DNA from: Marinicella sp.
GTDB lineage: Bacteria; Pseudomonadota; Gammaproteobacteria; Xanthomonadales; Marinicellaceae
Assembly (NCBI GenBank): GCA_965230295.1
Contig: OZ246001.1
Location: forward strand, 2,464,001 to 2,528,000
Direction: 5' to 3'
DNA length: 64,000 nt
Within the stretch, counting starts at the first letter, position 1; every line of letters begins with the position of its first letter. The notes under the pieces are model-generated. The model saw nothing but the letters and a program-made list of their open reading frames with translations, searched no databases and had not been told where the DNA came from. Made by a program: the position numbers and the translations under genes. Shown piece by piece: positions 1 through 64,000 of this stretch.

Positions 1-18
1 GGATCAATTCATTCATGG

Positions 19-417
19 TCAGGCCATCATCGCTGCGATGTATCTACCGATGTTCAGACCTGCCAGAGTCAGGATGACCAGCCAGGTAATGGCGGTGCCA
101 TAAAAGCGGCCAAAGGTGGCCCCCTTGCCATTGACCAAACCACCCGGATGAATCAGTCTACCAATCACCAAAGCAATCCCAATACCATGGAGTAGCATTT
201 GGTTGCCGCCATTTAACTCATAGGCCGCAAATAGGATTAAGGCTATGGGGATGTATTCCACGGCGTTTTGCTGTGCCCTGATGTGTCTTATTCCAACAAC
301 ATCTCCACCATCGCCAATGTCAACCCGGGATTTTCGACGAAAAACCACCACCTTATAGCACAGCCATATGATGATGAGGGCCAAAATTGAAGCATACAGA
401 CTGGTAATAGATAACAT
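19..417 (-). CDS. MAPEG family membrane protein (YecN-like)
   Basis: 132 aa with hydrophobic helices and the 'IRAQQNAVEYIP' MAPEG-type motif. Confidence 0.85.
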   Translation of the reverse strand: MLSITSLYASILALIIIWLCYKVVVFRRKSRVDIGDGGDVVGIRHIRAQQNAVEYIPIALILFAAYELNGGNQMLLHGIGIALVIGRLIHPGGLVNGKGATFGRFYGTAITWLVILTLAGLNIGRYIAAMMA

Positions 418-1263
418 TTAAATCTCCTCTTTGAGTTCTTTGACGGGGTTTATGACCGAATAACGGCCACCTTCTTGTTGTATGTGAGCGGTTGAAAGTT
501 CAGGGTCATGGGTGAAGAACAAGCGCAGGTTCTCGTCCACAACGTTGTTTAAAAACTCGGTTTTTTCATCAATCAATTGTTCAGGAAAACGGTCATAACC
601 CATTGAGATAGGTACATGTACCCAAGCCGAACCTGGGATCAGATCTGAGGCGAAAACCAAATCAGCAATTTGAGCATGCATCAATCCTGGGGTGTGGCCA
701 TGGGTGTAACTGAACAACACATCAGGACCCAGTAATTCATGGTATGTTCCACTGACCAAGTGTAAGCGGTTAGAGTCTTTCAACAAGTCATGCAGTCTCG
801 GAATGAATGAGGCTTTGTCTCTGGGGTGTGGCTTGATGGCACGTTCCCAATGGTCTGAGCCTACTAAGTATTCGGCATTGGCAAACACCAGTTGTGCATC
901 TTGTTCTGCGTTCCATGCAGTCAACATGCCACCAGCGTGATCAAAATGTAAATGGCTTAATACCACCACATCGATGTCTTCAGGTGTGAATCCAATGGCA
1001 GCTAAAGAAGTTAACAAGACATGGTGGTCTTCATAGATGCCGAAGCGCTCTTTTAGTTTGGGTTCGAAGAAGTTACCAATACCCGTTTCAAACAGTACAT
1101 TTTTACCATTCAATCCTTCAACGAGCAAAGCCCGACAGGCCAATTCCATGCGGTTGAGTTCATCCACTTCAACCCATCGAGACCACAATGCTTTGGGTGC
1201 ATTGCCAAACATCGCACCCGCATCCAGTTTTTGTCGATTGCCTTCAATTGAATGTAACTTCAT
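418..1263 (-). CDS. MBL-fold metallo-hydrolase (YtnP-like)
   Basis: HLHFDHAGG (HxHxDH) motif, GHTPG, and N-terminal 'LDAGAMFG..PK.LW'. Confidence 0.9.
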   Translation of the reverse strand: MKLHSIEGNRQKLDAGAMFGNAPKALWSRWVEVDELNRMELACRALLVEGLNGKNVLFETGIGNFFEPKLKERFGIYEDHHVLLTSLAAIGFTPEDIDVVVLSHLHFDHAGGMLTAWNAEQDAQLVFANAEYLVGSDHWERAIKPHPRDKASFIPRLHDLLKDSNRLHLVSGTYHELLGPDVLFSYTHGHTPGLMHAQIADLVFASDLIPGSAWVHVPISMGYDRFPEQLIDEKTEFLNNVVDENLRLFFTHDPELSTAHIQQEGGRYSVINPVKELKEEI

Positions 1264-1267
1264 GGGT

Positions 1268-4215
<2,948 letters not shown>

Positions 4216-4299
4216 GGGTTTGATTTATATTTAATGCCAATGGCTTGACTTTGATAGAATATGCGCCATATTTTAGCGGAATTCATCAACTTTTTAGCC

Positions 4300-5547
4300 A
4301 TGATTAAGTTTTTTAAAAGAAAAAACAACAAAAAGCAAAAAGATCAGCTTGAGAACCAGGGAGACAACCCAGGTGAAACGCTGTCCAATCAACAACCTGA
4401 AACTGCCGTTGAAAACCCGCAAGGTACTGATGCACAGCCAGCTCCTGTTGATCATCAAACCGGTCGCGATCAGTTGGCTGAGGATACCAATGTACCCATT
4501 TCTGAACGGGTGACAGAAGAGCTCGAACCTTTTATTGCTGAAGCACCTGTCGAAACCGAAACAGTCAATCAGGAGGTTGTTGAAACAGCCCAGGAGCCAG
4601 CCATTGTGGTCCCTCCTGAATTATTGGCTCAAGGTGTTGAACCCCATCAACTGACACAACAGTTGGCCAAAACCAATGAGAACTTTGGGCAAAAAATGAA
4701 GCATTTGTTCTCTTTAAAGAAAAAGATTGATGAAGACCTGTTTGAAGAATTGGAAACCACTTTACTGATGGCCGATGTGGGAGCTGCAGCTACCATGGAT
4801 GTGTTGGAAAAGGTCAGAAAATCATTGAAACGCAGGAATCTGTCAGATACGGATGCGGTTTTTACTGCACTGCAAGAACAGTTGACAGCGTTGGCCAGCG
4901 TGGTTGAACAACCCCTGGTGATTGATGACAGTAAGCAGCCATTCGTGATCCTCGTGGTTGGTGTGAACGGTGTGGGTAAGACCACCACCATTGCTAAACT
5001 GGCCCGCAAGTATAAAGGCATGGGTAAAAAAGTGATGCTCGCTGCTGGAGACACGTTCAGAGCCGCAGCGGTGGAACAACTGAAAACCTGGGGTGAACGT
5101 GAAGACATTCCGGTGATGGCGCAGAAGACAGGAGCGGACTCAGCTTCAGTGATTTATGATGCCATGAATTCGGCGAAAGCGAAAAACATTGATGTGCTGA
5201 TAGCTGATACTGCCGGTCGATTGCACACCCAGGCAAACTTGATGCAAGAACTGGAAAAAATTGCTCGTGTGATGCGCAAGAACGATGAATCGGCCCCTCA
5301 TGAGACATTGATTGTGATTGATGGTGGTACCGGTCAAAATGCCATCTCACAAGTTCGAGAATTCAACAAAGCCAATTCACTGACTGGTGTGGTGATCACC
5401 AAACTAGATGGTACCCCTAAAGGCGGTGTGTTGTTTAATTTGGCAGCAGAGTTTGGTATCCCGGTCAGGTACATTGGTGTGGGTGAAAAATCATCTGATC
5501 TGAAACCCTATCAAGCCGCTGAGTTTGTCAAAGCCATCATCGACTGA
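4300..5547 (+). CDS. ftsY: signal recognition particle receptor
   Basis: acidic N-terminus, GVNGVGKTT, DTFRAAA, DTAGR, TKLDG; start taken at MIKFF. Confidence 0.97.
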   Translation: MIKFFKRKNNKKQKDQLENQGDNPGETLSNQQPETAVENPQGTDAQPAPVDHQTGRDQLAEDTNVPISERVTEELEPFIAEAPVETETVNQEVVETAQEPAIVVPPELLAQGVEPHQLTQQLAKTNENFGQKMKHLFSLKKKIDEDLFEELETTLLMADVGAAATMDVLEKVRKSLKRRNLSDTDAVFTALQEQLTALASVVEQPLVIDDSKQPFVILVVGVNGVGKTTTIAKLARKYKGMGKKVMLAAGDTFRAAAVEQLKTWGEREDIPVMAQKTGADSASVIYDAMNSAKAKNIDVLIADTAGRLHTQANLMQELEKIARVMRKNDESAPHETLIVIDGGTGQNAISQVREFNKANSLTGVVITKLDGTPKGGVLFNLAAEFGIPVRYIGVGEKSSDLKPYQAAEFVKAIID

Positions 5548-5552
5548 ACACT

Positions 5553-6563
5553 TTGAAATTCAGTCAAAAAATCGTTCATTGGTATCACTTGCATGGGCGT
5601 AAAGATTTGCCCTGGCAACTTGAGCAAAGTACTTCACGGAAGCCCTATCACGTGTGGCTGTCAGAAATCATGTTGCAACAGACCCAAGTGGTGAAAGTCA
5701 TTGAGTATTTTGATCGTTTCATTGCGTCCTTTCCAACTTTAACAACACTTGCACAAGCAGAAGAGCATCAGGTGATGGCATTGTGGTCCGGATTGGGGTA
5801 TTACAACCGCGCCAGAAATTTACACCGGTCAGCGAAAATTTGTCTTTCAGAATATGGTGGTCAGTTACCGCATAACTTGGATGAACTGGTGTCATTACCA
5901 GGCATCGGGCGGTCTACAGCTGCAGCCATCATGTCCCTGGCTTATGGGCAACCTGAACCGATCATGGATGGCAATGTAAAAAGGGTGTTTGCCAGACATT
6001 TTTTAGTAGCAGGTGAACCCAACAAAAGCAGCACCTTGAAACAACTTTGGTCCCTGGCAGAAATGTATCGTGAAAAAACTGAGCCAGCCGCCTACACCCA
6101 AGGGTTGATGGATCTGGGTGCGATCCTGTGTACCAAACACAACCCAAAGTGTATCGATTGCCCAATCAACAACAGTTGTGAAGCCCGCAAACAAGATGTC
6201 ATCGCGGATTACCCAGAGAAAAAGAAAAAAGTTCAACAAAAGGAAGTGGACCTGTATTGTTTGCTGGTAGCCGATGGACGTCAAGTGGGTTTGAGTTTGC
6301 GGGATGAAAACAGCATCTGGCCAAGTTTATGGTTTCTACCCACATTTACATCAGAACAAAAGCTGTTGGCCAGCCATCGTCAAGCTGATAGGCAATTCAG
6401 CTTGACCCACAAACTGACACATCGTATATTGCACCTTCATGTGTATTTGGCAAGACAGTCACAGCACATCGAATTCATGGATATGGTTGATCGAAAATTG
6501 TTGGCTGAACGACCGCATCCCAAAGCTTTGATTCACATATTAAATCAACATGACAACCATTAA
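5553..6563 (+). CDS. mutY: A/G-specific adenine glycosylase
   Basis: WLSEIMLQQTQV, GLGYYNRARN, LPGIGRSTA, C-x6-C-x2-C-x5-C Fe-S motif. Confidence 0.95.
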   Translation: MKFSQKIVHWYHLHGRKDLPWQLEQSTSRKPYHVWLSEIMLQQTQVVKVIEYFDRFIASFPTLTTLAQAEEHQVMALWSGLGYYNRARNLHRSAKICLSEYGGQLPHNLDELVSLPGIGRSTAAAIMSLAYGQPEPIMDGNVKRVFARHFLVAGEPNKSSTLKQLWSLAEMYREKTEPAAYTQGLMDLGAILCTKHNPKCIDCPINNSCEARKQDVIADYPEKKKKVQQKEVDLYCLLVADGRQVGLSLRDENSIWPSLWFLPTFTSEQKLLASHRQADRQFSLTHKLTHRILHLHVYLARQSQHIEFMDMVDRKLLAERPHPKALIHILNQHDNH

Positions 6564-6828
6564 CTGCATCAAGTACGGCACTGATCAAGAGCCCATCCCA
6601 TACACCCCTTACCCTGGAGAGTTGGGTGAACGTATTCTACAAAATGTCAGTCTTAAATTCTGGCAAGATTGGCTGGCTCAACAAACCATGATCATCAATG
6701 AGAATCATTTTTCACCCATTGATCCAGATCACCGCAAAATCATTGAACAGAAGATGGTTGAATTTTTATTTGAGGGTAAGGACGTTAAACCTGAGGGTTA
6801 TGCCCCTGATGCCGGTGATGAAGCATAA
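6550..6828 (+). CDS. yggX: Fe(II)-trafficking / oxidative damage protection protein
   Basis: conserved Cys near N-terminus, YPGELG.RI, W..W...QTM.INE; follows mutY. Confidence 0.93.
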   Translation: MTTINCIKYGTDQEPIPYTPYPGELGERILQNVSLKFWQDWLAQQTMIINENHFSPIDPDHRKIIEQKMVEFLFEGKDVKPEGYAPDAGDEA

Positions 6829-6854
6829 AAATAAACAAACTTTGCATTTAAAGT

Positions 6855-6883
6855 TTGACAGTTCAGAAAGGCATTATTATAAT
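6855..6883 (+). promoter_or_regulatory. sigma70 promoter of tRNA-Phe
   Basis: TTGACA (6855-6860), 17-bp spacer, TATAAT (6878-6883), then a GC-rich discriminator. Confidence 0.85.
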
Positions 6884-6921
6884 TCGCGTTCGTTTTGAGA
6901 TGTCCTATCTCAAGGTGGTGT

Positions 6922-6997
6922 GCCCGGTTAGCTCAGTCGGTAGAGCAGGGGATTGAAAATCCCCGTGTCCGTGGTTCGATTCCGCGACCGGGCACCA
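6922..6997 (+). tRNA. tRNA-Phe(GAA)
   Basis: 76 nt cloverleaf, acceptor GCCCGGT/ACCGGGC, anticodon loop TTGAAAA, GTTCGA, CCA end. Confidence 0.98.
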
Positions 6998-7067
6998 TTT
7001 TCCTCATTCTGTGATTCTCAACATTAAACCTGTTTTTGCCTGTTTTTCCAATCTGGTCAAGTGGTGG

Positions 7068-8906
7068 TCAATTACCTTCAAAATCATCTGCGAAAATCAA
7101 GTCAGGTAATGGCGGAGGACCAATGATGTTGACTGAATAACTGTTGTCATCATTATCAATGAGGGTGGCCTGTGATGAAGTGGGTGCCTGGTCGATTTCA
7201 ATCACATAGACAAATAGCGTGCCCCATGGCTGAAAGTCATCTACCGTTGGCGGTGTCCAACTGAGTGTGTCATTGGCGGAAGAAAAAGACCAGTCGTTAT
7301 TGCTGTCGTAATCAGGGTCATTGAAATCAGTTGCTGACGGAACCTCAAGAGCAGGCAAAGAAAATGACTTGGTACCGGTGCTGAAGTCATAGTTCATCAC
7401 GCCGTATGTATAGCGAAACTTGCCACCACCCAGATCTTCGGCTTTGCTGATCACACGCATTTGCCCGAGGTCGTTATCGATCAACTCACTGGACTCCATT
7501 GAGCCCAATGAATTTGGATCAACCCAGACATCACTGACAGGTCCACTTTGGTAACCATCTGTATAGTTGAATGTCCATGATGTACCTGCACCTGTGGGAA
7601 TGACTTTTTGGTAACCCATCGAATTGAAAATGTTGATGTCATCACGGATGACATACCACGCTTCCAGGAAATATTCGGCACCGGGTGTGGTAAAGTCAGC
7701 GTTATCAACATACAACCGCCGTTCCATGGTGTTAAAGGGTATGTTGGTTAATTGTTGGGTACATGGACCTGGTGCAATGCCATTTGGCGCATAGATTGAA
7801 CCACATTGCTCCCAAGTTCCTTGATTGGCATCAACTTCTTCCCGAATACCAATCGCAGAAGGGCTGTTGTTGTTACCCACGCCATAAGTATCTGTACACA
7901 CCCCAGAATTAACAGGCGAGTTATCGGCCCATAAGATACTGCCTCCAGAGCATGTACAGCCCACGTTAACTGTAAAAAAAGCATGTTTGATGCCTGATGC
8001 GCCGAGTTGTTCTAAGCGCCCATCAACCAACCGATACATGTTCCAAATCAAGAAAGGATGTTGGTCGGCATCATAGGGGGCCGGGTATGTACCAACGGCT
8101 GATGTGGTGAATTTTTCGTACCAAGGCACGTCAGCTGTTCCCACATTGGATAAGGTGGCAGATGGGGCCATAGCGATCATGTTGCCGATCGAATTAACTT
8201 GTTGGACTTCTTCCAAGTTTATCAAAGCAACATCGGTCAGGTAGTTTACCCCGTCATGCCATTGGGCATTGGCTGCACTGCATGTGCCAGCCAACAATTC
8301 TTTGGCGTTCACTTCGGGTGGCAATTGCAGACTGCTGGTCAAATAGGCCACCCCAAAATTGAATCCAGCCAATTCAGGTCTGCCCAATGAATTGGCTGCA
8401 CTTCGGCTTAACTTGATGTCCATGTTTTTGAGGGTTAAATTGCCTTTGTCCAAGTTTACTTTAGAGTGGATATGAGTGAGGTTGAATACAACTTGTCCAC
8501 TTTGACTGACCAATTCCAAAGTCAGGTTGTTGGTACGAGTAGGTCTGATGGAAAAGTTTTTTAAGTCAATGGTCTTACCTGATGCGGTCAGCTGTAATTG
8601 ACTGGTGGTCGATAGTTCACCATTGGCATAACCATCAAATGCACCTTTGGGCGCCCAAATATATAGGTTTGACTGGTCCCTGATGTTAATCAAATGTTGA
8701 CCGTTAGAAACGGCTTTCTCTGTAGAATTAACTTCAAAGTTGAAATCACGAAAATTATCGGTATTGAACTCAAGTATAAGCTGACCACCCCATATTTCCC
8801 ACAAATCATCTGTACCCATGGAATTGCCCGAGTGAGGCGGAAGGTTGCTTCCCCAACTGAGGGAAGAAAACAGTAAGAAGAGCGTACATGGCATTAAATT
8901 TTTCAT
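7068..8906 (-). CDS. secreted Cys-containing hypothetical protein with C-terminal DLIFADDFE motif
   Basis: 612 aa, signal peptide, several Cys pairs, Pro linker then DLIFADDFEGN at the C-terminus. Confidence 0.8.
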   Translation of the reverse strand: MKNLMPCTLFLLFSSLSWGSNLPPHSGNSMGTDDLWEIWGGQLILEFNTDNFRDFNFEVNSTEKAVSNGQHLINIRDQSNLYIWAPKGAFDGYANGELSTTSQLQLTASGKTIDLKNFSIRPTRTNNLTLELVSQSGQVVFNLTHIHSKVNLDKGNLTLKNMDIKLSRSAANSLGRPELAGFNFGVAYLTSSLQLPPEVNAKELLAGTCSAANAQWHDGVNYLTDVALINLEEVQQVNSIGNMIAMAPSATLSNVGTADVPWYEKFTTSAVGTYPAPYDADQHPFLIWNMYRLVDGRLEQLGASGIKHAFFTVNVGCTCSGGSILWADNSPVNSGVCTDTYGVGNNNSPSAIGIREEVDANQGTWEQCGSIYAPNGIAPGPCTQQLTNIPFNTMERRLYVDNADFTTPGAEYFLEAWYVIRDDINIFNSMGYQKVIPTGAGTSWTFNYTDGYQSGPVSDVWVDPNSLGSMESSELIDNDLGQMRVISKAEDLGGGKFRYTYGVMNYDFSTGTKSFSLPALEVPSATDFNDPDYDSNNDWSFSSANDTLSWTPPTVDDFQPWGTLFVYVIEIDQAPTSSQATLIDNDDNSYSVNIIGPPPLPDLIFADDFEGN

Positions 8907-9297
8907 TAGCTACCTCAAGCAATTTAATCAAATTTATTTATTTAATTATTTACCTGGGCTGTCCTAGAAGATCTTGAATGTACATATACAATGGTAAATA
9001 TGGATTCTGTGCATTGCACAGAAGCTGATCTCCTATAAATTATACTATAAGAATATTTTATTTTGGATTGAAATACGCCTGAATGTGAACTGGTTAAAAA
9101 TTTAGATTTGCCAGGAGTGAGAATTGGCCTTTGTGACGAAGTATGTGGATGATATGTGCGTCAGGTCGCAGTTTTGAGTGTGGTTTTCAGCTAAGGTATT
9201 CAGCCTGAAAAAACAGGACGTGGTTTTTCATTGACACAGATTACTGTGGAAAATTTCCAATAGAGTAAACAGTCATCTGCTGGAACAACTAGATGGA

Positions 9298-11514
9298 ATG
9301 TTATTAATACTGAGTCTGGACTTGCAAACAGGTCTGAATACAATGAAGGGTGTGTCTTTAAGTAAAAAAACTGAACAGGAGCGATTGCGATTGCTCTATG
9401 CTCCCATGCTGGCCAATCAGATCATTGGTTCATTGGTGGTCACGGTTATTTTACTGATCCTTTTCTCTCAACACGTTTCCATTTGGATGTTGCTGGCATG
9501 GGGTGTGTTGGCCTTGGCTTCATTGTCATACCATGGCTATTTATACCTGGGTTTTCATCAGATAGCCGGTAATCAAAATTTTTCAACCAAACAATGGGAA
9601 CATAAATTCTTATTGGGCATTGGGTTAACGGCCAGTGTGTGGGGTTCAGCTTGCCTGTTGTTGTATGTAAAAGATTCGATTGCCCATCAAAATTATTTGG
9701 CTTTGATTATCTCTGGTATCAGTTTGGTGGCGATGAAGTTGCTTTCACCCAGTCACAAAGCCATGGCGATCTTTACGGTGCTTACCATCTTCCCGCTGAT
9801 TGTATATGCAGTTGTGGCAGGTAGTTTAATTGCCATTCCAATGATCACTTATGTATTCATTCAGATGTTTATATCATACAGTCACGGGGTGAAATTCCAA
9901 CACGACTATTACACTTCTCAGTCTTTAGAATTTGCATCAAAACAAAGAGAGCTGAAATTACGCAAAAGTGATGAACGTTACCGAACATGGTTCAAAAATA
10001 CCACCGATCCTTTGCTGTTGCTTTCAACCGATAAAGTATTAAAAGTCAATCAAGCTGCCGTTAAACTATTGGGTTACGATACGGCGACCCAACTGTTGAA
10101 AGTCAAACCTGAGAAACTGTTGAATTTACCTGTTGAAGGTGGCCGGTTAAATCAAATGCAACTCAAACAAGCCAAGCAGTCCTTGCGCGAAAATGGTTCC
10201 TGTCACTATGACAGTGAATTTTTCCAACCAGATGGATCAGAACACCACGCAGAAATCAGCCTCACCGCCATCCCATTTAAAAAAGGCAATGCTTATTTTT
10301 GTTCAATTCGAGACCTGTCAGCTCATCAAGCTGAAATGGATCAGTTGAACCAGGCCAAAATCAAGGCTGAGGCCGCAAGCCATGCCAAATCTACTTTTTA
10401 TTCTCACATCAGCCAAGCCGTTTTCACACCATTGAATGGCGTTTTGGGTCACAGTAACCTGATGTTACAACATAAAAACCTCAATCCAGACCAATTAATG
10501 CGCGGTCGGGTCATCAAACGCAGTGCTGAATCCTTATTGGGCGTATTTAATGATGTGCTGGATGTGACCAAAATGGATGCGGGTACTTTGGAACTGACTG
10601 AACGGGCATTTGACCTGAAAGCGTTGCTCGATTCATTTGTGGCCACAGCTACTGAGCGAGCAGAAGCCAAAGGTTTGGCGTTAAAGCACCACATTGACCC
10701 AGCCATGCATCCTTATTACAAAGGTGATGCCAATCGCATCACACAAATCTTGGAACAGTTGTTTTCTAATGCATTGAAGCACACCCAACAGGGAGAAATA
10801 AAGCTGTTGGCGAAAATGGTGAAAAAAAATAAAGCCGGTGCCATGTTGCGATTTGATGTGATCGATACGGGGCCAGGTGTTAGCCAGACCCAACAAAAGC
10901 ATTTGTTCGACCGTTTCAGTCAAGCCGACGGGACAGCACAGGGTCAAGTGGGCATTACCGGTCTTGGGCTGAGTTTGTCACAAGGCTTGGCACAACTGAT
11001 GGGTGGTGAAGTCGGGTATACCCAGCACAAAGGGCATGGGGCTCATTTTTGGCTGAAAGTCAGGTTATTCAAGTCTGGGGCTGTTATACCGAAACCCAAA
11101 GTTGCTGACCTTCAACAAAAAGGCATCAAAGCCTTCGATGCCAGGGTTTTGGTTGTGGACGATAACCGCACCAGCTTATTGGTGGCCAAAGGCACCTTAG
11201 AAGTTTTTGGTTTATCCATTGACTTGGTAAATTCAGGTCAAGAAGCCATCTACATGCTGCGCAAGCATGATTATGATTTGGTGTTCATGGATTGTTTGAT
11301 GCCAAAATTGGACGGGTACCAAACCACCCAAAAGATCAGGGCATTGTCCAGCAAAGTAAAGAATCCAAACATTCCTATCATTGCCATGACCTCCAACGAC
11401 CAGGAAGGAGACCGTGAAATATGTTTAGAAGCAGGTATGAATGACTACATCACCAAGCCGATTGACATTCGTGTCATACAACAAATGCTGCAGTTTTGGC
11501 TGTTGAGACAATAG
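9298..11514 (+). CDS. membrane PAS hybrid histidine kinase/receiver with degenerate H-box
   Basis: N-terminal TM helices, PAS, HATPase N/G1/F/G2 boxes (SNALKHT, DTGPG, LFDRF, GLGL), receiver VDD..FMDCLMP..KP; start may be 9343. Confidence 0.88.
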   Translation: MLLILSLDLQTGLNTMKGVSLSKKTEQERLRLLYAPMLANQIIGSLVVTVILLILFSQHVSIWMLLAWGVLALASLSYHGYLYLGFHQIAGNQNFSTKQWEHKFLLGIGLTASVWGSACLLLYVKDSIAHQNYLALIISGISLVAMKLLSPSHKAMAIFTVLTIFPLIVYAVVAGSLIAIPMITYVFIQMFISYSHGVKFQHDYYTSQSLEFASKQRELKLRKSDERYRTWFKNTTDPLLLLSTDKVLKVNQAAVKLLGYDTATQLLKVKPEKLLNLPVEGGRLNQMQLKQAKQSLRENGSCHYDSEFFQPDGSEHHAEISLTAIPFKKGNAYFCSIRDLSAHQAEMDQLNQAKIKAEAASHAKSTFYSHISQAVFTPLNGVLGHSNLMLQHKNLNPDQLMRGRVIKRSAESLLGVFNDVLDVTKMDAGTLELTERAFDLKALLDSFVATATERAEAKGLALKHHIDPAMHPYYKGDANRITQILEQLFSNALKHTQQGEIKLLAKMVKKNKAGAMLRFDVIDTGPGVSQTQQKHLFDRFSQADGTAQGQVGITGLGLSLSQGLAQLMGGEVGYTQHKGHGAHFWLKVRLFKSGAVIPKPKVADLQQKGIKAFDARVLVVDDNRTSLLVAKGTLEVFGLSIDLVNSGQEAIYMLRKHDYDLVFMDCLMPKLDGYQTTQKIRALSSKVKNPNIPIIAMTSNDQEGDREICLEAGMNDYITKPIDIRVIQQMLQFWLLRQ

Positions 11515-11540
11515 GGCTCCCAATAATCTGTATAATTGTT

Positions 11541-11826
11541 CACGGGGTTCAAAAGCAGTGTTCACCCTGATGAAACAAAGGACATGATAAAGTGTCATGG
11601 TAGAACTGTCGAACAGTTCGACCAGTGTAGGTAATGAGAGCGTGGTGGTTTACCTTATAGGTTATTAACCATACTTGAATACCGCAGTGCTTGCACTTGG
11701 TTAGGCATGCTATTAAGTAATTGCAGTTTTGCAGAGCAAAGAAGCTATTCCGTAATGGCCGATCAGTCGAGAAGTCTCGCTGAGTCAGAGAGTGCAAGTC
11801 CGTAGTAATAAGCGATGTCCGCCGTG
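11541..11826 (+). ncRNA. candidate large structured ncRNA or leader RNA, family unassigned
   Basis: TATAAT at 11531-11536; long-range pairings CACGG/CCGTG and GGACAT/ATGTCC enclose many hairpins; see findings. Confidence 0.55.
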
Positions 11827-11832
11827 GCCGCT

Positions 11833-11859
11833 TTCACTTTTGTAGAAAACAAAAGTGAA
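11833..11859. terminator. 11-bp perfect hairpin (terminator-like or processing stem)
   Basis: TTCACTTTTGT-AGAAA-ACAAAAGTGAA; no clear U-tract, so function is uncertain. Confidence 0.45.
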
Positions 11860-11911
11860 TGAAGTCCCAAGGACATTCCTTACTTGTGATCATATTTTAT
11901 GGGAGGACACA

Positions 11912-13456
11912 GTGAGCAAACCCGTCATTGCCAGCAACCAACCAATCAAGGTTGAGTTGACCCAAGGCCAGGAATATCATTTTTGTGCTTGTGGGCGCTC
12001 TGCCAATCAACCATTTTGTGACGGTTCTCATGTGGGAACTGACTTCAAACCCAAAGGATTCGTAGCTGAAGAAAACAATGAAGCCTATTTATGCCAGTGT
12101 AAACATACACAAAATGCCCCTTTCTGTGATGGCAGCCACAAGCAATTCCCGGTTGACATGATTGGGAAAGAAGGGCCAGGTGTCAGCACCAATCAGTCAG
12201 AAGCACCAGTGGCCAAAGCAACACAAGAAGAACCCACGGTAGAATTCATCCATCAGCTGGCCAGAGAAGGGCTGTCAAAGTTGGGGCACCATGGACCGAT
12301 GACTTCCATGGGTGTGCCTCGCAACGAGCTGCCCCACTGGGATGACCTGCAAGTGATGGTGGCTCAAATGGCGACCAAACCACTGATGGAAGATGTGGAG
12401 GTTGATACTCAGTTGGTGATAGGGCCAGAAGCCAAAAAGCCATTGGTGTTAAAAATACCCTTGTTTGTATCAGACATGAGTTTTGGTGCATTGTCTGAGG
12501 AGGCGAAAATAGCTCTGGCCAAAGGAGCTGAGTTGGCCGGTACTGGAATTTGTTCAGGAGAAGGCGGTATGCTACCTGAAGAGCAAGACGCCAACAGCCG
12601 TTATTTTTATGAACTTGCCAGTGCAGAGTTTGGTTATAAAGAGTCTTTGATTCAGAGGGTACAAGCCTTTCATTTCAAAGGAGGTCAAGGTGCAAAAACA
12701 GGTACAGGTGGACATTTACCAGGCAACAAAAATACCGGAAAAATCTCTCAAGTCAGGGGTATACCAGAAGGCACAGCAGCGATTTCTCCACCCACTTTTA
12801 AGCATTTGTCTTCTGTGAAGGATTTTAGAAATTTCGCTGAGAGGGTCAGGGAGCTGAGTGGCGGTATTCCCATCGGTTTCAAATTAAGTGCCAACCACAT
12901 CGAGCAGGACATCCAGTTTGCTTTGGATGCTTCTGCAGACTACATCATTTTGGATGGGCGAGGAGGTGGCACCGGGGCTGCCCCTGCCATGTTTCGTGAT
13001 CACATCAGTGTGCCGACCATTCCAGCTTTGGCCAGGGCCCGCACCTGTTTAGATCAGGCCGGTGCCAGTGGGCGAGTCACTTTGATCATTACGGGTGGAT
13101 TGCGGGTGCCAATGGATTTTGTCAAAGCCATGGCCTTGGGTGCAGATGGTGTGGCCATTTCAAACAGTGCGATGCAATCCATTGGTTGTGTGGCTGCCAG
13201 GATGTGCAACACCAACAACTGCCCGGCAGGTATAGCCACGCAAAAAGCCGATCTCAGACAACGGTTGAATGTTGATCAATCATCGATACAGCTGAGAAAT
13301 TTCTTTAACGCATCGGTCGAACTGATGGCAGTCATGGCCAGAGCTTGTGGCCACCAATCGTTCAATCAATTCAATATCAATGATTTGGCCACGTGGCATC
13401 GGGACATGGCGATGTTGTCAGGTGTCAAATATTCCGGTGTGAGGGACTTGCCATGA
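11912..13456 (+). CDS. glutamate synthase-related FMN protein with two N-terminal CDGSH Fe-S domains
   Basis: two C-x-C-x2-(S/T)-x3-PFCDGSH motifs, MSFGALS, SGEGG, GQGAK.G.GG.LP, CNTNNCPAGIATQ; GTG start after GGGAGG. Confidence 0.92.
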   Translation: MSKPVIASNQPIKVELTQGQEYHFCACGRSANQPFCDGSHVGTDFKPKGFVAEENNEAYLCQCKHTQNAPFCDGSHKQFPVDMIGKEGPGVSTNQSEAPVAKATQEEPTVEFIHQLAREGLSKLGHHGPMTSMGVPRNELPHWDDLQVMVAQMATKPLMEDVEVDTQLVIGPEAKKPLVLKIPLFVSDMSFGALSEEAKIALAKGAELAGTGICSGEGGMLPEEQDANSRYFYELASAEFGYKESLIQRVQAFHFKGGQGAKTGTGGHLPGNKNTGKISQVRGIPEGTAAISPPTFKHLSSVKDFRNFAERVRELSGGIPIGFKLSANHIEQDIQFALDASADYIILDGRGGGTGAAPAMFRDHISVPTIPALARARTCLDQAGASGRVTLIITGGLRVPMDFVKAMALGADGVAISNSAMQSIGCVAARMCNTNNCPAGIATQKADLRQRLNVDQSSIQLRNFFNASVELMAVMARACGHQSFNQFNINDLATWHRDMAMLSGVKYSGVRDLP

Positions 13457-13505
13457 ACACAGATTTTTGGTTGCAACCATTGGTATTGAATGGCGAACAA
13501 TAAAT

Positions 13506-14321
13506 ATGACCCATACTCAAAAAAAATCCACAACCAATGTGGTCATCGTCGGCGTCCCTTCTGATGAAAATTCCAGTTTTTTGCGTGGCTGTGCCGACGC
13601 ACCGGATATCATCCGTGCTGCGGTGCACAGTGAATCTGCCAACATGTGGAGTGAACAAGGTTTTGAACTCAAGTTTGATGAGAATTGTACCGATCTTGGA
13701 GATTTGTCCTTCTCAGAAGGTCCAGAAGGGTTTGATCAAATCACTGCTGCCATTGACCAACAGCTATCAGCTGGTCACAAAGTGTTGTCATTAGGTGGTG
13801 ATCATGCGGTGACATTCCCGATCATCCGGGCTTTTGCCAACCATTTTTCTCAGCTCACACTGTTGCACTTTGATGCGCATGGTGATTTGTATCACAACTT
13901 CCAAGATAACCCCCTGTCCCATGCTTCGCCTTTTGCCCGTATCATGGAAAGCGATTTGGTTGGTCGATTGATTCAAGTGGGTATCCGCACATTGAATCAA
14001 CACCAAAGAGACCAGGTTGAGCGATTTGGAGTGGAGGTTTACGGCGTCAACCAAGTGTCAGAAGTGATGGCTTTAGACTTAACTGGACCGGTGTATATAT
14101 CCCTGGATCTGGATGCTTTGGACCCGGCCTTTGCTCCTGGCGTCTCTCACCATGAGCCTGGTGGCCTATCAACCCGTGACATCATCAATGTGATTCACAG
14201 TATTCAAGCCAATGTCGTCGGTGCTGATATTGTGGAATACAACCCCACACGTGACATCAATGGCATGACATCAATGGTGGCAGCCAAATTATTGCGTGAG
14301 TTAATGGGTGTAATGGTTTAA
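13506..14321 (+). CDS. agmatinase/arginase family ureohydrolase
   Basis: GGDH, DAHGD, SLDLDALDPAFAPG, E.NP motifs. Confidence 0.92.
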   Translation: MTHTQKKSTTNVVIVGVPSDENSSFLRGCADAPDIIRAAVHSESANMWSEQGFELKFDENCTDLGDLSFSEGPEGFDQITAAIDQQLSAGHKVLSLGGDHAVTFPIIRAFANHFSQLTLLHFDAHGDLYHNFQDNPLSHASPFARIMESDLVGRLIQVGIRTLNQHQRDQVERFGVEVYGVNQVSEVMALDLTGPVYISLDLDALDPAFAPGVSHHEPGGLSTRDIINVIHSIQANVVGADIVEYNPTRDINGMTSMVAAKLLRELMGVMV

Positions 14322-14356
14322 TATTTTAAACAACAAACGGACAAAGAAACAATCAA

Positions 14357-15556
14357 GTGAAAATCATCGAACAAATGAAGGACAAGGTCCACAGGCACCA
14401 AGAAAGACACAGTGAATCGGGTTATCGACTGGTACTCTCCGACAGCATAGCATTCGTCAATGCCAGTGATTGGGATTCGGTGGCAGCATTCAATTCAGTA
14501 TTCCTCAGTCGAAAATACCTGGCGGCCATCGAGACGTGTTCGCCAGTCAATACCGAACAGCGCTATGCCATGGCCTATGATCAAGACAACCAACCTGTAG
14601 TCATAGTGGCTTGTCAGGTGGCAGAGATAGGCGGGGAAAACCTCACCCAGGAATCTGGCGGCATCGCAGATAAAATCAAAAAGAAATACCAGGAAAGGGT
14701 GTTGGTTTGTGGTAACTTGGTTTCCAGTGGGTTGCACGGAGTGGGTTTTGCTGATGGATTTGATCAGCAATCTGCATGGCGCATCATTGCTGAAGTGTTG
14801 TACAAAATCAGGCGAACTGAGAAATTGGCCGGTAAAATTGACTTTGTGATGATCAAAGACATCAAAAGGCCTCTGCTTGAGCCGTCTGAAGTCATGGAAC
14901 GGTATTCATACCGCCGCATCCAAACTGATCCGGATATGGTGTTGGAATTGGACACTGCTGTTAAATCTTTTGATGACTACCTGGCCATGTTAACCACCAA
15001 ATATCGGGGCCGCATCAAAAAGATCATCAAGACCATTGATCAGGCTGGACTCAGTTGTGAACAATTACCCCTGGATGTAGAGACTGATGCTCGTATTCAC
15101 GATCTCTATTTACAAGTGGAAGCCAAATCTGCCACCCGTCTTGCCACCTTGCCCAAAGGGTATTTCCTGGCCTTACAAAACAATCTGGGCCAGGATTTTT
15201 GCTGTTTTGGAATAAAAGATGAGCAACAAATAGCCGGCTTTGTTTCTGTCATAAAAGATGGTGATGTGGCTGTCGCTTATTATGTTGGTCTGGATTACAG
15301 CATCAATAAAAAGCTGCCCATCTATTTCAGACTGCTGCAATTGGTCATCAATGTGGCGATTGATTGGGGCTGTGGAAAAGTGTCGTTTGGACGCACTGCT
15401 TTAGAACCCAAAGCCAATCTGGGGGCGGAACCAGTGGAAGAGTTTGTGTGGGCCCGGCACCGAGTCCCAGTGGTGAATTTTATGGTCAGAAAGCTGTTCA
15501 GAAACGTACCGTTTGATGTGGCACCGGAAAGGTCCGTTAAGAAAAAACAACCATGA
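14357..15556 (+). CDS. GNAT/FemAB-like acyltransferase-fold protein
   Basis: FDDYLAML..KYR, YVGLDY, SFGRTALEPKANLGA resemble Fem-like GNAT proteins. Confidence 0.7.
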   Translation: MKIIEQMKDKVHRHQERHSESGYRLVLSDSIAFVNASDWDSVAAFNSVFLSRKYLAAIETCSPVNTEQRYAMAYDQDNQPVVIVACQVAEIGGENLTQESGGIADKIKKKYQERVLVCGNLVSSGLHGVGFADGFDQQSAWRIIAEVLYKIRRTEKLAGKIDFVMIKDIKRPLLEPSEVMERYSYRRIQTDPDMVLELDTAVKSFDDYLAMLTTKYRGRIKKIIKTIDQAGLSCEQLPLDVETDARIHDLYLQVEAKSATRLATLPKGYFLALQNNLGQDFCCFGIKDEQQIAGFVSVIKDGDVAVAYYVGLDYSINKKLPIYFRLLQLVINVAIDWGCGKVSFGRTALEPKANLGAEPVEEFVWARHRVPVVNFMVRKLFRNVPFDVAPERSVKKKQP

Positions 15557-15834
15557 ATACAGCCATTAAGCACAATCCAGATCGCAACCGTTTTGAAGTC
15601 ATTATCGAAGGCCATACTGCTTATATGAGTTATGTACTCAGTTGCGACGTTATTAATTTCAACCACACCATCGTCCCTGATGTTCTTGGTGGTCAAGGTT
15701 TAGGAACTGAGTTGGTGAAATATGGTCTGGCCCATGCCAGAGTTAAGCATTTACAGGTGATACCATCATGCCCTTTTGTGGCAGCTGTTATCAACAAAAA
15801 TCCTGTCTATCAGGATTTGCTTTATATTGATTAA
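15553..15834 (+). CDS. small GNAT acetyltransferase (YjdJ-like)
   Basis: HTIVP..LGGQGLG..LV, IPSCPFV. Confidence 0.9.
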   Translation: MNTAIKHNPDRNRFEVIIEGHTAYMSYVLSCDVINFNHTIVPDVLGGQGLGTELVKYGLAHARVKHLQVIPSCPFVAAVINKNPVYQDLLYID

Positions 15835-15994
15835 TCATTCCTTCAAGGTTTTTTATTTCGTCAAACTGCATGATTTGCCTGGCCGAGGCGTGTCGGTCGA
15901 ACGGTCCGAGAATTCCCCATGGCTAACTGACCAATGAATAGAGCTTATTCAGGCTGATTATCTTTGTTAAAATACTTCTCTTTATAAAAAAATA

Positions 15995-16537
15995 ATGCCA
16001 ATGAAAATAGCCAATTCTGAGCGGCTGCAATATGCCATGATGACTGAAGATGATGCCGAGTTGTTGTTTGAGTTAGATCAGGATACCGAAGTCATGCGTT
16101 ATATCAATGGTGGCAAAATGACCACCAGACAAGAGATTCAAGATGTGTACTTGCCTCGGTTGACCAAATATACCAATGCGGACAAAGGGTGGGGTATGTG
16201 GAAGCTGACAACAACCAGCAACAATGAGTTTATCGGTTGGGTACTGGTCAGACCCATGAATTTTTTTAGTGGGCAACCGAAATGGGATGATTGGGAACTG
16301 GGCTGGCGTCTGATGCGCAAAGCCTGGGGCTTTGGTTATGCCACTGAGGCAGCCAAGCATATAATGCAGGCTCTGAAAGAGACTCAAGACATGTCCTATT
16401 TTTCTGCCATAGCCATGCCTGGCAATGAAGCATCCATCAACATCATGAAGAAATTAGGCATGACTTACCAGAAAACTGACATTTATGAAGATCCACTTGG
16501 AATTGATGAAGTGGTGTATTACACCATCTGTCTTTGA
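15995..16537 (+). CDS. RimJ/RimL-type GNAT acetyltransferase
   Basis: ELGWRL...WGFGYATEAA, N.ASI.IM.KLGM. Confidence 0.9.
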   Translation: MPMKIANSERLQYAMMTEDDAELLFELDQDTEVMRYINGGKMTTRQEIQDVYLPRLTKYTNADKGWGMWKLTTTSNNEFIGWVLVRPMNFFSGQPKWDDWELGWRLMRKAWGFGYATEAAKHIMQALKETQDMSYFSAIAMPGNEASINIMKKLGMTYQKTDIYEDPLGIDEVVYYTICL

Positions 16538-16544
16538 GCCTCTT

Positions 16545-18002
16545 TCAAGCAGCCACAGGAAGTTGAAATGAAAACTGGGTGCCCTTTTCGAGTTTGCTGA
16601 TAACCTTGATTTTGGCTTGGTGCAAATCAAGGATTTTTTTCACAATCGCCAGGCCAAGCCCTGAAGAGCTTTTACTGTGTTGGGAAGAGTTTTCCGCTCG
16701 GTATAAACGGTCGAAGATGAACGGCAGTTCCTGTTTGCTGATTCCCCTGCCTGTGTCGCGTATGATGATTTTGAATTGTCCGCTTTGTTGAACCAGTTTC
16801 AACAACACCTTACCATCAGCAGGCGTGTGTTTGATGGCATTGCCAATCAAGTTTTCCAGCACCCTTTGCATCAGTCCGATGTCGGCTTTGACGTCGGTGT
16901 TGCCATCTATCAGATCAACTTTAAGGTCCACATTCCTCTTTTGGGCCATCATTTTAAATTCCATGCTGACGTCCTGCATCAGTTCTGACATGGAAAAGGC
17001 TTCAATGCTGGGTTTAACCGCCAAAGAGTCTAACTTTGACAGTTCAAACAAGTCGTTGACCAAATCATTCAAGCGAACACAATGCTTACTGGCGGTGGCC
17101 AAATAATCTGTTTTTTCTGATTCTTGTAATGTTGTTTTTTTGATCAATAAAGTGTCCAGGTATCCTTGTATGGACGCCAATGGCGTACGTAAATCGTGAG
17201 ATACATTGGTGATCAAGTCACGGCGGTTTTGATCGGCGGCTTGAATTTGTTTCATTTGTTGGTTGATTTGTTGTCCCATCTGGTTGAATGCTGCTTCTAA
17301 CACCTTGATCTCATCACCGGTTTTTGTCCCACTGGCCTTTTGGCCAGTGATTTGTTGTTGGAAGTCCCTGACTTTGTTGGTCAATGAAGTCAGTGGTTTG
17401 GTCAATTGTTTGACCACCAAAACACCAATGACTAAACTTAAAATAAGCACCGCAGCGATACTGGCCAAGGCAATTTTTAAAACAAAATTTTTGCTGATGT
17501 CTTTGGCCAGGGCTTCGTAGGTTTGGCCACCCAATATGGCATAGACATAGCCTTCATCCTGTCCATTGTATGTGACTTTTGCTGCTGAAAAAGCTTTCTT
17601 GGTGTCGGGACTGCGCGGATCCAGGTTAACCAATGGGCGATGAGAATCAGGCTGTAAAAAAGTTTCGATTTGAGTCAAAGGTATTTGGCTCTGATAAGGG
17701 GTATCGTGGGGTAAATTGTGACTCAACACACGACCTTCTGTGTCTAACAGATATACCTCTACAGTTGGGTTGATCACCATGGCACGTTCTGCCAATCTGT
17801 TGATGGCGGCTTCGTTATGCTGTCCATTTTGGATTAACTGTTCTTCAGCTGCCACATACATGGCGATGGATCCATTCAACCTTTGGGTCATTTCCAAGTT
17901 ATATTGTACAGAGGCATAGCGGGTGATGAAGGCCAGTACAACGCCCATGACAATAAACAAAGTCATCAGCGTCAGGGATAATTTTTTATTCAATGATCTC
18001 AT
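16545..18002 (-). CDS. HAMP sensor histidine kinase
   Basis: two TM helices, HAMP, H-box SHDLRTPL, N/G boxes intact. Confidence 0.93.
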   Translation of the reverse strand: MRSLNKKLSLTLMTLFIVMGVVLAFITRYASVQYNLEMTQRLNGSIAMYVAAEEQLIQNGQHNEAAINRLAERAMVINPTVEVYLLDTEGRVLSHNLPHDTPYQSQIPLTQIETFLQPDSHRPLVNLDPRSPDTKKAFSAAKVTYNGQDEGYVYAILGGQTYEALAKDISKNFVLKIALASIAAVLILSLVIGVLVVKQLTKPLTSLTNKVRDFQQQITGQKASGTKTGDEIKVLEAAFNQMGQQINQQMKQIQAADQNRRDLITNVSHDLRTPLASIQGYLDTLLIKKTTLQESEKTDYLATASKHCVRLNDLVNDLFELSKLDSLAVKPSIEAFSMSELMQDVSMEFKMMAQKRNVDLKVDLIDGNTDVKADIGLMQRVLENLIGNAIKHTPADGKVLLKLVQQSGQFKIIIRDTGRGISKQELPFIFDRLYRAENSSQHSKSSSGLGLAIVKKILDLHQAKIKVISKLEKGTQFSFQLPVAA

Positions 18003-18004
18003 GG

Positions 18005-18724
18005 TTACATATGTGCTGAACTGTCAGGGGCTATGAATTTGTAGCCGACCCCCCAAATGGTTTTGATGAATTTCGGGTTGTGACAATCAGGTTCTATTTT
18101 GGTGCGCAGTCGATTCATGTGAGAATTGACGGTATGCTCGTAACCGTCATGACCATAACCCCAAACCTGATCCAACAATTGTGATCGATTGAACACTTTG
18201 TCTGGGTGACTGGCAAAGAAATGTAACAAATCAAATTCTTTGGCGGTTAAATTGATTTCTTCACCGTCCACTTTGACGGTTCTTTGTTCACTGCGTATTT
18301 CTAGTCCTGAAAAATTAAGAGCGGAGGTTGGTTCATTGATGAAGCCTTGACTGGCATCAAATCGCCGCATCAAAGCTTTGACCCTAGCGGTTAATTCCAT
18401 CACGCTGAAGGGTTTGGTCAAGTAATCATCAGCACCCATCTCCAAACCCAAGACACGATCCAATTCCGTGGATTTAGCCGTGAGCATAAGAATGGGAACA
18501 TAGTTGGCCTGACTGCGGATTCGACGGCAGATTTCAAGTCCATCCATCTTGGGTAATTTAAGATCCAGAACAATCGCACTCCAGGAACGATTCAATGCCA
18601 TGTTCAAACCTTGTTCACCATCATGAATCAGTTCAACATGATCGCACAATTCTGCCAAATGAATCTTCAGCAATTGGGCAATGTCAAATTCGTCTTCAAT
18701 CACTAAAATTTGTTTTTTTGACAT
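18005..18724 (-). CDS. OmpR-family response regulator
   Basis: receiver plus winged helix (GADDYLTKPF, VNSHMNRLR.KIE, TIWGVGY); start after GGAGG. Confidence 0.95.
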   Translation of the reverse strand: MSKKQILVIEDEFDIAQLLKIHLAELCDHVELIHDGEQGLNMALNRSWSAIVLDLKLPKMDGLEICRRIRSQANYVPILMLTAKSTELDRVLGLEMGADDYLTKPFSVMELTARVKALMRRFDASQGFINEPTSALNFSGLEIRSEQRTVKVDGEEINLTAKEFDLLHFFASHPDKVFNRSQLLDQVWGYGHDGYEHTVNSHMNRLRTKIEPDCHNPKFIKTIWGVGYKFIAPDSSAHM

Positions 18725-18824
18725 GTCGGAGGCCTCCCCAGAAACTTCAGTTTTGTTATTTTGATTGAATATATGAAAGGTAAATGACATCAGAACTTAC
18801 AATTTTTTGTGATTTTTGGTATTA

Positions 18825-18867
18825 ACAGGTTACAGCCGGGGGATACATAAGAAAGGCTGTAACCTGT
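18825..18867 (-). terminator. stem-loop downstream of the spondin gene
   Basis: 13-bp inverted repeat ACAGGTTACAGCC/GGCTGTAACCTGT. Confidence 0.6.
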
Positions 18868-18888
18868 CAGTGGGTTAATGGTCAGTGC

Positions 18889-20748
18889 TTACAATTGACA
18901 CGCACCTGCAAAATCGACCGGACCTGAGGTTAAGCGGGTCAGTGATTCTGTTCCTGAGCCATAGGCTGGTAACAATGAGTCATATGACAAAGTGGCATCT
19001 GTACAAGAGTTGAATTTAATTCGCACTTGGCCCCAATTAATTTGGGTGACATCGTCGGCATTGAAATCTTCACCAAAGATGGCACCTTCGGTTTGAAACA
19101 CTTCAACAATGGCTGTGTCATCGACCACAGGGCCTGCACCAGTTAACCAGATCTGTTGTCCTGAGCCATCGGCAGCATAGTGGTACCAAGAGATCACTGC
19201 TCGAGCACCCCCACTGCCATCTTGGGTGATTTCGATCACGAAGCCATGACCATCTCTGGTGGGGTTATACCAGGCACCGCTGTGTCCGCCATCAACTGCT
19301 CTTGAGAGCCTGATTTCTGCCACAGGACTACCAGGGATGCTGAAATCAGCGGCGGTTTCGTCAAAACTAATCCCTGGTCCGTTGGTTCCACCTAAAAACA
19401 CCTGTGGAGAGCCGTCCGGGTTGCCTTGTGAACCATTAAACCCGGGATGTAGTGCGATCAGGTCTGTCGTTGCTTCACCAGTGTCTGGTGCAGATTGGTT
19501 GAAAAATGCGGCATCAGATTCGGTATTCGCTTCGGTGCCTGCATCCCAAACATTGTTGCCATAAACTTTAACCCTGACTGGACCAGCAAATGAACCACTG
19601 TCATCAAAAATCGGGTAAGCCACAGGATTGTCATTGCCTATGAATGCATCATTGGAGGGCAGTAACATGGCTGCATATGACAAATATCGGTTGCTACCAG
19701 CATCCAGATAAACCATTTCAGTGGTGCTAAAACCAGGGTCAAACAACGGTGCGCCTGCAAACCCTTCAGGGTTCAGTACCACTTGATCCACACCAGCACC
19801 ACTGGTTTCAAAATCTTCGGTCAGTGCGCCAAAGTCACCGTCTTCTGCCATGCGTTCAATGCCTGTTGATGCGGTTTCACCGACATTGAAACTATCGAAA
19901 CTGCCGTCATGAAATCCCAACCATACAGGAGTTAAATAAACACCTCCGGCTGGAGCTTGATTTTTGACAGTCACTCGAACAGGAGTCTTGTTGTTTTGGA
20001 TGGTGACCCGCATGATGGGGACAATCCCCTGGGTAAAATCACCCTTGACAGCATCAATGGTGGTTCCCGGAGGTACAGTAGCACCCAAGATATTCACAGG
20101 TGTGGCAGCTGGATTACCAGCAGAGCCATTGAAACCCGGGTGTAATTCGATCACATCAGTGGTGGCTTCACCTGTATCAGGCGCCGTTTGATTCAAAAAA
20201 GCCGCATCAGTTTCGGTGTTGGCTTCAGTGCCGGCATCCAAAACTTCAGAGCCATAAACCACAAAAGAAATCGGACCGATGAACTCGCCTGAGTCATCAA
20301 ACAGCTGGTGTGCCGTTGGGTTACCATTGGCAATAAAGGCATCATTGGAAGGCAGGATCATGGCGCCGTAACTGAAATACTGATTGGTGCTTGGGTCTAA
20401 GTCAAACACTTCGTAACTGGCCATACCAGGATCAAATACAGGTGCACCTGCAAAACCTTCAGGGTTCAAAATCACCGCATCTTGACCACCGGCACTGGCA
20501 AAGTCGCTGATCAATGCAGCAAAGTCACCGTCTTCGGCAAACCGTTCGACGCCTTCTGATGCAGCTGCGCCTCGGTCATACAAATCAAAACTGCCATCAT
20601 GAAACCCCACCCATAGCGGGGTAAAATAAACCCCACCGGTGGGGCTCAGGTTTTCGACTTTGACTTTGACCTCAAAAGCCGAGGCCTGGGTGGCCAATAA
20701 AAATCCCGCTGGGATCAACAGCGAGCGTAAATGTTGTTTAATCTTCAT
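18889..20748 (-). CDS. secreted protein with two tandem spondin-type domains and a C-terminal beta domain
   Basis: internal duplication (TP.W.GFHDGSFD..., M.LPSNDAFI, DAGTEANTE twice), signal peptide. Confidence 0.85.
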   Translation of the reverse strand: MKIKQHLRSLLIPAGFLLATQASAFEVKVKVENLSPTGGVYFTPLWVGFHDGSFDLYDRGAAASEGVERFAEDGDFAALISDFASAGGQDAVILNPEGFAGAPVFDPGMASYEVFDLDPSTNQYFSYGAMILPSNDAFIANGNPTAHQLFDDSGEFIGPISFVVYGSEVLDAGTEANTETDAAFLNQTAPDTGEATTDVIELHPGFNGSAGNPAATPVNILGATVPPGTTIDAVKGDFTQGIVPIMRVTIQNNKTPVRVTVKNQAPAGGVYLTPVWLGFHDGSFDSFNVGETASTGIERMAEDGDFGALTEDFETSGAGVDQVVLNPEGFAGAPLFDPGFSTTEMVYLDAGSNRYLSYAAMLLPSNDAFIGNDNPVAYPIFDDSGSFAGPVRVKVYGNNVWDAGTEANTESDAAFFNQSAPDTGEATTDLIALHPGFNGSQGNPDGSPQVFLGGTNGPGISFDETAADFSIPGSPVAEIRLSRAVDGGHSGAWYNPTRDGHGFVIEITQDGSGGARAVISWYHYAADGSGQQIWLTGAGPVVDDTAIVEVFQTEGAIFGEDFNADDVTQINWGQVRIKFNSCTDATLSYDSLLPAYGSGTESLTRLTSGPVDFAGACQL

Positions 20749-20798
20749 GGTTTACTCCTCATGTGTGTTTCAAATGAGCAGCCATTATGAATTTCAAT

Positions 20799-20826
20799 TC
20801 TCACAGAAATCTCACGGCTTCATGAC
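20799..20826. promoter_or_regulatory. putative OmpR-type tandem binding site
   Basis: TCTCAC-N5-TCTCAC-N5-(CATGAC) at 11-bp period upstream of the spondin gene. Confidence 0.5.
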
Positions 20827-20920
20827 AAATTCCTAAAATGAGCCTTCTGTTTGTTTTGATAGACTACCTCGATTTGAATGGATGAATTACAATGATGTGA
20901 TCATCTTTAGTGACATCAGC

Positions 20921-22006
20921 ATGAATATTCATGATCAAAAACAACTGGAGCCTATAACAAAAGCACAAGCATCTGAGCAGGCACATACTTTGCCGGCGGC
21001 GGTCTACCAAGGTGGTTTTTACTCCGTTTTGGATAAAACCTGGGTGTTGCATCCTTCGTGGCAATTGGCAGCCCATGCAAGTCAATTGGCCAATGTTGGG
21101 GAATATGTGGTTCATGAGATTGCTGATCAGCCCGTTATTGTGGTCAATACAGGTCAAGGTATCAAAGCCTTTCACAACGTTTGTCGACATCGGGCTGGAC
21201 CATTGGCATTTGAAAATGGTTGTGGCAAAACATTGATGTGTAAATACCATGGTTGGAACTATCATTTGGATGGCCGGTTAAAAAGCGCCCCGGAAATGCA
21301 CACCACCCCAGGGTTTGACGTTTCACAATACCAGCTGCCAGAAATCAAAACGGCGATCTGGCAAGGACTGGTTTTTGTGGCTTTGAATGACCAGGTGCCA
21401 GCATTGGCAGATGTGGTCAGTGGTATTGAAGACACCATTGCGCCCATTGATATCAGCACCATGCGGTTTTATCGGCGGGATGAATTCACCTTGGGATGTA
21501 ATTGGAAAGTGTATGTGGAAAATTATTTGGAAGGGTACCATTTGCCTCATGTACATCCTGGATTAAATAAATTATTGGATTACAAAAGTTACCAAACTGA
21601 AACCAGTCAATGGCACTCATACCAATACAGTCCCTTGGATCAAAGTGAAGGCTTTTATGGTGAAGGACAGGCGCATTACTTCTTCCTGTACCCAAACACC
21701 ATGTTAAATGTGCTGCCTAATCGATTGCAAACCAATCAAGTCTTGCCAATGTCGAACAACCAATGCAAGGTGGTCTTTGACTATTACTACCCGGATCAAC
21801 CTGGCATTGAACACTTGATTGAACAAGATCAATCATTCAGTGATGAAGTGCAAGATGAAGACATCATGATTTGTGAAGCGGTCCAAAAAGGGTTGAATTC
21901 AGGTAGTTACCAAACAGGCAGGTTGTGTATGAAGCGTGAAACAGGTCTTTATCACTTCCAAGAGCTGATCAGAAAGGCTTACAGACAAGCCATCAAATCA
22001 ACATGA
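20921..22006 (+). CDS. Rieske aromatic-ring oxygenase alpha subunit (choline monooxygenase-like)
   Basis: CRHR...CKYH Rieske motif, NWK...ENYLEGYH..VH, QDED...CE. Confidence 0.92.
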   Translation: MNIHDQKQLEPITKAQASEQAHTLPAAVYQGGFYSVLDKTWVLHPSWQLAAHASQLANVGEYVVHEIADQPVIVVNTGQGIKAFHNVCRHRAGPLAFENGCGKTLMCKYHGWNYHLDGRLKSAPEMHTTPGFDVSQYQLPEIKTAIWQGLVFVALNDQVPALADVVSGIEDTIAPIDISTMRFYRRDEFTLGCNWKVYVENYLEGYHLPHVHPGLNKLLDYKSYQTETSQWHSYQYSPLDQSEGFYGEGQAHYFFLYPNTMLNVLPNRLQTNQVLPMSNNQCKVVFDYYYPDQPGIEHLIEQDQSFSDEVQDEDIMICEAVQKGLNSGSYQTGRLCMKRETGLYHFQELIRKAYRQAIKST

Positions 22007-22497
22007 AAACCATTCAATTAATCAGGCACGCCAAGTCCAGTTGGGAATACTCGCATTTAAGCGACCGGAAGAGGCCTTTGAGTAACAGAGGAATGAAAGA
22101 CTACAGAATCATGGCAGAGGCGTTACAACATGCAGGGGTGGCATTCAATCACATATATTGTAGTGTTGCTCAACGAGCGCAACTCACCATACAGGGTTTG
22201 GCTGAGTGTTGGCAAGGTCGTTCTTTTGAATGGCAAGTGACTGATTCGATGTATGCGTTTTCAAGTTCACAAATTTGGCAGTTTACCAAGGGACTTGATG
22301 ATGACATAGATCAGGTTTGTTTGGTTGGTCACAACCCGGCCATGACTGATTTCATCAACCAAGCCTGTGCGGCTGAGCTTGAAAACTTCCCGACCTGTGC
22401 TTATGCCAAAATTGGGTTCCCTACAAATCTTTGGAGCGAGATTGATCAACAACAAGGTGAATTGATCGATTTATTGCGACCTAAAATGTTTAAATGA
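22003..22497 (+). CDS. SixA-like histidine phosphatase
   Basis: LIRHAKSSW, R.LS.RG, LVGHNP. Confidence 0.9.
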   Translation: MKTIQLIRHAKSSWEYSHLSDRKRPLSNRGMKDYRIMAEALQHAGVAFNHIYCSVAQRAQLTIQGLAECWQGRSFEWQVTDSMYAFSSSQIWQFTKGLDDDIDQVCLVGHNPAMTDFINQACAAELENFPTCAYAKIGFPTNLWSEIDQQQGELIDLLRPKMFK

Positions 22498-22670
22498 GGA
22501 ATCATCGGGTAAGCTTGGTCACACCCTCATCATCGATATCATTGTTGATTTCATTTTGATGCCATTGTCACATGGCTCGGGAAAATATCATGCCAGTCGT
22601 GTGAAGCTGATCTCAATTACCGTGCCGGGGTTGTGCTAATATCAATGGTTTATATGATGAGGAAGGGCTC

Positions 22671-22892
22671 ATGTTGCGAATTATTATGTTGATTTTGGTG
22701 TCGTTCACCTTGTTCTCTTGTTCGTCTGATGATGGCAAAAACAATCAGCAAGCTGCGGTTGATAAAAAGAATAACAAAGAGCATATGCTCAGTGATCAGG
22801 AAAAACTGTTGGAAAAAGCCAGAAAAGCCGAGGAAGAAATAAAAAAAGCTGATGAGAAAAGGCGCAAAGCATTGGAAGACCAGGGCGGTTGA
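22671..22892 (+). CDS. small lipoprotein
   Basis: lipobox LFSC after hydrophobic signal, charged helical tail, SD-like GGAAGG upstream. Confidence 0.75.
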   Translation: MLRIIMLILVSFTLFSCSSDDGKNNQQAAVDKKNNKEHMLSDQEKLLEKARKAEEEIKKADEKRRKALEDQGG

Positions 22893-23075
22893 CTGATTCG
22901 GATCAGTCATTCATTTTAGGTTCATATTACTGGGTTATTATTGATTGGTTCAATAAGGCGCTTTTACTGAATGTTGAGGGTCATTGAGTGAAGCCAATAA
23001 CAATAAGTGGCATGACTGCCAGTTGTGTAGAGTGACTAGACGACACATCAGTGGTGCCAAACTGTGGAGAATGTC

Positions 23076-23714
23076 ATGAATAAATTTATTGTACTCATTG
23101 TTTTACTCTGTTTTCTTTCAGTCGGATCTGCAAAAAAATTGGGTTTAAAATTCGATATCCATGGAAACTTGGTTGGGCCGGATGATTATTTGGTTCACAA
23201 AGCTTTGATCGATGATGAAGAAGGTTATAAAAATGATGCCATGTGGCGCTTCAAGGAAGCAGCAGAGTATGGCAATAAACATGGGCAATATTATGCTGGC
23301 TTGTTGTATTTACAAAAAGATGATTACATCAATGGCTATGCCTGGTTGAAATTAGCCGGTGATCAATTCATGAACAATGCCAATTTGTTACCTGGTGTTA
23401 CCCAGGAACTCAAGAAACGGCAGCAACTGGCCCAAGCTGATGAGGCACTGAATGACTTAAAGCAAGAAATCAATTTTGAATCCACCATTGCCAAAAGAAT
23501 TAACTGGTTTAAAAGGATCAAGTTTGGTGGCTCAAACATCGGTGGTCACATCCCTCTCTTTTGGGAAACCCGATTGTATGATGGATTTTCTTTCAATGGA
23601 CCCAGAATCAGGGGTTGGCAACTGCGGAAAGAAATCAATACTTTTTTGTTTGAATACCGCTACCAAAAAGGTGATGTCAGGTTGAAAGAAATAAAATTGG
23701 CAGAGAACATGTAA
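23076..23714 (+). CDS. secreted Sel1-like repeat protein
   Basis: signal peptide, FKEAAEYGNKHGQYYAGLLY..GYAWLKLA. Confidence 0.7.
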   Translation: MNKFIVLIVLLCFLSVGSAKKLGLKFDIHGNLVGPDDYLVHKALIDDEEGYKNDAMWRFKEAAEYGNKHGQYYAGLLYLQKDDYINGYAWLKLAGDQFMNNANLLPGVTQELKKRQQLAQADEALNDLKQEINFESTIAKRINWFKRIKFGGSNIGGHIPLFWETRLYDGFSFNGPRIRGWQLRKEINTFLFEYRYQKGDVRLKEIKLAENM

Positions 23715-23759
23715 ATAAAAGGAATGTTCTTGGGGCTTCATTCTGGGAAATGGTCTGAC

Positions 23760-24342
23760 AGGTCTTCATATTTGCTGCGCAAATAAACCGGCCTTTACAG
23801 ACTATTGTCTGAGCAGTTGCTTCGCACTGCATGTCTGTTCCTGACAAAAGTGAAAGCGACTACTTACATGGATGTAAGTATGCAGCGATAGCAGGCAGGA
23901 ATTGTTCCCAACAATTCTCTGCATTCACCCCGTCCTGGGGATCGATGCGGTAGCTGCCGAGGCGAACATGACTTGCTACCTCGCACGCACTGCGGCATTC
24001 AAATCGGGCTTCTTTATCTTCGATAAAACCGCCCAACTTTCATTGCCTGTGCTATAACGCCATTCACATAAGGCTTCTTGACTGCGTCAAATCGCCATAT
24101 GCTCATTGGCTATTCTCTTCGCCTCTGATTGGCTTACATGGAAGTAAGTCCTCTGAGGAGGCAGGATGCCGGTATCAGAGGTGACTACATGGATGTAGGT
24201 CTGCCGCGATAGCGGCCGCAACATCAAAAGCTCACGGCTAATCAATCATTACATCAAGGCTTCTTTGCTTTGCAAAATCGCCATGATTGCATGATTTGCC
24301 TAACCGGCTCGGCGGGTCAAGCTGCTCAGCAGCTTTCCAATG
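23760..24342. repeat. cluster of palindromic REP/MITE-like units
   Basis: four GGC-TTC-stem-loop-stem-AYC-GCC hairpins and three ACATGGAWGT hairpins; 24321-24342 recurs exactly at 37568-37589. Confidence 0.7.
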
Positions 24343-24426
24343 TCCTTGGGCATTCAACCGCCTGAAAAACCCTTGAGTCGTGACATCAGGAAGGCTAAAC
24401 TGATTGTTTTTTTTGGAAGCAATAAC

Positions 24427-24927
24427 ATGGCCACCATTAATTTCAAAGGCAACCCCATTCAAACCAATGGCAATTTCCCACAAGTAGGTACCCAAGCACC
24501 AGATTTACAACTGGTTTTGGCTGACTTGAGTGAAGCCACTTTGTCAGATTACGCTGGCAAGCAAATCATTCTCAATGTCTTTCCCAGTATTGATACAGCA
24601 GTGTGTGCCTTGCAGTTGAAAACATTCAGTCAGAAAGCAGCACAACGTGATGATGTGGTTTTGTTGTTTGCCTCTATGGATTTACCTTTTGCGTTGAATC
24701 GATTTTGTGCGGCAGAAGGTGTTGATAATGCTGTGACAGGTTCCGATTTCAGACACCAAAGTTTGGCACAAAATTATGGAGTCAAAATGACAGATGGGCC
24801 TTTGGCCGGATTGTATGCCCGAGCCACATTGGTGATGGATGCATCACACCAGGTGGTTTACAGTGAATTGGTCGAAGATGTGGTTAATGAACCCAATTAT
24901 GATGCAGCCATGGCGGCTTTGGGTTAA
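24427..24927 (+). CDS. tpx: thiol peroxidase
   Basis: NVFPSIDTAVC, SMDLPFA..RFC..EG, EPNYDAA. Confidence 0.95.
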   Translation: MATINFKGNPIQTNGNFPQVGTQAPDLQLVLADLSEATLSDYAGKQIILNVFPSIDTAVCALQLKTFSQKAAQRDDVVLLFASMDLPFALNRFCAAEGVDNAVTGSDFRHQSLAQNYGVKMTDGPLAGLYARATLVMDASHQVVYSELVEDVVNEPNYDAAMAALG

Positions 24928-24942
24928 CTCATCCTGAAAGCA

Positions 24943-25536
24943 TCATATGAACCACTTGTCAGGCAAGTCAGGTGGTTGGTAATCAGCTAAATAGTCAACG
25001 GCATCTTCTGGGGTGCCGCTGATGTGGTACAACTGGCGGTATTCCGATTTGGCAAAATTTTCGCTGTAAATGTGCTCAAACATTTCAAACAATTTATCGT
25101 AATAGCCATCCGTGTTGAGAAACACAATCGGTTTTTCGTGGTAACCCAATTGTTTTAAGGTCATCACTTCCAACATTTCTTCCAGGGTGCCGAATCCACC
25201 TGCTAATCCGATAAAGGCATCGGCCAGATCAATCATCTTTGCTTTTCGCGTGTGCATGTCTGGTGTGATGATGAGTTCATCATCGATGGTATTGACCACC
25301 CCGTCGATACGCAAGGCTTCTGGGACCACGCCAACAGTTTTGCCTTGGTGGTTCTTGATTGACTTGGCCACTTGACCCATCAGGCCCACCATGCCACCAC
25401 CATAAACCAATTCCAAATTCTGGCTGGCCATGATAGCGCCGAGGTTCTCGGCGTGATCAAAATAAATCTTTTTGATGTGATCTGATGAGGAACAGTAGAC
25501 GGCGACTTTATGTATGTTTTTTGATAAATTGTTCAT
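24943..25536 (-). CDS. LOG family nucleotide monophosphate nucleosidase (TIGR00730-like)
   Basis: VYGGG..GLMG, MHTRK..M, GGFGTLEE. Confidence 0.92.
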   Translation of the reverse strand: MNNLSKNIHKVAVYCSSSDHIKKIYFDHAENLGAIMASQNLELVYGGGMVGLMGQVAKSIKNHQGKTVGVVPEALRIDGVVNTIDDELIITPDMHTRKAKMIDLADAFIGLAGGFGTLEEMLEVMTLKQLGYHEKPIVFLNTDGYYDKLFEMFEHIYSENFAKSEYRQLYHISGTPEDAVDYLADYQPPDLPDKWFI

Positions 25537-25553
25537 GTGTTTCGGGTTGTTTA

Positions 25554-26321
25554 TCAATCGGCTGTGGGATTGATGCGAAAGGTTTTGACGGTCACTGGCC
25601 ACCGCACTGATTTGGTTTCATCTTCACCCCACGCTTCACCCAGCTTCTCTAAAATCTGAATTCTGGGATCCTGGCCATGTTCTTCCATGTAACGTTGGGT
25701 GGCCGACCAGGTGCCTAAATAACCGACTAAATGTTTCAAAGTCCATTGTTTATTCATTTCACATTTAGGCGCTTTGATTGTTTCGAACGGGAATTCTATG
25801 CAGCCATAAGCCTGTTCAATGTGGCGTCGTTCCGGTGGCCAGAATTTGCCAATGATCTCATCATAATAATGTTGAATGACCGCATCAACTGCAGTTGAAA
25901 TGTGGTGGAGTTCATAACACCAAACTGCCAACACAGCATTGGGTTTGGCCACCCTTTTTACTTCTTGGAAGAAGGCCTTGAAATCAAACCAATGAAGCGC
26001 TTGTGCCACAGTGATCAAATCCACACTGTGGTCTTTCAAAGGACTTTGGTGGGCCAAAGCCACTTCATACTCTACCCGCGGATATATCATGGCCCGATAA
26101 ATTTGCGATTCACTGGCATCGGTGCCAATGACATAGGAAAAGTGATTGGTCAAGGCAACGGCTGCTTGGCCATTGCCTGTTGCACAATCCCAGGCCAGTG
26201 CTTGGTCTTCACACAATGAACTCAACCAGGCATATAATTCAGGAGGGTATTCAGGTCGATATACACTGTAATCCTCAGCTTGATTAGAAAAATGGTCTTT
26301 GAATAAAGCTTCGCTTGTCAT
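25554..26321 (-). CDS. class I SAM-dependent methyltransferase
   Basis: FKDHFS, WDCATGNGQ, DLITVAQALHWF. Confidence 0.92.
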   Translation of the reverse strand: MTSEALFKDHFSNQAEDYSVYRPEYPPELYAWLSSLCEDQALAWDCATGNGQAAVALTNHFSYVIGTDASESQIYRAMIYPRVEYEVALAHQSPLKDHSVDLITVAQALHWFDFKAFFQEVKRVAKPNAVLAVWCYELHHISTAVDAVIQHYYDEIIGKFWPPERRHIEQAYGCIEFPFETIKAPKCEMNKQWTLKHLVGYLGTWSATQRYMEEHGQDPRIQILEKLGEAWGEDETKSVRWPVTVKTFRINPTAD

Positions 26322-26330
26322 GGGTGGGTG

Positions 26331-28268
26331 TTACCTCTGTTGTGGTGGCTTTTTTAGCTTCCGGTATAAGAATCGATTGGGGTGAATTATCTTACACAAA
26401 TCAGCTTCAAGAGGCAAAGGTTCTGCCAAGATCATCGCAGTTAAATACTGGGCCAGTAGTGGGGCAGAAGTAAACCCCCTGGAACCCAAACCATTCAAAA
26501 TATATAAGTTGGGTGTGGGTTGGGCAGGGGGGTAAGATTGCCAATGCCTGCCATGGTGTAAATCATGGTAGTCATCCATAAACTGGTGTTGCTCAATAAG
26601 GGGACCACAAATGGGTAAGTGGTCTGGTGTGGTTGCCCTGATGGCCGCATGTCCTTTGGGTTCAGTGGCATTTTTCAGTGTCGAATAAATGTCATGACCT
26701 TGCCACAGTTTTAGGTTTCTTGCCCAATGATCAGGGTGTAGTTCTGCGGGTCTTAGGACTTGCTCCTCTGGTACATGATCAAAGGTGGCACCGCACAACC
26801 ACAATTCCGCATTGGCTTGTGGAATCACATACCCGTTATCAAGCAAGATGTGGTCTAAACTGGCCTCCGCAGGCGGCTTTACCGTGGTGGTTTGGCCGTG
26901 CTTGGCAGTCAACGATGAATCAACAGGGTGTAGCAACTGTTGTGCTTGTATGCCATTGGCCACTATCAGCAAGTCGCATTCATGAAATGGGCTGTCAACT
27001 TCATCAAGCAGTTGCCATTTTTGATCATCAGATTGTTTGATTTTTGCTGTCTTTTGTGAAATCCAATGGTCAACATCAGCCAACAAGCGTTGTGCCACAT
27101 TGCGGGTGTCGATGTAACCTGCTTTGGGGTAAAAAACATGGTGTTCACAGATCTTGACCAAATCTGCGGGCAAATTGGCGGCTGCCAGGCCGTTGCGCCA
27201 ACTCAGTTGTTTGGTTGATCTGAGTTCTTGTTGGACACCGATGCCATGCAATTCATCAGGTTGATAAAATGCCAGGGCTGTTTCGAATGCCCGCACATAT
27301 AATAAAGATTCAGGTGAGTCTTTGGCAGTCAGCAACGGCATCATCATGGCCATGCTGTTACCTGATGCCATTTGCATGGGCTCAGGGTGTTGGTCAATCA
27401 CAGTGGTTTCAAACCCGGCTTGTTTGAAGCTGTGGGCCAGGCACATGCCCGCAATACCTCCGCCTAAAATAGTGACTTTCTGATGGTGTCTCTGCGCAGC
27501 TGTTAAAGGCCACCAGGCATGTTTGTCCTGATCGGGTTGATGTGTTTTTTCACAGGTGGCGGTGATCATTTCTCTCTTTTTACCGTAACCGGGTTGTTTG
27601 TTGACTTTGAACCCCTGCGCAGTGAGGCTTTTTTGCACAGAAGAAGCTGCAGTGAATGTGGCCAGTGTGGTACCAGAGTTTGACAGCCGCTTAACTTCAG
27701 CGAAGAGACTGGGCTGCCACATTTCGGGATTTTTACTGGGAGCAAAGCCATCTAAAAACCAAGCATCCACATGTCCCTGGAGCTGAGACAATGATTCTGT
27801 TGCATCACCCAAAACCAACATCAATGTAATGCCTTGGCCCAAATTCAGGGTTTGGATTCCCAGACGGTGATTGCCCCAGACATTTAAAAGTTCTTCACTG
27901 TAGGGTTTGAGTTCTGGAAAGTGACTGTGTGCCTGTCGCATACTGCTGTGGTTGAGCGGATACTTTTCAAGGCTGATGTAATTAAGCTTGTTAGGCCTCC
28001 GTTGGCATTGATCCCATGCCTGTGACACGGCGAGAAAATTTAAGCCAGTACCGAACCCCGTTTCTGCTATACAAAAAGAGTCTGTTGTAGTGGCATTTTC
28101 CCAGCGTTTTATCAGTCGGTTTTGCTCAATAAACACATGTTTTGTCTCTGCTAAACCACCAGAATCATTGAAAAACACATCATTAAATTGACTCGAATAA
28201 GGCTGTTCATTCTTAATCAAGGCTTCATGAGGATTCAGGTAAGTCAATTGCAACATGGTCATGTGCAC
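26331..28268 (-). CDS. mnmC: bifunctional tRNA mnm5s2U34 biosynthesis protein
   Basis: ETGFGTGLNF, DAWFLDGFAPSKNP, GYGKKREM, GGGIAG FAD motif, GLGSRG. Confidence 0.95.
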   Translation of the reverse strand: MHMTMLQLTYLNPHEALIKNEQPYSSQFNDVFFNDSGGLAETKHVFIEQNRLIKRWENATTTDSFCIAETGFGTGLNFLAVSQAWDQCQRRPNKLNYISLEKYPLNHSSMRQAHSHFPELKPYSEELLNVWGNHRLGIQTLNLGQGITLMLVLGDATESLSQLQGHVDAWFLDGFAPSKNPEMWQPSLFAEVKRLSNSGTTLATFTAASSVQKSLTAQGFKVNKQPGYGKKREMITATCEKTHQPDQDKHAWWPLTAAQRHHQKVTILGGGIAGMCLAHSFKQAGFETTVIDQHPEPMQMASGNSMAMMMPLLTAKDSPESLLYVRAFETALAFYQPDELHGIGVQQELRSTKQLSWRNGLAAANLPADLVKICEHHVFYPKAGYIDTRNVAQRLLADVDHWISQKTAKIKQSDDQKWQLLDEVDSPFHECDLLIVANGIQAQQLLHPVDSSLTAKHGQTTTVKPPAEASLDHILLDNGYVIPQANAELWLCGATFDHVPEEQVLRPAELHPDHWARNLKLWQGHDIYSTLKNATEPKGHAAIRATTPDHLPICGPLIEQHQFMDDYHDLHHGRHWQSYPPAQPTPNLYILNGLGSRGFTSAPLLAQYLTAMILAEPLPLEADLCKIIHPNRFLYRKLKKPPQQR

Positions 28269-28346
28269 ATTATAGTGGAATATCCTGTGTGCATCATTTT
28301 GGACCGCAACTTGAAAATGGCTGCCCCACTTGATCCATGTGTCAGG

Positions 28347-28562
28347 TCATTCTTTTTTCAATACATTTTGCATCATGCCCTGGTTACACTCAGTACAAAT
28401 GTAATCTTTGGCTTTGAACGGGGCGTTGTTGCTTTGATAGTTATTAACTTTGATGTAAATGGTGTTGATGCGACAAGAACTACAGGTCAACCTGACAATT
28501 TGGTTCAATGACAATGGTTCAGCCGGGCCCATAAAAAAGTTGTTCGTAAAAGTTAAAACCAT
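28347..28562 (-). CDS. possible small zinc-ribbon protein
   Basis: 71-aa ORF with CSSC and CTEC in an otherwise empty intergenic gap. Confidence 0.4.
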   Translation of the reverse strand: MVLTFTNNFFMGPAEPLSLNQIVRLTCSSCRINTIYIKVNNYQSNNAPFKAKDYICTECNQGMMQNVLKKE

Positions 28563-28673
28563 AAAAATTATCAGCGATAAAGCCTCGGCATGGAAAGACT
28601 TTTGGACAGAAATTCATATTTTAAGATTGTTAGGGCGCTAAATTGCTTTGCCATCAGTTAAAATAGCCTGCAC

Positions 28674-31007
28674 ATGACAAAAATTGATCCTAAAATCTCA
28701 ATTCCGGACTACCGCATCATCAGAAAGATAGGTGAAGGGGGTATGAGTGTTGTGTACTTGGCCTATCAAGAATCATTGAAACGTGAAGTGGCCTTGAAAG
28801 TCATGCGTCCCATCATTTCTGACGAAGAAAATGTGGTCAGACGTTTTGAACAAGAAGCAGAAATCATTGCCAAGTTGTATCACCCCAATATCGTTAATAT
28901 CTATGAAGTGGGTCATGTAGATGATGAGGTTTTGTTTTATTCCATGCCATTTTTGCAACATGGAGATTTAACCACTTTTGCCTATCACAATGATGAAGAA
29001 TTGAAGCAAATGATCGCTGGTATTTGTGATGGTTTGTCTTATGCACACACACAAGGCGTTGTCCATCGAGACATCAAACCTGAAAACATCCTGTTTGACC
29101 AATTTGGCAATGTGCAGATTGCTGATTTTGGCATTGCATTGAGTACTGGCAGGCGTCGTTTTACCAAGGACAGTCGCATAGTGGGCAGTGTTTATTACAT
29201 GAGTCCGGAGCAAGCTCAGTCAAAACATGTGGATGCGCGCTCTGATATATATGGTCTCGGTGCCATTTTGTATGAAGTGTTGACTGGTGAGCCTGTTTAT
29301 GATGAAGACAGTGATTTGTCTCTTATGATGGCTCATGTTTCTGATCCAATTCCAGAGTTGCCAGCTGAAATGGCCCAATGGCAAGGTGTGATCAACCGTT
29401 GTTTGGCTAAATCACCCAATCAACGGTATCAAAACATGCAAGAATTGAAAAATGCAGTTTTGGCTGTTAATGCAGGAACACAGCCATTTTGGACTTTGAC
29501 CCGGATGGGATTTTTAGCCACTGCCATACTGGCTGTCATCAGCATCGGACTGGTATGGAAAGTGACCAACGATCAATCCCCTCCCATGCTTGCCAATGAT
29601 CAACAGACCACATCTGTAAAGGGCGAATCAGCAAGCAATGGAACTGCTACGCAATTGGATCAGGAGCGTGGTGCTGACAGCGACAATCAAGCACTGACGG
29701 ATGCTACTGTTTCGGATCAATCAATTGATTCAGAGTTGGCAGGAATCACAGCTGAAGTTGATGAGGTACCAGTGGTTAATTTACTGAGTACAGATCAAGA
29801 ACAAGAATTGTTACAAAAAGCACGCCGCAACATCCAAAGAAAACAATTGACCACCCCCAAAGACAACAATGCACTGGATCAAATATTGTTGCTGCTGACC
29901 AACATCCCTGATCACAATGAAGCTTTGGGCTTACTCTCGGATGTGATGGCAGGTTACTATGATTTGGTTTACCAGGCGGTGTTAAAAAATGATTTCAGTC
30001 AGGCCAAGACTTTTGCTGATTCTGTGTCAGAAGTGCGGCATCGTACCATACTGGTCAATGAAAATTTGTTGGCACAATTAGAACAAAACACTGAATTAGA
30101 ACGCTCATTGATGCTAGGCACAGTGGTCGAAAAGTTCAACACTGCCAAAAGTAAATTGGATCATGTACAAACCAATCAGTTGATCGCTTTGGTTGATCAA
30201 GTGGTGCCAGGTCAAGAGTTGGTAGATGAATTGATGGACTCGGTAAAAACCATGTTGCGACCTGGTCAGGTTTTGCGCGATAAAGAAGGCGTTAAAACTG
30301 TGGTCATCACGCCTCAGTATAGAAGTCGCAAAGGCCTGTTAAGCTATGGCCTGGCTGTGACCATGAGTGAAATTACTTGGGCAGAATATGATCGATTTGT
30401 CAGCGCCACCAGCCATCCATTGAAACGGTGTAAAAGCCAAATCAGTTCTAACATGATATTCAGCCAGCGCAATTACACCAAACCGGGGTTCAAGACCTTT
30501 GATGACATGCCGGTGGTTTGTGTCAGTTGGCCAGATGCCAACCAATATGCCCAATGGTTGAGTCAACAAACAGGACATACTTATCGATTACCTACGGCTC
30601 GAGAATGGCAACATTTGAAAAAGCTCAGTCAGCGAACAGTGGTATGTGGTGAGGCCAATTTAGCGGGGCAGGAACTGCAGGCCAAACTGAATGAAAAAGC
30701 CCAGGAAAAGCCCTTGCATGGCTGTCATGACGGGAGTTTATACGTGGCCAGAATCAATCAATACAAAAAAGACAGCCTGGGCTTGATTGGCATTCAGGGT
30801 AACGTCAGCGAATGGTTATCCGGATGTGAAAAATTGGGTAAATTCAAAGCCATTTTTAACAAAGATGACCAATGTGATAGCAACCCGGTAATAGGCCGGT
30901 CCTGGTTGTCAGGAACTGACGATACAGGTGATGTTCATGCCATCGATTTTGATGAAGCCTGGACTCATGTGGGATTTCGGTTGATCCGGGATCTGAGAAA
31001 GGAATAA
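28674..31007 (+). CDS. Ser/Thr protein kinase, TM helix and FGE-sulfatase-like domain
   Basis: GEGGMS, HRDIKPEN, DFG, YMSPEQ; C-terminal PVVCVSW.DA..Y..WL, RLPT..EW, GNVSEW, GFRL. Confidence 0.9.
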   Translation: MTKIDPKISIPDYRIIRKIGEGGMSVVYLAYQESLKREVALKVMRPIISDEENVVRRFEQEAEIIAKLYHPNIVNIYEVGHVDDEVLFYSMPFLQHGDLTTFAYHNDEELKQMIAGICDGLSYAHTQGVVHRDIKPENILFDQFGNVQIADFGIALSTGRRRFTKDSRIVGSVYYMSPEQAQSKHVDARSDIYGLGAILYEVLTGEPVYDEDSDLSLMMAHVSDPIPELPAEMAQWQGVINRCLAKSPNQRYQNMQELKNAVLAVNAGTQPFWTLTRMGFLATAILAVISIGLVWKVTNDQSPPMLANDQQTTSVKGESASNGTATQLDQERGADSDNQALTDATVSDQSIDSELAGITAEVDEVPVVNLLSTDQEQELLQKARRNIQRKQLTTPKDNNALDQILLLLTNIPDHNEALGLLSDVMAGYYDLVYQAVLKNDFSQAKTFADSVSEVRHRTILVNENLLAQLEQNTELERSLMLGTVVEKFNTAKSKLDHVQTNQLIALVDQVVPGQELVDELMDSVKTMLRPGQVLRDKEGVKTVVITPQYRSRKGLLSYGLAVTMSEITWAEYDRFVSATSHPLKRCKSQISSNMIFSQRNYTKPGFKTFDDMPVVCVSWPDANQYAQWLSQQTGHTYRLPTAREWQHLKKLSQRTVVCGEANLAGQELQAKLNEKAQEKPLHGCHDGSLYVARINQYKKDSLGLIGIQGNVSEWLSGCEKLGKFKAIFNKDDQCDSNPVIGRSWLSGTDDTGDVHAIDFDEAWTHVGFRLIRDLRKE

Positions 31008-31018
31008 AAAATACCATT

Positions 31019-31672
31019 ATGAATGAAACAGAATATGAAGCTGATGATACAGCTGCTAAAGAAGCCTTCTTTACGTCCAAAGAAGCTCGTGTGATTGCTT
31101 GTTTGATGGAAAAACAACTGACCACACCCAACAATTACCCATTGAGCATGAACTCATTGTTGTTGGCTTGTAATCAAAAAACCAATCGCGTTCCAGTGAT
31201 GAACCTCACTGAAGGAGAGGTTGGTCATACGGTGAGTCAACTGGAAAACAGGAACCTGGTTGGTGTTGATTATGGAGGTCGGGCCAATCATGTCACGCAT
31301 CGGGTCATGACAGAGTTCAACATCGACCGCAAACAACAGGCCATCTTGGCCGTATTGATGGTTCGTGAGCCAATCACCCTGAATGACATCAAAACCAAAA
31401 CTGGCAGAATGGAAGATTTTTCTGGTGTGGAAGATGTGTTGTCGGTGGTCGATTCATTGATGGATCGGGACGAACCTTTGGTGATTCGTATCCCCAAAGG
31501 CCCTGGTAGTCGCGAAGATCGGTACACCCACCTGCTGTGTGGTGATGTGGATGTGACAACTGTTGTTCAACAAGTGAAGAAGCCAACCAGTACCCAGGCT
31601 TCAAGGATTGATGAACTTGAGTCTCGGGTGGAGAAATTAGAAGCACAAATTCAAGCCTTGTTGAATCGATAG
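31019..31672 (+). CDS. YceH/DUF480 family protein
   Basis: EARVI.CL.EK..TTP..YPLS.N.L..ACNQK.NR.PVM. Confidence 0.92.
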   Translation: MNETEYEADDTAAKEAFFTSKEARVIACLMEKQLTTPNNYPLSMNSLLLACNQKTNRVPVMNLTEGEVGHTVSQLENRNLVGVDYGGRANHVTHRVMTEFNIDRKQQAILAVLMVREPITLNDIKTKTGRMEDFSGVEDVLSVVDSLMDRDEPLVIRIPKGPGSREDRYTHLLCGDVDVTTVVQQVKKPTSTQASRIDELESRVEKLEAQIQALLNR

Positions 31673-31702
31673 GTTGCAACATGACAAGCAAAGTAAGTGT
31701 AG

Positions 31703-32608
31703 ATGGCTGCAATCGATACCAAGCATAAATCACCCAAGTATGGCGTCATTACCATGCTGGTTGCTGCCTTGGTGATCAGTACTTCCAGTGTGTGGGTTAA
31801 ATTGGCAGACATGGGCGCCACTGTGATAGGTTTTTATCGCATGTTCATTGGTGGTTTGTTGTTGGTCTTCATTTGCCTGTGGCAAAGTAAGCCTTTGTGG
31901 CGCAACCTGAATTACTCCAAATGGTTGTTTTTGGGTGCCCTGTTTTTTGCCGCCGATTTGTGGTTTTGGCATCGCTCCATCGATTTTGTTGGGCCAGGCC
32001 TGGCCACAGTGTTGGGAAACGTTCAGGTGTTCTTTATGACCTTATTCGGTTATTTGTTCCTGAGTGAAAGAATCAGCTGGAAGTTTTTTGTCGGATTGGT
32101 GCTCACCTTTTTGGGTTTGTTTTTATTGGTGGGTTTGCAATGGGCCGAATTATCCGGTGACTACAGATTGGGGGTGTTTTATGGCTTGGCCACAGCCTTG
32201 GCTTACACCGGTTTTATGCTGTCGTTGCGCCATGTTCAGGCCATGCCGAACGCTTTGTCACCGATGGCCAATTTGGGCGTGCTTTCCATACTGTGTGCAG
32301 TGATCATGGCTGTTTTGGTTTTGTTGGAATCGGGTAGTTTTGCCATTCCTGATCTGACATCTGGTTTGTCTGTATTCCTGTTGGGGGTGTTTTGTCAGGT
32401 GGTGGGTTGGGTCATGATCACCAAAACCATGCCGACATTACCCACATCTATCGTGGGCTTGTTGCTGTTGTTACAACCGGCCATGTCAATGGTGTGGGAT
32501 GTGTTGTTCTTTAACCGTCCTACCGGACTGATGGATGGCATTGGCTTGTTTTTGGTGTTGTGTGGAATCTACCTGGCGACATGGAGGAAAAGGAGTCGAA
32601 ATGAGTAA
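31703..32608 (+). CDS. DMT (EamA) family transporter
   Basis: about 10 TM helices in two EamA-like halves. Confidence 0.88.
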   Translation: MAAIDTKHKSPKYGVITMLVAALVISTSSVWVKLADMGATVIGFYRMFIGGLLLVFICLWQSKPLWRNLNYSKWLFLGALFFAADLWFWHRSIDFVGPGLATVLGNVQVFFMTLFGYLFLSERISWKFFVGLVLTFLGLFLLVGLQWAELSGDYRLGVFYGLATALAYTGFMLSLRHVQAMPNALSPMANLGVLSILCAVIMAVLVLLESGSFAIPDLTSGLSVFLLGVFCQVVGWVMITKTMPTLPTSIVGLLLLLQPAMSMVWDVLFFNRPTGLMDGIGLFLVLCGIYLATWRKRSRNE

Positions 32609-32852
32609 AGGACAAATTGTATTCATCGCATTGGTGTTGTTGTTGACATTATTCAATGCCATGTTGTGGTTAAATTTCATGCAAGAAGGACCGGCACCAA
32701 GGGGCGGTCGCATCATGGGATTGGTCATCATGCTCGCTGCTGGTGCCTTGCTTGCAGATAAGATCAGTAACAATCCTTATGCACCAGGTTTTATTCGGGT
32801 TGGCTGTTTCTTGGGTTTGATTGGTATGGTATTTATTTTGTCGAACCCTTAA
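32601..32852 (+). CDS. small membrane protein
   Basis: three hydrophobic segments, AGGAG SD before MSKGQ. Confidence 0.7.
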   Translation: MSKGQIVFIALVLLLTLFNAMLWLNFMQEGPAPRGGRIMGLVIMLAAGALLADKISNNPYAPGFIRVGCFLGLIGMVFILSNP

Positions 32853-32855
32853 CTG

Positions 32856-33341
32856 ATGAAAATCACTGATTTAGATTTGCAGTTAAGTTCTGCTACTGAT
32901 ACTGATCTTAGGGAAGTGTTAACGTGGTTCGATTGCGCCAAAGAATTGTTATACTGGGGTGGGCCAGATCTGACTTTCCCCCCGGAGCTTGAATCATTCA
33001 AACAGCAATCCAGATACCACAAGAGCCATTCCTTTGTGCTGCATACTTCAACAGAGGTTGTGGTGGCCTTTGGTCAATTTTATAACCGTTTGAATCATTG
33101 TCATTTAGGCAGGCTGGCAGTGGCCCCAACACATCGTGGACAAGGCATCGGCGCCGTGTTGATCGAGCGGTTAAATCAACGAGGCAAAAAGGATTTGGGC
33201 TTGCAGTCAGGCTCATTGTTTGTCCTGAATGACAATGCCCCAGCCATGCACTTGTACCAGAAATTGGGGTATCAACAAGCTCAATACCCGAAGACCATTC
33301 CATTGGAAAAATGTTTGTACATGATCAAAAAGATCCTGTGA
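32856..33341 (+). CDS. GNAT acetyltransferase
   Basis: LGRLAVAP.HRGQGIG, N..A..LY.KLGY. Confidence 0.9.
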   Translation: MKITDLDLQLSSATDTDLREVLTWFDCAKELLYWGGPDLTFPPELESFKQQSRYHKSHSFVLHTSTEVVVAFGQFYNRLNHCHLGRLAVAPTHRGQGIGAVLIERLNQRGKKDLGLQSGSLFVLNDNAPAMHLYQKLGYQQAQYPKTIPLEKCLYMIKKIL

Positions 33342-33416
33342 TCCCACATTAACTGTGGCTGTTGGTCGTCACATTGATTAAACTGTTTGTTATTAGAGAC
33401 CACTACTTATCCACTC

Positions 33417-34331
33417 ATGTCTGCAGAACCGAACCAAACATCCGTCAATGCCGCGTTGTTCAAGGCCATCGCTTTGATGCTGTTGGCAGCCCTGGGTTTC
33501 AGTTTCATGAATGTTTTGATTCGCTGGACATCCAGTGAATTGCACGCCTTCCAAATTGCTTTTTTCCGCAACTTGTTTGGTTTGGTTTTTATGTTGCCTT
33601 GGTTGATCAGCAACGGTTACCGTTCTTTCAAAACCCAACGGTTGAAGTTGTTTTTCATCCGCGCATTGCTGGGCATCAGTGCCATGTATTGTTATTTTTG
33701 GGGCATCACTGTTTTACCCTTGGCCAAAGCCGTGGCTTTGAGTTTTACCGTGCCATTATTTGTGACCATTGGTGCTGCTGTTGTGTTGCGTGAGCAGGTG
33801 CATGTACGCCGGTGGATTGCTGTATTGATCGGGTTCATTGGCACCTTGATTATCCTTCGTCCCAGTATCGATGGAGACATGTTTGCTTCCTTGGTGGTGG
33901 TGGCATCGTCCATACTGATGGCGGCATCGGTGCTGATCATCAAGAGTTTGTCCAGAACCGAAGATGCCAATGTCATTGTTATGTACATGGTTTTATTGAT
34001 GACGCCGTTGTCGTTGCCGGTGGCAGTCTATGTCTGGCAATGGCCTTCCTGGGAAATTTGGTTGGGGGTCATTGTGATGGGTTTCCTCGGCAGTTTTGCT
34101 CACCTGATGTTCACTTCATCACTGAAAATGTCAGATGTGTCCATCATCATGCCGTTTGATTTTGCACGCTTGCCTTTCATCATAGTCATGGCTTGGGTGT
34201 TTTTTGATCAGTCTGTGGATCAGTGGACGGTCATTGGTGCGGCCATAGTTTTTGCTTCAGGCATTTATATTGCCCATCGGGAGGCCCAACTTAATAAAAG
34301 GCGTGCCATGCAGCCTAAAGTCACATCATGA
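33417..34331 (+). CDS. DMT (EamA) family transporter
   Basis: about 10 TM helices; FFR, PLF, LREQV..RRW, ILRP. Confidence 0.9.
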   Translation: MSAEPNQTSVNAALFKAIALMLLAALGFSFMNVLIRWTSSELHAFQIAFFRNLFGLVFMLPWLISNGYRSFKTQRLKLFFIRALLGISAMYCYFWGITVLPLAKAVALSFTVPLFVTIGAAVVLREQVHVRRWIAVLIGFIGTLIILRPSIDGDMFASLVVVASSILMAASVLIIKSLSRTEDANVIVMYMVLLMTPLSLPVAVYVWQWPSWEIWLGVIVMGFLGSFAHLMFTSSLKMSDVSIIMPFDFARLPFIIVMAWVFFDQSVDQWTVIGAAIVFASGIYIAHREAQLNKRRAMQPKVTS

Positions 34332-34573
34332 AATTCGACCAAAAACAACAGCAGGAATTTCTCAAAGCTTTGTGTCAGACCATGCCGTTTGGTAAATACC
34401 AGGGTAGGCAATTGATGGACTTGCCAGGTCATTATTTGGCTTGGTTCCATCGACAAGGGTTCCCAAATAATCAGCTGGGCCGGCAATTGGCCTTGGTTTT
34501 TGAATTAGATCACAATGGCTTGTTGGGCCAATTGCGTCAACAGCTGAAAAAATCTGCGCAGCATCCGGAATGA
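34328..34573 (+). CDS. DUF3820 family protein
   Basis: MPFGKYQGR.L.DLP..YL.WF...GFP. Confidence 0.88.
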   Translation: MKFDQKQQQEFLKALCQTMPFGKYQGRQLMDLPGHYLAWFHRQGFPNNQLGRQLALVFELDHNGLLGQLRQQLKKSAQHPE

Positions 34574-34580
34574 TTGTCAG

Positions 34581-35165
34581 ATGAAGGCTTTGTTACACAA
34601 GATCGGACAATGTGATACCTGTAAACCACATTTGGTCGACGGGGTCAGGCCAGTGGTTCGTGCCAGTGCCAACAGTCAAATCCTGGTCATTGGTCAGGCT
34701 CCAGGTCGAAAAGTACATGATACGGGTGTCCCTTGGAATGACCCAAGTGGTGTACAATTGCGCCAGTGGTTGGGTGTCAGCGATGAGCAGTTTTATGACA
34801 CCAATTTGTTTGCTTTGATGCCGATGGGTTTTTGTTACCCAGGAAAAGGCAAAAGTGGCGATTTACCGCCGCGTCCAGAGTGTGCCCCTCAATGGCATCA
34901 TCAATTGTTAGAGGAAATGCCTCATATTGAATTGACCCTGTTGATTGGTTTGTATGCACAACAGCATTATTTGCCGACCAGCTACCCAACTTTGACTGAA
35001 ACAGTCAGGCAGCATGAGCTTTTTTTACCAACACAACTGCCGTTGCCACACCCTTCACCCAGGAACAGAATCTGGCAAAAGAAAAACCCATGGTTTGTGA
35101 CTGAAGTGGTGCCAAAGTTGCGGGACCGAGTGGCGGTTATTCTGTCGAGTGAGCGCGAGATTTAA
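34581..35165 (+). CDS. uracil-DNA glycosylase superfamily protein
   Basis: GQAPG, W.D.SG..LR.W, GFCYPG, PHPSPRN. Confidence 0.92.
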   Translation: MKALLHKIGQCDTCKPHLVDGVRPVVRASANSQILVIGQAPGRKVHDTGVPWNDPSGVQLRQWLGVSDEQFYDTNLFALMPMGFCYPGKGKSGDLPPRPECAPQWHHQLLEEMPHIELTLLIGLYAQQHYLPTSYPTLTETVRQHELFLPTQLPLPHPSPRNRIWQKKNPWFVTEVVPKLRDRVAVILSSEREI

Positions 35166-35418
35166 CCAGTTTAAGGTGTTTGATCATCAGTTTGTATAAA
35201 ACACCAATCCCCAAAGCAATGATCAAATAACAAGCGATGAAAGCCATGACATAAATCCAGGTTCCAGAGTGGTTTAACTGGGTCAAAATATTGGTGGTCA
35301 TGATCAGGCCATAAACCAATACCATGGCCATCAACAACACAGTAAGCAAACAAAACAGTAGGTGCAACAATCGATGGTGTATTGGTAATTGATTGGTTTG
35401 AACGTGGTTTTTGTTCAT
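35137..35418 (-). CDS. small two-TM membrane protein
   Basis: 93 aa with two hydrophobic helices. Confidence 0.6.
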   Translation of the reverse strand: MNKNHVQTNQLPIHHRLLHLLFCLLTVLLMAMVLVYGLIMTTNILTQLNHSGTWIYVMAFIACYLIIALGIGVLYKLMIKHLKLVKSRAHSTE

Positions 35419-35425
35419 ATGAAAA

Positions 35426-35611
35426 CTACTTCGCTTTGTATTTCAGGTGGGTGGTGTTCTGTGCTTTCAACTCACTCCTGTGAGCACGGCGTCGCAATAA
35501 GCGGCCAATTCTGAAGCCGGCCGGATTGGCTTTGAAAGCACGCCAATCGACCATTTCTTTGGCAGTGGTCCGGTCCTTAACCATAAATAACGATTTAATA
35601 AATAACCACAT
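35426..35611 (-). CDS. small basic hypothetical protein
   Basis: 61 aa, GAGGAG SD upstream, co-oriented with the next ORF. Confidence 0.55.
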   Translation of the reverse strand: MWLFIKSLFMVKDRTTAKEMVDWRAFKANPAGFRIGRLLRRRAHRSELKAQNTTHLKYKAK

Positions 35612-35644
35612 CTACTTAATTCTCCTCATTCTCGAATGATACCT

Positions 35645-36016
35645 TCAACGAGCTTTTCATTAAGGCTTCTTGACTGCGTCAAACCGCCATATTGAAAAAC
35701 TCTTCTGAAACGGCTTTGTGTTTATATTGATTTCGTGCTTCAGCTTTTATCTCCTCACTTTCTTTTGAAATTTTCATCAAGGTTTCTTGACTTCGTCAAA
35801 CCGCCTTACTGAAATAGCCTTCTGTTACAGCTTGGTACTTAAAAGCATTTCGCACTAAGCTTTGTTTTCCTCGTCTTCTGATTTTTTTGACTATCGAAAT
35901 ACACTTTCAACGGGCCTTTAACCGAGGCTTCTTGACTCTGTCAAACCGCCTCAGTTAAAGCCTCTTCTGAAACGGCTTGGTGTTTAAATAGATCTCGTTT
36001 TCTCAGTTTGTTGACC
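35645..36016. repeat. three tandem copies of a ~100-bp structured repeat
   Basis: core GGYTTCTTGACNNNGTCAAACCGCC at 35664, 35781 and 35926, followed by a conserved TCTG..AC.GCTT.GT tail. Confidence 0.85.
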
Positions 36017-36077
36017 TATTAATTAAAATAGCATTTTGCTTGGATAAATGGCAGTGCCAGAAGTTGTGTTTGCACGA

Positions 36078-36518
36078 TCAGTTGGTGCATTGGGCTAATG
36101 ATCTGAGGTACCAGGGTTTTGATGACATTTCGATCTTGGCTGCAGCTAGTTTGGCATCAATGAACGGGCTTAATGCTTCCATATCGTGGACAACTTTGGT
36201 ACAAATGACAGAGGTTGCTAACATGGTGAGGGTGAAAAACACTGCGAATTTACGCTTTGGTGCCTTGTGCAAGGTCAATTTGAATAAGTCAATCAAAGCC
36301 CACAACAGGCACAGCAGAAATATCACAAACAAGGCTTGAAACATGGATAAACCCCATGAGTTCTCAGTTAGCCAGTAATTGGCATGGCCTATACATTTGT
36401 CGCCAGCCAATAAACCAAAATGATGAATCCAGTTGAAAGACAAAATTGTAGTCAACAGCACCACAAACAATGTCCAGTTAACAGGCGTTGGTTTAAGTTC
36501 TTCCTTGCGTCTTCTCAT
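36078..36518 (-). CDS. membrane hypothetical protein
   Basis: three hydrophobic segments; start uncertain; flanked by a 20-bp direct repeat. Confidence 0.6.
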   Translation of the reverse strand: MRRRKEELKPTPVNWTLFVVLLTTILSFNWIHHFGLLAGDKCIGHANYWLTENSWGLSMFQALFVIFLLCLLWALIDLFKLTLHKAPKRKFAVFFTLTMLATSVICTKVVHDMEALSPFIDAKLAAAKIEMSSKPWYLRSLAQCTN

Positions 36519-36649
36519 GATGGAAATTCTCAATGCATTTACTCCCTGTAAATTCAGCAAAACTAATTCACCCTTAAGTATATCAAATCAGGATTTTTTA
36601 TTGAGTGCCAGAAGTTGTGTTTGAAGCTTGTTATTCCTGTGTTATCGCC

Positions 36650-36671
36650 ATTCCCTCGAAGGCGGGAACCT
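36650..36671. repeat. REP-like palindrome (ATTCCC-N8-GGGAA type)
   Basis: CATTCCCTCGAAGGCGGGAACC. Confidence 0.45.
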
Positions 36672-36779
36672 ATTCCAAACTGTTGACACCCCCTCCATAA
36701 ACAGTCACACGACTGAATTTTTATGTAATGAAAAAACAACTTTCAAGTTCTAATTTGAATAGATAACTGGGAGCCAACC

Positions 36780-37550
36780 ATGAAAAAATTACCGTTGATC
36801 TGTTTATTTGTTACTGGCTGGGTACAGGCCGAGACCTTTGATGTATTCATCAATAACTTTACCTTTAGTCCCAATAATTTAGAAATTGAAGTGGGCGACA
36901 CGGTTCGTTGGACCAACAACCAGGGTTTTCATGACGTGGTTGATGATGCCGGCCAGTTCAGATCAGGGCCAGCATCAGCGACCGCTTTTGTGTTCGAAAG
37001 AACCTTCAACAGCGTCGAAGAAATTCGTTACCATTGTTCGGTTCATTCAGGTCCAGGTAGAGACATCAACAGTAACATGAATGGTCGTATTAATGTGGTT
37101 GAAGCCCAGGTGGTCGAGCCAACTTTCAATATCAATCAAGGCATTTCGGGCAGTTGGTTTTTTCCTGACACCAACGGTTCGGGATTTCTGATCGATGTCA
37201 GACCGGCTGATCAATTCATGTTTGCGGCTTGGTTCACCCATGACTTCACAGATGATGGCAGGCCCGATGAAGACAATGGTACCCGATGGTTCACCATGTC
37301 TGGAACATATGCCAACGACACAGCCAATTTAACCTTGATAGAAACCGCAGGTGGGTTGTTTGACAGCGGCCAGGTTGTGACCAATTCAGCGGCTGGCACA
37401 CTGACTTTCCAATTCACCGATTGCAGCAATGGCACAGTCAGTTATGAATTCACCGATGGTTCAGAACTGGCCGGCAACTTCCCCATACAAAGGGCTGTAC
37501 CAGGAACCGAAAGCTTGTGCGAGTCTCTGGTCGTCAGTGCTCAAGAATAA
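36780..37550 (+). CDS. secreted cupredoxin (plastocyanin-like) with C-terminal beta domain
   Basis: signal peptide, F.P..L.I.VGDTV.W.N, ligands H...C-x2-H-x10-M (YHCSVH...MNGRI). Confidence 0.85.
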   Translation: MKKLPLICLFVTGWVQAETFDVFINNFTFSPNNLEIEVGDTVRWTNNQGFHDVVDDAGQFRSGPASATAFVFERTFNSVEEIRYHCSVHSGPGRDINSNMNGRINVVEAQVVEPTFNINQGISGSWFFPDTNGSGFLIDVRPADQFMFAAWFTHDFTDDGRPDEDNGTRWFTMSGTYANDTANLTLIETAGGLFDSGQVVTNSAAGTLTFQFTDCSNGTVSYEFTDGSELAGNFPIQRAVPGTESLCESLVVSAQE

Positions 37551-37652
37551 TGTGAACTGATATGGGGGCTGCTCAGCAGCTTTCCAATGATAAGTCATTT
37601 CATTGACGGTTCAATTTCGGTTTTGAGTTCATTGATCATTGTCTTTAAATTA

Positions 37653-37713
37653 TATTTAACCAAATGGTTGAATAGTCTGTGTTTCTAAGTATAATTCAAC
37701 CAATCGGTTAAAT
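37653..37713. promoter_or_regulatory. two palindromic operators for the ArsR regulator
   Basis: TATTTAACCAAATGGTTGAATA (37653-37674) and ATTCAACCAATCGGTTAAAT (37694-37713) directly upstream of the ArsR gene. Confidence 0.75.
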
Positions 37714-37729
37714 ATTATTCAAATAATTC

Positions 37730-38065
37730 ATGGCAAAGAAAACTCATTTGGATCATGTGTTTATGGCATTGGCCGACAAAACAAGACGTGATTTGGTTCA
37801 CTCACTGGCGGATTCCGAGATGACCATAAGTCAACTGGCAGAGGGGTTTGATATGTCATTGGCAGCAGTATCGAAGCACATCAAAGTGTTGGAAAAAGCC
37901 AAGCTTGTGAATCGCCGAATTGAAGGGCGTATTCATTACATCAAATTGGTTCCTGAGCAATTAACAGGGGCATTAGATTGGATCACCATTTACCAGAATT
38001 TTTGGGGAAATAGGTTAGATCAATTATCAAAAGTCATAGATCAAGAAGAGGATAAAAATGATTAA
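37730..38065 (+). CDS. ArsR/SmtB family regulator
   Basis: F.ALAD.TRR, S..AVSKH.KVLE.A.LV, W..RLD.L. Confidence 0.93.
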   Translation: MAKKTHLDHVFMALADKTRRDLVHSLADSEMTISQLAEGFDMSLAAVSKHIKVLEKAKLVNRRIEGRIHYIKLVPEQLTGALDWITIYQNFWGNRLDQLSKVIDQEEDKND

Positions 38066-38477
38066 GTTAAACATCAAAGAAGAATTCAACACCTCTGTAG
38101 AAAAGTTATATACAGCCTGGAGTAACGAGGAATTAGTGAAGCGGTGGTTTGGCCCGGCGGATGACATGATTGTTCCAGAAGCCAAGTTGGATGTGGTTGA
38201 AGGCGGCCACTATCGGATTGTCATAGAGAACAGTGCAGGGGAACAGTTTATAGTCGGAGGCACCTATAAGGAAGTGATCCCAAATAAACGTTTGGTTTTT
38301 AGTTGGCAATGGGAAAACAGTCCAGTCATAACAACAGTGGAATTGAATTTTACCGCTTTGTCAGACCAGCGATCTGCACTTGAATTGATCCACACTGAAT
38401 TTGAGGATCAAGAAAGCTGTGATCATCATATGCAGGGATGGGGTGGTTGTATCGCTAAGTTGCCAAAGGTATTTTGA
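38058..38477 (+). CDS. SRPBCC/AHSA1 domain protein
   Basis: AW......WFGP, GG.YRI, RLVFSW.W, H..GW; usual ArsR partner. Confidence 0.9.
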   Translation: MIKLNIKEEFNTSVEKLYTAWSNEELVKRWFGPADDMIVPEAKLDVVEGGHYRIVIENSAGEQFIVGGTYKEVIPNKRLVFSWQWENSPVITTVELNFTALSDQRSALELIHTEFEDQESCDHHMQGWGGCIAKLPKVF

Positions 38478-38505
38478 GAGAACAATTCAACAAGAGGAAT
38501 CAACA

Positions 38506-38889
38506 ATGAAATATTCAATAATTTTAATTTTAGTGGCTTTGCTTCAATACATTTATTTCACTTTTAGAGTCGGGTTAAGCCGCGGTAAATATGAAATTCA
38601 CGCACCAAAAACTGTGGGTCATGAAATCTGGGAAAGGATGTACCGGGTCCAACAAAACACACTTGAACAGTTAATCATTTACATCCCCGGAATGGTTTTG
38701 TTTTCAATGTATGTCAGCGAAAAATGGGTGGTTATTCCCGGGGTGCTTTATATCATAGGTCGTGTTGTCTATTCATACCTATACATCGCAAACCCAGAGA
38801 AACGAGCGCCTGGAGTTTTTCTGAGTTTTTTCAGCAACATCGCCCTGGTGGTAGGTGCTTTAATTGGTGTGATCCTTTCTTTACAGTAA
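38506..38889 (+). CDS. MAPEG family protein
   Basis: R.KY.I.AP, ER.YRVQQNTLEQ; GAGGA SD. Confidence 0.9.
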   Translation: MKYSIILILVALLQYIYFTFRVGLSRGKYEIHAPKTVGHEIWERMYRVQQNTLEQLIIYIPGMVLFSMYVSEKWVVIPGVLYIIGRVVYSYLYIANPEKRAPGVFLSFFSNIALVVGALIGVILSLQ

Positions 38890-38913
38890 AAGCCATTCAA
38901 TTGCTTTCGTACC

Positions 38914-38951
38914 GCAAGTAGGTTGGGCTGAGCTTTGCGATGTCCAACATG
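38914..38951. repeat. GTAG-type REP element, copy 1
   Basis: GCAAGTAGGTTGGGCTGAGCTTTGCGATGTCCAACATG. Confidence 0.8.
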
Positions 38952-39106
38952 TAGGTGTTTAGATGAATTGTTACCAGCAGATAGGCAAAGTGATCGGGCT
39001 TTTTATGGGTTTGAAAAACTTAGGTTTGTAACGAGATAAATCTATTGACCGACAATATTTGATTCAGTCAACGATCCTTTGTGATTTACATTAAGTGGGT
39101 TAGGCT

Positions 39107-39418
39107 TCAGTCGTGATTGCCTCGTATATGACTTACAAATCTGTATATTGCGATTGCGCCGCCATCAATTATTGCCCCGGCGAAGAACCCAAAAATCAAG
39201 CTTGGTAAAAATACATCGCCACTGCTTTCAAACCAGAGTAAGCCATTGTTAAATTTGAATAACAGTTGAGCAACTACAACAGAAATCATCATGCTCACAA
39301 TAATGGCTATGAATTGGAACAGGTTATCTTTCTTTCGAACATTAACCCCAGTGATGTTATCTGAAACCATATTGTAAATATGTTTTCCAGTCATTTGCTG
39401 GTCCTTATTCTGACTCAT
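39107..39418 (-). CDS. membrane hypothetical protein
   Basis: two TM helices, YN.VSD.ITGVNVRKKDNLFQ. Confidence 0.7.
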   Translation of the reverse strand: MSQNKDQQMTGKHIYNMVSDNITGVNVRKKDNLFQFIAIIVSMMISVVVAQLLFKFNNGLLWFESSGDVFLPSLIFGFFAGAIIDGGAIAIYRFVSHIRGNHD

Positions 39419-39674
39419 GGGTTTTCTTATTAGTTGAACCAAACATACTTTTATCCTTAAACCAGTAAGGTGCTTTTCCTTTGAAAGCAGTGTAACAAAA
39501 TAGGTAACTTGCACATCCAACGAAGGGTGTAACAAAAAGTAAATATGCATTACCTTCGGCCAGTATTGTATAGAGTTGTGACTTAAATGCCATAAAGAAA
39601 ATCAAACCAGATAGGCCAAAAAAAATGCGGTCAAACACCGAGTACTGTTTGTTGATATATCCTTTGTCGTTCAT
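39405..39674 (-). CDS. membrane hypothetical protein
   Basis: two TM helices, overlaps the next ORF; start uncertain. Confidence 0.55.
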   Translation of the reverse strand: MNDKGYINKQYSVFDRIFFGLSGLIFFMAFKSQLYTILAEGNAYLLFVTPFVGCASYLFCYTAFKGKAPYWFKDKSMFGSTNKKTHESE

Positions 39675-39795
39675 CTCAACCCTATGTAATACGATATCAA
39701 TAAACATATCACAACGATGGTTGGTTCGTAAGTGATAGAAGTAATACTGCGATGGCAAAAATTAAATACCACGTCTCATAATCAATTTTCCTTCA

Positions 39796-39833
39796 GCAAG
39801 TAGGTTGGGCTGAGCATTGCGATGCCCAACATG
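39796..39833. repeat. GTAG-type REP element, copy 2
   Basis: 36/38 identical to 38914-38951. Confidence 0.8.
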
Positions 39834-39867
39834 ACGATGTTTGGCTTTTCTGGTGAGATTTTTCTAT

Positions 39868-39887
39868 AGATGGTGCCCGGGGACGGA
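39868..39887. repeat. att core, distal copy (duplicated tRNA-Leu 3' end)
   Basis: identical to 48533-48552. Confidence 0.95.
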
Positions 39888-40101
39888 TAGTAACAGATTT
39901 GTAACTTATTGATATATATTAATAATAATTACATAGATGAAATGTTACCAACATAATTACCAACATTAACACAAAGTGACCGGTCTTTCTATGTGTTCGA
40001 GAATTTCAGTTTTTTTGATGCATTAAAACGAATGATTGTCTTTTATTGTTCGTGAAAACAATTGTAATAATGAGAAGGAATTTGTATGAAACTTGATTAA
40101 T

Positions 40102-40731
40102 TCATTCTGAAGTTGTGTCTTGTTGATTCTTCTTATTAGTTTTAATTTTCTTTTTCAGGTCCTTAAAGAGTGTATTATGAAATTTCAATATATCATGGCC
40201 TGATTTAATATGTTTTCTAATATTCTTCAATTCTCCTTTAATTTGTTTGTTGTTATAGTCAATTGAATTAGATTCCATTATTTTTTTAATTCTATCGATA
40301 GATAATTCTAGTTGTTTTTTTGAGTTAGCATGAGCAAACTCTCTTGCTCCAACAAGCTCAAAGTAAAGCTCAGAAGTTTTATCATCACTTTTACAATTTA
40401 ATGCTAGCACCACTGAAGAATATCCCCTTGCATAATGTTTAGATCTTTTTACTTCTTGTATGTACTCTTTTTTTACATCTATTAGTTTGTCATCTACTAT
40501 TTTTTTTAATTCTACTTGCAACTTCTTGATCTCATGATTGTTTAGTTTCCATTGAATAATTTGAATTACAATTGGCATCACAACTCCCATCAATGCAAAC
40601 ATTGTTACAGTCATTGTAAATAAACTGCTAAATGATTCTGAATAAAAAGTGTGTACTGTGTTTAATATTTCTAGAGAGCTTACATCTTGGTTGGGTTTTC
40701 CAATCACTTCATTAAACATTTGCTTTTCCAT
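40102..40731 (-). CDS. island cargo: single-TM protein with coiled/helical C-terminus
   Basis: AT-rich ORF, TM 'LFTMTVTMFALMGVVMPIVIQII', Lys-rich helical tail; start taken at MEKQ. Confidence 0.7.
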   Translation of the reverse strand: MEKQMFNEVIGKPNQDVSSLEILNTVHTFYSESFSSLFTMTVTMFALMGVVMPIVIQIIQWKLNNHEIKKLQVELKKIVDDKLIDVKKEYIQEVKRSKHYARGYSSVVLALNCKSDDKTSELYFELVGAREFAHANSKKQLELSIDRIKKIMESNSIDYNNKQIKGELKNIRKHIKSGHDILKFHNTLFKDLKKKIKTNKKNQQDTTSE

Positions 40732-40886
40732 TTTCAATAAATTAACTTGTAGATAAGGATATAACATCATTGTTGCAATAGGTATAAAAAATGATATCAA
40801 ATTGAAACTGGCTTGCCAGATGGGGAGTAATATCAACCACTAACAATAATGTGGCAAATTTCCAACAACTAAAGTACGTAGCCATT

Positions 40887-41843
40887 ATGGATGAAGAACC
40901 AATATTACTAATTTCAAAATATTATGACATTAAATCTAAAGAATTAATTGCGAAACCCGAGTGGGCAAAATTTGCAAAATCTGCCGAGAAGGTTAGTACT
41001 TTGATTCACAATGACGATGCTAGATCAGATATTAGATTTAATGCGATACACTGGGCATTAGATGTTATTAGTCTTTGTCGTCAAATTTGTTATGGGAACT
41101 GTTGGCTGGGTGCTTACTCAGGTTTTTATAAAGATCATGTAAAAAAAGGAGATTTGCCATCTAATGTTGATTTTCATACCACTTATCATGTTGATAATAC
41201 AATCACTCGAATTAGTTCGGTTAGGGATAAATTAGGACTCATGATATGGGCATATTATTGTGCTTTTAATCCAGAGAAAAGAAAAGAAGTACTAATTTAT
41301 AAAGAAGTTTACGACAGGATGAAACATCCTTCCAAGTATGAAATAAACTCTAAAATACCCAATGTTTTCATAGAAAGTTTAGAAAGGCTCAATGAAAGTA
41401 GTTTTGTCAACTTGATAAATTACAGGCATGCAAAAATTCACAGACTTGAACCAAGGGTAGAAATTTATGGTGTGGAAAAACATCATGGCTTACCTTACAA
41501 AGTTCAATTAAAAACTGAAGAAGAAATTGAAGCGTTTAGAAAGAGTATAAAAGAAAAATTTGGAACTAGTAAGGCAGGTGGTTTTACTCAAGAGGATATT
41601 GAAGCTGGGGTACAAGCAAAATTTATCAGAATGGGCTGGGAACAAGTTGAAGAAAGTTGCACGATAGATGGTGTGATTTATGATGATATTAAACCAAAGT
41701 TAAAGTATTGGAGCTTTGGTGAAATTGAAAGCGAGATAAATATTGTACTACCCACAATTTTAGAGGTTTGCACAAAATGTTTTGAAACACTGTTAGGTTT
41801 AGAACCATTTATCGATTCCAAATCACAGGAGTTGAATAAATGA
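40887..41843 (+). CDS. island cargo: HEPN-like protein (Cthe_2314-like)
   Basis: R-x4-H motif (YRHAKIH) preceded by helix DNTITRISSVRDKL; start may be 40851. Confidence 0.65.
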   Translation: MDEEPILLISKYYDIKSKELIAKPEWAKFAKSAEKVSTLIHNDDARSDIRFNAIHWALDVISLCRQICYGNCWLGAYSGFYKDHVKKGDLPSNVDFHTTYHVDNTITRISSVRDKLGLMIWAYYCAFNPEKRKEVLIYKEVYDRMKHPSKYEINSKIPNVFIESLERLNESSFVNLINYRHAKIHRLEPRVEIYGVEKHHGLPYKVQLKTEEEIEAFRKSIKEKFGTSKAGGFTQEDIEAGVQAKFIRMGWEQVEESCTIDGVIYDDIKPKLKYWSFGEIESEINIVLPTILEVCTKCFETLLGLEPFIDSKSQELNK

Positions 41844-42541
41844 CTTGGAAGATTAAAGACTTAAGAAATATGATTCCAAAATCCCATGAGAATTACAAAC
41901 AGATCAATGAAGTATTAGATTCAATAAGTAGATTGCTTCAAATATATGTTTACCACAATGAAAGAGCATATATTTCATATGAATCTTTAAAAGAAATGAT
42001 TGACGAAGATGAGCTTGATTTTGGTCGATACATTGAATTTGTATTTCGTGAAGTTTCTAGTGATGAAAGAATTGATTTTGATCTCACTAGGCTAGAGCAT
42101 CAAGCAAACATAATTTCTGCAATTAGCACAGTTCGATCAGCCTATGAGTATTTTTGCATTTTAGTGAATATATTAATTTTGAATAATGAAATTGAGATAA
42201 AACAATGTAATATCTATACGGTAACAAGAAAATTAACAGATTCACCTCTAAAAATTGAGTTAGAACAAATTTCGCAATCTGAGTGGTTTCAATACATTTC
42301 TCATTTTAATAATATCATTAAGCATAACTATTTAATTAAAGAACAATTTACCTATGATTTGGAAGAAAATAGATCTGGAAGCAGCTTTGATTCTTTTAAA
42401 TATATAGATAGACATGGAAATTATTCTTATGAAAAGAGATGGTCAATAGATGTATTAAAGGGAGTGTTGAGTGTTAAAAATAAAGTTATACTCCTTGGAG
42501 AGTTATTGAATGCTCAATATAAAAATTTAATTGAATCTTAG
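41840..42541 (+). CDS. island cargo: second HEPN-like protein with degenerate motif
   Basis: ATGA overlap with the upstream gene; VRSAYEY helix and WFQYISHFNNIIKH (N-x3-H, Arg absent). Confidence 0.55.
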   Translation: MTWKIKDLRNMIPKSHENYKQINEVLDSISRLLQIYVYHNERAYISYESLKEMIDEDELDFGRYIEFVFREVSSDERIDFDLTRLEHQANIISAISTVRSAYEYFCILVNILILNNEIEIKQCNIYTVTRKLTDSPLKIELEQISQSEWFQYISHFNNIIKHNYLIKEQFTYDLEENRSGSSFDSFKYIDRHGNYSYEKRWSIDVLKGVLSVKNKVILLGELLNAQYKNLIES

Positions 42542-42583
42542 AATTTGGGAATCAGGTTAAATATTATCAACTTTTCGAACAAC

Positions 42584-43170
42584 TACGCGCGCGTGTACAT
42601 GTGTAAAAATTCATTGACTCTATAAAAAAACTGGAGTTTTCTTACATAGTAAAAAAAGGGCAAAGGAAATAATTTTTCACTCCATAAAAAGAAAACAGGT
42701 ATTAGTTTTCGGAGTCCATAAAAAAAGAATTTGAATTTGACTTTTGCATGTCCTTAAAAAGGGATAAATATCGAATTTTTACAGTCCATTAGAAGTCGTC
42801 AAAAACTGACTATTCGGGCTCCTTAAAAAAGAGACATTCAAAGCAATTTCTGGACCAGTACGCGCGCGTGCGCGTACATATGCAAAAATTATCTGGTTTA
42901 ATGGAAAAAAGCTGAGTTTTCTTACACTATAAAAAAGGAGGTAAATTGAATTATTGCACCCCTTAAAAAGGTCAAATAAAATAATCCTTTCACTCCAAAA
43001 AAAGGATAAAAGATCAGTTTCTTTAGTCCATAAAAAAGGATCAAGTATTAGTTATGTCAGTCCTTAAAAAGGCTCGCGCGCGTACTGGTCGCAAAACTCA
43101 ATTGTTATCCTTTCGCGTACTGGGTGCAAAAGTCTTTGTTTTTCCTTATGCGTACTGGTCACAAAAGTCA
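42584..43170. repeat. non-coding array of 33-36-bp degenerate units with a 275-bp higher-order duplication
   Basis: TCCWTAAAAA-type cores at 42681, 42715, 42751, 42785, 42820, 42926, 42960, 42994, 43027, 43061; CGTACTGG at 43081, 43116, 43151. Confidence 0.9.
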
Positions 43171-43457
43171 TAAGGTTTGATCTGTTTTTAGTAAATACGG
43201 AGATTTAGAATTGTGGCTTTGCGGCGAATATCTTTCATAGCTGGTTGATGGATCAATGAACCAACTATCTTTAATCGTTTTTTGATTTATTTTTTTGGAA
43301 GTGATGGGTTAGACATCATATTGAATATCAAACCCACCACCAGTAGCTAAGTAGTTAGCTTTTTATTACCTGCTATTTTTAATCCTAAGGTAAATTTGGT
43401 TGCCATCGTTATACGCTGCAAACCTTTATAAACAATGGCTTTCAAGCGTATTTTAAG

Positions 43458-43498
43458 TAGCTCTAACTGTAGCTTTAGCTCTAACTAAAGCTTTAACT
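43458..43498. repeat. short iteron-like direct repeats
   Basis: TAGCTCTAACT at 43458 and 43476, AAGCTTTAACT at 43488. Confidence 0.6.
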
Positions 43499-43516
43499 AA
43501 TATAAATGAGTGTTTT

Positions 43517-43978
43517 TTAAATTAATTCAATTTCTGTGATTCGAGAATAATGCATCTGTTTGGGTAATTCTTCGCGTTTATAGTTTATGGTTACGTCTTG
43601 GACTTGAATAGTGAATAAGCTTTGTTGCAATTTGCTTAATGGCACTCTATCAAGCCTTACTTTGGGAGATGTTGGGTTAAGTCGATAGAACAGAGTGATT
43701 AGGTCGCCGCGAGAAGAGGCGATAAAGCCCCCACGTTCTCTGGTCTTTCCTTTGTGTCTTTTAACATTAAAAAATGCTGGCATATGAACGCCGAAATATT
43801 CGCCCATATCTACAATTGAAAACATCAATACAATTTTCGCTTGTGTCCTGAACCGGTACGTTACCCATGTTTGAAAAGTAGCTTCATACTTACCAGGTGG
43901 AATGTGTAACCAGTCATCATATTTAAATTTAGCCAACTTAGCATCAAAGGGTTTAGGCATTGCGATTACATTACCCAT
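43517..43978 (-). CDS. island protein, possibly OB-fold/SSB-like (DUF669-like start)
   Basis: IPPGKYEA followed by beta-rich pattern; overlaps the upstream HTH gene. Confidence 0.6.
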   Translation of the reverse strand: MGNVIAMPKPFDAKLAKFKYDDWLHIPPGKYEATFQTWVTYRFRTQAKIVLMFSIVDMGEYFGVHMPAFFNVKRHKGKTRERGGFIASSRGDLITLFYRLNPTSPKVRLDRVPLSKLQQSLFTIQVQDVTINYKREELPKQMHYSRITEIELI

Positions 43979-44279
43979 GATTAACACCCTGAGAATGTCC
44001 TCTAGCAATGTGATCAATGTACAAGCCTGGCATCAATACATACTCAGCAACAAGGTGCGGTGAGCCGTCTGGAGTATGATCGACTCGCCTGTTAGTAATG
44101 ATGTTAAGCCTCTCATCATGCCTTAATTCAAAGATACGTGGAGCAGGGGAAACAATGTCTAGCAATGCTCTGGCCTGCAACGTAGTTATCTTGCCATGCT
44201 TATACAAATACTCTCTTAACCTTTGCCTTTGAGCAGCGGTGGAAGTAGAATTGGGTGGCTGCGCTGTATTATCTTTCAT
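43971..44279 (-). CDS. winged helix-turn-helix protein (HTH_39-like)
   Basis: QRQRL..YL...G.ITTLQAR..L.I..PAPRI.ELR. Confidence 0.8.
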   Translation of the reverse strand: MKDNTAQPPNSTSTAAQRQRLREYLYKHGKITTLQARALLDIVSPAPRIFELRHDERLNIITNRRVDHTPDGSPHLVAEYVLMPGLYIDHIARGHSQGVNHG

Positions 44280-44704
44280 AATGGTTTTACCTCGTGGTGG
44301 TTTGAAAAAACATTAAGCGCGTCTTGATTGCCGTCTGGTCGCGCTTTCTTATTTTGGTAAGGTCGTAAAGCCCAAAGTGGACATGCAACGATACCGCAAT
44401 TCCTGATTTCATCTGATGGATTTGGATCAAAGCCACAACCAACACAATCATAACATTTGGCATTGATGGCCAATCTCAAGCTTGTTGGTTTATCTAGGGC
44501 TTTTTCTATGGGTGTCTTGTTTTTATGTAAACCCATCGAATAGGGGGTCTGACAGAATTGTCTTTTCGACCCTGTAGGGTAGCCTACCTTATGCCCTGTA
44601 ATTCCTGTGGGTGTGCCACCACGGCATGTTAAACAGGGAAAATTTTGATTTTTAATCATAGTTCTTGCTCCTGGTGATAATAAATTGATTAATTCTTCTT
44701 CCAT
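44276..44704 (-). CDS. Cys-rich putative Zn-binding phage-type protein
   Basis: AINAKCYDC...EIRNC...ACPLW..RPY; ATGA overlap with the HTH gene. Confidence 0.7.
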   Translation of the reverse strand: MEEELINLLSPGARTMIKNQNFPCLTCRGGTPTGITGHKVGYPTGSKRQFCQTPYSMGLHKNKTPIEKALDKPTSLRLAINAKCYDCVGCGFDPNPSDEIRNCGIVACPLWALRPYQNKKARPDGNQDALNVFSNHHEVKPL

Positions 44705-44833
44705 ACTGTCCTTTTAATAATTTTTGAATTAATAATCGTTTCTCCACTTAACGTGGCGCTAATTATTTACGTAAACATTAATCACTCTTCTTCTGTACTA
44801 CGAATTTAATATTTTTATGCGAAAGTAAACAGG

Positions 44834-45025
44834 TCAACTTGCTTGCTTTTGCCTATTGATAAAATCCATGAGTTCGGCGTGATCATAGCCAACGGCGCGT
44901 TGACCAATTTTGATTTTACGGGGGAAGTTGGGATTAGTCTTAGACCATCTGTCCAAAGTACTTTTGCTGATTCCAAGAATAGCCGCTGCTTTAGCTGGGC
45001 GGTCGACCTTTGATGTTACCTGCAT
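44834..45025 (-). CDS. alpA: AlpA family excisionase/regulator
   Basis: LGISKSTL.RW....FP..IKIG.RAVG....E...FI. Confidence 0.9.
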   Translation of the reverse strand: MQVTSKVDRPAKAAAILGISKSTLDRWSKTNPNFPRKIKIGQRAVGYDHAELMDFINRQKQAS

Positions 45026-45184
45026 TTTTAGCTCCTTAATGTTGTTAATGGAGCTTTATGATTGCATCAAAAAAAATGTCTATCAAGAGTAAGATGTTGA
45101 TAAATATGGTTTTTTGGGTGGTATATTAAAATGCTGGGTAAATTCAGATAGAAAGCTGGGTATAGAGTTAAAATTCTTAGGAGC

Positions 45185-46222
45185 CTATTTTTTTATTCCA
45201 AGCCCTAACATTACCTTTGACTGGCTAATAGCTTTATTTAACAGCCCTTCATATGTAGATTTTCCTCTAATTGGGCTTTCAATGATTTTAGTAGAGAGGT
45301 TTGAGTTTAAAGATTTGATGATTTCTTCACAAAGTTTATTTTGACTTAGTTGACATTTTCCGGAATTTTCTATTTCTTCATTAAGTAAACACATTAATGA
45401 ATAAATCATCATTTGATAGTTTTTTTCAGTTGGAGTAGATATTACTTTATGCTTTCTCTTTAAACTTTCCTTCACAACCTTAGAAAAATCATATTCAATT
45501 CCAAATGACTCAAATAATTCTATTAATTTATTTTTCTCATAATATTTTTTGATTATTTTCTCTTCATAAAATAGTGTAGTAGTTAATTCACCTGAAATTT
45601 GGTCTTCTAATGTTTTTTTGTCAAAAATTCTTCGTCTATAAATATCATATGAAAACTTATGTGAATCAACAACTTCTTCCGCAATAGATGAATAATCATC
45701 AATAGACTCATATGCAACTTTTTCACTACTATCTGTGATTATATTAAAGTCGTGTAAAGAACTTTTTGTGATTATTTCTTTAGCAAGTCCTGAAAAATAA
45801 TATTTAAGAATTTTTTTTGGTTTTTTACCATTTATGTAACAATGTTGTGATGGAAGAAAATACAAAATACTTAACATTTGTTCGTCATCAGAACTGTCAC
45901 GAGTTAGCTTGTTTACTTGTTGCCCTTTAATAAAAAAGAAACTATCTTCATTAAATTCAAAAAAGCCTTTTAAATAGAATGGATTTGAATGGTTTTTAAT
46001 TAGAAAATTATTAAGAGAACTTAGGTATTTACCTTTTTTTCTCTTGTGAAGCTCTAGTTTACTTGGATCGCTTAATTCAACTAAATTTAGCACCCCGTCA
46101 AAATATATCAAATATGAAAAGTTTGAGTTGATTTTTTCGAAATCATCACGAGTTAACCTTGTGATCTTTTCGATTTCATTTCTATCAAAAAAATAGTTGT
46201 TATCAAATTCAATCATAACCAC
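45185..46222 (-). CDS. island hypothetical protein with C-terminal HTH-like region
   Basis: 345 aa, very AT-rich; C-terminal SQ..L.E.I...GKST....L.KA pattern; directly upstream of alpA. Confidence 0.75.
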   Translation of the reverse strand: MVMIEFDNNYFFDRNEIEKITRLTRDDFEKINSNFSYLIYFDGVLNLVELSDPSKLELHKRKKGKYLSSLNNFLIKNHSNPFYLKGFFEFNEDSFFFIKGQQVNKLTRDSSDDEQMLSILYFLPSQHCYINGKKPKKILKYYFSGLAKEIITKSSLHDFNIITDSSEKVAYESIDDYSSIAEEVVDSHKFSYDIYRRRIFDKKTLEDQISGELTTTLFYEEKIIKKYYEKNKLIELFESFGIEYDFSKVVKESLKRKHKVISTPTEKNYQMMIYSLMCLLNEEIENSGKCQLSQNKLCEEIIKSLNSNLSTKIIESPIRGKSTYEGLLNKAISQSKVMLGLGIKK

Positions 46223-46327
46223 CCTTTCTCGTGATTTCTTTCAAAATAAGGAACCATGCCAAGGCGGTGAAAGTGCCCGCTTTTCGGTAGCTATCCTATG
46301 GCATGGCTGTTGCTCAATGATTATATT

Positions 46328-46831
46328 CTAAGCTGTTTTGTAAGCTAGATTAAATAAATCACTTTTGCGTTCTTCAGAATTGTTGGCAATTATTTGAGGT
46401 AATTGATTAAAGGCTGTTTTGATATCCTTGATCATTGTTCCTGCTCCAAACAATATGTCTAATACAAGGTCGCTACAATCGATATTTTCTAGTTGACCTG
46501 TAACAATGTTAATTCTATTTTCTTGCTTTTTAAGCATTGACAAAAGTTCTTCATGCAAATCCATGACTGCAGCAGCCTGGCCTATAGTTAGTAAATCCGT
46601 TGTTAAAGCTTCATAGCAGTAGATTTTTTTATACATTTTTTTCAATCCCTTAGTTTTGAAAAGCCTTTTGCCTTTGTGTTTAGTTTTACCAAGTTGAATC
46701 AGTACGCCAATGTAATTCTTAATTGATAATAATATACATTGAGAATCACTATATTTGAGTAACTCAGTACGCTGAGACTCCAAATCTTTTGCATGAACCA
46801 TTGTTGAGGTGTTTGTTTTTGTTTTATTCAT
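46328..46831 (-). CDS. island hypothetical protein
   Basis: helical ORF, GGAGG SD, overlaps the upstream ORF. Confidence 0.7.
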   Translation of the reverse strand: MNKTKTNTSTMVHAKDLESQRTELLKYSDSQCILLSIKNYIGVLIQLGKTKHKGKRLFKTKGLKKMYKKIYCYEALTTDLLTIGQAAAVMDLHEELLSMLKKQENRINIVTGQLENIDCSDLVLDILFGAGTMIKDIKTAFNQLPQIIANNSEERKSDLFNLAYKTA

Positions 46832-47090
46832 AATTGCCTCCAAATCTATTTGACTCATATTCAATGGCATTCATGGCGCATGACATAGCGGCAACCATAC
46901 CAGCATGGGCATCTTTTGAAATTTCTATATGGCTACCATGATGGTTGTTTAAAACAAATTCATGGATAAATGAGAGCACGCTGTTAGCAATAGCCAGTGT
47001 GTCCTCTGGTTTGGTGCATATAATGCTGCACTTCGTTAGGTCTGTTTCTTTTTTCTTGATATCTATTATTTTTCCTGTTGTTGTGGACAT
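46824..47090 (-). CDS. island hypothetical protein
   Basis: 88 aa with GGAGG SD. Confidence 0.7.
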   Translation of the reverse strand: MSTTTGKIIDIKKKETDLTKCSIICTKPEDTLAIANSVLSFIHEFVLNNHHGSHIEISKDAHAGMVAAMSCAMNAIEYESNRFGGNYE

Positions 47091-47131
47091 GATAATGCCT
47101 CCGGTTTAAAGGTTAATTGAACAAGTGACCA

Positions 47132-47160
47132 CCTGGGAAGGTTTACGCGTGTTTCCCAGG
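47132..47160. terminator. hairpin downstream of the integrase
   Basis: CCTGGGAA-N12-TTCCCAGG. Confidence 0.45.
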
Positions 47161-47182
47161 CGGGCTTGTGCCAATCAGCTGA

Positions 47183-48382
47183 TTAGTTATTACGATGAAT
47201 AGGTATGATCTTTTCGCCTTTGTTGAGGACGAAATCAGACCAAAACTGCATCATCTTAATTCTTTCTACGATGTACTCCGCTTTGTTGTATGTGCCTCGA
47301 ATGGTGTTCTTGTCTTCGTGGCTGAGTTGTTTCTCTATGAATCGGCTATCAAAGCCCAATTCATTCAATGTGGTTGATGCCAGGTGTCTAAAGCCATGCA
47401 CGGTCATACGTCCCCGAAAACCCAATCTATATAAGGCAAACAGCATGGCGTTTTCACTGAACGGTTGTTTGTTAGGTTTATGGTAACTGGCAAAGATAAA
47501 AGGATAATCACCTGTGACGGGCAGCAAGTCTTTGAACAGCTGTAATGCTTGATTGCTCAATGGCACCACATGTTCGCGCTTCATCTTCATTCTTTCCGCT
47601 GGTATCGTCCAAGTGGCAGCTTCAAAGTCAATCTCATCCCAAGAGGCGTATCTAATCTCGTTGGTGCGTTGAAAAGTGAGTAGGGCGATCATCAAGCCAG
47701 TTTTGGTGGTTGGCTCAAGGTCACCATTTTCTATGGCCTTGATTAACTCTGGTAGCTCCTTATGCGTGATGTGGTTGTAGTTTTTGGCGTGGTGCTTACG
47801 GGTTTTGATGCCCATAGTTGGATTGCCCTTAACTGTGCCTTCAGATATGGCGAAGTTGAATATTGAACTGATGCGCTGTTTTACTTTCTTCTGTAGTTCA
47901 GTTTTACCGGCATCTGCCAACTTATCTAAAACTACTTTGATTTCTGGTGCGCCGAGGTTTTCTATTTGTTCTTTGTCAACGTACGGGAAAACGTGTGCAT
48001 GAAGTGAACGCCATGTTTTATCAGCATGGCCGTCTGACCATTCGCCATCGGCAATCATTTCCTCATGCCATCGCTTAGCCACAGATTGGAAACTGTTTAC
48101 TCCAGATGACTTTATTCTTTTCTCTTTTCTGATTGTGGATGGATCGATACCTTGTGCTATCAATTTCCTGGCTTCATGTACTTTGTCTCTGGCATCGGCT
48201 AATCCAACATCGGGATAAACGCCCATAGACAAGGTTTTCTGTTTGCCCTCAAACCTGAAATTGAAACGCCACCATTTAGAGCCATTTGGATTGATGATCA
48301 TAACCAGACCGTTACCATCAGTTTTCTTATATGGTTTTTTCTCTGGTTTGAATGAATTTAGCAGTGTGTGATTCAGTTTCAT
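47183..48382 (-). CDS. tyrosine integrase, P4/IntA type with arm-binding domain
   Basis: DG.GL...I..NGSK.W...F...GK...L..G.YP arm domain; catalytic R (QRTNE), K, HGFR, LSH, Y (GTYN) all present. Confidence 0.97.
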   Translation of the reverse strand: MKLNHTLLNSFKPEKKPYKKTDGNGLVMIINPNGSKWWRFNFRFEGKQKTLSMGVYPDVGLADARDKVHEARKLIAQGIDPSTIRKEKRIKSSGVNSFQSVAKRWHEEMIADGEWSDGHADKTWRSLHAHVFPYVDKEQIENLGAPEIKVVLDKLADAGKTELQKKVKQRISSIFNFAISEGTVKGNPTMGIKTRKHHAKNYNHITHKELPELIKAIENGDLEPTTKTGLMIALLTFQRTNEIRYASWDEIDFEAATWTIPAERMKMKREHVVPLSNQALQLFKDLLPVTGDYPFIFASYHKPNKQPFSENAMLFALYRLGFRGRMTVHGFRHLASTTLNELGFDSRFIEKQLSHEDKNTIRGTYNKAEYIVERIKMMQFWSDFVLNKGEKIIPIHRNN

Positions 48383-48535
48383 GATGTTGGTAATTTATTG
48401 CCTACCAACAATGTTACCAACAAAAGCAGTGCGTTGTAAAGATGACTTATGACACCTTATGAAGCCTGAAAGCCAGCAATAGCTTAGGGTTTGGTGTGAA
48501 AATGATGCTTTATGAGGTGTTGTGGATATAAGAGA

Positions 48536-48622
48536 TGGTGCCCGGGGACGGACTCGAACCGTCACGGTATTTCTACCGGGGGATTTTAAGTCCCCTGCGT
48601 CTACCAATTTCGCCACCCGGGC
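48536..48622 (-). tRNA. tRNA-Leu(TAA)
   Basis: 87 nt, long variable arm, anticodon TAA, CCA end; integration target. Confidence 0.98.
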
Positions 48623-48860
48623 TTTTTTGCTGGCCCTTTCTTTGTGAGTTCAGCAATTTATGCGTCGGCATTGATTCGAGCACATGAGTGCACTCATCAA
48701 TGACCTCCTTGACCTTGCTAAACTCATTTTGAAAGAGCCTAGCAAAAAACACTACTGAATGTTCTTTCCTTTTTGCTGATGGTAGTCAGCAACTTGTGAT
48801 GGGGCACATGTGTGTACTCACATCGCTATCCTTGACTTTGATAACCTCACTTTGAAAGGG
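48623..48860. repeat. two related long palindromic (ERIC/REPIN-like) elements
   Basis: ~127-bp imperfect hairpin 48623-48749 centred on GAGCACATGAGTGCACTC; diverged second copy centred on GGGCACATGTGTGTACTC. Confidence 0.7.
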
Positions 48861-48900
48861 GGTTGTCAAAAAATATTCCTTTTTTGGTTTTACTTTGAAA

Positions 48901-48974
48901 TGGAGGCTGAACCCGGAATCGAACCGGGGTACACGGATTTGCAATCCGCTGCATCACCACTCTGCCATCCAGCC
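48901..48974 (-). tRNA. tRNA-Cys(GCA)
   Basis: 74 nt, anticodon GCA, CCA end. Confidence 0.98.
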
Positions 48975-49070
48975 AGCGCCAGTTTCAAAGGCCTTCCTTT
49001 CGAAAGACGTGTCATTTTCGCTAATTATAGATGGCAAATCAAGCATCTTTGCACAACTAATAATGGGCAG

Positions 49071-49110
49071 AAAATAAAAAGGGCTGTAAATGTTGTGTTT
49101 ACAGCCCTTT
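49071..49110 (-). terminator. intrinsic terminator after tRNA-Gly
   Basis: AAAGGGCTGTAAA/TTTACAGCCCTTT stem with a U-rich tail on the minus strand. Confidence 0.75.
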
Positions 49111-49116
49111 GATGTC

Positions 49117-49191
49117 TGGAGCGGGAAAGGAGGCTCGAACTCCCGACCCCAACCTTGGCAAGGTTGTGCTCTACCACTGAGCTATTCCCGC
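49117..49191 (-). tRNA. tRNA-Gly(GCC)
   Basis: 75 nt, anticodon GCC, CCA end; classic pgsA-Gly-Cys-Leu order. Confidence 0.98.
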
Positions 49192-49204
49192 TTAGAGGAT
49201 GCAC

Positions 49205-49232
49205 ATTTTAGCTTTAATGTGTTTTTTGTCAA
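49205..49232 (-). promoter_or_regulatory. sigma70 promoter of tRNA-Gly
   Basis: minus strand TTGACA, 16-bp spacer, TAAAAT. Confidence 0.75.
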
Positions 49233-49447
49233 ATTATTTTTTGCAGTATTTCGAATTCTTTTTAGTTTGAAGAGTGGTCAAAGCCATCTGATCAATTTTC
49301 GAACTGCGTTCGAAGCCGCATCACGGCCTACGGCATGCCAATATCGCTTCTGGTGCTTAGCTCAAGCCGCAATATTTTCATTGCCTGGCCTATGGATTAC
49401 CCGGTCAAGCCGGGTAATGACGGTACAGGAAAGGATGAATATCCTGG

Positions 49448-50002
49448 TCACTCTTTCATCATTGGCCAGGCGGCTCTTAAATAGACGTACATCGAATACA
49501 GGGTGAGGCCTGCGGCGATGTATAACAACACCAAACCAATGTTGTAGACCGGTAAAAACCACAAATCTGCTTCATACAACAGGAAGCCAATGGCCGTCAT
49601 TTGGAACACGGTTTTGATTTTTCCGACCATGGCGACATTGACAGCGCCACGTTCGCCCAGTTCTGCCATCCATTCACGCAGGGCTGAAATGGTGATTTCA
49701 CGACCAATGATGATGGCTGTGGCAATCATCATTAATATGGTAGGGTGGTCTTGCAACAGGATGATCAGTGCTGTGGTTACGGTTAATTTATCGGCAACAG
49801 GATCCAGGAAGGCGCCGAATTTTGAAAATGTTTTGTGTTTGCGTGCAAAGTAGCCATCCAGGAAATCGGTGATGCTGGCGGCCACAAATACCCAACATGC
49901 CACAAACCTAGACCACTCGAAAGGCAAGTAGAAAAATAAAATCATGACCGGAATCAAGATCATCCTGAGTATGGTCAAGGTATTAGGTAAATGCTTTGTC
50001 AT
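49448..50002 (-). CDS. pgsA: phosphatidylglycerophosphate synthase
   Basis: PN.LT..R, TDFLDGYFAR, GAFLDPVADK, RE..IS.LREWMA. Confidence 0.97.
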   Translation of the reverse strand: MTKHLPNTLTILRMILIPVMILFFYLPFEWSRFVACWVFVAASITDFLDGYFARKHKTFSKFGAFLDPVADKLTVTTALIILLQDHPTILMMIATAIIIGREITISALREWMAELGERGAVNVAMVGKIKTVFQMTAIGFLLYEADLWFLPVYNIGLVLLYIAAGLTLYSMYVYLRAAWPMMKE

Positions 50003-50156
50003 TTGGCTTCTGAACTTCTGATGGACCTATTTTAACCACCATTGGGCACCAGTGGGTCAACTATATAAAATAAAATGCAAATCAAAGTATAAAATCAATG
50101 GCATGAAAATATGAATTATTTTCCAACCAAATGACTGAGTTCACCGTCTATGTAAT

Positions 50157-50687
50157 ATGAAATCTGAAAAGGTATACATAGAGTATTTGTTGTTGCAGGC
50201 TCAACAGGGTGATCAACATGCAGGCGAAGATTTATTGATCTTGTTACAGGTCAAAATCAAAGCCTTTGTGTTGAAGTTCCTGGGTGGCTCGTCAGCTGTG
50301 GATGATTGTGTTCAGGAATCCTTGCTTAAAGTACATCACAAACTTAAACATTTAAGGGCAGTTAAAGCGGTTCATACCTGGATTTATCGCATTGCATATT
50401 CAACTTGTATGGATCAGCTGCGCTCCCAGCCAAAAGCACCTGAACCCGTTGAAGAACCGAATGCGGATCTGTCTGCCTATGAACAGCAGTTGGATGTCAA
50501 TATAGCCATTGCAACTTTGAATGAAGAACAACAAGTGATCATTTACCTGTTTTATTACGAAGGTTTCACCGTGGCAGAGATGGCAGAGATATTAGCCAAA
50601 CCAGCAGGGACCGTTAAATACCTGCTGTTTACTGCAAGAGATCAAATTAAACAAAAGCTACAGCAGGAGTCAAACCATGAACATTGA
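50157..50687 (+). CDS. ECF sigma factor
   Basis: sigma2 (D.VQE, TWIYRIA) and sigma4 (E.AEIL..P.GTVK..L..AR). Confidence 0.92.
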   Translation: MKSEKVYIEYLLLQAQQGDQHAGEDLLILLQVKIKAFVLKFLGGSSAVDDCVQESLLKVHHKLKHLRAVKAVHTWIYRIAYSTCMDQLRSQPKAPEPVEEPNADLSAYEQQLDVNIAIATLNEEQQVIIYLFYYEGFTVAEMAEILAKPAGTVKYLLFTARDQIKQKLQQESNHEH

Positions 50688-51054
50688 TCAACAAATCAAA
50701 CAGGCCTTGGATGAAGAATTAAAAGGCATAAAATCAGAAAATGACCGGATTGACAGCAACCCATTCAAGCAAATGAAAGCCAGTTTCAGTGGCAAAATGG
50801 GCTGGATGTATGGATTGGTCATCTTTGTTTCATCCTTATTTTTTGTCGGGTTGCTTTATTGTGCCTACCAGTTTTACCATGCCCAAGAGGTCAAAGCCTT
50901 AATCAGTTGGGGCATAGGAATCATTGTATTGGCCTTATTCACCCAAATCAGCAAAATGTGGTACTGGACCGAGATGGGGCACAACCGTGTGATTCGAGAA
51001 GTCAAAGTCCTGGAATTACAAGTAGCCAGGATGCATGAAAAGCTCAATCGTTGA
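50677..51054 (+). CDS. two-TM putative anti-sigma factor (DUF6768-like)
   Basis: ID..IK.AL, two TM helices, KMW.W.EM..N.V.RE.K.LELQ; overlaps the ECF gene. Confidence 0.8.
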   Translation: MNIDQQIKQALDEELKGIKSENDRIDSNPFKQMKASFSGKMGWMYGLVIFVSSLFFVGLLYCAYQFYHAQEVKALISWGIGIIVLALFTQISKMWYWTEMGHNRVIREVKVLELQVARMHEKLNR

Positions 51055-51070
51055 TTGACCTTACATTGCT

Positions 51071-52888
51071 CTACAACAAAGAACCCACAATCACAAACTC
51101 GACTGAGGTGGGTTCTTTGATGTTATTGGCGGTGATTTCCGCCTGGTGGTAGTCACAAATCAATTTAGCAATGTACAAGCCCAACCCCAGATGTGGTTCA
51201 TCATTGTTACGGGCTCTGAATGAAGTCAAGGAATCAAACAGTTGATGCAGTTTGTCACCGGGTATTTGAGAACCGGTGTTGATGACTTTGAGGATGTATT
51301 GTTTGTCCTTCTCATGTAGTTCGAGTGTGATCTCATCGTCATCTTGGGTGAAATCCAAAGCATTTTGAACCAACTTATCAATCATTTGTGCTTTCAGTTC
51401 CTGGGAGCCTCTGATGTTTATGGCTTGGCAGTTTTTGACATATTTGATGTTGTTGGCTTGAGATTGGTAACCTTTCACCAAGTCATCAATCAATTGGTTC
51501 AGATCAAAGGTTTCTTTGTCGGTCTCGGCGATCACTTGTTTCAATTGGCTCAGTGCACTGAGTTGATTGAGGATGAATTTAAGTCGGTGGTTGGCATCCA
51601 ATGCCCGTTTAACAAATTCATTATCGGCCTGCTCCATTTGTAAATTTTCTAACGAAGTGTGAACGATGCTGATCGGGGTTTTCATTTCATGTGACAAGCG
51701 ACTGCCCAGTTGCTTCAGATATTCTGTGTAATCATTGATTTGACTCAGCAGGGAACTCATACCTCTGGATAAATCACCGATTTCATCTTTGGCATGGCTT
51801 GAAGGTAAAGTGGTGTGGATGTGCCCTTGTTCGTCCAGCACGCTTTGTAGGTTTTTGTTCAGGCGACGAATGCGCCAGGCCAATACCAAAGCATAAATGA
51901 AATATCCGACCAATAAGGTCAGGGCAATGCCCAATATCCACAACACTGAACGGATAAACGTTTGTATCAACGTTTGTTGAGCTGCATTGTGCCTGACGGT
52001 CAGCTCGATGTGACCCGCATCAAAGGCTTGTTGCACCCGCTGACCAAAAAAATGGCTGCCATCGGCTTGGTTTTGATCAAATGCGAGTTCATAAATGACC
52101 TCTGTCAACCAATCAGATTCCTCGGTGTCAGCTTGGTGGTTGGCGCTGTGGTAATAAACCCTGCTTTGCGGGTCTTTTAAGGTGATTTCTCCATCTTCCG
52201 GAGTGATTTGTTGTAAAAAAGCTTGCCAGTTTTCTAAGGGACTGAATAACGGTTGCAATTGAATTTGGCCATTGCTGGTGTGGCCAAACTGAACGAACGA
52301 ATCTGCAGTGGCATGGTTTATGGCTACCAGTCCCAAGCGTGTCAGTTCAGGCACGGCCAACAGCATTTCAACCTGGTAGCCATTGGCGGTTTCATGCCAA
52401 TAAGCCTGGTATGGCGAGTTGCTGAATGCTGTACTGACTGTGCCTTCAGCTTGTCTGTTGATGATGTATTTGTTGATGCCCCGTGATTCACCAGTGGTCA
52501 ATATGAAGCGATCCGCATCAGCGTTTGGGTTGATAAAGGGGCTGTCATCGACCACCTCAATAAATAGGTGAAACAGATCTTGGTGGCTGCCGAGTTTAAA
52601 CCGCAAGCGGTGATCAACATGATACCAAGGGATGTTGCTCCATTCAGCCGGGTTGCCATCAATGGCCACATCATTGCTTAACTCAGTGGCCACCAACCCA
52701 TCCAGTTCGCCCGAACGGTCTTGCTTGTACTGTTGGACGGCATTGACGATCACTTGTGCTTGTTTGCCAGCGGCATTGAGCATGTTGTCCTGAAAAGTTT
52801 GGTTCAAGGATTTGAATGCCTGCCAGACCACCCATGGAAAACTCAATGAGAGTATGGCAATGATGCCAATTTGCCACTTAAGTTTCAT
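51071..52888 (-). CDS. sensor histidine kinase, PdsS-like
   Basis: HAMP, Y..YL..L.SRLSHEMKTP, PHLGLGLYI; coupled to the PdsR-like regulator. Confidence 0.85.
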   Translation of the reverse strand: MKLKWQIGIIAILSLSFPWVVWQAFKSLNQTFQDNMLNAAGKQAQVIVNAVQQYKQDRSGELDGLVATELSNDVAIDGNPAEWSNIPWYHVDHRLRFKLGSHQDLFHLFIEVVDDSPFINPNADADRFILTTGESRGINKYIINRQAEGTVSTAFSNSPYQAYWHETANGYQVEMLLAVPELTRLGLVAINHATADSFVQFGHTSNGQIQLQPLFSPLENWQAFLQQITPEDGEITLKDPQSRVYYHSANHQADTEESDWLTEVIYELAFDQNQADGSHFFGQRVQQAFDAGHIELTVRHNAAQQTLIQTFIRSVLWILGIALTLLVGYFIYALVLAWRIRRLNKNLQSVLDEQGHIHTTLPSSHAKDEIGDLSRGMSSLLSQINDYTEYLKQLGSRLSHEMKTPISIVHTSLENLQMEQADNEFVKRALDANHRLKFILNQLSALSQLKQVIAETDKETFDLNQLIDDLVKGYQSQANNIKYVKNCQAINIRGSQELKAQMIDKLVQNALDFTQDDDEITLELHEKDKQYILKVINTGSQIPGDKLHQLFDSLTSFRARNNDEPHLGLGLYIAKLICDYHQAEITANNIKEPTSVEFVIVGSLL

Positions 52889-53574
52889 GGTTTCCAGCGA
52901 TAGCCCATGCCGTGAACGGTGTCAATTTGGTCAAAATTTGGATCAGATTTTTGGAATTTTTTACGGATTCGCTTGATGTGTGAAGTGATGGTGCTGTCAT
53001 CGACAAACACATTGGCATCTTGCATCAACTGATCTCTGGTCTTAACCTGGCCGGGGTAGCGGGCCAATGATTGCACCATCCAGAATTCAGTGACAGTGAG
53101 GTCAATCAGGTTTTTTTGCCAGAATATTTGTAAGTTGTCGATTTTGATCATCAAATCACCTTGTTCAATCGCTGCATCAGTGGCCCCAGTCTGCGAGGCC
53201 TCTTGGCGTCTGAACAAACTGGCAATTCGTGCCAGTAAATGTGGCATTGATATGTCCTTGCTTAAGTAGTCATCGGCACCCAATCGTAAGCCTGAGACCA
53301 CATCAATTTCATCGTCTCTGGCGGTGAGCATCAATACGGGCAAGGTGGCCGACTGTTGGCGTAACATTTGGCATAAATGAAATCCTGCATCGGGTTGGTG
53401 GCCCAGACCCACATCCAATATCACCAGATCTGGCAAGGATTGAGTGAAGTAGGCTTCGGCAGAGGCCTGATCGCTGATGCCTTTGGTTTGGTAGCCTTGT
53501 TTTTCTAAAGTGGCTTGGTAGTTGGCAAGTAAGTCGGCCTCATCTTCTACGATCACTATTTGTTTTGCTTTCAT
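52885..53574 (-). CDS. pdsR: response regulator of the proteobacterial dedicated sortase system type
   Basis: SGLRLGADDYL.KDIS.PHL.ARI..LFRR, LTVTEFW, VDDSTITSHIKRIRKKF, TV.GMGYRW. Confidence 0.85.
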   Translation of the reverse strand: MKAKQIVIVEDEADLLANYQATLEKQGYQTKGISDQASAEAYFTQSLPDLVILDVGLGHQPDAGFHLCQMLRQQSATLPVLMLTARDDEIDVVSGLRLGADDYLSKDISMPHLLARIASLFRRQEASQTGATDAAIEQGDLMIKIDNLQIFWQKNLIDLTVTEFWMVQSLARYPGQVKTRDQLMQDANVFVDDSTITSHIKRIRKKFQKSDPNFDQIDTVHGMGYRWKP

Positions 53575-53770
53575 GTTGTGTTGGTTTTTATTGAGAAAAG
53601 TAAATTATTTATAACTTTAGTGGTCAAACATTCGATTCTGTGGCAATCATTGTATAATGTTCTCCCATCAATTTAAATCAATGCATGGTGGTTAGGATAA
53701 TTTTGCTTGCTGTTGCATTTGATTGAATAAACTTACCTATTGAGCGATTATCTGGAGTCACTGACTGAGC

Positions 53771-56254
53771 ATGAGGAAGTTCTTAAAATTTATCTGGTTT
53801 ATGACCAAGTTGGGCCTGTTTTTTGCGGTGCTTGGGGTGGTGTTGATTTATGCCTTGTATAAACATTATGAGCCAGAATTACCATCAGTTGATGCCATTA
53901 AAGAGTATCGCCTACAGGTACCTTTGCGGGTTTTTACCGAGGATGGTAAGCTGATATCCGTATTTGGTACCAAAAAACGCATCCCCGTTTCCATTGATGA
54001 AATTCCGCTGCAAGTCAAGCAAGCTTATATCGCGGCTGAAGATGCCAGCTTTTATTCTCACCCAGGGTTTGACATCAAAGGCATCATGCGTGCAGTGTGG
54101 CAAATAGTGACCACCGGGAAAAAGCAGGGCGGTGGTTCAACCATCACCCAACAACTGACTCGAAATGTGTTTTTGACCTTGGATCAAACCTGGACTCGAA
54201 AAATAAAAGAATTGTTTTTAGCCGTTAAATTAGAACGCACCATTTCGAAAGATGAAATCCTCGAGCTGTACCTGAATAAAATTGCTTTGGGGCATCGGTC
54301 ATACGGCGTTGCCGCTGCTGCTGAAGTGTATTATGGCAAGACATTGGATGAGTTAACTTTGGCCCAAGCTGCCATGTTGGCTGCACCACCCAAAGCACCT
54401 TCACGCATCAATCCTGTCACCAGCCCGGAACGGGCCTTACAACGCCGGGATTATGTATTAGGCCGAATGCTGGATTTGGGCTTTATTACCCAACAACAGC
54501 ATGACGAAGCGGTGGCAGAAGAAGATGAAGCCTATGTTCATGAACCTGTGGTTGAGGTCAATGCACCCTGGGTGGCAGAAATGGTTCGTACCCAAATGAT
54601 TGAACAGTATGGTGATGATGCCTATACCGATGGTTACAATGTGGTCACCACCATCCATTCAGAAAAGCAACTGGCTGCAGAGGCGGCTTTACAAGCGGGC
54701 TTGCATGCTTATGACCGCCGTCATGGTTACCGTGGTCCGATTGAACAATATGATTTGAGTCAGATTCTTGCCTCTGAATCTGTGGCAGAAGCTTCTGCAT
54801 CAGGTGAAATTCAAAATCTGGAAACCATCACTGAAGCATTGAATGGTTTTCCCAAGCCTGCAGGTTTACAAGCAGCATTGGTGCTTGAAGTGGATGAAGC
54901 CAATGCTGTAGCTAGATTGGGTGACGGGCAGGATGTGGCTCTGAATTTTGAGACCAGTCAATGGGCTGTGCCATACATCGACAACTACAAAGTGGGCAAT
55001 AAGCCAAAAGATTTGACTGAAATCTTGAAAGTGGGTGATGTGGTGATGGTCAAGCGTGGTGAGACTGGCGAATTCGAACTCAGCCAAATTCCCAGTGTGC
55101 AAGGGGCGCTGGTCAGTATGCACCCTGATGATGGCAGTATCTATGCACTGGTCGGTGGTTTCGATTATTACCTGAGTAAGTTCAACCGGGCCACACAGGC
55201 CAAAAGGCAACCAGGTTCTGGCTTTAAGCCGATTGTGTATTCAGGTGCCCTGGAACATGGATTGCATGCGTCCAGTATCATCAATGATGCCCCGATCGTC
55301 TTTGAAGACGATCAACTGGAGCGCACTTGGCGACCTGAGAATTACAGTGAGAAATTTTTTGGTCCAACTCGGCTGCGGGAAGGTATTGTCAGTTCCAGAA
55401 ATTTAGTTTCGATCCGGGTTTTGCGTCAGATTGGCATCCGCAATGGCAGGAACCACATCTTGAATTTCGGTTTCAACCCTGATGATGTGCCTGCAGACTT
55501 GTCCATCGCATTGGGCAGTCCCAATGTGCCCATTGTCGACATGAGCAGGGCCTTTTCTGTGTTTGCCAATGGTGGCTATTTGATCGAGCCTCATTTAATC
55601 AAAAGCATCACCAACCAGGCGGGTGATACCGTCTACCGTTATCAGGGCGTTCAAGTTTGTCCTGGTTGTGATCAAAATCAAGTCAATACAACTGATGAAT
55701 CGGGTGAATTTACCGGTGACTTAAGTGTTGAAAACACAGATTGGACCACACCCATTGATCCGGAAGCGCCACTGCCCATCAAGCCTGCACCTCAAGTGAT
55801 TCCACCGGAAAACCAATTCATCATAGAATCATTCATGCAAGATGTGGTTAAACGCGGAACCGGGACCAAAGCACTGGTGCTTGAACGCAGTGACTTGGCA
55901 GGAAAAACCGGTACCACCAATGATCAAATGGATGGCTGGTTTAATGGTTACCAACGCAATGTAGTGACCAATGTGTGGGTGGGTTTTGATACCCCGCAGC
56001 CCATGGGTCGTGGAGAAGTGGGTGGTCGAGTGGCTTTGCCCATCTGGATTGATTATATGCGGGTTGCCTTGGCCGATGAGCCCATCTACCAAAGACCGGT
56101 ACCTCCAGGATTGATTTCCGCTAAAGTGAACCGCACCACCGGTAAGCTTTTGCAGCCAGGAGACACCAATGGCTTACTGGAATACTTCAAAGTGGGTCAT
56201 TTGCCAGAAGATGATAAAACCGAGGAAGACGTTGATTACGACGACCTGTTCTGA
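53771..56254 (+). CDS. mrcA: penicillin-binding protein 1A
   Basis: AEDASF, GGSTITQQL, RKIKE, SxxK (PGSGFKP), SRN, KTGT. Confidence 0.95.
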   Translation: MRKFLKFIWFMTKLGLFFAVLGVVLIYALYKHYEPELPSVDAIKEYRLQVPLRVFTEDGKLISVFGTKKRIPVSIDEIPLQVKQAYIAAEDASFYSHPGFDIKGIMRAVWQIVTTGKKQGGGSTITQQLTRNVFLTLDQTWTRKIKELFLAVKLERTISKDEILELYLNKIALGHRSYGVAAAAEVYYGKTLDELTLAQAAMLAAPPKAPSRINPVTSPERALQRRDYVLGRMLDLGFITQQQHDEAVAEEDEAYVHEPVVEVNAPWVAEMVRTQMIEQYGDDAYTDGYNVVTTIHSEKQLAAEAALQAGLHAYDRRHGYRGPIEQYDLSQILASESVAEASASGEIQNLETITEALNGFPKPAGLQAALVLEVDEANAVARLGDGQDVALNFETSQWAVPYIDNYKVGNKPKDLTEILKVGDVVMVKRGETGEFELSQIPSVQGALVSMHPDDGSIYALVGGFDYYLSKFNRATQAKRQPGSGFKPIVYSGALEHGLHASSIINDAPIVFEDDQLERTWRPENYSEKFFGPTRLREGIVSSRNLVSIRVLRQIGIRNGRNHILNFGFNPDDVPADLSIALGSPNVPIVDMSRAFSVFANGGYLIEPHLIKSITNQAGDTVYRYQGVQVCPGCDQNQVNTTDESGEFTGDLSVENTDWTTPIDPEAPLPIKPAPQVIPPENQFIIESFMQDVVKRGTGTKALVLERSDLAGKTGTTNDQMDGWFNGYQRNVVTNVWVGFDTPQPMGRGEVGGRVALPIWIDYMRVALADEPIYQRPVPPGLISAKVNRTTGKLLQPGDTNGLLEYFKVGHLPEDDKTEEDVDYDDLF

Positions 56255-56377
56255 GTCCAATCAGGACAATCGAGTGACTGTAGGCTGAATGGCTGTTTTT
56301 CTGAAATACCAACCAGGCCTCAGAATTCATGTTTTCCAAGTGGTAGAATAGACATCAATAAGTATTGTGTGTCTGTG

Positions 56378-56941
56378 ATGTCAATGGGTCAAATAACAAC
56401 ATTATTGAATCAAGCCAGCTTGGGTGATAAGCAGGTGCTCAATGACGTTTATGCATTACTGTATTCTGAAATCAAGGCCATTGCAGGCTTTCAACTGCAA
56501 CAACTGAATACAGGTCAGACCATTACACCCACCGTTTTGGCTCATGAATGTTACATCAAACTGTCACAAGCGGAAAACATTCCCATTGAAAACAAACGGC
56601 ATTTTTTGAACTGTTTGGCCAAAACCATGCGCATGTATTTGATTGATGCTTTGCGCGCCAAATCAAGTCAAAAGCGCAAAGGCCAAATGGCAGGTGGCAT
56701 CACTGAATGTGTGGGCGATGATGACGTGTCTTTCAGGTTGTTAGAGATTGATTTGATCTTGGATCAAATAGCTGAAATCGATGAAAAATTGGCTGAAATT
56801 CTACAGCATAAAATTATTTTCAATTTAACTTTCAAAGAAATGGCAGTGGTGATGTCATTGTCTGAACGTCAAGTCATGCGGTTGTGGAAGCAGGGCAAGG
56901 CTTTGTTGATGGCGATGCTGCAGGAAAAAAGTGATGACTGA
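56378..56941 (+). CDS. ECF sigma factor of the kinase-associated type
   Basis: IT.LL, T..PT.L.HE.Y.KL, HF....A..MR..LID..R....KR, SER.V.R.W. Confidence 0.88.
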   Translation: MSMGQITTLLNQASLGDKQVLNDVYALLYSEIKAIAGFQLQQLNTGQTITPTVLAHECYIKLSQAENIPIENKRHFLNCLAKTMRMYLIDALRAKSSQKRKGQMAGGITECVGDDDVSFRLLEIDLILDQIAEIDEKLAEILQHKIIFNLTFKEMAVVMSLSERQVMRLWKQGKALLMAMLQEKSDD

Positions 56942-59807
56942 AATAAACCTAGAGTTATGGAAGCAGGCCAATCGGGTTTACGCCCAATTGATGGACCTCA
57001 CCGTTTCTGACGCTTTGTCTCAATTGAGCCAAATGGAATCACTGGATGATGAGGTCAAAAGCCTCATTTTGACACTGATCAGTTCAGGCAACCAACCCAG
57101 TCAATATTTTAAGCAACACATCAGTGCCAATTTTCAGTTGGATGAGTGGTTGGAAAAAGATTTCAAAATAGGTGAAGAGGTCGGCGGCTATGAACTGCTG
57201 GAAGAGCTGGGTGTCGGCGGGATGGCCAAAGTCTATAAAGCCCGAAAACTCGATGTTGATTCTCAAAAACTGGTGGCAATGAAGCTGTTCAATCATCAAG
57301 CCTTGTCATCCATTATGGTGAACCGATTTGCAGTGGAACAGGACATTCTGGCTGGTTTAACCCACCCCAACATCGTCAACATGCACCATGGAGGTACCAG
57401 TAATCAGGGTGTGCCTTATATTGTCATGGAATTGATTGATCAAGCCACAGACATAGACAAGTATTCAAAAGCGAATAAAGCTTCTACTAAACAAAAGATC
57501 AGGTGGATCATAGATGCGGCCAGAGCGATTGCTTATGCCCACAATAACTTAATTGTTCATCGGGATATCAAGCCGTCTAATATTTTAATTGATGCTGCAG
57601 GGCAATTGAAAGTGGTTGATTTCGGTATCGCTAAATTAATAACCAAAGAAGAAGCGCCCCAGAAAACCACCATCATGGCTTTGACACCATCATTTGCGGC
57701 TCCGGAGCAGATCAATTCAGGAACCATATCTGTGACCACCGATGTGTTTTCTTTGGCAGCAGTGTGTTTGGCATTACTCATTGAAGAATTGCCGTTACCT
57801 GCTGATCGTTTGTTGAAATCATGCGCTGATGATGAGGTGCATATTTGGCAAACTTTGAAAAGCCAGATTAATGACAAAGACCTGCGCAATATATTGAATC
57901 AGGCACTGCAGCAAGACCCGCATAAACGATACAGGAACATGGATCTCTTTGCAGATGATCTTGATGCCTGGCTGGCAAAAAAACCTGTCATGGCTACACC
58001 GGATTCATGGGCATACAGAATCAATAAATTTGCCAAACGAAGAAGTGCCTTGTTTGCCACCATATTGACTTTGGTATTGACGCTGGCATTATCTGTGGTG
58101 GTGTTGTCATGGCAATACAACAAGACTGCAAAAGAAGCTCAAAAAGCACTTGAAGTTAAAAATTTCATGCTCAACGTGTTTTCTGTAACAAACCCCGATG
58201 AGAGCCAGGGTGAGTCAGTTTCTGCCCTTGATCTGTTACAACGTGCGAGGGTCGATATCGAATCTACCTACCAATCTGATCCAAAGTTAAAAGCTGAGTT
58301 GATGTTGGCCATCGGTACGGCTTTTTTCCACGTAGGGGACTGGCAGGAAGCACAGTCCATATTGGCTGAAGTCTATGCATTAGAGCCTGATAACATCGAA
58401 GCCGTATTGGCTTATGGTGAGGTTTTGGTGGCTTTGAAGCAGGCTTTGCAACTGGATGTCTTGATCAGTGCAAACGAATCTTTACTGAACCCTGAAATTG
58501 ATTCTCGATTTCAGGCGCGAACGCTGCGTTTGTTGGCAGCGCAAAAAATATTTTCAGGCGAGCTTGATCTGGCCTATGAATATTTGGAAAAAGGCAAACT
58601 GATTGATCTACAAAACCAGCAATACCCATCATTGATGGCTACAGTGACGGACATGGTTAAGTTGGCCTATGAGCAATCTGAATACAATCGAGGCATTCAG
58701 ATGGCAGAGCAGGCAATCGCCAGTTATGAACAACATTTTCCACCGTCCAGTACTGCCATCATGAAACTTAAAAATGAATTATCGGTGCTGTATACCAAAA
58801 CGGGTCAATTTGAAAAGTCACAACAGGTTCTGGAACAAATGCTTGAATTGGAACAACAATACTTAGGTGATGAGCATCCAGACACCATCAAGACCATGGT
58901 CAGTTTGTCAGAAAGTTATTATTCTCTTGGCCAACTGGAATTAGCCAGGGACATGGCAACCCAAGCTCATGAATCAACAGCAGCCAAATTTGGAGCCTCA
59001 CATCCTAAGGTGATTGAGGCTTTGAATGGCTTGGCAACTGTGGTTTTTGTGCAAGGGGATTATGAAGATGCATTAAATATCATGACCAAGGCCATAGCCA
59101 TCAGTGCAACAGCATTTGGCGAAGATCATTCAGATACGTTGATATTAAAACGAAATTATGCCACAGCATTGGGCGCATTGAGACGAAATGAAGAGGCCAA
59201 GGCCGTGTTGTTAGATGTGCTTGATAAACAGCGCGAAGCCTTGGGTGAAGATCACACAGAAACTTTGTATGCCAAGCTTTCAGTGGTGCGGGTGCTTGGT
59301 GACTTAGGTGAACATGATGAAGCTGTGAAGATGGGAAAAGAGGTCATGGCTACTTTTGCAGAGGACCCGGATCGAACCGGACCGATCAGATCCAATGCCA
59401 TGTACGCCATGGGCATGGCGTACTTCAACGCTGAAATGTTTGATCAAGCGATCAAGCAATTCAAAGCCATTGAAGAGCAAAACATTGAATCTGAGGAAAC
59501 AGCCAACTTCATGATTATGTGCAAAACACTGTCTCGCAGCTTCTTGGCTGTTAAAGACCACGTGCAGGCAGAATTTTATGCCAGAAGGGCATTGGTTTTG
59601 TCAGAAAAATTGTTTGGTGCGGATAACATCAGAACCACTAAAATGAAGCTGTTGCTCAGTCAAATTTTGCTTGATTCTGGACAAGTGGAATTGGCTGCAG
59701 AGTTGCTTGTTGAGGTCAGGGCTTTGGTGACTGCTGGTGAAGATCGTGACCGACAACAGATGTTATCCAGGGTCCAGGAGCTTGAGGCAAAAATCCAAAG
59801 TGAATGA
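56934..59807 (+). CDS. Ser/Thr protein kinase with TM helix and TPR repeats
   Basis: GVGGM, HRDIKPSN, DFG, APEQ; repeated G..H..T TPR-like motifs. Confidence 0.92.
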   Translation: MTEINLELWKQANRVYAQLMDLTVSDALSQLSQMESLDDEVKSLILTLISSGNQPSQYFKQHISANFQLDEWLEKDFKIGEEVGGYELLEELGVGGMAKVYKARKLDVDSQKLVAMKLFNHQALSSIMVNRFAVEQDILAGLTHPNIVNMHHGGTSNQGVPYIVMELIDQATDIDKYSKANKASTKQKIRWIIDAARAIAYAHNNLIVHRDIKPSNILIDAAGQLKVVDFGIAKLITKEEAPQKTTIMALTPSFAAPEQINSGTISVTTDVFSLAAVCLALLIEELPLPADRLLKSCADDEVHIWQTLKSQINDKDLRNILNQALQQDPHKRYRNMDLFADDLDAWLAKKPVMATPDSWAYRINKFAKRRSALFATILTLVLTLALSVVVLSWQYNKTAKEAQKALEVKNFMLNVFSVTNPDESQGESVSALDLLQRARVDIESTYQSDPKLKAELMLAIGTAFFHVGDWQEAQSILAEVYALEPDNIEAVLAYGEVLVALKQALQLDVLISANESLLNPEIDSRFQARTLRLLAAQKIFSGELDLAYEYLEKGKLIDLQNQQYPSLMATVTDMVKLAYEQSEYNRGIQMAEQAIASYEQHFPPSSTAIMKLKNELSVLYTKTGQFEKSQQVLEQMLELEQQYLGDEHPDTIKTMVSLSESYYSLGQLELARDMATQAHESTAAKFGASHPKVIEALNGLATVVFVQGDYEDALNIMTKAIAISATAFGEDHSDTLILKRNYATALGALRRNEEAKAVLLDVLDKQREALGEDHTETLYAKLSVVRVLGDLGEHDEAVKMGKEVMATFAEDPDRTGPIRSNAMYAMGMAYFNAEMFDQAIKQFKAIEEQNIESEETANFMIMCKTLSRSFLAVKDHVQAEFYARRALVLSEKLFGADNIRTTKMKLLLSQILLDSGQVELAAELLVEVRALVTAGEDRDRQQMLSRVQELEAKIQSE

Positions 59808-60375
59808 ATTGATATTGGCTTCTTCCTCTCGGTACCGTGCCGAATCGTTGCGCCGCTTTAATGTGCCATTTGTTGCGATCAATCCTGATATCGATGAAAC
59901 TCAGCAGGCGGGCGAATCTCCGCAACAATTGGTTGTGCGTCTGGCGGAAGAAAAGGCTCGGGCCGTTTCACAGAACCATCCTCAAACCACTGTCATTGGT
60001 TCAGACCAAGTGTGTTCGTTTGCTGGAAAGACCTGTGGCAAGCCGCACACCAAGGACAACGCAGTTAAACAGCTGCAATTATTTTCTGACAATTGTATCG
60101 ATTTCTTTACAGGCTTATGTGTGATCACTGCTGATGGCGCAGTCATGACCCATGTGGATCATACAGTGGTTGAGTTTCGACGGTTGCAGACAGAAGAAAT
60201 AAACCGCTATGTTGATACTGAGCAACCTCTGGATTGTGCGGGTTCATTCAAGACGGAATCTTTGGGCCTAAGTTTATTCAAGTCCATCCATTCTTCTGAT
60301 CCCAGTGCTTTGATTGGTCTGCCGTTGATCAAGTTGGGGTCGTATTTACGGATGGCAGGTTATGCCATACCCTGA
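59800..60375 (+). CDS. Maf family nucleotide pyrophosphatase (YceF-like)
   Basis: LILASSSRYR, IDET, IGSDQV, GKP, CAGSFK.E.LG, LIGLPL. Confidence 0.93.
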   Translation: MNELILASSSRYRAESLRRFNVPFVAINPDIDETQQAGESPQQLVVRLAEEKARAVSQNHPQTTVIGSDQVCSFAGKTCGKPHTKDNAVKQLQLFSDNCIDFFTGLCVITADGAVMTHVDHTVVEFRRLQTEEINRYVDTEQPLDCAGSFKTESLGLSLFKSIHSSDPSALIGLPLIKLGSYLRMAGYAIP

Positions 60376-60401
60376 ATTGTAAGCACAATTCAAGGTATGG
60401 C
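60364..60401. terminator. hairpin between convergent genes
   Basis: GCCATACCCTGAATTGT-AAGC-ACAATTCAAGGTATGGC. Confidence 0.75.
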
Positions 60402-60418
60402 CAGTAGTTATTAAACGA

Positions 60419-62443
60419 TCAATCAAAGTTGTCAGCAAAAATCAAATCAGTACATTGAGCGATTTGTTCAGGGTTGACGGTGATGTGAAAGGCCGAGTTG
60501 GGTAGCATGTCACTTAAATCCTGGTTGTAGATGGACCATTGACCTGCCTCATAATAAACACCTATGGGCGCATTATTAAAGACTCCCTGGTCTGCACTTT
60601 GGGTGACTTGCAGTTCAGCACAAGCAACACCATTGATCAACGGGTTATCAATATAAGTCACCTGACTAAAGGTGTTGGCAGGAGATGCCACATGCCGCCA
60701 GGCACTTTTACTGGGCGCTTGGCTGTACACATTGAAGTTGCTGTTGACTGGCATGTTGCTTAAATCGAAATTGGCAATCAACCATGAACCGGAAAAATAC
60801 AACACGCCAAATGGATGTGGGTTATAGACACCAGTCCAGTGTTGAGTCACTTGAACTATGCGATCACTCTGATTATTTAAGCTGATATGATCAATGATGG
60901 TGTTGTTGATCCCGCCGGAAGTGGAAGTGTGCTCAAATGTGTTGTTGACAGTGCCATATTTGTGGACATTGAATGTTGCATTCGGTTCAAAACTGGTGGT
61001 CCCTTCATTGAATATTCGCCACAGGCCATTGAAATAATAAATGGCTTCATTCTCATTGTTATAGACACCTGAGCCGCCCGGAGGATTCCAGTTTGAAGTG
61101 ATGTGAAGGTCATTCAGACCGCTGTTACCATTGAGTACAGGGTTGTCCACAATGCTGATAAAACCACTGGTGTCAGTGACATGGTTGAAATACAGGTCAC
61201 CAGTTTCATAAGCACCCACATCTACTTGTTGTGCACCGACGCTGTCATTGCCTTTCTTAACCCGGACGGTTCCATCGGCATCTACATATGGTGAGGCACC
61301 CAAGGCCAATAAGGCCACAGAATTTCCGGCCTCAATAGCAGGAGAATCCGGTCTGAGGCGTGCATTTTGCAAGCCCATTATCATTGGGTTGGAGGTGATG
61401 TGATTGGGACCAGGGGTGAAGTCAGGGTCGGTAAATGGATTCATGTAAGACAAATTGTAGTCATTGGTGATGGCGGTTGCGCTGTCAGTATAAACGCCGG
61501 CGCTGCCAAATGCCATGAGGTTGTTGTACAGATAGACATCCAAGGTGCCGGTACCAGATTCGTCGAAATTAAAGGCATCAAAAGCACCGATTGAAGTGTT
61601 GTTAACGATGTCAATGTTGCTGGTTCCGGTATTGGCTTGAACAAAGACACCTCGGAAAGATTCGGTCACATTGGGGTTTCTATAAAATGCATTGTTGCCG
61701 ATATCCAGGTCAGTGAGACCGCTGCCGGTTCCGGTGCGATAAGAAAAAATTCCACTGGTGTTGCCACCCCAAATTTCGTTGCCTGCGATATCAAGGTTGA
61801 CTTCCGTATCCGTATAGCCAACGATGCCGATGCCGATAGAATCGGGGCCTGAAGTGACCACGTGGTTGTTGTACACCCGTCCGGTTGTGGTACCAGTCGA
61901 TGTGGTAGAAGCGTTGAACCCTGTCCTGACTCTGATGGCCCCTCTTTCATTGCTTGATGAAGTGGTGGTGGCGTAGGTGACTTGGTTGTAGTCTACGTTG
62001 ATGGTCAGAGTTTGACTTGATTGATTCAAAATTCTGATACTTTCGGAAGTAAAGGAATTGCCTAATATGGTGTTTCTTCTGACATTCAAGGAAGCGCCAG
62101 CAGTTGATCCAGATTGGTGGTTATAAGCAATCCGTCCTTGATTAAGGGTCAAGCCTTCGATGATGATGGTCCTGTTCGTTGACGCCACGTTTGTCATTTC
62201 TATGTGTCTGCCAGGGGCAAACTTAGGTTTATACCCATTGCCAGCTATCAAAGAGACTGGGTTAAAGGTGGTAATGGTTTCATCGATGGTGTTGCTGGTG
62301 TTGATGAAAATGGTCTCAAATGTCGGACTGCCTTCAACACAGGCTTGTAGCGTGGTGTTACATGGTGCTGCACCACCTGGCCAATTGGCAGCGTCAACCC
62401 ACTGAGGAAGCGTTATTGAGATTAATAAAATTAAGTATTTCAT
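60419..62443 (-). CDS. secreted beta-helix-like protein with three C-terminal repeats and a DLIFADNFD tail
   Basis: signal peptide, Asn-rich beta pattern, RL...SPAI.AG...D.GAYE motif, three (I/V)D(N/H)..(L/I)N repeats each followed by GV(Y/F)N and a conserved W. Confidence 0.8.
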   Translation of the reverse strand: MKYLILLISITLPQWVDAANWPGGAAPCNTTLQACVEGSPTFETIFINTSNTIDETITTFNPVSLIAGNGYKPKFAPGRHIEMTNVASTNRTIIIEGLTLNQGRIAYNHQSGSTAGASLNVRRNTILGNSFTSESIRILNQSSQTLTINVDYNQVTYATTTSSSNERGAIRVRTGFNASTTSTGTTTGRVYNNHVVTSGPDSIGIGIVGYTDTEVNLDIAGNEIWGGNTSGIFSYRTGTGSGLTDLDIGNNAFYRNPNVTESFRGVFVQANTGTSNIDIVNNTSIGAFDAFNFDESGTGTLDVYLYNNLMAFGSAGVYTDSATAITNDYNLSYMNPFTDPDFTPGPNHITSNPMIMGLQNARLRPDSPAIEAGNSVALLALGASPYVDADGTVRVKKGNDSVGAQQVDVGAYETGDLYFNHVTDTSGFISIVDNPVLNGNSGLNDLHITSNWNPPGGSGVYNNENEAIYYFNGLWRIFNEGTTSFEPNATFNVHKYGTVNNTFEHTSTSGGINNTIIDHISLNNQSDRIVQVTQHWTGVYNPHPFGVLYFSGSWLIANFDLSNMPVNSNFNVYSQAPSKSAWRHVASPANTFSQVTYIDNPLINGVACAELQVTQSADQGVFNNAPIGVYYEAGQWSIYNQDLSDMLPNSAFHITVNPEQIAQCTDLIFADNFD

Positions 62444-62552
62444 GATGTTCTCTTTAAATTTAAAATGATGTATTCATTACATTCGGTTTATCCACAAAAT
62501 ACATGACAACTGAAACTGAATTATTTTTCCAAGCCAATATCAGGAGCCAACA

Positions 62553-63959
62553 TTGAATAAGTATTTCAATGGTTTGTTGTTGGTATTCATGTGGTTGCTG
62601 GTGTGGATGTTTTCCCATGATTATGTCAGTCAGGGAATCAATGACCGCAATCAAACCAGAGCCGACTTGATAGCTGATAACCGCTTGAATTATCAATGGT
62701 CTTTTCAGGGCGATGAAGACATTGTCACCAGCTTCAGAGGTGATTGGAGTGTGACAAAACAAGGTGTTACCTCATTGGTTAAGCAACCAGAAATTTCGCT
62801 GTATATGAATGGCAACATCATTGACCCCAAATTACATGGGTTTTTACAGCTTGGCTTTGAAGAAATGCCGGCCTCTGGTACTTTCAAAATTGAAGTATCA
62901 GATCAACGCAAACGGCTGTTTTTTGATTCTCCCAACTTAGCCATGGAGTCGAAAGAACAAACATTGTCGCTGAGTGGATTGACATGGTACCCTAATGATT
63001 CCAGTTCATCCAATCATGCTCCTGTTGAAAAATCATGGCAGGAACTGGGGACACTGGATGCCCTGGTGATCAGATTTTACTTCGATGAGCCAGACAGGTT
63101 GACTTTGAAATCAGTTGGCATCAAACAAAACGCAGAAAATCCCACCCCTGGTCAACAACCGGTAGCCTGTGTCTCTTTGACCTCATCGACATGGGGATGC
63201 CATGTGAGTAACCACATGGTGTACTTAAATCAAAATAGACAACGCACAGATTTGACTCAACACTTGATCATCAACCCAGTCAGTGATTTGCCACCCATTT
63301 GGTGGTTACTGTTAGCAGCTGTTGTGGGTCTGATTTTGGCCGGTAATTTCAGGTCTAAAGAACAGGCTGGCACAGCTTATCGGTTTGGATTTGATGTTTT
63401 GGGATTGACGCTGACGGTTTTGGTTGTTGTCTGGTGTTTAAGTCAATCTTGGTTGTTGCCGATCGGTGATTACATCATGACCCTGATGGTTGTCATGTTT
63501 GTTGTCCTTTTCTTCGTGTACATTGACAGTTTTAAATGGCCCGCGCAATCAGCCGTTCCAGTCTGGTTAATCAGTCTGATATTGGGAGCCATCTTGTGGT
63601 TTGTGTCGGGCGAGTCGTTTGGTTATTTAAACCAATTCCCGTCATACTTCCTGTGGGCTTGTTTGCAGCAGTTGGTACTTGGTCCTGTTGTCAGTACATT
63701 TGTTTACCAAAGAACCGGGCAATCTAAGCTGGTGTCCGCATGTTATGTGGGTGTTTTATTTTCAATGATTCATGCACCCAACCATAGCTTGATGTTGGCA
63801 ACTTTGGTCTCAGGAATTGCCTGGTCATTCAGTTGGCTACATTTCAAAAATTTGTATGCCAACAGTTTTTCTCACGCCTTGTTGGCGCTGACTTTTTACC
63901 AAGCCATGCCCGTCATGTGGTTGGGTTCTGCTCGTGTTGGTGTATTTTTTATCAGTTGA
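62553..63959 (+). CDS. CPBP (CAAX/Abi)-family intramembrane protease-like protein with periplasmic domain
   Basis: multi-TM C-terminus with LQQ, FSMIHAPN and SHALL motifs. Confidence 0.75.
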   Translation: MNKYFNGLLLVFMWLLVWMFSHDYVSQGINDRNQTRADLIADNRLNYQWSFQGDEDIVTSFRGDWSVTKQGVTSLVKQPEISLYMNGNIIDPKLHGFLQLGFEEMPASGTFKIEVSDQRKRLFFDSPNLAMESKEQTLSLSGLTWYPNDSSSSNHAPVEKSWQELGTLDALVIRFYFDEPDRLTLKSVGIKQNAENPTPGQQPVACVSLTSSTWGCHVSNHMVYLNQNRQRTDLTQHLIINPVSDLPPIWWLLLAAVVGLILAGNFRSKEQAGTAYRFGFDVLGLTLTVLVVVWCLSQSWLLPIGDYIMTLMVVMFVVLFFVYIDSFKWPAQSAVPVWLISLILGAILWFVSGESFGYLNQFPSYFLWACLQQLVLGPVVSTFVYQRTGQSKLVSACYVGVLFSMIHAPNHSLMLATLVSGIAWSFSWLHFKNLYANSFSHALLALTFYQAMPVMWLGSARVGVFFIS

Positions 63960-64000
63960 TTCGATTCAATCGCGGAGCTTTTTCGCCATTTTGGCCATTC

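Follow-up and report, generated by a model that had tools for sequence, protein, structure and literature searches.

The R sites of λ cosB and the pacL/pacR boxes of SPP1 are multi-box terminase recognition sites, with two to five boxes, all of a single specificity, beside the cut site in the phage's own genome. For SPP1, 'multiple points of contact' have been described (PMC9611059). The pac site of P22 is a 22-bp asymmetric sequence within terS, the small-terminase gene (PMC9611059; P22 pac also in PMC10996546); according to the former, P22 TerS showed no measurable in vitro binding to its pac oligonucleotide. Mimicry of pac or cos is an established strategy of phage satellites, as exemplified by P4, SaPIbov5, EfCIV583 and PLE (PMC11417361). 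According to the same source, the Vibrio cholerae satellite PLE carries 14 bp that are identical to the ICP1 pac region and needed for transduction, and packaging in the SaPI/PICI group is redirected by a satellite-encoded TerS or by Rpp. The PICMIs, minimalist satellites of the Vibrionaceae, are recognised by a DUF3987/DUF5906 primase together with int and alpA, and by insertion beside fis (PMC10803314).

The locus considered here lies on a small island within the window, the 64-kb stretch of DNA that was analysed. We think it probable, with room for doubt, that positions 42569-43183 form a tandem library of about 17 pac-site mimics that would recruit helper terminases to a satellite-like island lacking a terminase. 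In common with PLE, P4, SaPIbov5 and EfCIV583 (PMC11417361), the island would then be a satellite without a full packaging apparatus that bears a copy of a helper packaging signal and is thereby packaged by the helper's terminase. It differs from them in having about 17 tandem units of three TerS-family types in two orientations, all drawn from within terS coding sequence, and from PLE, whose 14 bp were shown to be necessary for transduction, in being a signal predicted from sequence. λ cosB and SPP1 would be comparable in that each repeats a short TerS recognition box in phase; there, however, the two to five boxes share a single specificity and stand next to the cut site in the phage's own genome. 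As SaPIs do, the related islands L010, L012, L016 and L018 encode their own terS, whereas neither terS nor an Rpp-like protein was found in the window island by Pfam or PHROGs. A full-text search of the literature, covering articles without their supplements, found single-site pac mimicry and no description of multi-family tandem pac-mimic arrays.

The island and its repeat array

The 8.7-kb island (39868-48552, minus strand) is bounded by an exact 20-bp direct repeat, with the distal att at 39868-39887 and the 3' end of a tRNA-Leu at 48533-48552. The tRNA-Leu(taa) gene at 48536-48622 is the integration site, and the GC content of the island is 28-41% compared with about 45% in the flanks. On the minus strand are a P4-type tyrosine integrase (47183-48382; Pfam Phage_integrase 9e-29, Arm-DNA-bind_3 2e-23, Phage_int_M 1e-20), an int-alpA RNA motif (46238-46306; Rfam RF02996, 40.9 bits versus a gathering score of 35.8) and a 63-aa AlpA/excisionase-like HTH protein (44834-45025; PHROG 66, excisionase and transcriptional regulator, 7e-07) that has homologues in sibling islands. 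The core module on the same strand consists of a Cys-rich protein of 142 aa without a Pfam or PHROG family (44276-44704), which the original prediction took for a putative zinc finger and whose homologues sit before the winged-helix gene in L016, L021 and L023; a winged-helix protein (43971-44279; Pfam HTH_39, 3.7e-14); and p166 (43517-44017), a predicted OB fold whose likely true start, Met14, would give 153 aa. Two cargo genes on the plus strand (40851-42541) encode a 330-aa HEPN_Cthe2314 protein (Pfam PF18730, 7e-08) and a 233-aa protein, a pair that is probably defence cargo.

No terminase gene and no structural (virion) gene occurs in the island, and nine TerS queries from the three families discussed below had no match at E <= 0.01 anywhere in the genome. 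Judging from its integrase, AlpA-like gene, int-alpA RNA, att repeats, small size and lack of structural genes, the island looks like a phage satellite. It recalls the PICMIs as a very small marine island that combines int and alpA with variable defence cargo and may be a satellite of virulent phages; membership was rejected since no DUF3987/DUF5906 primase match was found and integration is at tRNA-Leu.

For p166, seven homologues at E <= 0.001 align over 92-94% of the query, and none was found among viral contigs. Its AlphaFold model has a pLDDT of 73 and a pTM of 0.70. Since the best PDB matches (PrgE, RPA, SSB and PriB) are weak, with E values of 0.011 or worse, the OB fold was left out of the main claim.

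Turning to the array, ten repeat cores had been placed at 42681, 42715, 42751, 42785 and 42820 and at 42926, 42960, 42994, 43027 and 43061; all were found there, with spacings of 34, 36, 34 and 35 bp in the first block and 34, 34, 33 and 34 bp in the second, as originally reported. A strict core pattern has 11 matches in the window, eight of them within 42681-43061. The periodicity is significant: autocorrelation of 42645-43073 is highest at lag 34 (identity 0.46, z = 7.6), where the 99th percentile of the best z of any shuffle was 3.7 in a null of 500 dinucleotide-preserving shuffles. Taken alone, block 1 reaches z = 5.0 at lag 34 and block 2 z = 7.5. The duplication of a header likewise holds (42572-42656 against 42847-42936, offsets 275-280, identity 71-81%), as does the empty ORF track, with no ORF of at least 60 aa in the array and a sole ORF of 40 aa (42922-43044, minus strand).

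The array extends past the originally described span to 43183 by three further 35-bp units in reversed orientation. Also new are a 19-nt inverted repeat, 95% complementary, that flanks block 2 (42853-42871/43072-43090), and the assignment of the GC-rich 'TACGCGCGCG' starts of the headers to a third repeat type. In all, 42569-43183 holds about 17 units of three types: nine of GAG-TCC-ATA-AAA-AAG, two to three of ACT-ATA-AAA-AAG (type A) and five of GAC-CAG-TAC-GCG (type C), three of the last being inverted. The cores are kept while the spacers between them have diverged. The array is a single copy in the 4.0-Mb genome, where the motif clusters nowhere else, and it lies inside the island, with one att repeat 2.7 kb away and the other 5.4 kb, distances on which integrase arm-type sites were rejected.

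The units, 33-36 bp long, are similar in length to those of tigRNA (36 nt; PMC12045711), which might suggest a guide-RNA array, whether CRISPR-like or TIGR-Tas-like, or a type III antitoxin RNA array. We regard this as barely credible. TIGR arrays are defined by two alternating 8-12-nt repeats with 9-nt spacers between them, whereas each unit here has one core and a T-tract and no second conserved repeat. TIGR-Tas and CRISPR-like identities were dropped for want of dual repeats and of a Nop protein among the 10 neighbouring ORFs (E <= 0.1), with a preprint (bioRxiv 10.64898/2026.09.09.750476) also compared; no Cas or ToxN-like protein was found either. Furthermore, the seemingly variable parts are degenerate copies with a T-tract rather than spacers, and terS codons account for the conserved cores.

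Correspondence between units and phage terS genes

Each unit copies a terS segment of about 20 bp, located just past the helix-turn-helix, that encodes F-x-(D/E)-(T/S/Q)-(I/L/Y)-(K/A). The terS version of family 1 (GP3_package, P22 gp3-like) reads ..GAC-ACT-ATA-AAA-AAG, that of family 2 ..GAG-TCC-ATA/TTA-AAA-AAG-GG and that of family 3 ..GAC-CAG-TAC-GCG. PWMs built solely from phage terS genes were scanned over both strands of the 4.0-Mb genome, about 8 million positions. The family-1 PWM, made from 15 phage terS segments obtained via a peptide pattern with contigs found by DNA motif left out, has its genome-wide best match at 42911 (22.3 bits; runner-up 19.5), and 6 of its 169 matches of at least 6 bits fall in the 641-bp array against 0.014 expected. 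For family 2, the window units read as codons predicted a terS peptide, F-x-E-S-I-K-K, and a scan of IMG/VR gave more than 116 contigs; in 53 of the 80 loci examined, the match lies inside an HTH...W...F-x-E-S-I-K-K ORF, relatives of which are annotated as terminase small subunit. Array units take genome ranks 1, 3, 6 and 8 with the family-2 PWM and supply four of the eight matches of at least 12 bits (0.0013 expected). For family 3, the predicted peptide was F-L-D-Q-Y-A, 43 of 84 matches were in a TerS context, and array units fill the first four places of the genome-wide PWM scan, with 34.9, 21.8, 21.6 and 18.0 bits (next elsewhere 13.7).

Read from the left, the array opens with a weak type C unit, TTT-TCG-AAC-AAC-TAC-GCG, at the start of header 1 (42569-42598, plus strand; family-3 PWM 8.8 bits, genome rank 21). 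Header 1 also contains two type A-like units (42604-42663, plus strand), to which the family-1 PWM of non-seed segments gives 9.1 bits (42604) and 13.4 bits (42631); the stronger includes TTT-TCT-TAC-ATA-GTA-AAA and ranks 13 in the genome. The five family-2-type units of block 1 follow (42666-42843, plus strand), reading TCC-ATA-AAA or TCC-TTA-AAA at the cores from 42681 to 42820. Their family-2 genome ranks are 3 (42703, 18.8 bits), 6 (42739, 14.2), 8 (42773, 12.7) and 43 (42808, 7.0), and the 42681 unit scores with the family-1 PWM only (8.0 bits). Header 2 starts with a type C unit, TTT-CTG-GAC-CAG-TAC-GCG (42844-42873, plus strand; family-3 PWM 21.8 bits, rank 2), that doubles as the left arm of the inverted repeat; 42845-42888 is 89% identical to DNA of the G012 island. 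Next come the best type A unit, GAG-TTT-TCT-TAC-ACT-ATA-AAA-AAG-G (42911-42943, plus strand; the 22.3-bit family-1 match), and four family-2-type units with cores from 42960 to 43061 (42945-43073, plus strand; period 34, z = 7.5), including the first-ranked family-2 match in the genome (43015, 22.7 bits). The array is completed by three minus-strand type C units (43070-43183), TTT-TGC-GAC-CAG-TAC-GCG and variants, with a period of 35 (TRF, 2.7 copies) and family-3 ranks of 1 (43070, 34.9 bits), 3 (43140, 21.6) and 4 (43105, 18.0). Many units are degenerate, and four of the nine family-2-type units reach 12 bits.

Searching the array DNA itself against the phage collection gave no match. A two-copy pattern scan of IMG/VR returned at least 118 matches, many on giant-virus (GVMAG) contigs, and was judged unspecific. 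Among 15 contigs inspected by eye for the type A pattern, the motif occupies the homologous place of a terS ORF in L026, L028, L036 and L037, where the first three ORFs score as GP3_package and that of L037 is identical to that of L036. It falls in other terS-like ORFs in L032 and L035, and at the N-terminus of a small HTH protein of unconfirmed TerS identity in L024, L027, L029, L033, L034 and L038, with L034 assigned by motif pattern only. The pattern is non-coding in L025 and lies in an unrelated ORF in L030 and L031.

The anchor for reading these segments as pac is P22. In record BK000583, pac is annotated at nt 4-25, equivalent to codons 90-96 of gene 3 (EDLSEVV), and MAFFT aligns EDLSEVV with D-E-F-S-D-T-I of 24 related TerS proteins. 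In the alignment, the P22 pac annotation coincides with the motif codons of families 1 and 2, and the island copies lie outside any gene. The array units are like P22 pac in corresponding to the same codons in homologous TerS proteins, family 1 and P22 gp3 both being GP3_package. The sequence is unlike, since P22 has GAAGATTTATCTGAAGTCGTTA, and the phage site is single and intragenic whereas the array is multiplied, non-coding and drawn from several families. The pac assignment is experimental for P22 alone, and families 2 and 3 are putatively assigned via homologous position and synonymous-site constraint.

That constraint was found in all three families, in terS sets that are the best 80 relatives of one query and not phylogenetically independent. 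In family 2 (40 unique CDS), the motif codons are GAG in 38/38, TCC in 40/40, ATA in 39/40 and AAA in 40/40 cases, whereas among the other Ser codons of these genes TCC accounts for 20 of 276, and among the other Ile codons ATA accounts for 50 of 376; FWLKNR, PPDT and GRPT, taken as control motifs, show ordinary codon variation. Family 1 (18 CDS) has GAC in 17/17 versus 56/161 elsewhere, together with TTT in 18/18, AAA in 17/17 and ATA in 14/17. Family 3 (54 CDS) has TAC in 54/54 versus 34/54 at a control Tyr, and GCG in 47/54. With hardly any synonymous variation at the motif codons, against ordinary variation in the control motifs, the data point to a DNA-level signal, with the terS motif selected as DNA beyond the protein alone. 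The family-2 motif includes A-AAA-AAG, a classical frameshift-prone heptamer, and part of the constraint in that family could therefore have another cause. The string GACACTATA resembles the SP6 promoter; an array of T7/SP6-type phage RNA-polymerase promoters was dropped as an explanation because the motif sits within terS coding sequence.

Sibling islands and competing readings

The comparison with siblings covers nine islands, the window island included, that have readable DNA downstream of a p166-like gene. Four have terS (family 1 in L010, L012 and L018, family 2 in L016) and four have arrays (window, L010, L021 and L023), with L010 alone possessing both; L017 and L019 have neither an array nor a recognisable terS. 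A repeat search found no comparable array downstream of the p166 homologues in L012, L016, L017, L018 and L019. The island family appears to alternate between its own terS and an array. The terS of L016 reads TCC-TTA-AAA-AAG-GG, the exact variant of four window units. The G012 array alternates between ACGTTAGA-like and ACTATAAAAAG units, and the terS of that island has GAC-ACG-TTA-GAG. Window units recur every 34-35 bp, compared with about 23 bp in relatives, where some spacings are doubled.

In L011, a true terS remnant ends at a unit, and counting this two-unit remnant, arrays occur in six genomes from two genera of the family. Such a remnant invites the reading that the array is functionless debris from a terS gene that was lost and whose remains decayed and were amplified locally. 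Header 2 read in frame by eye also resembles a broken terS stretch (..NY..WKK-A-E-F-S-Y-T-I-K-K), and the degeneracy of many units would fit. Still, one decayed gene cannot yield about 17 units from three unrelated terS families in two orientations, nor would debris be expected to keep its cores while its spacers diverge or to recur across those six genomes and in enterobacterial islands; we give it very little credence.

The enterobacterial examples are P4-type islands whose arrays have the same three unit types and lie in the leader of the P4-type antisense-RNA immunity region. Their occurrence suggests that the device is widespread in Gammaproteobacteria, and their location could indicate a regulatory role instead. 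The corresponding RNA-level explanation is that the array is transcribed into an RNA that either base-pairs with the terS mRNA of the helper, to regulate it in antisense or to sense the helper, or serves as a protein sponge, for example for CsrA. In its favour, 12 to 13 units would be antisense to terS-like sequence on the minus (operon) strand, the same unit types adjoin isrK and C4 antisense RNAs in the enterobacterial islands, and fold z-scores are -2.8 and -3.6. However, those scores are alike on both strands, no hairpin recurs per unit in the MFE folds, and one promoter-like site (5.6 expected) and no terminator were found, a result that also removed sigma-70 promoters or terminators as an identity for the repeats. 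Units point against the operon in the window and L010 but along it in L021 and L023, three window units are inverted, and an antisense target would leave codon fixation in the phages themselves unexplained. An Rfam search of 38000-50000 at E <= 1 returned three tRNAs, the int-alpA RNA and one chance match, none of them on the array. We therefore consider an RNA element improbable, and the RNA array or CsrA sponge of the original prediction loses its footing for lack of an Rfam family, a recurring hairpin and a conserved orientation. The CsrA-sponge trait of GGA in the loops of repeated hairpins was not seen in the folds, and the minus-strand ANGGA motif is no more than the opposite-strand reading of TCC-ATA and TCC-TTA, the Ser-Ile/Leu codons. 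Nor do the HEPN proteins suit the part of array partner proposed for them, as their genes are variable cargo, have no homologues in any sibling island and are missing from other array-bearing islands.

Alternatively, the array could be an iteron-type replication origin or a partition site bound by the winged-helix protein, p166 or the Cys-rich protein. Tandem direct repeats of 23 to 35 bp, an AT-rich gap and adjacent DNA-binding genes are compatible with this, as are the weak SSB/PriB-like OB-fold prediction for p166 and the position of the array after a p166-like gene in the window, L021 and L023. Against it, Pfam and PHROGs assign none of the 10 island ORFs to a Rep, primase, helicase or Par family, the motif is missing from six p166-bearing loci, and the units track the terS variants of three phage families, unlike an island-specific initiator site. 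A better origin candidate is the separate tract of 12/18-bp tandem repeats right after the p166 stop (43458-43500; TRF periods 18 and 12), outside the pac-like array, which might speculatively be an origin or an island-protein site; L021 and L023 have similar short purine-rich repeats downstream of the p166-like gene. The chance of an iteron origin or partition site thus seems slim. The phased protein-loading site proposed at the outset survives in one form, a packaging site for a helper phage protein, whereas a winged-helix or zinc-finger partner, an origin or a centromere is disfavoured, there being no adjacent Rep or Par gene and the units matching terS coding DNA.

The last competing reading stays closest to the favoured one. 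As a pure decoy, the pac mimics would soak up or misdirect helper terminase, lowering phage yield and protecting the population, without transfer of the island through the array. The sequence evidence for TerS mimicry is identical in both cases, the island has likely defence cargo in HEPN_Cthe2314, and satellites are described in PMC11417361 as interfering with helper packaging. On the other hand, siblings have terS in place of the array, which fits self-packaging better than titration, and the integrase, AlpA and att repeats are the outfit of a mobile element. A decoy acting by itself is accordingly judged unlikely; the two roles are compatible, and a decoy may be one form of the same mechanism.

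A putative packaging role

The evidence favours a phage small terminase as the putative partner of the array. Under the pac-mimic explanation, an incoming helper phage would induce excision and replication of the island, and the helper TerS ring would take the array for the phage's own pac site. Array-bound TerS would recruit the large terminase, and headful packaging of island concatemers would begin. A high copy number and a range of specificities may raise the efficiency of capture and allow unrelated helpers, and the array may also divert terminase from the helper. Terminase binding to the array and packaging of the island are both inferred from the correspondence with terS. The sole public sequencing run that contains the stretch, a run stored as contigs, has even depth with neither an excision or circle junction nor ends, an outcome that is neutral towards the proposal; no RNA run with the stretch was listed. 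Since the repeats copy the pac-homologous segments of terS, several kinds of helper phage probably package the island. More tentatively, and with the balance of our judgement somewhat against it, the array may act as a 'master-key ring', a pac-mimic library from several unrelated TerS families that lets an island without packaging genes ride many helpers.

If this were true, a wide range of headful phages would keep pac at one conserved spot in terS, just past the helix-turn-helix, and both pac sites and helper-satellite pairs would become predictable from sequence alone, with unit types matched to TerS families pairing satellites with their helpers. The 'mystery' repeat blocks of other satellite islands would find an explanation. 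Minimal islands without terminase, capsid or replication genes would still move by phage, and would do so with several helpers.

Structure of the array and its host island

The array spans 42569-43183 and lies between the 3' ends of two convergent genes, that of p166, an island core-module protein (43517-44017, minus strand), and one for a 233-aa protein. The longest ORF across it is 40 aa, in agreement with the original prediction of a non-coding block. All ten predicted cores, resembling TCC(A/T)TAAAAA(A)GG, were recovered at their original coordinates, with spacings of 34, 36, 34, 35 and 34, 34, 33, 34, and a strict core pattern has 11 matches in the 64-kb window, eight of them within 42681-43061. 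Autocorrelation of base identity over 42645-43073 peaks at a lag of 34 (0.46, z = 7.6, against a 99th-percentile best z of 3.7 in 500 dinucleotide-preserving shuffles), and the peak is present in each of the two blocks taken separately. The proposed header duplication was also borne out in diverged form, with 71-81% identity between 42572-42656 and 42847-42936 at offsets of 275-280. While the block as first described is real, its end was placed too early: three 35-bp units in the opposite orientation, overlooked at the time along with a 19-nt inverted repeat (95%) flanking block 2, extend the structure to 43183. The array is single-copy, and nowhere else in the 4.0-Mb genome does the core motif cluster. 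An imperfect hairpin (GTGATGGGTT ... AACCCACCAC) is present at 43300-43346, in the interval separating the array from p166.

The surrounding island resembles a small phage satellite; it is 8.7 kb long, low in GC and bounded by exact 20-bp att-like repeats at 48533-48552, the 3' end of tRNA-Leu(taa), and at 39868-39887. Its minus strand carries a P4-type integrase, two proteins of 180 and 345 aa with no assigned family, an int-alpA RNA motif, an AlpA-like protein, a Cys-rich protein of 142 aa, an HTH_39 winged-helix protein and p166 (153/166 aa), whose predicted model is an OB fold with weak matches to PrgE, RPA, SSB and PriB. None of the 10 island ORFs matched a terminase, capsid, primase or Rep family. 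On the other side of the array, the HEPN_Cthe2314, 233-aa and 244-aa genes are missing in all relatives and look like cargo. The first of these (330 aa) overlaps the 233-aa gene (phrog_37823) by 4 bases within 40851-42541, at a GC content of 29-32%, and the two probably form a two-gene defence cargo. Sibling islands carry other cargo: L010 has Fic, L021 and L022 have RelE-like modules, and L016 encodes a 496-aa HHH_3 protein. Directly after the stop codon of p166-like genes are purine-rich tandem repeats of 6, 12 or 18 bp (window 43458-43500, L021:10290-10350, L023:9375-9440); these form an element separate from the array, and one might speculate that they are a candidate origin or island-protein binding site.

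Array units and phage small-terminase genes

When IMG/VR was scanned for exact matches to the unit most frequent in the relatives' arrays, 15 contigs came up, with most matches in frame inside small HTH proteins. In four contigs the motif falls in a small-terminase (terS) ORF at ..(E/V/G)-F-L-D-T-I-K-K-A..; three of these ORFs match GP3_package, and the remaining ORF has the same sequence as one of them. Two further contigs have the motif in other terS-like ORFs and six at the N-terminus of an HTH protein, which was not counted as TerS. A GP3_package TerS is also encoded in the related island L010, and likewise in L012 and L018. Codon-blind retrieval by peptide pattern yielded 21 loci of this first family (18 unique CDS), in which the DNA at the motif peptide reads GAG-TTT-TCT-GAC-ACT/G-ATA-AAA-AGA/AAG-GC. 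As judged from these codons, the terS segment is the array unit, T-tract included.

The same segment can be placed on an experimentally studied member of the family. The pac site of phage P22, described as an asymmetric 22-bp site within terS (PMC9611059) and given a 12-bp consensus in a preprint (PMC10996546), is annotated at nt 4-25 of the P22 record, equivalent to nt 268-289 of gene 3 (codons 90-96, EDLSEVV). When P22 gp3 was aligned by MAFFT with 24 related TerS proteins, EDLSEVV fell exactly on D-E-F-S-D-T-I. At the level of sequence, the units are shown to be copies of the terS segment that serves as pac in this one member. A position-weight matrix (PWM) built from 15 family-1 terS segments, leaving out contigs found by the DNA motif, has its top score in the whole genome, on both strands, at 42911 (22.3 bits; next, 19.5), and six of its 169 positions with at least 6 bits lie inside the 641-bp array versus 0.014 expected. 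Separately, on a viral contig with a GC content of 0.49 (L025:5300-5400, minus strand), a pair of neighbouring non-coding units (..GGACACTATAAAAAGGG, ..CACAACTCGTAAAAATCGG) precedes by about 100 bp a gene resembling, by eye, a Cys-rich HNH-type endonuclease; they may be the phage's own extragenic copy of the signal.

Nine to ten of the array units, of about 34 bp, have the core TCC-ATA-AAA or TCC-TTA-AAA, which when read as codons predicts a terS peptide F-x-E-S-I-K-K. Scanning IMG/VR for this family-2 DNA gave more than 116 contigs, and in 53 of 80 loci examined it lies inside an ORF of the form HTH...W...F-x-E-S-I-K-K-G-K, relatives of which are annotated as terminase small subunits in Vibrio, Acinetobacter, Salmonella and other phages. 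By BLASTP (E <= 0.001), 27 of 67 family-2 open frames match a comparison set of family-1 TerS and P22 gp3. With a PWM from 23 unique, codon-blind segments, array units rank 1st, 3rd, 6th and 8th in the genome, and four of the eight matches at or above 12 bits are in the array (0.0013 expected). A third reading, TTT-CTG-GAC-CAG-TAC-GCG (F-L-D-Q-Y-A), is given by the GC-rich starts of the headers and by the three units in inverted orientation. For this family-3 DNA, 43 of 84 matches in 80 IMG/VR loci fall within TerS at ..F-R-W-L...-F-R-D-Q-Y-A-(K/R)-A.., and the four best genome-wide scores of a PWM from 31 unique segments are array units (34.9, 21.8, 21.6 and 18.0 bits; next, 13.7). On these matches all three predictions hold and the three unit types correspond to three TerS families. 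Nine queries found no TerS of families 1-3 in this genome at E <= 0.01. Elsewhere, TTT-NNN-GAC-CAG-TAC-GCG-CG occurs three times in non-coding DNA of a viral contig with a GC content of 0.61 (L430:1500-2150, minus strand), with CGCG-rich runs after every copy; this may be a similar array from a high-GC host.

Codon usage in the phage genes indicates that the motif segment is selected as DNA, with counts drawn from terS genes that are mutually related within each set. Across 40 unique family-2 CDS the motif codons are nearly invariant (GAG 38/38, TCC 40/40, ATA 39/40, AAA 40/40, TTT 36/40); outside the motif, TCC accounts for 20 of 276 Ser, ATA for 50 of 376 Ile and TTT for 53 of 189 Phe codons, and in the control peptides FWLKNR, PPDT and GRPT, which are conserved to the same degree, Leu and Arg are written with five to six different codons. 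In family 1 (18 CDS), GAC is found in 17/17 versus 56/161 elsewhere, with TTT 18/18, AAA 17/17 and ATA 14/17. In family 3 (54 CDS), TAC is found in 54/54 versus 34/54 at a control Tyr and GCG in 47/54; GAC is favoured there no more strongly than at a control Asp. One caveat on reading the family-2 constraint is that its frozen ATA-AAA-AAG-GG (e.g. L178-L257) contains A-AAA-AAG, a frameshift-prone heptamer that lies in the frame usual for programmed -1 frameshifting.

Arrays in sibling islands

Homologues of p166 number seven in a large protein collection, named only as Marinicella meishanensis and a Xanthomonadales MAG. The p166 loci (five in species genomes, three in metagenomes, none in viral contigs) have a common arrangement of int, variable genes, alpA, wHTH and p155, in that order. 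When the 44 genomes of the family were searched at the DNA level, eight others proved to contain short pieces of the array. On reading these, tandem arrays of the same motif, spaced mostly about 23 bp apart, were seen in G012 (L002/L010), G028 (L009/L021; 11-12 units), G029 (L008/L020; in an island whose integrase is broken), G035 (L007/L022), G020 (L004/L023; three units) and G018 (L003/L011; two units). A tRNA-Leu gene lies 1.4-6 kb from four of these array loci, and the L023 island begins at tRNA-Arg. The check proposed at first, for similar arrays beside homologues of the island genes, finds them in L021 and L023, where alpA, the Cys-rich protein, wHTH, the p166-like gene and the array follow the window order.

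The DNA downstream of the p166-like gene can be read in nine islands; two more loci, L013 and L014, are truncated by contig ends. Among the nine, terS is present in four (L010, L012 and L018, family 1; L016, family 2) and an array in four (window, L010, L021, L023); only L010 has both, and L017 and L019 have neither. The L016 terS reads TCC-TTA-AAA-AAG-GG, identical to the 'TCCTT' variant in four window units. In the G012 array, ACGTTAGA-type and ACTATAAAAAG-type units alternate alongside one family-2-type unit, and the island's own terS reads GAC-ACG-TTA-GAG. L011 holds a family-2 terS remnant of 38 residues; a unit forms its end and a type A (family-1) unit comes next, an arrangement that hints at the origin of such arrays. 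Two other features were observed in these islands. Near the distal end is a conserved stretch of about 100 nt that starts with GGGTTGTTGTTTAAGTTTGG and then a G-run (L012:9160-9250, L021:9600-9700, L020; inverted in L023:10770-10800), followed in L021 and L012 by TTAT(A)TCCACA or TTATCCGCA, which we take to resemble a DnaA box. Upstream of the Fic gene in G012, a perfect 20-bp palindrome, AACACAAATAAATTTGTGTT, with two half-sites (L010:9590-9680, L002:1100-1190) is likely an operator.

Probable mimicry of phage packaging signals

Most likely, the array mimics pac sites of several specificities. A helper TerS would treat it as pac and thereby start headful packaging of island DNA; the multiplicity of units would raise capture, and mixed unit types would widen the usable helper range. 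TerS rings are described as mostly nonamers, with octamers and decamers known (PMC9611059), and the array units are about as many as the ring subunits, which is only a suggestive parallel. The array would also be a defence if it drew terminase away from the helper, a role that may coexist with packaging and is inseparable from it here. The terS and pac matches support the part of the original prediction that named a packaging site, or a decoy, directed at a protein of a helper phage; its other options are not favoured. RNA readings, an iteron origin, arm sites, TIGR-like guides and junk DNA were also weighed as alternatives.

Helper cos or pac mimicry is reported as established for P4, SaPIbov5, EfCIV583 and PLE, the last requiring 14 bp identical to the ICP1 pac region (PMC11417361). 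The pac-mimic array would share this kind of mechanism and differs from those signals in being a tandem array, in joining three terminase families and in copying the interior of a coding sequence. A search of the main full texts of papers found no published description of such arrays, and we propose the array as a novel form of a known packaging-mimicry strategy.

Similar units occur in enterobacterial-type IMG/VR contigs with a GC content of 0.49-0.53 (L071:4590-4740, minus strand; L134:290-410; L155:690-760), where between two and five units, representing as many as three types (GACCAGTACGCG, GACACGTTAG, GAGTCCATAAAAAAGG), lie within about 150 bp and immediately precede isrK, the c4-a1b1 and C4 antisense RNAs, and an Icd-like gene. 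These contigs support a link between the array and repeat units upstream of P4-type immunity regions. Since the units adjoin isrK and C4 RNAs in all three, and the L071 island has an integrase and int-alpA RNA, the pac-mimic device seems to be used by P4-type satellites too.
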